A DNA stretch of 38,786 nt from Octopus bimaculoides (Eukaryota), in assembly GCF_001194135.2 (NCBI RefSeq), contig NC_068984.1, positions 60,111,709 to 60,150,494 on the forward strand, read 5' to 3'. A program made the position numbers and the translations under genes. Of this stretch, positions 1 through 38,786 are shown one piece after another (position 1 is the first letter of the stretch; every line of letters begins with the position of its first letter). The notes beneath the pieces are model-generated. The model saw only the letters and a list, made by a program, of their open reading frames with translations. It did not search any database and was not told the DNA's origin.

Positions 1-61
1 ATATATATATATATATATATATATGTACATATATATACGCACACACACACATATATATATA

Positions 62-231
62 TCTTTTTTTATTTGTTTCAGTCATTTGACTGTGGCCATG
101 CTGGAGCACCGCTTTTAGTCAAACAAATCAACCCCAGGACTTATTTTTTGTAAGCCTGGTACTTGTTCTATTGGTCTCTTTTACCAAACCGCTAAATTAT
201 GGGGACACAAACACAGACACACAACATATAC

Positions 232-270
<39 letters not shown>

Positions 271-330
271 NNNNNNNNNNAAATCCACTCACAAGGCTTT
301 GGTCAGCCTGAGGATATAGTAGAAGACACT
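62..330 (-). mobile_element. tRNA-headed SINE family A, partial copy spanning a small gap
   Basis: Reverse complement matches the full copy at 9603-10013, including the tail GCGGTGCTCCAGCATGGCCACAGTCAAATGACTGAAAC and the core AGTGTCTTCTACTATA...CCAAAGCCTTGTGAGTGGATTT. Confidence 0.85.
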
Positions 331-575
331 CTGGGCCAGCCAAAGCCTTGTGAATAGATTTGGTCGATGGAAGCTGAAAGAAGTCTGTCATGAATGTATG
401 TATATGTGTGTTACTGTCTCTTTGATTAGACATCACGTGATGAAGAATATTGCCTTTGTTGGAAATAGGTGAGTGTCAGTGACAAGAAGGGTATCTAGTC
501 GTAGAAAATCTGCTTCAACAACTTTTGTCCAACTCCTGCAAGCATGGAAAAGTGTATGTTAACATCATGATGATG
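331..575 (+). mobile_element. SINE with family-A core and RTE-type (family C) tail, 5' truncated
   Basis: CCAAAGCCTTGTGAATAGATTTGG...GAAAGAAG core, followed by the ...GCAAGCATGGAAAAGTG...GTTAA(CAT/GAT)n tail. Confidence 0.7.
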
Positions 576-587
576 ATGGTGATTATA

Positions 588-590
<3 letters not shown>

Positions 591-668
<78 letters not shown>

Positions 669-670
669 CT
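591..670. repeat. (CT)n followed by (CTAT)n microsatellite
   Basis: Direct reading. Confidence 0.95.
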
Positions 671-849
671 AGAGAGAGAGAGAACAGAATAGGTAAGAGA
701 AGTGATATGAGAGACTAGATGTTTATTCCATGTGTTTACAGCTATTTCATAATCTTGTTAGTTATATAATAAATGTTACATGAATATTGTCACACATTTA
801 AAATATACACATGTAAACATATATAAATAGATATATATGCATGTGTTTA

Positions 850-890
<41 letters not shown>

Positions 891-1046
891 GCATGCTGAT
901 ATAGGAACTAACAGACTAATCTTCAGAATGATATATGGTGGTTGAAAATACCAACTCTACTACAGAGTGTAAGCTGACTCCGTATAATATATATATCCAC
1001 AGGCAATAGATGTACTCAGCATGTTGCCATTTATGATCTACTTTAA

Positions 1047-1268
1047 CCCTTTTGTTAACATATTTCTGTTGAGATGCTCTGTATTTCTTTCAATTAATTT
1101 TAGATATAACAAAGAATTAAGTAAAATAACTTAGTTATCATTAAGCTAGTGTTGGGAACATAAATTGTGACCAAGGTTTGGTGGAAGATTTTAACTCAGA
1201 ACTTTTGAAAACAAGACATTTGTACTACAGAGCCAGAGGCAGTTTCAGGTGGGTTGGTATCAAAAGGA
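1047..1268. mobile_element. piggyBac-type MITE, 222 bp
   Basis: TTAA at 1043-1046 and 1269-1272. Imperfect TIRs CCCTTTTGTTAACA / TGGTATCAAAAGGA. Confidence 0.7.
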
Positions 1269-1399
1269 TTAAGGGAGCACTGGCCATAGAATAATACAAA
1301 TTCAGAAGCAAAAACAATAAATAAATACAGTAGAGTGAAAAGACAATGGAAAAAATTGAAAAAGAAAAACATAAGCTACCAAATAATCAGAAAGATTGT

Positions 1400-2215
1400 T
1401 TATTAAATAATAAAGAAATGAATGATAAAATAAGTTTGTCAAAGAAGTTGGCATTAAAGTAAAATATGGGTTCTAAGATAGAATTAATTTCCAAAGAGAG
1501 ATAGTTTGACCAGTCTAGTATTAATTTAGTATTAATACTAGAAAAGAGAGCAAACGCAGAATCTGTGGAAAAGAAGATGAAAGTATTAATCATCTCTTAT
1601 GTGAATGCATTATACTAGCACAAGAGTATAAGTACAAGCATGACTGTGTTAGTAGAAGAGTGCATTGGATGTTAGCCAAGTATGTGAATTCTAAGTGGTA
1701 GAAAAGTGATATGGACATGAACCAGAAGCTGCGATGGAGGATAAAAATTACTGGATTTCATGTGATTTCTCCATAAGGTCTAACCATACTATTGAAGCAA
1801 AGAGCCTTCATATAATTGTGAAAGATAAAGAAAAAAGTAAAAATAAACCAATTTTACCTCATAAACTTTGCAATACCAAATGATAATAGACTGGATGTCA
1901 AAGAAATCAAGGAATGTCAGAACCTAGCCAGAGATGTAGAGATTGTGGAAGACAAAGGTAACATTTGCCCCTGAGGTAATTGTTGAACTTGATGCAACAT
2001 CCTAACTGCTGCTTGAAAGGCTGAAAGATATTGGGATTGAGACATGCGTTGTTGACTTGAAGCAAAGTTCCTCTTTCTATTCTTGAAGAATCCTTAGAAG
2101 GACTTTTGAAATTTGAGGAGACTTGTTCTCACCAAACCCCAAGACAACATCCTTGTTAACTAAAGTTGCTTGTAATAGCTTTATAAAAATAAAAATACTA
2201 CTACTACTACTATTA
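1400..2215 (+). mobile_element. R4/Dong-clade (RLE-type) non-LTR retrotransposon 3' remnant, heavily degraded
   Basis: Broken translation gives RICGKEDESINHLLCEC..LAQEYKYKHDCVSRRVHWMLA (CCHC knuckle plus the RHD-like motif), then INFAIPNDNRLDVKE and RLKDIGIETCVVDLKQSS..RILRRT. Ends in a short trinucleotide tail. The 5' boundary is approximate. Confidence 0.8.
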
Positions 2216-2235
2216 ATGATGATAATTCTTTGTAC

Positions 2236-2421
2236 AATAGGTACAAAGCCTGAAATTTTGTAGGAGAAGGGCTAATTGATTACATCGGCTTCAGAACTTG
2301 ATCCTGAAAGGATGCAAGGCAAAGTCGACCTCTCTAGAATTTGAACTTAGAACAGGAACCTGAAAGAAATACTGCTATGCATTTCATCTGACATGCTAAT
2401 GATTCTGCCAGCCCACCACCT

Positions 2422-2422
<1 letters not shown>
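2236..2422 (-). mobile_element. tRNA-headed SINE family B
   Basis: Plus-strand GAAAGGATGCAAGGCAAAGTCGACCTC...GAATTTGAACT...ATTCTGCCAGC, repeated at 9425, 14828, 25703 and 35590. The reverse complement has a B-box-like AGTTCAAATTC. Confidence 0.8.
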
Positions 2423-2476
<54 letters not shown>

Positions 2477-2564
2477 GCTACTGCTGCTGCTGCTGCTGCT
2501 GCTACTACAACTACTACTACTACTACTACTGTTGTTGTTGCTGCTGCTACTGCTGCTGCTGCTG

Positions 2565-2627
<63 letters not shown>

Positions 2628-2700
2628 ATAATAATAATGATAATAATAATAATGATAATGATAATAATATGATGATGATGATAATACCAGCAACAACAGC
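2423..2700. repeat. Compound trinucleotide repeat (ACT/GCT/GTT/AAT/GAT)
   Basis: Direct reading. Explains ORFs 2347..3093 and 2393..2719. Confidence 0.95.
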
Positions 2701-3253
2701 AAGAACAAACATAGAATAGGAAAATATATTCCCATATAGGAGAAGGATATAAAGATGTATTCTTATATAGAAGAATATGAAAATGTATTCTTGTATAAAA
2801 GTGGAATAAAGATATATATTTTCTTTGTTCTTCTCTTCTCTTGTCAATGGGGAATTCAATGATTTTTTTTCTTCACATTTGAAGAAATGTATATTTGTGA
2901 GAGAATGATGGTAATTTTTTTTGGCTTCTTTTTTTTTTACATGTACCTGTTGTTTATATTGTTTATATGTCATTGTATATATTTGTGAGTATGAAGTGTA
3001 ATTGTGTGTGTATATATACAAATGGGTATTTTTTGCAACAAGCATATGAAGTGTATGTGTATAGATTATGTATATATTCTTGCATATAATCACACATACA
3101 TATATACATGCATATACCCTTAGATATCTGTCTGTCTGTCTATCTACACATCTACCAATCTATATATTCATCTGTTTGTCTTTCTGTCTATCTATGTGTG
3201 TGCATATATATATATAAGAATTTAAGGATTGGAGAAAACGCATGTTATAATTG

Positions 3254-3352
3254 CATACTTTATTCCTACATATGTTTCAAAGGATTACAACCTGTGTGAT
3301 CCATAGGGATCTTTGATATTAAAATTGTAACCTTCTCATCAGGGAAAGCATG
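3254..3352 (-). ncRNA. Type I hammerhead ribozyme motif
   Basis: Minus strand reads CATGCT-TTCC [CTGATGA] GAAGGTTACAA...TTGTAA-T-CCTTT [GAAA] C-ATAT-G-T-A GGAA-TAA-AGTATG. All core nucleotides and three helices are present, with a GUA cleavage triplet. Confidence 0.8.
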
Positions 3353-4048
3353 GGAATCATCTTAAACGTAAGACATTATGACCGATTATGAAAACAATAG
3401 ATGGATAAGGTTCTTAAATATACTCAAATACCCAAAATTTCAAGGAGTTCCTGCCTTAAAAACAGGAGCTAACCACAGTTATTTTGTGTTTTTTGCTACA
3501 TTGGTTTCTATTAACCTATTTATTCTATCAGAAGAATTTTTATTCATTAAGATAGAAGAAATACACATAATTATATATATATATATATATATATATNNNN
3601 NNNNNNNNNNNNNNNNNNNNNNNNNNNNNNNNNNNNNNNNNNNNNNNNNNNNNNNNNNNNNNNNNNNNNNNNNNNNNNNNNNNNNNNNNNNNNNNNNNNN
3701 NNNNNNNNNNNNNNNNNNNNNNNNNNNNNNNNNNNNNNNNNNNNNNNNNNNNNNNNNNNNNNNNNNNNNNNNNNNNNNNNNNNNNNNNNNNNNNNNNNNN
3801 NNNNNTATATATATATATATATGTATATATATATGACTTTAAACTGAATCTGGTTGTGGGGCCCTGGTATGGACATTCCAGGGTTTTGAGGTGTGTGGAA
3901 CCACCTCTTAGTCACAATTTGTTCCCAGATCTACCCAGACAGGTATTACCTGTTTAGGTCTCAGCTATGTATTAATTAGCATGTGGATCACTGAGAATGA
4001 AGGACCCATTGTTCTTGTTAGAACTTCCTTCTAGGAGATGGTAAACAC

Positions 4049-4330
4049 ATCATCATCATCATCATCATCACTTAACATCATTGCCCATGTCTCCGTGAAG
4101 CCCAACACTCGAAAGGAATTCAGCCACTTTGCCTCCTTGAGGCCCAATGCTCAAAAGGAACTCAGCCACTTTGTCCCTGAAAGACCCAACGCTTGAAAGA
4201 AATTCAGCCACTTTGCCTCCATGAGGCCCAACATTTGAAAGGTGTTCTTTACATGCTACCAGCAGTGGTGCACTTGGTTTGACAGATCCTCTCAAGCATA
4301 GCACATCACCAAAGGTCTCGGTCACTAGTC
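4049..4330 (-). mobile_element. Family C repeat fragment with about 3.4 copies of a 42-bp unit and a (GAT)n tail
   Basis: 42-bp units start at 4099, 4141, 4183 and 4225. The same unit occurs on + at 31717-31825. Tail on the minus strand is GATGTTAAG(TGA)n. Confidence 0.8.
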
Positions 4331-4719
4331 ATTGCCTCTGTGAGGTTCAAAGTTCAAAGATTATACTTTACCACCTTGTTAGAGATTGGCACTTCTTTAC
4401 ACAGCTGTCCTTGTCCATCTGCATCACATGACCATACCAGTGCAGTCATCCCTCTTGCACACCACATCAGATGCCTCTTATGCCTAACTTTTCTCTCAAG
4501 CTGCTTAACCTGAAGTGCTGTTGGTTTCTGGTCATCCCATTCTCTGTTGTGCCACTGGTTTTGTAGTTGATTGCTAGCAACACTTTAACCACTCAAAACA
4601 AATTCATGCACAAGAACTTACACCATATTATATACATATATATATATCTCCTCCATATCGAACTAAATTCGACGACTGGCACACATGTCAATGTCATCTC
4701 CTCCATTGGACACGAAACT

Positions 4720-5059
4720 CGGCTTGTGAAGACATGTTGGGGCAAGCGAAAGCGAAATCGTGATGGTACCTGTGCCCAATGTCGCCTCCCTGGCACTTGT
4801 GCCAATGGCACGTGTAAAGACATTCGAGTGAGATCGTTGCCAGTGCCGCTGGACTGGCTCCTGTACAGGTAGCACGTAAAAGCACCCACTACACTCTCGG
4901 AGTGGTTGGCATTAGGAATGGCATCCAGCTGTAAAAACTCTGCCAGATCAGATTGGAGCCTGGTGTAGCCATCTATCTGGTTCACCAGTCTTCAGTCAAA
5001 TCGTCCAACCCATGCTAGCATGGAAAGCGGACGTTAAATGAGGATGATTATGATGATGA

Positions 5060-5062
<3 letters not shown>
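4720..5062 (+). mobile_element. Family C retroposon (RTE-type 3' tail, (GAT)n end)
   Basis: GTAAAAGCACCCACTACACTCTCGGAGTGGTTGGCATTAGGAATGGCATCCAGCTG...CCATGCTAGCATGGAAAGCGGACGTTAAATGAGGATGATT. About 10 copies in the window. RTE affiliation is from recalled similarity only. Confidence 0.85.
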
Positions 5063-5096
<34 letters not shown>

Positions 5097-5098
<2 letters not shown>

Positions 5099-5948
5099 GG
5101 GTGCAGTGAATAAACTGTCATCTAAATTACGCAAAAATGAAAATAACACTGACATCTCATTTTAACAGATATATTTACCAAAATTACATAAAAATATTTT
5201 GAATTACTAAAGAGCAAATTTATTCAATAAAATCACCATTGGCTTCAACCACGGCCTCCAGACAACTTTAGAATCTCTTGCAACTCTTCTGGACAGTCTC
5301 CTTGATTAAATTGGTGAATGCTGCCATAATCCTTGCCTTCAGATCATCTTTGGTATTACAAGGAGTTTTGTTGGCCTCTCGCTCAACTGCACCCGACACA
5401 TAATAAGGGGGTTGCAGTCTGAGGAGTTAGGTGCCCAGATATTAGGGGTGATGTGGTCGCAGAAATTGTCTGACAGCCATGACTGGGTTCTCCTGCTTGC
5501 GTGGCATGGTGCAGAGCCCTGTTGCCAGACATAGGTTCTTCCAGCAGCCACCTTCTTGACCCAGAGCAGCACTACCTCTCCATGCACTTGATGTAAGCTT
5601 CCCGTGTGGGAAGATGAATGGAAGCATAATGTCGCCATCACTAGTGATCACTCCAAACACCATGGTGTTGACTGGATATTTGATTTCTATCACTCTCAGT
5701 ACTTGTCCTCAGATTGACACTCAAACATTCTGAAATGTTTGTGTTGGAGCTTCCAGCATGAATACCAAGCAGTACAGCATGTCCTTCCCAAATTTCTGGC
5801 AGGGTGAATTGTGTCATGGTGTTGTTTTTCTCACAGACAGTGCCCAAGTGACCCTACTATACTGTGTAGTTGACAAAATCAAAAACAAACAATGTGCATG
5901 CATGAAATTAAAAATATAAAATGGCGATAATTTACCCATTGCACTCTG
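5097..5948 (-). mobile_element. Tc1/mariner-superfamily maT (DD37D) transposon, internally deleted
   Basis: TIR-like ends CAGGGTGCA / TGCACTCTG with TA at 5949-5950. Fragments VMVFGVITSDG and YVWQQ(D>G)SAPCH...WAPNSSDCNPL, with 37 residues between the second and third catalytic positions. Confidence 0.9.
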
Positions 5949-6445
5949 TATGTGTAGGTCTATGTAAAATTGAACATATAAGCAGAGTTAAAGGTAATGC
6001 TATGCCACTTCATAATAATCTTATTATTATTATTATTACTATTATTATTATTATTGTTGTTGATATTATATACTCCAGGAAACCTATATGGTTAAGGTAA
6101 TGTATTCAGAATTATCCAATAGAATTTATCTCTAAATTCTTATCCTATGAGAATATTATTAGATTTATATATTAACTGTTGAATAACCTATTTTGAATAC
6201 CTAATTGAGAANNNNNNNNNNNNNNNNNNNNNNNNNNNNNNNNNNNNNNNNNNNNNNNNNNNNNNNNNNNNNNNNNNNNNNNNNNNNNNNNNNNNNNNNN
6301 NNNNNNNNNNNNNNNNNNNNNNNNNNNNNNNNNNNNNNNNNNNNNNNNNNNNNNNNNNNNNNNNNNNNNNNNNNNNNNCACACACACACACACACACATG
6401 CACACACACACACACACACACACACATGCACACGCACACACAAAT

Positions 6446-6661
6446 ATAGGAGGGCATGTTGAAAAGTCCCTAGTTGTGGGTAAAGGAAAATACAGGAGGA
6501 TCAGTTAATTATTTAAGTCATCATATTCCCCTCACAGATTTACACACTTATTGCAGCAGTCCTTCAGTTTTTCTAATCCCTGTAAAAGAACTTGGAAGGT
6601 TGGGGCTCCAATCAGGTCTTTCATGATACTCTTAAAGTCAGGAACTTTTCATCACCCCTCA
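6446..6661. mobile_element. Mariner-derived MITE
   Basis: TIRs GAGGG..TGTTGAAAAGTCCCT / AGGAACTTTTCATCACCCCTC. Further copies at 18159-18429 and 32120-32328. Confidence 0.8.
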
Positions 6662-6879
6662 TATATATACACATATATATATGTATAGTTGTAGTATAAG
6701 ATATGGATTCAGAGAATTGTGTTGCTATCACAGAAAGCTCCTCTAACAGACTCAGTTATCAGAGCACATCGTAATCCAATATTGATCTTCTCTCTTTGTC
6801 ATCACCTGGTCATAACTATTTACATATTTGTCCCTCATGCTCTCATTGTCTTATACATATGGTACAGGCAGTCACATGA

Positions 6880-7135
6880 CGCCTTGTCCACGAGCATGAA
6901 GTCCCCTTGAGTTTGTACTCCTGTGAGATGCATGGCTACTTCAATAGTGCTGGTTGCATTAGAAAAGCACCTAGTACATATTGCAATGTGGTTGGCATTA
7001 GGAAGGGCGCCCAACTGTAGAAACCATGACAAAGCAGACACTGGAGCACAATGCAGTCATGGGCCCATTGGATCCTGTCAAACTGCCCAAGTCATATCAA
7101 CATGAAATGTGGACATGAAGTGATTATGATGATTT
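6880..7135 (+). mobile_element. Family C-like retroposon, diverged
   Basis: GGTTGGCATTAGGAAGGGCGCCCAACTGTAGAAACCATG...CATGAAATGTGGACATGAAGTGATTATGATG. Confidence 0.7.
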
Positions 7136-7585
7136 GATATACATATATGCACACTCAAACACACTAACACATATGCACGCAAATGCATGAAAATAAAACA
7201 CAAATGCACACATATTCACAGTCGCATTTACACTTATGCATATGCACAATGAATGCATACACATACAAATATATGTACGAATGGCTTCAAACAGGAATTG
7301 AAACTGCATTCGTAAAAAGCAAACTTATTGCACTCAAAACACTCTTAAGTCATTAATATAATGAGTAAATTTGAAATTTTTGTTTAGTTAAACAAAACTC
7401 CTCAGGTGTGTTTTGATGTAATAATTTTTATCTTGAAATAACTGTGTGATAACATAACTGTGTGTGATAACTATGCCACATGAATTATTAATCACACATA
7501 TATGTTATCTCACAGCTTTTTGCTGATAAAAATTAGTAATATGTGTGTGGATGATTTTTTTGTGTTGCTTTTTTTAAAAATTCTT

Positions 7586-7637
<52 letters not shown>

Positions 7638-7932
7638 NNNNNNNNNNNNNNNNNNNNNNNNNNNNNNNNNNNNNNNNNNNNNNNNNNNNNNNNNNNNNNN
7701 NNNNNNNNNNNNNNNNNNNNNNNNNNNNNNNNNNNNNNNNNNNNNNNNNNNNNNNNNNNNNNNNNNNNNNNNNNNNNNNNNNNNNNNNNNNNNNNNNNNN
7801 NNNNNNNNNNNNNNNNNNNNNNNNNNNNNNNNNNNNNNNNNNNNNNNNNNNNNNNNNNNNNNNNNNNNNNNNNNNNNNNNNNNNNNNNNNNNNNNNNNNN
7901 NNNNNNNNNNNNNNNNNNNNNNNNNNNNNNNN

Positions 7933-7968
<36 letters not shown>

Positions 7969-7993
7969 GTGTGTAAGTATATATTTTTTCATG

Positions 7994-8034
<41 letters not shown>

Positions 8035-8215
8035 GTATAATAAATATATATATATATGTGTCTATAAATATATCATAATATACACGTATATTATATATCA
8101 TAATATATAATATACACATATGTGTGTGTGTGCATGTATGTGAATACATGTGTGACCATGTGTGTGCATATGTGTGTATGTGGTTTGATTCAGAAACTTC
8201 TTTAGAACATAATGA

Positions 8216-8373
8216 TAGGCATGACTGTGTGGTAAGAAACTTGCTTCCCAGCCACATGGTTTTGGGTTCAGTCCCATTGCATGGGCGCCTTAAGCAAGTG
8301 TCTTCTACTATAGCCCTGGACCGACCAAAGCCTTGTGCATGAATTTTGGTAGATGGAAACTGAAAGAAGCCTC
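8216..8373 (+). mobile_element. SINE family A, 5' half
   Basis: A-box-like TGACTGTGTGG, B-box-like GGTTCAGTCC, and core AAGCAAGTGTCTTCTACTATAG. Confidence 0.85.
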
Positions 8374-8393
8374 CCCTATCACTCACACATATA

Positions 8394-8949
8394 CAAGGTG
8401 CATCCCAGAAGTTTTGAAGCTTTTTCAAGAGAGACATTTAAATTTCAAAGGAGTATAAAACCCTATCTCCTTCAAAGTAGGATCCTCTGACTTCAATTCT
8501 ATTGTCGTAGCACTCAAACCACTTCATGAAGGCCTCCAGAGAAGCCCTCCAAAGTGAAAGTGCTCAGAACCCTTGTCACAGCCTCCATCTTCTCTGTGTC
8601 TTTAAAACTACTGTTCCTTAGGTTCTCCTTCAGCTTAGAGAATGACCAAAAGTCATTGGGAGCAACACATGGAATAGTGAGAAGGATGAGGGACAGTTTT
8701 GATGCCCATCTCTGTCAAGTATTTGGTTACCAGAATGGAATTGTGACCAGTAGTATTTAGTTGACTGAAAAGCAGCATTCAATGGGTTGTGTTCAAAGTG
8801 CTGTTGCAGCTGTCTCCTTCAATGTGGAATAAAAAACGTTGGCAGGTGAGTTTATTAAATGTATAGTAATGATATACTAAAATTGCAATAATCTAGGACA
8901 GTTATAACTATCTCTCCTAAAGAGTCTCAAAACTTATAGAATGCACCTT

Positions 8950-8950
<1 letters not shown>
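8394..8950 (-). mobile_element. Mariner (DD34D-type) non-autonomous transposon
   Basis: TA at 8392-8393 and 8951-8952. TIRs CAAGGTGCATCCCAGAAGTTTTGA / TCAAAACTTATAGAATGCACCTTA. Frameshifted C-terminus HNSILVTKYLTEMGIKTVPHP/VAPNDFWSFSKLKENLR/KWFECYDNRIEVRGSYFEGD. Confidence 0.9.
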
Positions 8951-8984
<34 letters not shown>

Positions 8985-9424
8985 TAATATATAAATATAT
9001 GCATATATCCATACATATATGTACATACCTACATCTATATGTATACATACAGGGATTTTTTGCGGAGGGTGAAAGTGTTAACAAGAACAGGACAGTGAGA
9101 ACAAGACAGTAAAAACAAACAGATAAAAAGGTGCTATATCTCCATAAGATCTTTTCAACACTGTGCAATATATGCACAACACAGCTAAAATTACTGTATA
9201 TGTTGTATACATTTACATTTATATAAATAACTAATTACTCTGTATATAAATAATTAAGTGCCCAATACAAGCTTCATAAATCAAGTATTATGTAAAGTAC
9301 ATTTTCATCTTGATATGTATTTTTTGTTTATGTTAACAAAAACGTGTACACTCCATTGGGAAGAGCAGAGTTGTATATTCTGTTATACAAGTAAAAGGAA
9401 GAACTCCATATAATCCTTTCTGTT

Positions 9425-9771
9425 ATAGGCACAAAGCCTGAAATTTTGTGGGAGGGGGGCTAGTTGATTACATTGACCTTTGTGCTGAACTGTACCTATT
9501 TCACTGACCACAAAAGAACGCAAGGCCAAATTGTCTTCAACAGGTTTTGAACTCGGAGCATGAAGATGAATGAAATGTTGCTAAGAATCTTGACCAATAG
9601 GTGCAGGAGTGGCTGTGTGGTAAGTAGCTTGCTTACCAACCACATGATTCCGGGTTCAGTCCCACTGCATGGCATCTTGGGCAAGTGTCTTCTACTATAG
9701 CCTCGGGCCAACCAAAGCCTTGTGAGTGGATGTGGTAGACGGAAACTGAAAGAAGCCCATCGTATATATGC

Positions 9772-9805
<34 letters not shown>

Positions 9806-10050
9806 TTGTGTGTCTGTGTTTGTCCCCCTAGCATTGCTTGGCAACCGATGCTGGTGTGCTTATGTCCCCGTAACTTAGCGGTTCAACAAAAGAGACCGAT
9901 AGAATAAGTACAAGGCTTACAAAGAATAAGTCCCGGGGTCGATTTGCTCGACTAAAGGCGGTGCTCCAGCATGGCCACAGTCAAATGACTGAAACAAGTA
10001 AAAGAGTAAAGAGCAAATATGTTAATGATTCTAACAGCTTGCCATCTTAA
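9425..10050 (-). mobile_element. SINE family B, split by a family A insertion
   Basis: B sequence at 9425-9600 resumes at about 10014-10050. Confidence 0.75.
9603..10013 (+). mobile_element. Full-length tRNA-headed SINE family A with an internal microsatellite
   Basis: GCAGGAGTGGCTGTGTGG (A box), GGGTTCAGTCCC (B box), CTTGGGCAAGT core-like motif, internal (TA)n(TG)n, 3' stem-loop CAGTCAAATGACTG and an A-rich tail. Confidence 0.9.
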
Positions 10051-10220
10051 ATGCACTAAAAATAATGACTATGGTAACATATTAAAATAAATATGAGTCT
10101 CTGATTAATCTATTCATATCTACATAAGCATCCATACTTATACATACAATATGTACCATCCTGCTGTTTATTATAGTACACTTGGTTAGCTTGGTCAGAT
10201 AACCCCCTACCACCAGGCTG

Positions 10221-10483
10221 CAGGCGAATGCCTAACCATGGATTATTTGGTACCGGGCAACACAGAGAGGATGAATTTTAAAATTTTATATCCATTTTAT
10301 TGACTGCTGCAGTCTTCAAGGTGTGTTTATTTTATATGTGTGTTATATATGTAATAATGAAATTATGTATCACGTACTTTATTGTGTTTTCCTATGCACA
10401 TGATCCCCTGGTCCATGGAAAAATTGTTTTGCATGAAACTGGTCAATGGTGCAAAAAATGTCCCCCATGGTTGGGGACTGCTG
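10221..10483. mobile_element. hAT (Charlie-like) MITE remnant
   Basis: 3' end GAAACTGGTC..TGGTGCAAAAA...GGTTGGGGACTGCTG followed by CTCTAG, a Charlie-like target. The 5' end is degenerate. Confidence 0.5.
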
Positions 10484-10509
10484 CTCTAGGCTTTAACAGA
10501 AGAATTTAA

Positions 10510-10732
10510 CTCTTTAGCATTTAAACTGGTCATATTCAGCCCAAATTTTCTGTTTGTTTTATATTCAAATTGGCCTGATCCAGTCTTTCACACCTATCCT
10601 ACAATATCATTCTAAAAATAATAAACAATTGATTCATCAGAGTTTTCAAGCTATGAGATAATGCATGATTAATTGAAAACAATGTGAATAAGTAAGCATT
10701 ACACTTGACAGGTTAAGCGAAATGCTAGAGGG
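10510..10732. mobile_element. piggyBac-type MITE, 223 bp
   Basis: TTAA at 10506-10509 and 10733-10736. TIRs CTCTTTAGCATT / AATGCTAGAGGG. Confidence 0.85.
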
Positions 10733-10974
10733 TTAAACCTCTCTATTTCTTTGATATCCTCTTATCTCTCTATCAGTAATGTAACTCTCCACTTCCTACT
10801 TATACTCCTCCTTCACTTACTCTCCCCCTCTCACTGTAACTTCTAACTATTCTACCAACACTCTGCTTCTCCCATCAGTCCCACACCAATGCTGTCTCTC
10901 TTCCATTAATTCCTCCATCACCACCCACTCACCTCAGTCACAGTTTCTTCCATGCTTTTGTTGCATCAACTCAC

Positions 10975-11024
10975 CTTGGTTCTCCAGTAGAGCCAGTGTC
11001 ACAAATAATTGTTTCCATTCTGCT
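10975..11024 (-). other. Candidate 50-nt exon of an unidentified minus-strand transcript
   Basis: Pyrimidine tract ...ccactttacag| and donor CAAG|gtgagt. Two frames are open (AEWKQLFVTLALLENQ or SRMETIICDTGSTGEP). No recognisable homology. Confidence 0.35.
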
Positions 11025-11149
11025 CTGTAAAGTGGATAGCAAATGAATGGAAACAACATGAGATTGATAGGACTCTTTAGTCTGTCCAAAGACATAACTG
11101 TCCTTCTAGTGTTAGGTGCCATTATAAAATATACCTAGTATACGCTGAA

Positions 11150-11515
11150 AAGTGGTTGGTGTTAGGAGTACCCAGCAATAGAAACCATGCCAGAAGTGAA
11201 GTATTTTGTTTGTTTGAGACATGGTCCTTCAGTGCATCTAAGAGGACTGTAACCCCAAAATAAGAACTGACCTAGACTGTGATAACCCAGCTGACTCATG
11301 GCAGCATGGAAAGTGGATGTCATCATCATCGTCGTCGTCGTCGTCGTCGTCGTCGTCATCGTCGTTGTCGTTGTCGTTGTCGTCACCCTCATTATTTAAT
11401 GTCCTCCTTCCATGCTGGCATGGGTTGGGCAGTTTGACAGGAGCTGGCAAGGCAGAAGACTACCATACTTCTGTGTCTGTTTTGGCATGGTTTTTACGGC
11501 TGGGTGCCCAATAAT
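11150..11515. mobile_element. Two family C tails in tail-to-tail inverted orientation around a (GTC/GAT)n tract
   Basis: Plus copy at about 11150-11325 and minus copy at about 11393-11515. Confidence 0.75.
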
Positions 11516-11530
11516 GATGATGATGATGAT

Positions 11531-11562
<32 letters not shown>

Positions 11563-11567
11563 CGACG

Positions 11568-11885
11568 ACTTAGGGTATTCGGCTCATGGCTGTAAGGTTG
11601 TGAGTTCAATTTCCAGTGGAATGTTGTATCCTGGAACAAGATACTTATTTCATGTTGCTCCAATTCACTCAGCTGGCAAAAATGAGAGTTGTACCTGTAT
11701 TTCAAAGGTCCAGCTTTGTCACATTGTATGTGTCATGCTGATTCACCCTGAGAATTACATGAAGGGTATATGCGTCCATGGAGTGCTCAATCACTTGCAC
11801 ATTAATTTCACAAGCAGGCTGATATGTTGATCGAATCAACTAGAACACTTGTAATTGGTGGAGTGTCCAGCCTGATGATGATGTT
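11568..11885 (+). mobile_element. Probable further tRNA-headed SINE (family D)
   Basis: B-box-like GAGTTCAATTTCC near the 5' end and a (GAT)n tail. Single copy in the window, so family status is inferred. Confidence 0.5.
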
Positions 11886-12517
11886 GATGATGATCATGAT
11901 GATGTTTATGATGTTGATGACGTCGATAGTCCAATGGGCCTGTGATAAATATTTCGGTGCTATTCACAAGACAAAAGCTACTGGGGATGAAATGCATGTT
12001 TCTATGCATCAAGCTTCCTTGGAAGATTTCACTTCTTTATTCTACAGACTGCTACCTAACAATGCCTGATAGACTGAAGCCAAGTAAAGTCAAATTTACA
12101 TAAATCGTTGCAGCAGCTGATTAAAGGCAATTGCTCATTTTAACAAATCAACCATCAATTCAAAGTGATGCCTATTTTATTCAATGAAAAAGAATAGAAA
12201 ATGATTGAGAGAGAGAGAGAGAGAGAGTGAGAGTGAGAGAGGAAAAATGAAAGAGAAGTAGATACAAAGTTAGGCAGATAGATAAATAGATTGAAAGAAT
12301 GAATGAAAGAGAAAGAGAGAAAGAAAGAATGAAAGAGAAAGAGGGACAAATAAAGAGTGAGAAAACATTGGTACTTTGCCTGAAGATACAATGAAATCAC
12401 TGCAACGGAATGGAAAACTTTGGTAATGAATAAATGATGTGTTGCATTGGAATTTTCTGTATTTTCCAGCTTATTTCTTGTGCTGATATAGCAAAACTTT
12501 ACAGAACAAAGTATTGC

Positions 12518-12566
<49 letters not shown>

Positions 12567-13304
12567 GTTATTGTTATTGTTATTGTTGTTGTTGTTGTTG
12601 TTTTTCTGCCAGAGTTTATCATAAATCCTAATATAATCACTTAAAGAAAATAGACACACTCCAAGATTTCTTGAAGAGAATTTGGTCTCAAAAGTGCTCC
12701 ATTTGGGAGCCGTTGCATGAAATTTAAACAATTTTTTTTTCTTCTTCTTCTTCTTTTTCTTCTTTGTGTTGGGACAATAGATAGGAAATCAAACAGGAAA
12801 AGAAGGAAAAGAAGAGGAAATTATTAGAATTTGGTTAAGAAAGATGAAGAAACACATTTTTAGTTGTTGCGTAGCCTCAGGTCAACTTTGATGGAGCAGA
12901 CATAAGATTTTTAAGCAAATTATCATGACTGCACAAAGTCTTTTTTCTTGCTTTCTTTCTTATAAAATTTCTTCTTGTTTGACATACATATATAAATATA
13001 CACAAGATACATACTCTATCACAGTCAAACACATGCACTGTCTTACCTGTCTCTCACCTACTAACATGCCTGTGCATGTGTGTATTTATACACACATACA
13101 TATATATTTGTGTAAGGAAAGGCTTTTAATTCAAACATGTAAAAAAGACACAACTGTGTTTAAATATTTTGTTTTTGTATAATATTAAGCATTTTAAAAT
13201 AATATTAGTCCTTTATGTTTAGTTTGGAACAATAGCATTTCTAAGTCCATGAACATTTGCAGACTTTCTCACTCATATAATCTGAATGAAATTATTGAGC
13301 GAGG

Positions 13305-13590
13305 TCATTGCCTGTGCCGCTGGACTGGCTCCTGTGCAGGTGGCATGTAAAAAACACCATTTGAGCATGGCCGTTGCCAGTACCGCCTGACTGGCTTTCA
13401 TGCTGGTAGCATGTAAAAGCACCCACTACACTCTTGGAGTGGTTGGCGTTAGGAAGGGCATCCCGCTGTAGAAACTCTGCCAGATCAGATTGGAGCCTGG
13501 TGCAGCCATCTGGTTTGCTAGTCCCCAGTCAAATTGTCCAACCCATGCTAGCATGGAAAGTGGACATTAAACTATGATGATGATGATGAT
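13305..13590 (+). mobile_element. Family C retroposon
   Basis: Matches 4720-5062 and ends in (GAT)n. Confidence 0.85.
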
Positions 13591-14109
13591 GTAGCATAGT
13601 GTTCATGTGGTTTGCATTAGGTTGCAGAAGATCATGGGAATGCTGTTATGATAGATAAAAGTCATCAATGCCAGATTTAAAATTATTCAAGAGTTAACTC
13701 CTCTTAGATTTTCACATGTGTCATATTTTGTTCTTATTAGAGCTTCCATAGTTAATCTGCCTCATTTTTTTTTCCAGAAATTTATATAGGATAGTAGTAC
13801 TGGCAACTATTGATCTTTTAAAATCTAATTTTGTTTTACGTACTATAATATAATATATTGCAATGGCCACTTGTTGTGAATTCATGATCAACCAATGAGA
13901 AAGTGTTTTCCTTGTGTGTCTGATGGAACAGTTTGAGTTAAGAAGTTTACAACTTTCTTCTTTACACTGAAATTCTTATATCACATTGGATGAAATACAT
14001 TCCATGTCTTGAAAATTTGGGACTTCATGTGTTAATGAGATTTTTCATCCTGATGTTTTTGTAATATAATCTAGTATTTTGAGGTTATGGTTAGGTATGA
14101 TCATTTTTG

Positions 14110-14532
14110 TCCTCATTTTAATGTCCACTTTTCCATGTTTTCATGGGCCAGATAGAATTAGTTGAGGCAGATTTGTTATGATTGGATATCTTTCCTGCTA
14201 CCAACACTCAACTGTTTCTAAGGAAGGTAATATTTCTCTTTGATGAGACATGTTTTCATGGAAGATTGGAAATGAAGGTAATTGCTGGCATGAAGAAGGC
14301 ACTTACTCACATCTGTTAGGTAATATCAAGGCAAGGAGACAGTGACATGCATACACACATGCATGCACACAACTTCTTTCAGTTCCTGTCTATCAAATTC
14401 ACTCATAAGGTTTTGATTGGCCTAAGATTATTGTAGAATATACTTGCCCAAGTTGCCATGCTGTGGGACTGAACCCAAAACCACGTGGTTGGGAAATAAA
14501 CTTCTTCTCTCACAGCCACTCTTCTGCCTATG
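14110..14532 (-). mobile_element. SINE with family-A head/core and family-C tail
   Basis: Reverse complement runs from the A head (GGTTTTGGGTTCAGTCCC, CTTGGGCAAGT) to the tail CATGGAAAAGTGGACATTAAAATGAG. Confidence 0.75.
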
Positions 14533-14616
14533 CTGCATTAATATAATGCTTGATCCTTAAGCATAATGTAATCTAATATGCATGCAAAATACAAGAAGTA
14601 TGAGTTTTGATATTTA

Positions 14617-14827
14617 CGGGTGACACGTAAAGCGGGTGACACGTAAAAGCACCCACTACACTCTCTGAGTGGTTGGCGTTAGGAAGGGCATCCAGCTGTA
14701 GAAACTCTGCCAAATTAGATTGGAGCCTGGTGTTGCCATCCGGTTTCACCAGTCCTCAGTCAAATCGTCCAACCCATGCTAGCATGGAAAGCGGACGTTA
14801 AACGATGATGATGATGATGATGATGAT
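14617..14827 (+). mobile_element. Young 5'-truncated family C copy
   Basis: CpGs are retained, and there is a 5' tandem duplication of CGGGTGACACGTAAA. Confidence 0.9.
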
Positions 14828-14993
14828 TTCAAATTTTGGCACAAGGTCAGTAAGTTTGACGGAGGGGGCTAGTTGATTACATCTATCCCAGTGCTTGATT
14901 GGTACTTATGTTCTGAACTCAGAACATGAAGATGGGTGAAATATCACTAAGTCTTTTGCTTGGCATGCTAATGATTCTATCAGCTTGCCATCT
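14828..14993 (-). mobile_element. SINE family B with an internal deletion
   Basis: TTTCAAATTTTGGCACAAGG...GTTGATTACATC...GAACTCAGAAC...ATTCTATCAGCTTGCCATCTT. Confidence 0.75.
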
Positions 14994-15428
14994 TAGTATT
15001 AATTTCAATATTAAAATGACTATAAAGTTACTCCAGACAAGGCACTGTATTTTGATTGCTCATTCCTACCTGTGAGGGAAGGAGTGATACAGCTTTTTAA
15101 ATACAGCTTTAGGCTATTCCATGCTTTTAGTAATGAGGTAGTAAAGCTGTTAATTGAATGTTATAAGAAGTATGGCGTTTGTTATATGTATACAGGTGAG
15201 GTACAGTAGGTCCTATATGTACAGAATGATGTACTGATTTTAAAACTAGGAGCTTTTAGCCAGAAAGAAAAGCAGTGCTTGTGACCCTTTATAGGGCCTT
15301 TGAGATTGGTGGGAAGGAGCGAGGAAAGAAGGAGTCCTTAAATCAGAAACCTGTCCCAAATGCTTGTGACAGAGTGGACTCTATTAACTCTTTAGCATTT
15401 AAACTGGCCATTTCCAACTAAAAATATT

Positions 15429-15541
15429 CGGCCATATCATGCTGAGAGCACCGGTTCTCGTCCGATCACTGAAGTTAAGCAACGTCGAGCCTAGTGAGTA
15501 CTTAGATGGGTGACCGCTTGGGAAACCTAGGTGCTGTAAGC
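15429..15541 (+). rRNA. 5S rRNA-derived sequence (about nt 6-118); SINE head or pseudogene rather than a functional gene
   Basis: CGGCCATATCATGCTGAGAGCACCGGTTCTCGTCCGATCACTGAAGTTAAGCAACGTCGAGCCTAGTGAGTACTTAGATGGGTGACCGCTTGGGAAACCTAGGTGCTGTAAGC has the 5S A and C boxes. It lacks the first ~5 nt and has no oligo-T terminator. Confidence 0.92.
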
Positions 15542-15622
15542 GTCCCAAACTTTAATGGCGGTGCCCCAGCATGGCCACAGCTCATGAGCTGAAACTAGAT
15601 AAAATGAAAATGAAAATGAAAA
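15429..15622 (+). mobile_element. 5S-headed SINE (SINE3-type)
   Basis: 5S head + short linker + the tail GGCGGTGCCCCAGCATGGCCACAG shared with family A + (TGAAAA)n end. Confidence 0.8.
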
Positions 15623-15877
15623 CTTGTTTTATGTTCAAATTGTCTAGATCTAGCCTTTCACACCAGCCCTAGAATGTCATTCTAAAAATAAATAGTTACC
15701 TCATCAAAATCTCAAAGCAATAAGATAATGCATGATTAATTCAAAACAAAGTGAATAAATAAGCATTACTTTCGACAGAATAGTGTGAATAATAAAGGGT
15801 TAAAATCTTCCAAAATGCCAGGTGTTAGTTTTGAACTGGGTGAAGAATTAAAACTTTTGTCAAAGTATCAGTAATTC

Positions 15878-16114
15878 TGTGACAGGTTTACGATTGAACC
15901 TGTGGCAGTGGAGATCTCTGGCATTCCCAGCCCACAGACCATATCCCTGCTCACTGCTGTTGGGGTGGAGATGGCTGTCTGCAAGTGTGAGCCCCACGAG
16001 TCAGAAGGGTTGTTCCAGTATGTCTCCTTTGTCATCCTTCAGGGCAATGCCTTTTCCATTTTGTCTGGCAGCACCATGAGGCAGTCTGAATTACAGGAAA
16101 TTGAGAGAATGTAA
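15878..16114 (+). mobile_element. CRE-like (RLE-type) non-LTR retrotransposon C-terminal remnant
   Basis: RFTIEPVAVEISG...EPHESEGLFQYVSFVILQGNAFSIL resembles the recalled FxPxAxETxG...QRxSxAxxRGNA C-terminus of CRE-type elements. Confidence 0.65.
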
Positions 16115-16365
16115 AAATTTCATAGCTTACTACAGGAACAATATCAAAATAATGTCCCTCAGATACTTCTGGAATTATATTCATTAAGTCTTACAGGCTA
16201 TTGTGGGATTTGAACTCAGAATGCAAAAAGATAAAATAAACTTTGCAAGGCGTCCAATCTGATGTTCTTACAATCTTGCCAATGCACCATTCTGGATACT
16301 GCTTAGTTATTGAATCTAAAAGGATGAAAGGCAAAGTTTACCTCAGTAGGAAACAAATTAATACC

Positions 16366-16546
16366 ACTGATGGTGGTGTGTTTATGTCCCTGTAACTTAG
16401 CAGTTCGGCAAAAGAGACCGATAAAATAAGTACTAGGCTTCCAAAAAGAATAAGTCCTGGGGTCGATTTGCTCGACTAAAAAGCGGTGCTCCAGCATGGC
16501 CGCAGTCAAATGACTGAAACGAATAAAAGAGTAAAAGAGTAAAGAG
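16366..16546 (+). mobile_element. SINE family A, 3' half
   Basis: GTCCCTGTAACTTAGCAGTTCGGCAAAAGAGACCGAT...CCAGCATGGCCGCAGTCAAATGACTGAAAC. Confidence 0.85.
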
Positions 16547-16644
16547 TATATAGAAATCATTCTCTGATTAGTAATTTTTCTTTTTCGGCAGGCATAGTTC
16601 CATCCTTCTGGCACTTGCTTAATCTAATAGAGCAGGTTGATTAA

Positions 16645-16910
16645 CACTTTTGATATCAAGCTGCAAGTAATAGCCTCTGGTTTTATAATACAAAGCCTCT
16701 GATTTTAAAGTGTTTAAATTTAAATTTCACTCTTCCATTATAATTTTAAGTATAGAAATTAAAAAAAAGAGATCTTTTATGATTTGAACTCCAGTTTAAT
16801 AATGAAAATGTCAGTGATATTATTAAATTTACCAAATTCTTGATTATTTTCGAAATTAATTGAAACACAAGGACAGTGTTTATTTCATTTAAAATATTGT
16901 CATGAAAGGG
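16645..16910. mobile_element. piggyBac-type MITE, third family
   Basis: TTAA at 16641-16644, GAAAGGG followed by TTAG at 16911-16914, and imperfect TIRs. Confidence 0.55.
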
Positions 16911-17567
16911 TTAGACTATCTGTCAGGCATCTTACTTGAGCTATCTTCTTTGATAACTATATTCTTGCCTTCAGGGCTGGTATTGTTATTGTCATTTCTC
17001 TTTTTGGTATTGGCATCGATATCTTATTGGCATTAATATCTTCATTAGCACCATTGTTATCATGATCATCATCATCACTATCGTCAGAAGGATCATGACA
17101 ACAACAACAAACTTGACCAAAATCACCACCTCCACTATCACTGCTACCCCCACCATCATTGCCACCATCACCATTGCTGCAACCACCACCATTGTCACCA
17201 CCACCACCACCACCACCTTCCTCACCATCACTACTGTTGCCACTATAACTATTGCTGCTCCTGCCACCTGTTGTGTCAATTGTCTCTTTTAGCCAAGGAG
17301 AGAGTGAGAGAGACCTTTTCTTAACTTGCTAGAAATAAATGCTAAATCTTCCTCAAATTATACACTTCTGAATTTAGAAAAGGGAAACATTGTACATGTA
17401 ATTCAATGTAGTTCAAAGTACTCTGTGTTTCAAAAAAAGATAGGACATCCAAGGATGGAACGTTCTTGGATCATTGGTCTCCTCAACCAGAGACAATTTG
17501 GGACTAAATAATGATAATAATGATCAAAGTGATTTGAAAAATAAACTTCCCGGCACAAGTAGACATG

Positions 17568-17888
17568 TGCAAGCATGGCAGTATGGTTAAGAAGCTTGTT
17601 TTGATACCACATGGTTTTGGGTTCAGTCCCACTGTGCAGCACCTTGAGCAAGTGTCCTACTATAGTTCCAGACAAAACCATACCTAGTGAATATAAATTT
17701 ATTAGACAGAAACTGGAGCCATCTTGAGGCCATGATGAAGCTGAGAGTAGCTTCTTTGGAATAAACTGTTATCTCCCAGCCATAATCTAGTTGATATTTT
17801 TTGATTTTTAAAAATGCTCTTAGTTTTGGATAGGATATTGTGTATTCCCGTCCTTTTATGCAAACTGTCAAATTTAGTCCAAACACCC

Positions 17889-17938
<50 letters not shown>

Positions 17939-18158
17939 TGTGTATGTCTTTGTGTTTGTGTTTGTTCTCCTCAACATTGCTTGACAACTGCTGCTGATTT
18001 CTTTATGTCTCTGTAACTTAGCAGTTCAGAAAAAAACTGATATAGTTAGATGAAATAAGTATGAAACATTAAAAAATAAGTACTGAGGTTGATTTGTTTA
18101 ACTAGCCCCTTCAATGCAATGCTACAGCATGGCCACAGTCTACTTACTGAAACAAGTA
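17568..18158 (+). mobile_element. SINE family A containing a maT 3' end (about 17705-17890) at its internal (TA)n
   Basis: A head at 17568-17705, a segment matching 21015-21196, then (TA)n and the A 3' half. Confidence 0.75.
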
Positions 18159-18429
18159 TGAAGGTGTGCTGAANNNNNNNNNNNNNNNNNNNNNNNNNNN
18201 NNNNNNNNNNNNNNNNNNNNNNNNNNNNNNNNNNNNNNNNNNNNNNNNNNNNNNNNNNNNNNNNNNNNNNNNNNNNNNNNNNNNNNNNNNNNNNNNTTAC
18301 AGGACTTTAGAAAAACTGAAGGACCTCTGCAATAAATCTGAGAGGGGAATATGTCAAATAAAATCATAGTTAACTGATCCTGCTGTATTTTCTTTTACTC
18401 AAAACCAGGAACTTTTCAGCACCCCCTCA
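18159..18429. mobile_element. Mariner-derived MITE spanning a gap
   Basis: TIR AACCAGGAACTTTTCAGCACCCCCTC; reverse orientation of 6446-6661. Confidence 0.75.
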
Positions 18430-19014
18430 TAAAAGATAGAAGATAAGGAAACTACTGCAAGAAACTTGAACTCACCATTCTACAATTTTACAGTTCAGTT
18501 TCATACTCATGCACACATGCTTCTCTAGCATCAAGATTATTAGATAATTCTTTTTCAGAATGGTTTAACCTGAAGAGATAACGCCATAAATAATAGCGGG
18601 TACATGTTGGGTCAAAAACACCCTTTGGATTGAAAACATGTCAAGACTGCCTGTGGGATTTGAGCCCTCATTTCCTATAAACATGACAAGAATTTCTTTT
18701 CAAATGTCATTTAAATAGAATTTGTTTTTTTTACTTCCAGATTTTGAAATGAATTTTGCATTTACAAATATATGCTTTCATCTTCTATCTTGTTAACAAT
18801 TTTGTGCTTGTCATTCTGGTTCATCCTTTGGGAGGATGAGGTGGGTGGGGACTTTTAACTATTACCTCTAAATTTGACCATCCCTTCTGTTTCATTATTA
18901 TTATTATTGTTATTATTACCAATTTTTTTTTTAAACTATGTTTTCCATTTTCCTTTTCTTCACAACACATTTATCCTTAAAGACATCATCACCTTGAGGA
19001 ATTTGGTTCTACAA

Positions 19015-19047
<33 letters not shown>

Positions 19048-19181
19048 CCATTTCATTGAAAGTAAATGGTTATAAATAGTATTTTGCATTGGAAATTCTG
19101 CTTGCCTCCTAACTGGACTTAGACTCCCTGACACACATTCATACATTCCTGTATGCATACGCACACACACATACATACACA

Positions 19182-19228
<47 letters not shown>

Positions 19229-19678
19229 ACATACACATGCAAAAAAATATCTATTTTGATAAATTTTTTTCACATATTTTTAACAGTAATCATCACCATC
19301 ATCATCATCATTATTTTCTTATTTCATTTTCCTAGTTTACCTTTTTTCCTGTGTGTGTATGTGTGTGTTTTCTGGTTTCGCCTCTCTTTCAATACATTGC
19401 ACACTCCCTTACATTTATTTACCAAATAATAATATTGATGACAACAACAACAATAATAATAATAATAATAATAAATGAAGGGTAGGAAAGAAAATAAATA
19501 CAAATTAAGAAGTAAAAAAGAGAACTAGGAATGAGGGAAATGGAAGGTGGATGGTATTGGAGGGGTATATATATGTTTGGTTAGGAGATTGCATCGTCAC
19601 TGCCAATTCAATTTTTACCATTATCTTATATTTTTTGTTTAAATTTTGCATGTTCTTCTCCTCATAATAATAATAATG

Positions 19679-19716
<38 letters not shown>

Positions 19717-19871
19717 TATTATTATTATTATTACTTGCTCTTTCTTTTCTTTTCTTTTGAAACCATGCAAATGACTTGAATGTCATCCATGTTAACACAG
19801 CACAGTCCCCCATGTTACATATGGAAATTTTGATTGCATATTTGTGTGTATGTTCATGTACATCCATGTGC

Positions 19872-19992
<121 letters not shown>

Positions 19993-20139
19993 TGTGACTG
20001 TGTGTGTATGCATTAATGTATGTATGTGGGAAAGAAGGAGTTCTGTTTCTATTCTCAATGCACCAGTATCTTATATTGAGTTTGGTTTGTTAGCATTGTT
20101 TTGCTTGTATATTTCTGCATTTTTTTAAAAAACAATTTC

Positions 20140-21231
20140 TAAGGTGTGTATGTGCAAAATGTGTGATGTGGGATGAAGATCTGTGGGGTGATAATTAAAA
20201 TCTGTGTGTGTGTGTGTGTAACGACTACAGTATGGTTTGAGTAAGACTTCTGGTATTCTGCGTGTATGTTTAAGATCTGTGGTATGTTGTGTAAAATCTG
20301 TCGTGTGGGTATGTAAGATCTGTTTTGTGTGTCTTTGTGTGTGTGTACAGGGTGTTCAAGATAAATCTGATAATTTTTTATGTATCCTCTATTCAGGAAT
20401 AGCTTGATGTATTGGTGAAAAGTCAATGGTGTTGGAGAGCATAAAGATTAAAATTACAGTTGAGAAAAAAATTAGCTGATATGGAAGACTAGAAACCATC
20501 TGAATATTGAAAAGGAGTTACTTGTATTACAATGATTCACCCTGGGTATCAAAATGCTGACATCACGACTGTTACTCAATGCTTTGTGAACATTGTAAAT
20601 GCTGTAAGACATGACATGGACAGCTGTGGCAGAGACTACAAAGTTGTGTCCAGCAAGAAGGGAACATAGCAGGCATTCTGACTGCATGTTAGAATTCATC
20701 CAACAGCTGCAGGAACAGAGCCTTAGGCTCAATTCAGATGGTTATGTGCAGCTGCTGGAGACTGTGGTCAAACTATGGATGAAGAGGGTTGCTGCTGGAT
20801 GGCCATATATGTTGTAGCAGAGTCAGAAATAGTTGTCGGACAATTTCCACAACTTCACCAGCCCTAATTTCTAGCCTCCTAATTTCCCTGATTATAATCC
20901 TATGGATTGCTGTGTGTGGGGTACAAGTGAGAAAGACACCAACTGCTCCGCATGCATCAAGAAAGTGTTTGAAGGTCTTTACAGGGATGCAGTGAAGAAT
21001 ACATGCACCAAGTTATGAAGCTATCTTGAGGTCATGGTGGAAGCTGCAGGCAGTTATTTTATGTAAACTCTTTTATCTCCCAGCCATAATCTAGATGATA
21101 TTTTTTTGACTTTTTAAAAATACTTTTAGTTTTGGATTGGGTATTGTGTTTTCCTTTCCTTTTCTGCAAACTGCCAAATTTAGCCCAGACAACCTGTATA
21201 TGTGTAAGATCTGTCATGTATGTGTTTATGA

Positions 21232-21271
<40 letters not shown>

Positions 21272-21464
21272 ATGTAAGAAAGAGGGAGAGAGAGAGAGAG
21301 GTTGCTGGTGTGTTTATGTAAGACCTATAGTGTGGTGTGGTGTGTTTAAATTCTGTGGTGTGTATGAATCCAAGATCTGCATTTGTGTATAAGGTCTCTG
21401 ATGTTTGTGTAAGGTCTGTGTTGTGTGACCTCAATGGTGTGTTTGTGAGAGAGATAGAGATAGT

Positions 21465-21500
<36 letters not shown>

Positions 21501-21600
21501 GATAGAGAGAGAGAGGGAGAGAGAGAGAAAAAACTGTGGTGTGTATATTGCTTGTGCATGTGAAGTTTGTGGTGTGCAGCATGTATATTCTGCAGTCTGT
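20140..21600 (-). repeat. Degenerate AGATCT-(CA)n minisatellite, left arm (interrupted by a maT element)
   Basis: Repeated GTAAGATCTGT/AAAATCTGT anchors in TG-rich spacers. Reverse complement of the 21650-22960 array. Confidence 0.65.
20348..21196 (+). mobile_element. maT (DD37D-type) transposon remnant
   Basis: TA-CAGGGTGT ... ACAACCTG-TA. Fragments VKLWMKRVAAGWPY and PPNFPDYNPMDCCVWG. Confidence 0.85.
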
Positions 21601-21649
21601 GGGTGATAAAACTATCTTTTGCTATCATACATAAATATATTCACAGACA

Positions 21650-21752
21650 TCACACACATGCACGTGCGCGTGTGCACACACACACACACACAAGTGCACA
21701 TACACATGCACACATGCTATTGAACTTACAAATGCCACACACCACTAATCTT

Positions 21753-21799
<47 letters not shown>

Positions 21800-21957
21800 C
21801 ACACTGATTTTACATCTTACACATACAACCATAGATCTTACACCTTCCTACTGATTTCAGACACGTATATATCATAGAACTTAAGGATACCATACCAGAC
21901 CACAGAGCTTACTGTACATAAACACAGCATAAATTTTACACACATAAACTACAAACC

Positions 21958-22016
<59 letters not shown>

Positions 22017-22455
22017 AGTTGTTGCACATACACCATAGATCTCACATGAATACACTGTCAATCCTACTCATACAAACCCACCACAGATTTACACATACAT
22101 ACACACACTATAATGTACGCACTCAATAGATCATGCATACACACATACATACACCTTAGATCTCACATACACATGCACTAGCTCTTAAGTACACACAAAT
22201 AGATTTTACATGCACACACACATACCCACACACACAATAGGTCTCACATACACACAATAAATCTCACATGCATACAAACATACACAATAGATCTCACATA
22301 CACTCACACAATAAATGTCACATACACACAGAATAGATTTCACATATGTACATACACAAAAATCTCACATACATACATGCATACATGTTAGATCTCACAC
22401 ACATACATGCACACTTACAGTAGATTTTACACATGCACATATATCCACAGTAGAC

Positions 22456-22502
<47 letters not shown>

Positions 22503-22960
22503 CTCACATACGCACCCATAATAAATCTCACATACATACACATTAGATCTCACATGCATCCATATGCATACACAGTAGATGCTACACACACATACATCCA
22601 CAATAGATCTTACATACACACTCACACACACACACAATAGTTCTTACATATGCACATACACACGTTAGATCTTACACACATACATGTACACTCACGGTAG
22701 ACTCTACCTGCACATACATCCGCAATAGATTTTACACACACACACACAACAGCTCTTCCATGTGTACATACACACAAATCATATATACACATATACACAT
22801 TAGATCTCACACACATGCCTGCACAATATGCAGTTGATTCCACACACATATACATCCACAATAGACCTTACACACCCACACGCACACATACAATAGATCT
22901 TACACTAACCCCTCCACAACAGATCATACATGCACAAACACATACACAGTTAGCACCACA
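21650..22960 (+). repeat. Degenerate TAGATCT(T/C)ACAC minisatellite, right arm
   Basis: Many ATAGATCTCACA/ATAGATTTTACA anchors about 25-45 bp apart within CA-rich spacers. Confidence 0.8.
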
Positions 22961-23312
22961 TATATAACTGAAGACTCTACTGTGGTTTCCATATGCTACT
23001 AAACTTTGTAGTTACAGTGTGTCTGAGATATCTGTAGTATGTTGTGTTTATTTCCACTAAGTGTTTTACTTGTGATTTTATTTGAAATCATTGTCTTATT
23101 GTTGGCATCAATTCTTTATTTTGGTGGTAGGTCGAAGGGTTATTTGTGTGTGTGTGTGTTCTTATAATATGAAATTTTGTGATTTTTTTTCCTTTTGTTT
23201 TTGCTGACTCCTTCTTTAACCTTAATTTTTATTGTTTTGTTGCTGTTAGTGTCAGACTGTTCCTACTCATATATATATATATATCATGCTAGCATGGAAA
23301 GCGGACGTTAAA

Positions 23313-23396
<84 letters not shown>

Positions 23397-23857
23397 AAGT
23401 AAAAGAAACAGAGGCAAGAAGAAGAAGAAGATGAAGGAAAAATGAAAGATGTAGATGTAACAGATAAGTAAAGAAAAAAGAATAACAGCTATAATGATGT
23501 TGATGATGAAGATGATGATGACAAGAATAAAGAAAAGGTAAAAAACAACATCATCAACAACAACAGCATTAACAAGAAGAAGAAGAGGAATGATGATAAT
23601 AATGATAATAATAATGATAATAATAATAATAATAATGGCAATGATGATAATGGAGTATTTCTCTTGTGACATCCCAATATCTGATGAGAAAATGGTGATT
23701 GTGCACTTTGAAACTTGGCTTGACAACTTTTAGAAAGCCACTCACTGACTTTTCATGTATTTTGAATCGAAGTTCGGAGAAGCTTTTTTTTTTTGAGAAA
23801 ACATTTAGTTATTCTGCTGTTGTGCAAAGCCATTTCTTGATGTCAGTCATTCTTTAC

Positions 23858-23941
23858 TTCCCGACCATGAAAAATATCTTTGCGATGAGGGTTCAAGTAA
23901 GGATTCGTCACCCCATAACAAGATGAGTGAGAATGTACATC
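23858..23941 (-). other. Weak candidate 84-nt exon
   Basis: Acceptor (ct)n-ag| and donor GAA|gtaaag. The phase-0 frame is open: DVHSHSSCYGVTNPYLNPHRKDIFHGRE. The pyrimidine tract is a microsatellite. Confidence 0.2.
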
Positions 23942-24077
23942 CTAGAGAGAGAGAAAGAGAGAGAGAGAGAAAGAGGAGGGGGAAGAGAGAGTGATATGTG
24001 TGCATAAATATACACATGTAAGTGCAAACATGTGCACACACACACATGCGTACATATGCCTGTATGTTGGCACATGT

Positions 24078-24122
<45 letters not shown>

Positions 24123-24374
24123 TACACACACATTTTCATAATTCACATGCAAACATATATTCAAAGAAATACAAATGTCTGTGTATGCACATGATTTGTG
24201 TGTATGTATATNNNNNNNNNNNNNNNNNNNNNNNNNNNNNNNNNNNNNNNNNNNNNNNNNNNNNNNNNNNNNNNNNNNNNNNNNNNNNNNNNNNNNNNNN
24301 NNNNNNNNNNNNNNNNNNNNNNNNNNNNNNNNNNNNNNNNNNNNNNNNNNNNNNNNNNNNNNNNNNNNNNNNNN

Positions 24375-24427
<53 letters not shown>

Positions 24428-24440
24428 ATAATAATAATAA

Positions 24441-25420
24441 TTGAGAGCTTAATGAGATACCTAGCCCAAAGTAAGGAAACCTTGCTAGTGACAGTTAGGA
24501 ATGAGGGAGTATTGAGAGCAGAGAAAAAAGGGAAAACAAAGGAAGAAGTACAAAAAGGATGTGATGAAGAATTACGCAACAATGGACTACACAATCAATT
24601 CCATGTAGCCACAACAGAAGTTGCTGGAAAAAATAGGTGGGATTGGCTGATGAAAGGAACCCTAAAAAAAAGAGACCAAGAGTACTATACTGGCAATGCA
24701 GGACCAAGCTTTGGCCATGAACTGGAGGGTCAACCTTATGAATGAGCAAGTGTCTCCGCTGTGCTGCTTCTGCAATAGAGTGGATGAAACCATTGCCCAT
24801 ATGAACGAATTCCTTAGACTTGCCCAAAACCACTACAAATTGTGGTGACATGACCAGGTAGTGAAAGTGCTACATTGGAAACTGTGTGAAAAGTGGGGGC
24901 TAGAGAGAGGCAAGACATGGTATGAACACAAACTGCAGAGAGTGGCAGAGTTGGAGACTAGCAAAATCCTCTGGGATTTCCCAAATTAAACAGGTTAGGT
25001 ACTAGAGCATAACAGACCGGACATAGTAGTGGTGGACAAGGTGCACCACATATGCTATATAGTTGATGTTGCATACCCCTTTGACCCACGAATAGTCAAG
25101 AAGGAAGACGAAAAGATAAATACAACCCTCTTAAGTACAAAATAGCCTGGTTATGGAAAATGAAGAAGGTGAAGATAGTGCCAATTATTGTTTGATCCTT
25201 GGGAACAGTATCAGAAGGCATCAAGCGGAATATAAAGGAAATTGGAATTGATTTCTCAGTAGAACTGTTACAAAAGGTTTGCCTTCTTGGCATGGCCAGA
25301 ATAATGAGGAATAATGAGCTGTAAAGAACAAATAGCATGGTACTGTAGGCTGCAGGTAGTAAGCCTGTTATGCATGCAAGACTCCAGAAGCTCCAACAAA
25401 ACCTGTGTTACAGAGAAAAT
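24441..25420 (+). mobile_element. R4/Dong-clade non-LTR retrotransposon, 5' truncated, degraded
   Basis: WDWLMKGTLKK; LCCFCNRVDETIAH; HDQVVKVLHWKLC; WYEH; KILWDF; NRPDIVVVDK..CYIVDVAYPFD..IVKKEDEK (PD..D..K RLE); LLQKVCLLGMARIMR. Flanked by (TAA)n on both sides. Confidence 0.9.
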
Positions 25421-25424
25421 AATG

Positions 25425-25487
<63 letters not shown>

Positions 25488-25500
25488 GTAATAATAATAA

Positions 25501-25655
25501 GCTAGGTGTATTACAAAAATTGGCATTACTTGGAACTGCACACATATTGTGTAAAGTATTGTCAGCCTGAGGTCCTTGTTGTGACTTGACAGACAGTTCA
25601 AACCCCTGGTAGATATAGTATCTTCAATTAATAACATCATGATATTGGATACTTA
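25501..25655 (+). mobile_element. Second R4/Dong-type 3' end from a different subfamily
   Basis: LGVLQKLALLGTAHILCKVLSA* plus a different 3' UTR, bounded by (TAA)n tracts on both sides. Confidence 0.8.
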
Positions 25656-25702
<47 letters not shown>

Positions 25703-25705
<3 letters not shown>

Positions 25706-25912
25706 TTTCAAATTTTGGTACAAGGTTGACTATTTGGGGGCGGGGAGTTAAGTGAGTTACATCTACCCCAGAGCTCAACTGGTATTTATTTTATTGACCT
25801 GGAAATGATGAAAGGTAGAGTCGACCTCAGATAAATTTAAACTCAGAACATAAAGAGGAGTGAAATATCTGCTTTGCATTTTGCCTACTGTGCTAATGAT
25901 TCTGTCAGCTCT
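25703..25912 (-). mobile_element. SINE family B
   Basis: Matches 2236-2422 and 14828-14993. Confidence 0.8.
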
Positions 25913-26012
25913 AACATTGTATTGAGATCAAATTTATAAGTAGAGGTTATTATCATATGTTTGATAAATGTATTCCTAATTTCTCTTTGAAAAATAGGAC
26001 CTATTAACTCAC

Positions 26013-26113
26013 AGGGCTCTCAGCAACCAGGGACCAAAGTAATGAATTAGTTTCAGATTTTGTAAAATCCATCATCTAGATTGGCTTAATCTTTCCCGTT
26101 GAATGACAAATTT
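26013..26113 (-). other. Candidate exon containing a possible start codon
   Basis: Acceptor ttttttccttttccataaagcag| and donor CCT|gtgagt. ATGATG at 26075 gives MMDFTKSETNSLLWSLVAESP. An 87-nt GT-AG intron candidate lies upstream at 26114-26200. Confidence 0.3.
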
Positions 26114-26439
26114 CTGCTTTATGGAAAAGGAAAAAAGTATATATATAAACATCATTGGACTTGAATCAATCTTATTTACACTGCATAAAGGAGTGCTCAC
26201 CATGTTCTCACAGCAACCAGCAAAATTTAAGCAAATCCAATGACAGCTTTCTACAAAGCCAAAACTCATCCATTAGGTGTCTTAATCTCTCTCTCTGGCT
26301 GCTAAGAACCCTGTATTTTTTATACAGGATCTCTTGTCATAGCAAATTTAAAATTATGTTTATTAAATTTTATCAATTCTATGATTGTAATTCTGTTTGT
26401 GGATTGGGTAGATGGAAACTCAAAGAAGAACATTGTATG

Positions 26440-26477
<38 letters not shown>

Positions 26478-26497
26478 TGTGCGTGTGTATCTATCTT

Positions 26498-26558
<61 letters not shown>

Positions 26559-26589
26559 GTGTTGAGATCGTAGTTGTGGCTGATGTCAG

Positions 26590-26760
26590 TGTTGTGTAAC
26601 TGGCCCATTGAAAGCACCCTTCAATCGTTGGGCGATATGCTGTGCTTGTGAAGACCTGTCGAACTAAGTGAAGTTGTAGTCATGGACAGTGCCAGTGCCA
26701 TCTGACTGGCACCCATGCCATCATAGAAAATGGACATTAAATGATGATGCTGATGATGAT
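26590..26760 (+). mobile_element. Family C-like fragment
   Basis: GCCAGTGCCATCTGACTGGCACCCATG...GGACATTAAATGATGATG. Confidence 0.6.
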
Positions 26761-27943
26761 GTATCTTTGTGTGTATTTGTGTCACTTTGTCTTCACATTA
26801 CATGTAGATGTAAAGGAGTGTCACTGTTATACAAGTAATATTGTTGATTACCAATATACTGTGAAAACATGTCTGACTATGTTGGTGACAGGGAGGAGAT
26901 CCAGCATTAGAAAATCTGCCTCAATAGAATTTGCCTGACCCATGCAAGCAGAGAAATGATGATGATGGTGTTGATGATGATGATGATGATGATGATTATG
27001 TATATATATATATATATATANNNNNNNNNNNNNNNNNNNNNNNNNNNNNNNNNNNNNNNNNNNNNNNNNNNNNNNNNNNNNNNNNNNNNNNNNNNNNNNN
27101 NNNNNNNNNNNNNNNNNNNNNNNNNNNNNNNNNNNNNNNNNNNNNNNNNNNNNNNNNNNNNNNNNNNNNNNNNNNNNNNNNNNNNNNNNNNNNNNNNNNN
27201 NNNNNNNNNNNNNNNNNNNNNNNNNNNNNNNNNNNNNNNNNNNNNNNNNNNNNNNNNNNNNNNNNNNNNNNNNNNNNNNNNNNNNNNNNNNNNNNNNNNN
27301 NNNNNNNNNNNNNNNNNNNNNNNNNNNNNNNNNNNNNNNNNNNNNNNNNNNNNNNNNNNNNNNNNNNNNNNNNNNNNNNNNNNNNNNNNNNNNNNNNNNN
27401 NNNNNNNNNNNNNNNNNNNNNNNNNNNNNNNNNNNNNNNNNNNNNNNNNNNNNNNNNNNNNNNNNNNNNNNNNNNNNNNNNNNNNNNNNNNNNNNNNNNN
27501 NNNNNNNNNNNNNNNNNNNNNNNNNNNNNNATATATATATATATATAAACTAAAAAGCAGAAAAGTATAAATTTCTTATATAGTTCTTAATTTGTGTGTG
27601 TTCAACAGATGCTTCAATAGAGTAAAAACGTCATCACTTATATAATTATGTAATTACAGTACACAATTAAAATACATAATTGATTTATGAGTGATGGTTT
27701 ACCTATTTCTTCTGTAGGAGACAGAGAGAAAAAATGCCCTGAAATTAAAGAAATTATTATTGTTTTTAGTCTGTTGAAACAACTGTTGGAGACAATTACA
27801 TTATGAATTATGTGTTAAATTTATGCTTTTCTGCTTTATATTCTAAAAATGTTGTTCTCAACTATTGTTTAATCAGTTCTGTATAGACATGCAAGTTTAT
27901 TCCACCAGTATTTACTGTATTGTAATAATTTATTGGAGTTTAA

Positions 27944-28070
27944 CCCCTTAGCGTTCAGATTACTATGTCAAATGTAAGCATACTTATTCACATTGTTTTG
28001 AATTAGTCATGAATTATCTTGAAACTTTCAGATTTCAATGATATGACTGCTTGTTTTTATTACTGAATGA
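27944..28070. mobile_element. Partial TTAA MITE (10510 family, reverse orientation)
   Basis: TTAA-CCCCTTAGCGTTCAGATTAC...TTATTCACATTGTTTTGAATTA. Confidence 0.65.
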
Positions 28071-28128
28071 GTCAATAGCTTAGTCATCGTTCAGTGATAC
28101 ACATATATACACACACATATATATGTCT

Positions 28129-28180
<52 letters not shown>

Positions 28181-28868
28181 AATTCAAATAATAAGACAAA
28201 GAAATACTGTAACACATCTTTAATGATCAGTTACAATTGTTTTTGCACCAACTCTGCTTACATTGTCTGTTTCTGCAAAGTTTCAAGGTGAAGATTTATG
28301 TAATTTTACAATTTTAGATATTTGAGTGGTACTTCATCAGACTTGCATCAATGGTGTGCTCTTACATTGTGCATCTTCCAGACTTTGTGTTGTAAGGCAG
28401 TCTTTTGCCACTGTTGTATCTGGTTTTTGATGATGGTTGTTGCTCTGACAGATATTGTTATCTTTCAAAGTCGTAGAAAGAATGTTTCAATCTGGCATTG
28501 TATGACCTGCAGTTGTACAGTGTTATTATCCTCAAAAGATTTAACCGTTATAACGTTCACTCAGTATCACAGTATAATTACTATATTGGCACAGACATGA
28601 CTATCAGCACAGTCTACATGTACTCTCAACCTTCATGACCTTCCTGTCAACCGGCTACTAGTCTATTTATAATGGCTGGCTACTACCACTTTTTTACTAG
28701 AAGTGGTGTATAGTTTCACTATACAACACTTTGTTTTTTGCTTAAATCAAGAGGAAACAAAAATGTAAATAAAAGTAAACAAAAATGTGGCTATAAATAG
28801 TATAGAGAACATGTGAAAAGATGAAAAGGATGGAGAGAAAGAAGAAGAAGAAGAAAGAAAAGAACATA

Positions 28869-28914
<46 letters not shown>

Positions 28915-29736
28915 CTAGCAGAAAGACCACCCTCCGGGTGGTTTTCTGCTAGCCACTTGATAATATTTCCCCATTTGATTCCCAATTCTAATAATTTTTA
29001 TGATATTTTAAGTCTAATTACTTTCTTGTATTATAGTGCTCACTTGCTTAGTAAATATTGCTTTCATCATTTTATCACAGTCATAATCTCTCTTTTTTAA
29101 ATAAACATTAAGGTAGTCCAACTATGTGTAATGTGTGAAAAAATAGTAGCGATCACATTGAGATATATCAAATAGCCATAGCAACAAATTCACTCGTTAA
29201 TTCTTAGGTAATGACGGAAAGGAAATAAGTTACATGAGTTCGAAGCTTCAGTGAGTTTTAATAAGCTGTCCAATATAATTTATTTTCAGTGTGTATAAAC
29301 AATAAACTGAGGGCATTTACACAATGAATTTAAGTCAACAAAATACTTGATTTCCTCATCTGAAATAACAAAATAAAACTTGAAATGAAAAAATTGCAAT
29401 GAATATGTATTAAGTAGATTATTATTAATGAAAACAATTAGATGCGAGAGAGAGAAACTGAGAGACTGTGTTGCAAATGAAGATGAAAATTTTGTCAGAA
29501 CATATTAATATTGTTTATCAAATGTTACAACCTACTCTGTAATGAACGCAAAGCTTGGCAACAAATATTTAAATTTGTGATAGTAAATAATAACAGATGC
29601 TTCAAAAGTGCCTTTGTATCAGTATATATTAACAGAGGAATTAATAAAAATTTCACAGTCAAATCTATAATATGGCTATTATGGAGGGTGTGACTAACTA
29701 ACTAACTAATAGACATCACAGAGATTTATATGTAGA
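28915..29736 (-). mobile_element. Non-autonomous Helitron, 822 bp
   Basis: Minus strand starts a|TCTACATATAAA (29736) and ends in a 17-bp hairpin with CTAG|t (28915), in an (AT)n target. Confidence 0.8.
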
Positions 29737-31706
29737 TATATAGCTGAGTCAATCTGTTATATGTATTTATCATTAATAATTGGTAGAACTTACATAGGTG
29801 TGCATAGACAGATAGACAGATGGACGGAAGTCTGGTACTGTTGAAACACATGGGAATGGCATTTCCTTTTTCAAATATACTCAAATTTAAAATGATCTAA
29901 TATAATGATATCATTCATCTGGCATGTGTTGAAATATGCCAAAACAATTTAATTTCTCACAAATATATGTTACTTTACATATAATTTATGTGTTAATTCT
30001 ATTTACTGAAACTTGCTAAAAAGTATATTTTGCTTTAAAGTAGTATCTCCTTGTAGACACAATTGTCAGTAATCATACTGTTTCCATTTCTCTCAGCCGA
30101 TATTTTTACATTAGCCTTTTTTCAAAGTCTAGATAATGTATCATACAGCTGACCATGTGAGAAGAATTGTGTAGGAAGATATATTCCAGTTTCTTCAAAA
30201 GTCTGTCCCTGTGCCTTGTTGCATGTCAAGGCAAAAGATGGCTTGACAGGAAATTGTTTGCATGTAAATGTGAATGGAAATTCCATTGATTGAGATACAT
30301 GTGGTATTCTTGGAATTAGCAGAGTTGATCCTGCATAAGGACCAGAAACAACCTCAGCCTCAATAACATGATCATATAAACTGATAGTGATGTAGCGTGT
30401 ATCAGTGCAATGTCCATTAGTAGCATCTAAATTTCTCAGAAGTATTATGCAGCACTTTTTCTTCAGTTTGAGAATATGTGGTGTAAGTTTGTTGATGATC
30501 TCGATTGGGTACAGAGTTTCATTCTCAACTGTATCTGAGCTTCTGTATATTTTTAGCTCACCAGGGATCCTGGTCAACAGAAAATCCTTTACAAATTGTG
30601 CTGCTTCATCTGTTGGAGTAACAATGGTTCTATTTGCAAGCCACACAGGGTTTGTGAAGTTAGTTTTCAGGTCAGTATATACAAAATCACATAGATTTGA
30701 AAGAGTACCACTTTCAAGGCAAAGGTCATTGGGTAGTTTGATTTTGGATTCACCCTAGGCTTTGTTCAACAGAAATGTTACCATTTCCTACATCAAGAAG
30801 GTAATTAGCAAACTCTCTTTCATCAGAATGACCTTCTGTAAGAAGTTTTAGATTGGTTGTCAGCTCCACTGCTTCCACATGATCACAAAGAAAAGACCTC
30901 TTTAGTGTTGCATCAACAATTTGTGATCTGACACCATTATTTTGAAGTAGAATATTCTCCTCTCAAGATACCCTAATCAGTCGGTCATGTGTAGTGGAAA
31001 CAAAATCATGTCTATATTCCCGTGCATATTCAGACATCTGTTTCAGTCACTTTGCCTTGGTTTCATCTGATTCAATTGCCCGTCTTTCTCTCTGTTGTTG
31101 TGCTTTTGCTGCTAAATTTTCTTTTTCAGTTGCATATTATAAGTAAAAGTTCATTAAAAACTATCTTGTTTAGCATGCTAGAAATAGCAGCGATCACATA
31201 GTTATTATTGTAAGGCTTATAGCATTCCAAGCAGCCATACGAACAAAATCACTTCATTTAAAAAATGAAATTATACCGGTATATTAAAAATTTTCATTTT
31301 ATCAAACATATTCATTTAACAAACTCTGGAAACTGATAATATTCTTGAAATTGTGCCTCATATCAAAGTTATATAGCTATTATTGAATTAATGACAATAG
31401 AGGCAAGCGAGAATGAGAGACTGTTGCAAATAAAAACGTAAAATGTTGCCTGTAACGAATTAATAGTGTTTATTATTAAACATTAAAAATCTACTCCGCA
31501 GTGAATGCAATGAATATTCAAATTTGCAAGAATTTGGAATTAGAAAATTCAAGATACTTCAGAAATCGAAATATAGGAAATTTCTAAGAACATGAATTTA
31601 TAAAAATATTTCCAGACGGTCAAGCTTTTAACATTGCTTTCTTTTAGTACTTTTAGTAATTGTTACATACTTAATTAATAAGCAGCTTTCTCCATTATAG
31701 TATAGA
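29737..31706 (-). mobile_element. Helitron with a helicase remnant; own 3' end missing or degenerate
   Basis: Minus strand starts a|TCTATACTATAATGG (31706). The 5' subterminal region 31170-31530 is homologous to 29140-29560. Carries Pif1-like coding sequence. Confidence 0.8.
30122..30959 (-). pseudogene. Helitron RepHel Pif1-family helicase C-terminal pseudogene
   Basis: GVRSQIVDATLKRSFLC..VELTTNLK..FANYLLDVGNG, then a +1 frameshift near 30755, then LANRTIVTPT, LLRNLD..NGHC, IPRI, KQFPVKPSFALTCNKAQGQT, FSHGQLYDTLSR. Confidence 0.92.
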
Positions 31707-31709
31707 TAC

Positions 31710-32118
31710 ACATACAAGTGTTGGGCCTCACGGAGGCAAAGTGGCTGAGTTCCATTCGAGTGTTGGGCCTCAGGGAAGCAAAGGGGCTGAGTTCCTTTTG
31801 AGTGTTGGATCTCACAAAGGCAATAACTGAAACATTTGGCATTATGTCATGCTTGAGAAGACCCATCAAACCAAGCATAAAGGCAGTCATGGCAGATACT
31901 GGTGTCATGCAAATGGCACCTATGCTGGTGGCATGCAAAAGCACCCATTACACTCTCAGAGCATTTGGTGTTAGGAATGGCATCCAGCCATAGAAAACCA
32001 TGCCAAATCAGACTGGAGTCTGGTGCAGCCTTCCAGCTTACCAGCCCTGGTCAACCCGTCCAACCCATGCCAGCATGGACAACAGACGTTAAATGATGAT
32101 GATGATGATGATGATGAT
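31710..32118 (+). mobile_element. Family C retroposon with a 42-bp repeat block
   Basis: 42-bp units start at 31717, 31759 and 31801. Family C body and (GAT)n tail follow. Confidence 0.85.
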
Positions 32119-32119
32119 A

Positions 32120-32328
32120 CAGGAGTAGGTTGCTGAAACACTCTTGGTTTTAAGGCCTAGCTGGAGACCCAACCTTCTGATTTCTATTACAGGACTATAG
32201 ACAAACTGAAGGACCACTGCAATAAGTGTGTGAATCTGAGATAGGAATATGTTGAATAAAATCATAATTAAGTGATCCTCCTGTATTTTCTTTTACCCAA
32301 AGCCAGGAACTTTTCAGCATCCCCTCGT
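32120..32328. mobile_element. Mariner-derived MITE
   Basis: TIR AGCCAGGAACTTTTCAGCATCCCCTCG; same family as 6446. Confidence 0.8.
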
Positions 32329-32349
32329 GTGTGCTTGCGTGTGTGTGTG

Positions 32350-32401
<52 letters not shown>

Positions 32402-32512
32402 TTCTTAACATATAAAGGCAGACTTGAACTTGAACATGGCTTATTGTTGATGGCTTTCATCTTTGAAGAACAATTTCTCCTTATAGATGAAATGTATAAA
32501 TAACATTCTCAC

Positions 32513-32612
32513 TTCATTGATGTCTGTGGGTTATCAGAATCTGTAAGGTTGTGCCACTCAATGAGAGATACTGCCCAGACCTCCCGGGCTAGATGAGAAC
32601 AACTGTTCCTGT
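32513..32612 (-). other. Candidate 100-nt exon
   Basis: Acceptor ctgctaatttctatag| and donor GAA|gtgaga. One frame is open: RNSCSHLAREVWAVSLIEWHNLTDSDNPQTSM. No recognisable homology. Confidence 0.3.
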
Positions 32613-33192
32613 CTATAGAAATTAGCAGATGAGACATTTTCCTGATGCATGATAGGACCTATCAAGCTGATATATTATTATGAGTTTGCAAAACAACAAG
32701 AATCAAAACAGTGATTAGTATTGCTCATTCTTAATGCATTCCAGCTGATGTGAATGTGAATATGGCTTCTTAGTTTTGGATTTCATCTTTGGATATAATT
32801 TCTTTATATGATATATCTGCATGCATGCATGCATGTATGTGGACAGGTCAATAGGTAAGTATACATGTGTTTGTCTGTGTGTAGTGCAATTTAAAACTTA
32901 AATTGCATGACAGATAACCAATAGTTAGAACTCTGTGTGTATTCCCATTTGCGTTATTGTACTTGTATCATTTGGTATGACCCCAACGTTTGGGTGTATC
33001 ACAGTGTACATGTAGAAAAAAGAAAAACAAAGCATAGAATATTGTTTATAAGATTTTCAGTTACACTATCTTATGTAGATTTCAGTAACAAATAATGATT
33101 ATTAGTTTCATATTAATTTCATAAGGTGAAGTACATAACCAAAGTGTATTGTCAAATCTTCAATGACTTGTAGCTTTTATATGCAATACAAA

Positions 33193-33293
33193 TGGATTAT
33201 TGAATTCTTGACAGAAGCAATGATCATAGGGATAGTGAATATCTGTTTGGTAGCCACCATGATGGTTACTTCTGTCAACAATTCAATAATCCA
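33193..33293. other. Imperfect 35-bp stem-loop (pre-miRNA-like)
   Basis: TGGATTATTGAATTCTTGACAGAAGCAATGATCAT pairs with ATGATGGTTACTTCTGTCAACAATTCAATAATCCA, with 3 mismatches and 1 G-U pair. Confidence 0.55.
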
Positions 33294-33431
33294 GTAATGC
33301 TATATATAAAGGTTACATGTCTCTGAAGTCTTGGCTATGCATTTTGATTATGTATTATGCTATTCACTAACTAATTATGAAATATGCGAAGGTAATGTAA
33401 CTAAATATCTTCTAAACAATTTCTCATGTTT

Positions 33432-33482
<51 letters not shown>

Positions 33483-33540
33483 AATATATATATGTATATA
33501 TATACATGCACACACACAAATATATATATATATATATATA

Positions 33541-33813
33541 TCTGTAAAAATATGTGACACTTATTCAGTAGCCATGATAAAACTCCGAATTTCGGATGAC
33601 AGGGTGGGAGCCCACGCCAACATCTCTTCAGTTATCCGACTAATTATGTGTTATGCTATTCACTAACTAATTATGAAATATGTGAAGGTAATGTAACTAA
33701 ATATCTTCTATTGGCCGGATAACTGAAGAGACGTTGGCGTGGGCTCCCACCCTGGCATCCGAAACTCGGAGTTTTATCATGGCTACTGAATAAGTGTCAC
33801 ATATTTTTACAGA
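33541..33813. repeat. 98-bp inverted repeat (Penelope pLTR-like) with a spacer copied from upstream
   Basis: Arms 33541-33638 and 33716-33813 differ at 3 positions. 33643-33710 equals 33347-33414 with 2 differences. Confidence 0.9.
33712..33785 (+). ncRNA. Type I hammerhead-like motif (mirror copy on - strand at about 33569-33642)
   Basis: GCC-G-GATAA [CTGAAGA] G...C [GAAA] CT-CGG-AG-T-T TTATC-AT-GGC. Core boxes are intact, the triplet is GUU, and stem II needs one bulged C. Confidence 0.6.
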
Positions 33814-35456
33814 TAAATTCCTCTATTTGCATAATATCGAGGTCTCTTTCTTTCTTTTGTTGTCCTTCCTGTCAAATATATATATATATATTTATNNNNN
33901 NNNNNNNNNNNNNNNNNNNNNNNNNNNNNNNNNNNNNNNNNNNNNNNNNNNNNNNNNNNNNNNNNNNNNNNNNNNNNNNNNNNNNNNNNNNNNNNNNNNN
34001 NNNNNNNNNNNNNNNNNNNNNNNNNNNNNNNNNNNNNNNNNNNNNNNNNNNNNNNNNNNNNNNNNNNNNNNNNNNNNNNNNNNNNNNNNNNNNNNNNNNN
34101 NNNNNNNNNNNNNNNNNNNNNNNNNNNNNNNNNNNNNNNNNNNNNNNNNNNNNNNNNNNNNNNNNNNNNNNNNNNNNNNNNNNNNNNNNNNNNNNNNNNN
34201 NNNNNNNNNNNNNNNNNNNNNNNNNNNNNNNNNNNNNNNNNNNNNNNNNNNNNNNNNNNNNNNNNNNNNNNNNNNNNNNNNNNNNNNNNNNNNNNNNNNN
34301 NNNNNNNNNNNNNNNNNNNNNNNNNNNNNNNNNNNNNNNNNNNNNNNNNNNNNNNNNNNNNNNNNNNNNNNNNNNNNNNNNNNNNNNNNNNNNNNNNNNN
34401 NNNNNNNNNNNNNNNNNNNNNNNNNNNNNNNNNNNNNNNNTTCTTATTCTTTACATTACTAGAAGTAATAGCTTGTCCTATACTTTTACAGGTGTAATAA
34501 ATTGTCCTGTACTTTTCCAGGTTTATTATCTTAAGAATATTACTTTTCATGCTCACATTTTTCAATGTAATCCATGATTTTTCCAAGCGTCACTGGTATA
34601 AGATAATTAATAATGTGTCAATTAATAATTTAAGATTTTATCTTATAAAATACTGAAAGATAATATTTCAATTTTTCCATGTAAGTGATGATAATATTTC
34701 AATTTTTATCATGTTTAATTTAGATAAATGTTGTGATTGAATTATTTGATATTACCCATCCACCCCAAATTAATGGCAGGAATTTTTACCATGTTGTTGG
34801 TTGCACCATGGCTCACCAGAAGTTACAAACAAGACCCCAAACCTATCAGTTACCAGGCTCACCTTAAGTAACCTAATTTTGCAATATTAGGAGGTCACAG
34901 GAATTCACTCAATGAAAAAAAAAATTTCCAATGATTCCGGGATTGTGGGGGGAATCACCCACCTCATTTTTTCCGAACCAAAATAAGGGATTTGCAGCAT
35001 ATTAGGAGGTCAGAGTACTTGATTCCATGCAAAAAGTCAAATTTTTTGTTTTTTTTCTCTAAGTGAAAATCGTGAGGGTGTTAATATAGAAATTGACCAT
35101 AATGTTGTTGTTATTTAGCCTCAAATAAACCCCGATACTGCAAACATATCATCAAAGACATTCCAGCCTTCAGCAAGCCGTCTTTTTAGCGATAATCTCG
35201 GACATTACATACAATGGGCGTGTGATTTAGGTAGGGGATACTTTGGCTGCTATTTTTAGCATGTCGAGCAACCAGGTAGAGGCTCTTTCATTGATTCAAT
35301 TGTATGATGAGATTTTTTTTACACATATATGTAATATGTATATTTATATCACTGGCAGAAGTTAAAGAGTAAGGCAAAAGCTGAGAGTTTCATGTATTGG
35401 CACTTATCAAACACGAATTTGTCCATTGTCACTCTGTAACTTCTGAAGAAATAACT

Positions 35457-35890
35457 TAAAATATACAAAATTTTGTCAAAAACGTTAAAAGTAAACCCTG
35501 TTCTATGTGACATATTCTACCAGTATCAGAAGTTTGAAAGTGTTTAGTTAAAAAGAAAAATGAATTAAATAATCTGTACGTCTAGTTGAATAGATCCAAA
35601 ATAGATGAAAGGCAAAGTCGACCTCAGTGGAATTTGAACTCAAAATGTAGAGACAAACGAAATACCGCTTCTAAAATACAAAATTTTGTCAAAACGTTAA
35701 GAGCAAAACCTGTTCTATGTGACACATTCTACCAGTATCGGAAGTTTGAAAGTGTTTAGTTAAAAAAATTAATCAAATAATCTGTATGTCAAAGTCAACC
35801 TCGGAGAAATTTGAACTCAAAACGTAAAGACATGATATACTGTTAAGCATTTTACTCGGTGCACTCACGTTTCTGCCAGCTCGCTGCCTT
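35457..35890. repeat. Tandem duplication of an unknown ~125-bp segment plus a SINE B head fragment
   Basis: 35457-35584 is repeated at about 35671-35790. Each copy is followed by AAAGTC(G/A)ACCTC...ATTTGAACTCAAAA. Confidence 0.75.
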
Positions 35891-36610
35891 ACAATGTAAA
35901 CATTCATTTTAGAAATATATTCTTTATTCTTATTGCTTAAGCTTTACTCCCTTACTTCCTTACTTACTGACATAAAACTTCGTAATATTTTACCTTATAA
36001 CTATTTTTCTACTAATTTTTGTTCAATACGACTAGAGATTCTGAATTCCTCATGCATTTTTTTCTATCATTTAAGCCTAAGAAAGGTATACTTTTAATTT
36101 AAAATTGAAAAATTTATGTTAATTGAAGATGAATATCTGCCTTACTGCCCCCCTTGAGTTTGCAGATATTTTGATGTCACTTTTTTCTACAGAACCAAAT
36201 CTCAAACTATTTATGCCAAAGTGTAGCTGATGGGATGTCCTCTTTAAAACTATTAACAGTTTGCAATTTAGTTGAGAACTGAATTAGTGGTGAAGCTTGG
36301 AAGCTGCTGCAATTGACGAAATGGTGGACTTATATATTCAACCACTNNNNNNNNNNNNNNNNNNNNNNNNNNNNNNNNNNNNNNNNNNNNNNNNNNNNNN
36401 NNNNNNNNNNNNNNNNNNNNNNNNNNNNNNNNNNNNNNNNNNNNNNNNNNNNNNNNNNNNNNNNNNNNNNNNNNNNNNNNNNNNNNNNNNGATAGATGTA
36501 TCCGTAGGCACTCCTGGTGTATTACCTCAGTATGTATAGTCCTCGTTATAAGGTATACAGTAGTAGGTAATTTAAATGTAAAACTGTTGTTTAATATATA
36601 TATAGAGACG

Positions 36611-36688
<78 letters not shown>

Positions 36689-36689
36689 C

Positions 36690-36992
36690 ACGTAAAAAGC
36701 ATCATTCGAGCATGACCAATGCCAGTGCCACCTGACTGGCACCCATGCTGATAGCATGTAAAAAGCATCATTCGAGCATGGTCAATACCAGTCCACCTAA
36801 CTGGCTCCTGTGCGGGTGGCATGTAAAAAGCACCCACTACACTCTTGTTAGTGTTAGGAAGGGCATCCAGCTGTAGAAACCTTGCCAAATCAGATCAGAG
36901 CCTGGTGCAGTCTCCTAGCTTGCCAATCCTCAGTCGAACTGTCCAACACATGCCAGCTTAGAAAGCAGATGTTAAATGATGATGTTGATGAT
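36690..36992 (+). mobile_element. Family C retroposon with ~60-bp internal tandem units
   Basis: GTAAAAAGCATCATTCGAGCATG occurs twice, followed by GTAAAAAGCACCCACTAC and the (GAT)n tail. Confidence 0.85.
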
Positions 36993-37159
36993 GATCACCA
37001 TGAAGTGGGTTCCACAAGACTAATTTGGATGCTTCCAGTTGAGAGTGGTGCATGCAGTTACCAGATAGTTGCAGTTGTCTTTGCCTGATCTGCTTGCTAA
37101 CTTTTGGCAGATCTTCATAAAGGTGTTCATTTATCATGTGTTGCTGCCATTTCTCATTT

Positions 37160-37360
37160 AGGAAGATACAAGCTTGGACAGCCTGTCACAAACTGAATGC
37201 AATCTGGAACTCCTAATTGCCCAGGCAAATCAAGATGAAACTGTTCATTGCCACTGTCGAATCAGTGCTATTATATGGCAGTGTAACATGGACACTGACA
37301 AAGAAATTATGAAATAGGCTAAATGGATGCTACATAAGGATGCTATGAACGGCCCTCAAT
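37160..37360 (+). mobile_element. RTE-clade LINE ORF remnant
   Basis: RKIQAWTACHKLNAIWNS*LPRQIKMKLFIATVESVLLYGSVTWTLTKKL*NRLNGCYIRML*TALN. Confidence 0.8.
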
Positions 37361-37849
37361 GGGAAATCAAATAAATGCAAAACTTGTGCTAGGGGTCATG
37401 TTGATTGATAAGACATTCTATTATGGACTCTTGTGATTTTGTAAGAATATAAAAGTTTAGTTCTGAGTTTAAATCCCACTGAGGTAAGTCAGCTTTGCCT
37501 TCTCTACTTTCAGAGGTTTGAGAATTTACCAATCAAGAACTTTCCTTTCAATTTGAAGTCTTGTGCCTGTGTATAAAATCAAAACTTATATTGATTATGA
37601 TGCAACAGCTGCTGCTGCTGATGATGATGATGAATGTATGCATGTGTGTGTGCACTTATATTTTGGTGTATGTAATTATTACTTTAAAAAGTACATTTTC
37701 AATTTTTGCAGGAGTCATTTTAAGTATTCCTAAAATATTTTCTTTGATATTTTGCAAAAGCAAAAAAAAAAAAAAAAGAAAATTTTTTTTCTCTCATGCC
37801 ATTTCTATTAAAATTAGTATATGCATATAAATTTCCTCAACCATCTCTG

Positions 37850-38290
37850 CCACCTGCAGCCACAACATCAGCACCACCACCTTGCACCCCCCCCCCCCCC
37901 TCAACCCAGCACCCACCAGCACCACAATCCAGTATCACATTAGTCCAATGCTCACCATTAACAGTAGCAGCAGCACCACCACCACTGCCATCACCATTAT
38001 CAGTATCACTACCATCATCATCACTATCACTGCCATCACCCCTGCCATCATCACCACCACCACCACCATCACCTCCGCCACCACCACGTCTACCAACACC
38101 ACCATCACCGCTACCTCCACTGCAGCTGCTGCCATCACCAACACCTCCACTATCACCATCACTACCACTGCTATCATCACCACGACCACCACCACTGCCA
38201 CCACCACCACCACCGTCACCACCACCACCGTCACCACCGCCACCACCGCCACCACTGCCACCACCACCAGCATCAACAACAACTCTAGCC
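37850..38290. repeat. Cryptic (CAC/CAT/CTG) trinucleotide low-complexity tract
   Basis: Direct reading. Explains the Pro-rich, Thr-rich and Val-rich ORFs. Confidence 0.85.
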
Positions 38291-38611
38291 CATATTACTC
38301 CATCTCACCCTCATCCCCATCCCCATCCCCTATTTACTTTTCTTACTTATACAACCACAAATTCCTCTCCAACCCTTCCTTATCAAACCCTTCTCTTCCC
38401 CCTACCCCCATTCTGCACATGGTCAGAATTCATGCTGCACAATCTCTCCGACTCTGCACACCACTGACTCTGTTGTAAGGTTTCTTTTGTACGAGATTCA
38501 ATTTTAAAGCTTCTTTCAAACAGATTTCTTATTTTTTTCTTCTCCATTTATATATATTTTATATTATACATATTCAATGGAATTTAAAATTTTTTAAACT
38601 ATCTTTTTAGC

Positions 38612-38786
38612 ATTCACCACCACCACCACCACTACCACCACCACCACTACTACCACCACCACCACTACCATTACCACCACTACCATTACCACCATCAGCA
38701 CTGCTGCCGCCACCACCACTGCCACCGCCTCCACTGCCACCGCGTCCACTGCCACCTCCTCCACTGCCACCGCCTCCACTGCCACC
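38612..38786. repeat. (CAC)n-type tract ending in 15-bp CCTCCACTGCCACCG-like units
   Basis: Direct reading. Runs off the end of the window. Confidence 0.85.

What the first reader, a model, noticed from the sequence alone, without database searches (positions are those of the whole stretch)
15429..15622. 5S rRNA-headed SINE inserted into a piggyBac-type MITE
A near-complete 5S sequence lacks its first ~5 nt (the 3' GTAAGC predicts a 5' GCTTAC) and has no T-run terminator. It runs into the same LINE-type tail as the tRNA SINEs and ends in (TGAAAA)n. It interrupts a MITE whose intact sibling is at 10510-10732, which shows it arrived as an insertion. 5S-derived SINE3 families are established in fish, amniotes and insects. 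The octopus SINEs I know of are tRNA-derived, so this may be an undescribed family; I cannot confirm novelty without a search.
Basis: partly seen in the sequence, partly recalled or inferred. Interest (0 to 1): 0.75.

Follow-up and report, generated by a model that had tools for sequence, protein, structure and literature searches.

The report
5S-rRNA-headed retroposon in an octopus MITE
A 194-base mobile element made of a nearly complete 5S ribosomal RNA fused to the 3' tail used by the abundant octopus SINEs has been copied into an older DNA transposon; this design is already known from fish, mammals and insects, and I could not show that this copy belongs to a multi-copy family.

Summary
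Bases 15429-15542 are a 5S rRNA (Rfam 90.4 bits) that lacks its first 5 nt and has no T-run. It continues into about 60 nt that align with the 3' ends of the tRNA-derived SINEs of this window and of three Octopus genomes. That stretch is two hairpins, AAAC, and then (TGAAAA)n ending at 15622.

The 194 bp interrupt a TTAA-flanked MITE. Eight other copies of the MITE are uninterrupted at that point. There is no target-site duplication.

This is the architecture of a simple 5S-derived SINE (SINE3 type); the insect element HaSE3 is the closest analogue. I fetched 290 kb of Octopus DNA: it holds about 40 copies of the tail and no second 5S head.

One published repeat table lists 1,095 SINE/5S and 778 SINE/5S-Core-RTE elements in O. 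bimaculoides; another lists 17 and 0. My verdict is that a retroposed 5S-tail chimera is certain, a copy of a modest (about 10^3) family is likely (about 0.6), and a one-off template-switch product is the main rival. It is a new member of a known kind, of modest interest.

The parts
15429..15542 (+). 5S-rRNA-derived head, corresponding to 5S positions 6 to about 120. The first 5 nt and the 3' U-run are missing.
   Evidence: Rfam RF00001, 90.4 bits, E 2.5e-18. In helices II-V, 24/25 pairs are standard; only 4 pairs of helix I are left.
15472..15519 (+). Region corresponding to the 5S internal control region: box A-equivalent AAGTTAAGCAACGTC (15472-15486), intermediate element GCCTAG (15489-15494), box C-equivalent TTAGATGGGTGACCGCTT (15502-15519).
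   Evidence: Positions mapped through the Rfam alignment. The box positions (+50-64, +67-72, +80-97) come from established knowledge of Xenopus 5S genes. Promoter activity was not tested.
15543..15555 (+). Junction/linker TCCCAAACTTTAA. It resembles the ...AAAGTTCTTCAAGG stretch just upstream of the hairpins in the 'B-type' tRNA-SINE copies.
   Evidence: Alignments.
15556..15577 (+). Tail hairpin 1 (TGGCGGTGCCCCAGCATGGCCA).
   Evidence: The minimum-free-energy fold gives the same hairpin in the 5S element and in two tRNA-SINE tails. The core AGCATG is invariant in 16 tails.
15578..15591 (+). Tail hairpin 2 (CAGCT-CATG-AGCTG).
   Evidence: The stem is CAGTC/GACTG in the other tails. Here two adjacent base pairs are exchanged, with changes on both strands. 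94.7% of cells pair, and 3/500 shuffles reach the observed value.
15592..15622 (+). AAAC spacer followed by the (TGAAAA)n / (AAAATG)3.7 microsatellite end.
   Evidence: TRF reports 15601-15622, period 6, 100% matches. GAAAC is conserved in all tails.
15627..15630 (+). First TTTT downstream, in MITE sequence. It is a possible Pol III stop for this copy.
   Evidence: Its function is inferred.
15384..15428 (+). Left TTAA plus the left part of the host MITE (the MITE starts at 15388).
15623..15803 (+). Right part of the host MITE (to 15799) plus the right TTAA.
10510..10732 (+). Uninterrupted sibling MITE, with TTAA at 10506-10509 and 10733-10736. It serves as a paralogous empty site.

Best explanation
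The 194 bp are a retroposed copy of a short RNA with a 5S rRNA head and the 3' recognition module of an octopus LINE/SINE system. That is the architecture of a simple 5S-derived SINE (SINE3 type).

Most likely mechanism. A source copy is transcribed by RNA polymerase III from the 5S internal control region. Because the 5S T-run is missing, transcription reads through the tail to the next T-run. The two tail hairpins and the short-repeat end are bound by the reverse transcriptase of a partner LINE, which copies the RNA into a nicked target. Here the target was a MITE, at AAATATT|CT. The cDNA stopped 5 nt short of the 5' end and left no target duplication. The head-tail fusion itself most likely arose by template switching from a tail-bearing RNA to 5S rRNA.

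Shown: the 5S identity, the missing terminator, the shared structured tail, and the insertion into a filled site.

Inferred: Pol III transcription, LINE dependence, the template-switch origin, and that this copy belongs to a family of roughly 10^3 copies rather than being unique.
For: 5S identity and intact helices II-V. No TTTT inside the element.

The tail is homologous to about 40 SINE 3' ends in O. bimaculoides, O. sinensis and O. vulgaris, and it folds into the same two hairpins.

Hairpin 2 carries two fully compensated base-pair changes that none of the other 15 aligned tails has. The tail therefore comes from a distinct lineage in which the structure was maintained. It is not a decayed copy of the common SINEs.

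Eight other MITE copies are uninterrupted at the site.

The same tail is attached to several different upstream sequences, including a tRNA head joined directly at TAAGTCC in L011. Head swapping onto this tail therefore recurs.

A published RepeatModeler2/RepeatMasker table gives 0.0301% SINE/5S and 0.0214% SINE/5S-Core-RTE of 3,637,615 classified elements in O. bimaculoides, which is 1,095 and 778 elements. It gives 0.0387% of 2,572,483 (996) in O. vulgaris (PMC8967140). That density, one per 1-2 Mb, agrees with my finding no second copy in 0.26 Mb.

HaSE3 in moths has the same design: a 5S head with a 3' region shared with a tRNA SINE and an RTE LINE (PMC3272025).

Inference: if the window was drawn at random, meeting such an element in 37 kb is far more probable for 10^3-10^4 copies than for a unique event.
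Against: No second copy was found in 289.7 kb (261.5 kb without N) of Octopus DNA, by BLAST or by Rfam.

The labels in either table were not tied to this sequence.

There is no target-site duplication. No partner LINE with this tail was found in the sample. There is no transcript evidence.

The cellular 5S gene of the octopus was not available. I therefore could not tell whether the head carries family-specific substitutions.
Confidence: 0.6

Rival explanations
1. One-off chimeric retro-pseudogene. During a single LINE-mediated reverse transcription of a tail-bearing RNA (the LINE itself or a rare SINE subfamily), the enzyme switched template to a cellular 5S rRNA after about 70 nt. The product was inserted once and never served as a source gene.
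For: Only one copy in the 38.8 kb window plus 290 kb of sample. The fusion lies essentially at the 3' end of the 5S sequence, and the 5S part is structurally intact as expected for a copy of the functional RNA. One published annotation finds almost no SINE/5S in O. bimaculoides. Template-switch chimeras of 5S, U6 and other small RNAs with L1 are known in mammals (my own knowledge: Buzdin and colleagues, 2002-2003). Template switching is the origin proposed for HaSE3 and for vertebrate 5S SINEs (PMC3272025; PMC4824008).
Against: The 3' U residues of mature 5S rRNA are absent at the junction (GTAAGC|GTCCC). The tail matches none of the abundant tail types and has its own compensated hairpin, so a separate rare donor must be assumed. 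Another annotation counts about 1,900 5S-labelled SINE elements. The chance that a single window holds a unique event is about 1e-5; this is an inference and assumes the window was picked at random.
Confidence: 0.33
2. Two unrelated events that happen to abut: a 5'-truncated SINE or LINE tail fragment inserted into the MITE, and a separate 5S pseudogene landed or recombined immediately upstream. Alternatively, a DNA-level recombination or gene conversion joined them.
For: 5'-truncated tail-only fragments exist in the sample. No target-site duplication brackets the whole unit.
Against: A separate 5S retro-copy would need its own 3' priming tail, and none is present. The 5S end and the tail abut without intervening MITE bases. 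The MITE consensus continues directly across the whole 194 bp, with at most a 3-nt loss, as expected for one event.
Confidence: 0.04
3. Assembly artefact: a chimeric contig that joins 5S rDNA reads to SINE reads.
For: The window comes from a gap-rich scaffold assembly with 2,166 N.
Against: There is no gap within 15250-15850. Both halves of one MITE flank the unit in register with eight other copies, which a misjoin would not produce.
Confidence: 0.03

Closest known systems
HaSE3 (Helicoverpa armigera and other moths), a 5S rRNA-derived SINE (PMC3272025)
   Same: A 5S head carrying the box A/IE/box C region. The 3' region is shared with a co-resident tRNA-derived SINE (HaSE1) and with a LINE 3' end that finishes in a short tandem repeat. 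Its proposed origin is a template switch from the tRNA-SINE RNA to 5S rRNA. It has a much lower copy number than the tRNA SINE, and one copy was reported without a TSD.
   Different: HaSE3 shares both body and tail with HaSE1 (94% between consensuses). Here only about 60 nt of tail are shared, at 73-85%, with a private hairpin variant. HaSE3 was shown to be multi-copy and its partner LINE (HaRTE1) was identified; neither was done here. The phylum also differs.
SINE3 of zebrafish, and the 5S-headed vertebrate SINEs (OS-SINE1, AmnSINE1/DeuSINEs, fruit-bat MEG-RS/RL)
   Same: A 5S-derived Pol III head without its own terminator, fused to a LINE-type 3' part. OS-SINE1 shares a roughly 70-bp tail with the tRNA SINEs SmaI and HpaI and with the RSg-1 LINE (as cited in PMC3272025; listed in PMC10946416).
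   Different: Most of these have extra body domains (tRNA-related, Deu, CORE). The bat elements use L1 and A-tails. The octopus element is head plus tail only.
5S rRNA/L1 and U6/L1 chimeric retrogenes of mammals (template-switch products; my own knowledge, not checked in a paper here)
   Same: A small Pol III RNA fused at its 3' end to the 3' part of a LINE/SINE transcript and inserted by LINE machinery.
   Different: Those are sporadic, each with its own breakpoint. They carry poly(A) and TSDs and usually a full-length small RNA. Here there is a structured non-poly(A) tail, no TSD and a 5-nt 5' truncation.
Octopus tRNA-derived SINEs (OR1, OR2 and OK of Ohshima and Okada 1994; labelled SINE/tRNA-Core and tRNA-Deu in PMC8967140)
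   Same: They share the 3' module of two hairpins, GAAAC and a short-repeat end, so presumably the same or a closely related partner LINE.
   Different: Their head is tRNA-like, with box A-like TGGCTGTGTGG and box B-like GGTTCAGTCCC at 9612-9665. They are long composite elements with an internal (TA)n(TG)n tract. I did not match them to the published OR/OK consensus sequences.

Membership tests
SINE (SINEBase criteria, PMC3531059) | Short (<1 kb), interspersed, non-tandem repeat | tested here: met
   194 bp, a single unit inside a MITE, not tandem.
SINE (SINEBase criteria) | [quoted passage not shown] | tested here: inconclusive
   One copy in the window and none in 261.5 kb (non-N) of Octopus DNA. 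This only excludes more than about 4x10^4 copies. Published tables disagree: 1,095+778 elements against 17+0.
SINE (SINEBase criteria) | At least 60% identity to tRNA, 5S rRNA or 7SL RNA over at least 60 nt | tested here: met
   The Rfam 5S_rRNA model is matched over 114 nt at 90.4 bits.
SINE (SINEBase criteria) | [quoted passage not shown] | tested here: inconclusive
   Extra LINE-type tail sequence is present. Diagnostic changes could not be judged because neither other copies nor the octopus cellular 5S gene were available.
SINE / SINE3 | Transcription by Pol III from the internal promoter, reading into the tail | not testable with these tools
SINE / SINE3 | 3' end derived from, and mobilised by, a partner LINE | tested here: inconclusive
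   The tail is shared with several SINE lineages and is structurally conserved. No LINE carrying it was found in 0.33 Mb.
Template-switch chimeric retrogene (one-off) | Unique junction: one locus, or different breakpoints at different loci | not testable with these tools
   This needs a genome-wide search. No other junction of any kind was seen in the sample.
Template-switch chimeric retrogene (one-off) | Acceptor RNA copied from its mature 3' end, including terminal U residues, and the unit flanked by TSDs | tested here: not met
   The junction reads GTAAGC|GTCCC with no T. There is no TSD; the MITE consensus runs AAATATT|CT(ACC)TG across the site.
Functional 5S rRNA gene | Complete helix I, a 3' T-run terminator, and usually a tandem array | tested here: not met
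   The 5' strand of helix I is missing, there is no T-run, and the copy is single and embedded in a MITE.
piggyBac-type MITE (the host element) | TTAA target duplication, short terminal inverted repeats beginning CCC...GGG, no coding capacity, multi-copy | tested here: met
   TTAA on both sides of both window copies. Ends are CTCTTTAGCATTT / AAATGCTAGAGGG (sibling) and CTCTTTAGC... / ...AAAGGG (host). About 225 bp long. There is a third partial copy in the window, and 8 BLAST matches, 6 of them near full length, in the loci. One TIR starts CTC instead of CCC. No link to a piggyBac transposase was tested.

The most novel reading that the evidence does not exclude
[quoted passage not shown] It would be the first characterised in Mollusca (Lophotrochozoa). 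It would have been born independently, by putting a 5S head on the structured tail that drives the very large octopus tRNA-SINE expansion, and it would have kept its own compensated version of the tail hairpin.
Probability: 0.5. Interest if true: 0.4.

Novelty: new member of a known kind. Interest (0 to 1): 0.3.

Why it matters
If it is a family, it adds a phylum to the scattered list of independent births of 5S-derived SINEs. It would also be a clean, minimal example (head plus about 60 nt of tail) of how a new Pol III head captures an existing LINE recognition module. The compensated hairpin points to which tail features the octopus LINE enzyme reads. That bears on the large SINE expansions that characterise octopus genomes. 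If it is a single event, it is only a curiosity: a chimeric 5S retro-pseudogene. Either way, 5S-like hits in octopus genomes should not be counted as rRNA genes without checking for this tail.

Tried and rejected
I made no further attempt.

2. Pattern scans of public collections. The junction pattern found nothing in metagenome contigs. A general tail pattern gave two bacterial chance matches there and nothing in genome contigs or viral contigs. These collections hold no octopus DNA, so the negatives say nothing.

3. Six-frame peptides across the junction, used as a protein query to catch spurious ORFs over other copies: no hits.

4. Sampling octopus DNA through annotated TE-like proteins. This gave 12 loci and 289.7 kb with no second 5S head. 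The power is too low for a family of about 10^3 copies.

5. Looking for the partner LINE. The two LINE 3' fragments in the window end differently: one in (AAT)n, the other has no such tail. No RT ORF lies upstream of four tails that have unrelated upstream sequence.

6. Retrieving the octopus or squid cellular 5S rRNA sequence from the 1983-84 papers: these are not held.

7. Full-text searches for the tail and junction sequences and for Repbase-style names, and for '5S-Core-RTE': nothing.

8. A tRNA call for the neighbouring SINE heads. ARAGORN and Rfam do not call them, so their tRNA origin rests on box A/B-like motifs only.

9. I considered reading ATATT (15424-15428) as part of the element, as Rfam aligns it. 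I rejected this because it matches the MITE consensus.

Full report
OBSERVATION. Rfam's 5S_rRNA model matches 15424-15542 on the + strand at 90.4 bits (gathering score 38, E 2.5e-18). It is the only Rfam family found in the window. The first five aligned bases (AUAUU) fail to pair with the 3' strand GUAAGC, and they match the consensus of the surrounding MITE family (AAATATT). In helices II-V, 24 of 25 modelled pairs are standard pairs, and 8 CpG remain in the head. The longest T run within 15429-15622 is TTT. The first TTTT is at 15627, five bases beyond the element. The element ends in (AAAATG)3.7 at 15601-15622.

TAIL. After GTAAGC the sequence runs GTCCCAAACTTTAA, then TGGCGGTGCCCCAGCATGGCCA, CAGCTCATGAGCTG, AAAC, and the short repeat. 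Bases 15553-15604 align at 76-85% to four other places in the window: 9953-10003, 67-117(-), 16483-16528 and 18109-18156. These four are the 3' ends of long composite SINE copies. Their heads carry box A-like and box B-like motifs (TGGCTGTGTGG, GGTTCAGTCCC at 9612-9665). Neither ARAGORN nor Rfam calls them tRNA, so 'tRNA-derived' is an inference from those motifs.

The tail folds into two adjacent hairpins in the 5S element and in two tRNA-SINE tails alike. In an alignment of 16 tails the second stem is CAGTC/GACTG everywhere except in the 5S element. There it is CAGCT/AGCTG: two neighbouring base pairs changed on both strands, with pairing kept. Overall 94.7% of cells pair, and only 3 of 500 shuffles reach the observed number of double changes. 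All of that signal comes from this one sequence. The element's tail is only about 73-75% identical over 54 nt to the two common tail consensus types. It combines features of both, GGCGGTGC as in type A and CCCC and CTTTAATGG as in type B. I conclude that the tail comes from a separate lineage in which the hairpin was maintained. It is not a decayed copy of the abundant SINEs.

INSERTION. The unit sits inside a roughly 225-bp element flanked by TTAA on both sides (15384-15387 and 15800-15803), with ends CTCTTTAGC... and ...AAAGGG. The sibling at 10510-10732 has the same ends (CTCTTTAGCATTT / AAATGCTAGAGGG) and TTAA flanks. There is a third partial copy at 27936-28059(-). BLAST against the fetched octopus loci gave eight further matches, six of them near full length. 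The sibling and six of the locus copies were aligned across the insertion point, and all are continuous there. The consensus reads ...AAATATT CTACC TGTTTTATGTTC..., against AAATATT [194 bp] CT TGTTTTATGTTC in the host. The 194 bp therefore arrived as one insertion. There is no target-site duplication, and perhaps three target bases were lost. A contig misjoin would not restore the two MITE halves in register, and there is no gap in 15250-15850.

ORGANISM AND THE SEARCH FOR MORE COPIES. A Helitron-type Pif1 helicase fragment at 30125-30754(-) has its best matches (74-80% identity) in Octopus bimaculoides proteins. The decisive test, whether the junction is multi-copy, could not be made.
- The metagenome, prokaryote-genome and viral collections contain no octopus DNA. 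Even the abundant SINE tail finds only two bacterial chance matches.
- A six-frame peptide query across the junction found nothing among predicted proteins.

I therefore sampled octopus DNA through annotated TE-like proteins. This gave eight O. bimaculoides loci, three O. sinensis loci and one O. vulgaris locus, 289,703 bp in total and 261,492 bp without N. BLAST with short words and Rfam at gathering threshold found no second 5S head. About 40 copies of the tail module were found. Zero copies in about 180 kb of O. bimaculoides sequence only excludes a density above roughly one per 60 kb, or about 4x10^4 copies.

The sample did show that this tail is attached to several different upstream sequences. 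One is a tRNA-like head joined directly at TAAGTCC to the tail in L011, near 4018-4150(-). Four other tails have unrelated upstream sequence and no RT ORF nearby. Head-tail recombination on this module is therefore recurrent.

LITERATURE. SINEBase defines a SINE as a short interspersed repeat with at least 100 copies and at least 60% identity to tRNA, 5S or 7SL RNA over at least 60 nt. It distinguishes SINEs from RNA pseudogenes by extra sequence or diagnostic substitutions (PMC3531059). [quoted passage not shown] No held paper describes one in a mollusc.

The closest analogue is HaSE3 of moths. It has a 5S head and a body and tail shared with the tRNA-derived HaSE1 and with the RTE-type LINE HaRTE1, which ends in (TGA)n. 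It is far rarer than HaSE1, one copy lacks a TSD, and it is interpreted as a template-switch chimera that became a family (PMC3272025).

Two published automated annotations bear on copy number and disagree.
- Marino et al. (RepeatModeler2 plus RepeatMasker) list SINE/5S at 0.0301021% and SINE/5S-Core-RTE at 0.0213876% of 3,637,615 classified elements in O. bimaculoides. That is 1,095 and 778 elements. They list SINE/5S at 0.0387175% of 2,572,483 (996) in O. vulgaris (PMC8967140, Tables S2 and S3).
- Jiang et al. list 17 SINE/5S and 0 5S-Core-RTE in the column whose implied genome size (2.339 Gb) is that of O. bimaculoides, and 16 in the 2.72-Gb column (PMC9795677).

Neither paper discusses these rows, and I could not link either label to this sequence. 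A family of 1,000-1,900 copies would give 0.08-0.15 expected copies in my sample. My null result is therefore compatible with it.

MECHANISM. The following points are shown:
- a 5S sequence without its first 5 nt and without a terminator;
- a conserved two-hairpin, short-repeat tail shared with the octopus SINEs;
- one-step insertion into a MITE.

The following points are inferred. The RNA was made by Pol III from the 5S internal control region; the equivalents of box A, the intermediate element and box C lie at 15472-15519. It read through the tail because the T-run is absent. It was reverse-transcribed at a nicked target by a LINE enzyme that recognises the hairpins and the repeat end, as in the stringent LINE/SINE pairs of the eel, which is established knowledge. 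The partner LINE was not found. The two LINE 3' fragments in the window have zf-RVT-like C-termini, and neither carries the SINE tail: one ends in (AAT)n. The head-tail fusion is best explained by template switching, whichever hypothesis about copy number is right.

FAMILY OR ONE-OFF. Four points favour a family.
- The private, compensated tail hairpin.
- The lack of the 3' U residues expected if mature 5S rRNA had been the acceptor.
- The 1,095+778 labelled elements in one annotation.
- An inference: a random 37-kb window is about a thousand times more likely to hold a member of a 10^3-copy family than a unique event.

Four points favour a one-off.
- There is no second copy in hand.
- The other annotation lists only 17 elements.
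- The 5S structure is intact, as expected for a direct copy of the cellular RNA.
- The window may not have been picked at random.

I put the family at about 0.6 and the single chimeric retro-pseudogene at about 0.33. Two abutting events and an assembly artefact together get about 0.07.

VERDICT. The label 'SINE' is architecturally right but unproven on the copy-number criterion. 'Undescribed' is plausible for the curated literature, but it is weakened by an existing automated label, and it could not be checked against Repbase or Dfam. The design is well known (SINE3, OS-SINE1, HaSE3). At best this is a new member of a known kind in a new phylum. Interest 0.3.

Noticed in passing
window 9598-10010 (+), about 60-470 (-), 16365-16545 (+, 5'-truncated), about 17430-18160 (+): Long composite SINE copies. 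Each has a tRNA-like head (box A/B-like motifs), a conserved central stretch (...CTTGGGCAAGTGTCTTCTACTATAGCC...), an internal (TA)n(TG)n microsatellite, a roughly 170-nt 3' domain, and the two-hairpin tail. Two tail subtypes (A and B) occur. Assembly gaps often fall in the internal microsatellite.
   Followed up: partly
L011 about 4018-4150 (-) (O. sinensis): A tRNA-like head (GGAGTGGCAGTGTGGCAAGTAGCATGCTTGG) is joined directly at TAAGTCC to the last roughly 80 nt of the SINE. This is either an internally deleted copy or a separate head-tail recombinant. The breakpoint lies next to the motif where the 5S element's shared sequence may begin (AAGC|GTCCC).
   Followed up: partly
L003 6226-6261 (+), L006 4442-4489 (-), L008 17181-17221 (+), L011 18312-18348 (-): Diverged copies of the same tail preceded by sequences unrelated to the common SINE body. 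No reverse-transcriptase ORF lies within 4.5 kb upstream. They may be further SINE lineages or old LINE ends.
   Followed up: partly
window 24407-25640 (+) and 1525-2200 (+): Two 3' fragments of a LINE-like ORF with a weak zf-RVT match (CCHC-type C-terminus, ...ILWDFPN...HNRPDIVV...LLGTAHIL...). The first is interrupted by an (AAT)n tract and ends in (AAT)n. Neither carries the SINE tail.
   Followed up: partly
window 30125-30962 (-): A Helitron-type Pif1 helicase fragment (Pfam Pif1_2B_dom), 74-80% identical to many O. bimaculoides 'uncharacterized' proteins. It served to identify the organism.
   Followed up: yes
window 4035-4328 and 31631-31950 (opposite strands): Two copies of a repeat that contains a 42-bp tandem unit (CTCCTTGAGGCCCAACGCTCGAAAGGAATTCAGCCACTTTGC, 3.4 copies at 4091-4232). 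No Pfam match for its ORF.
   Followed up: no
window 2240-2400, 9420-9590, 25700-25800: Another short repeat family (...GGCACAAAGCCTGAAATTTTGTGGGAGGGG...GATTACAT...) lies immediately upstream of, or next to, SINE and LINE fragments. It was not classified.
   Followed up: no
L013 19427-20823 (+) (O. bimaculoides CM046619.1, inside a gene range): A degenerate eukaryotic 18S rRNA match (409 bits, with large deletions) runs into ITS-like sequence. It is a dispersed rDNA fragment, and it is not joined to the SINE tail.
   Followed up: partly
PMC8967140 Table S2 against PMC9795677 Additional file 3: Two published repeat annotations of the same O. bimaculoides assembly differ about 100-fold for 5S-labelled SINEs (1,873 against 17 elements). 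For the giant squid A. dux both report thousands of SINE/5S and 5S-Deu-L2 elements. That would be another uncurated cephalopod 5S-SINE candidate.
   Followed up: partly
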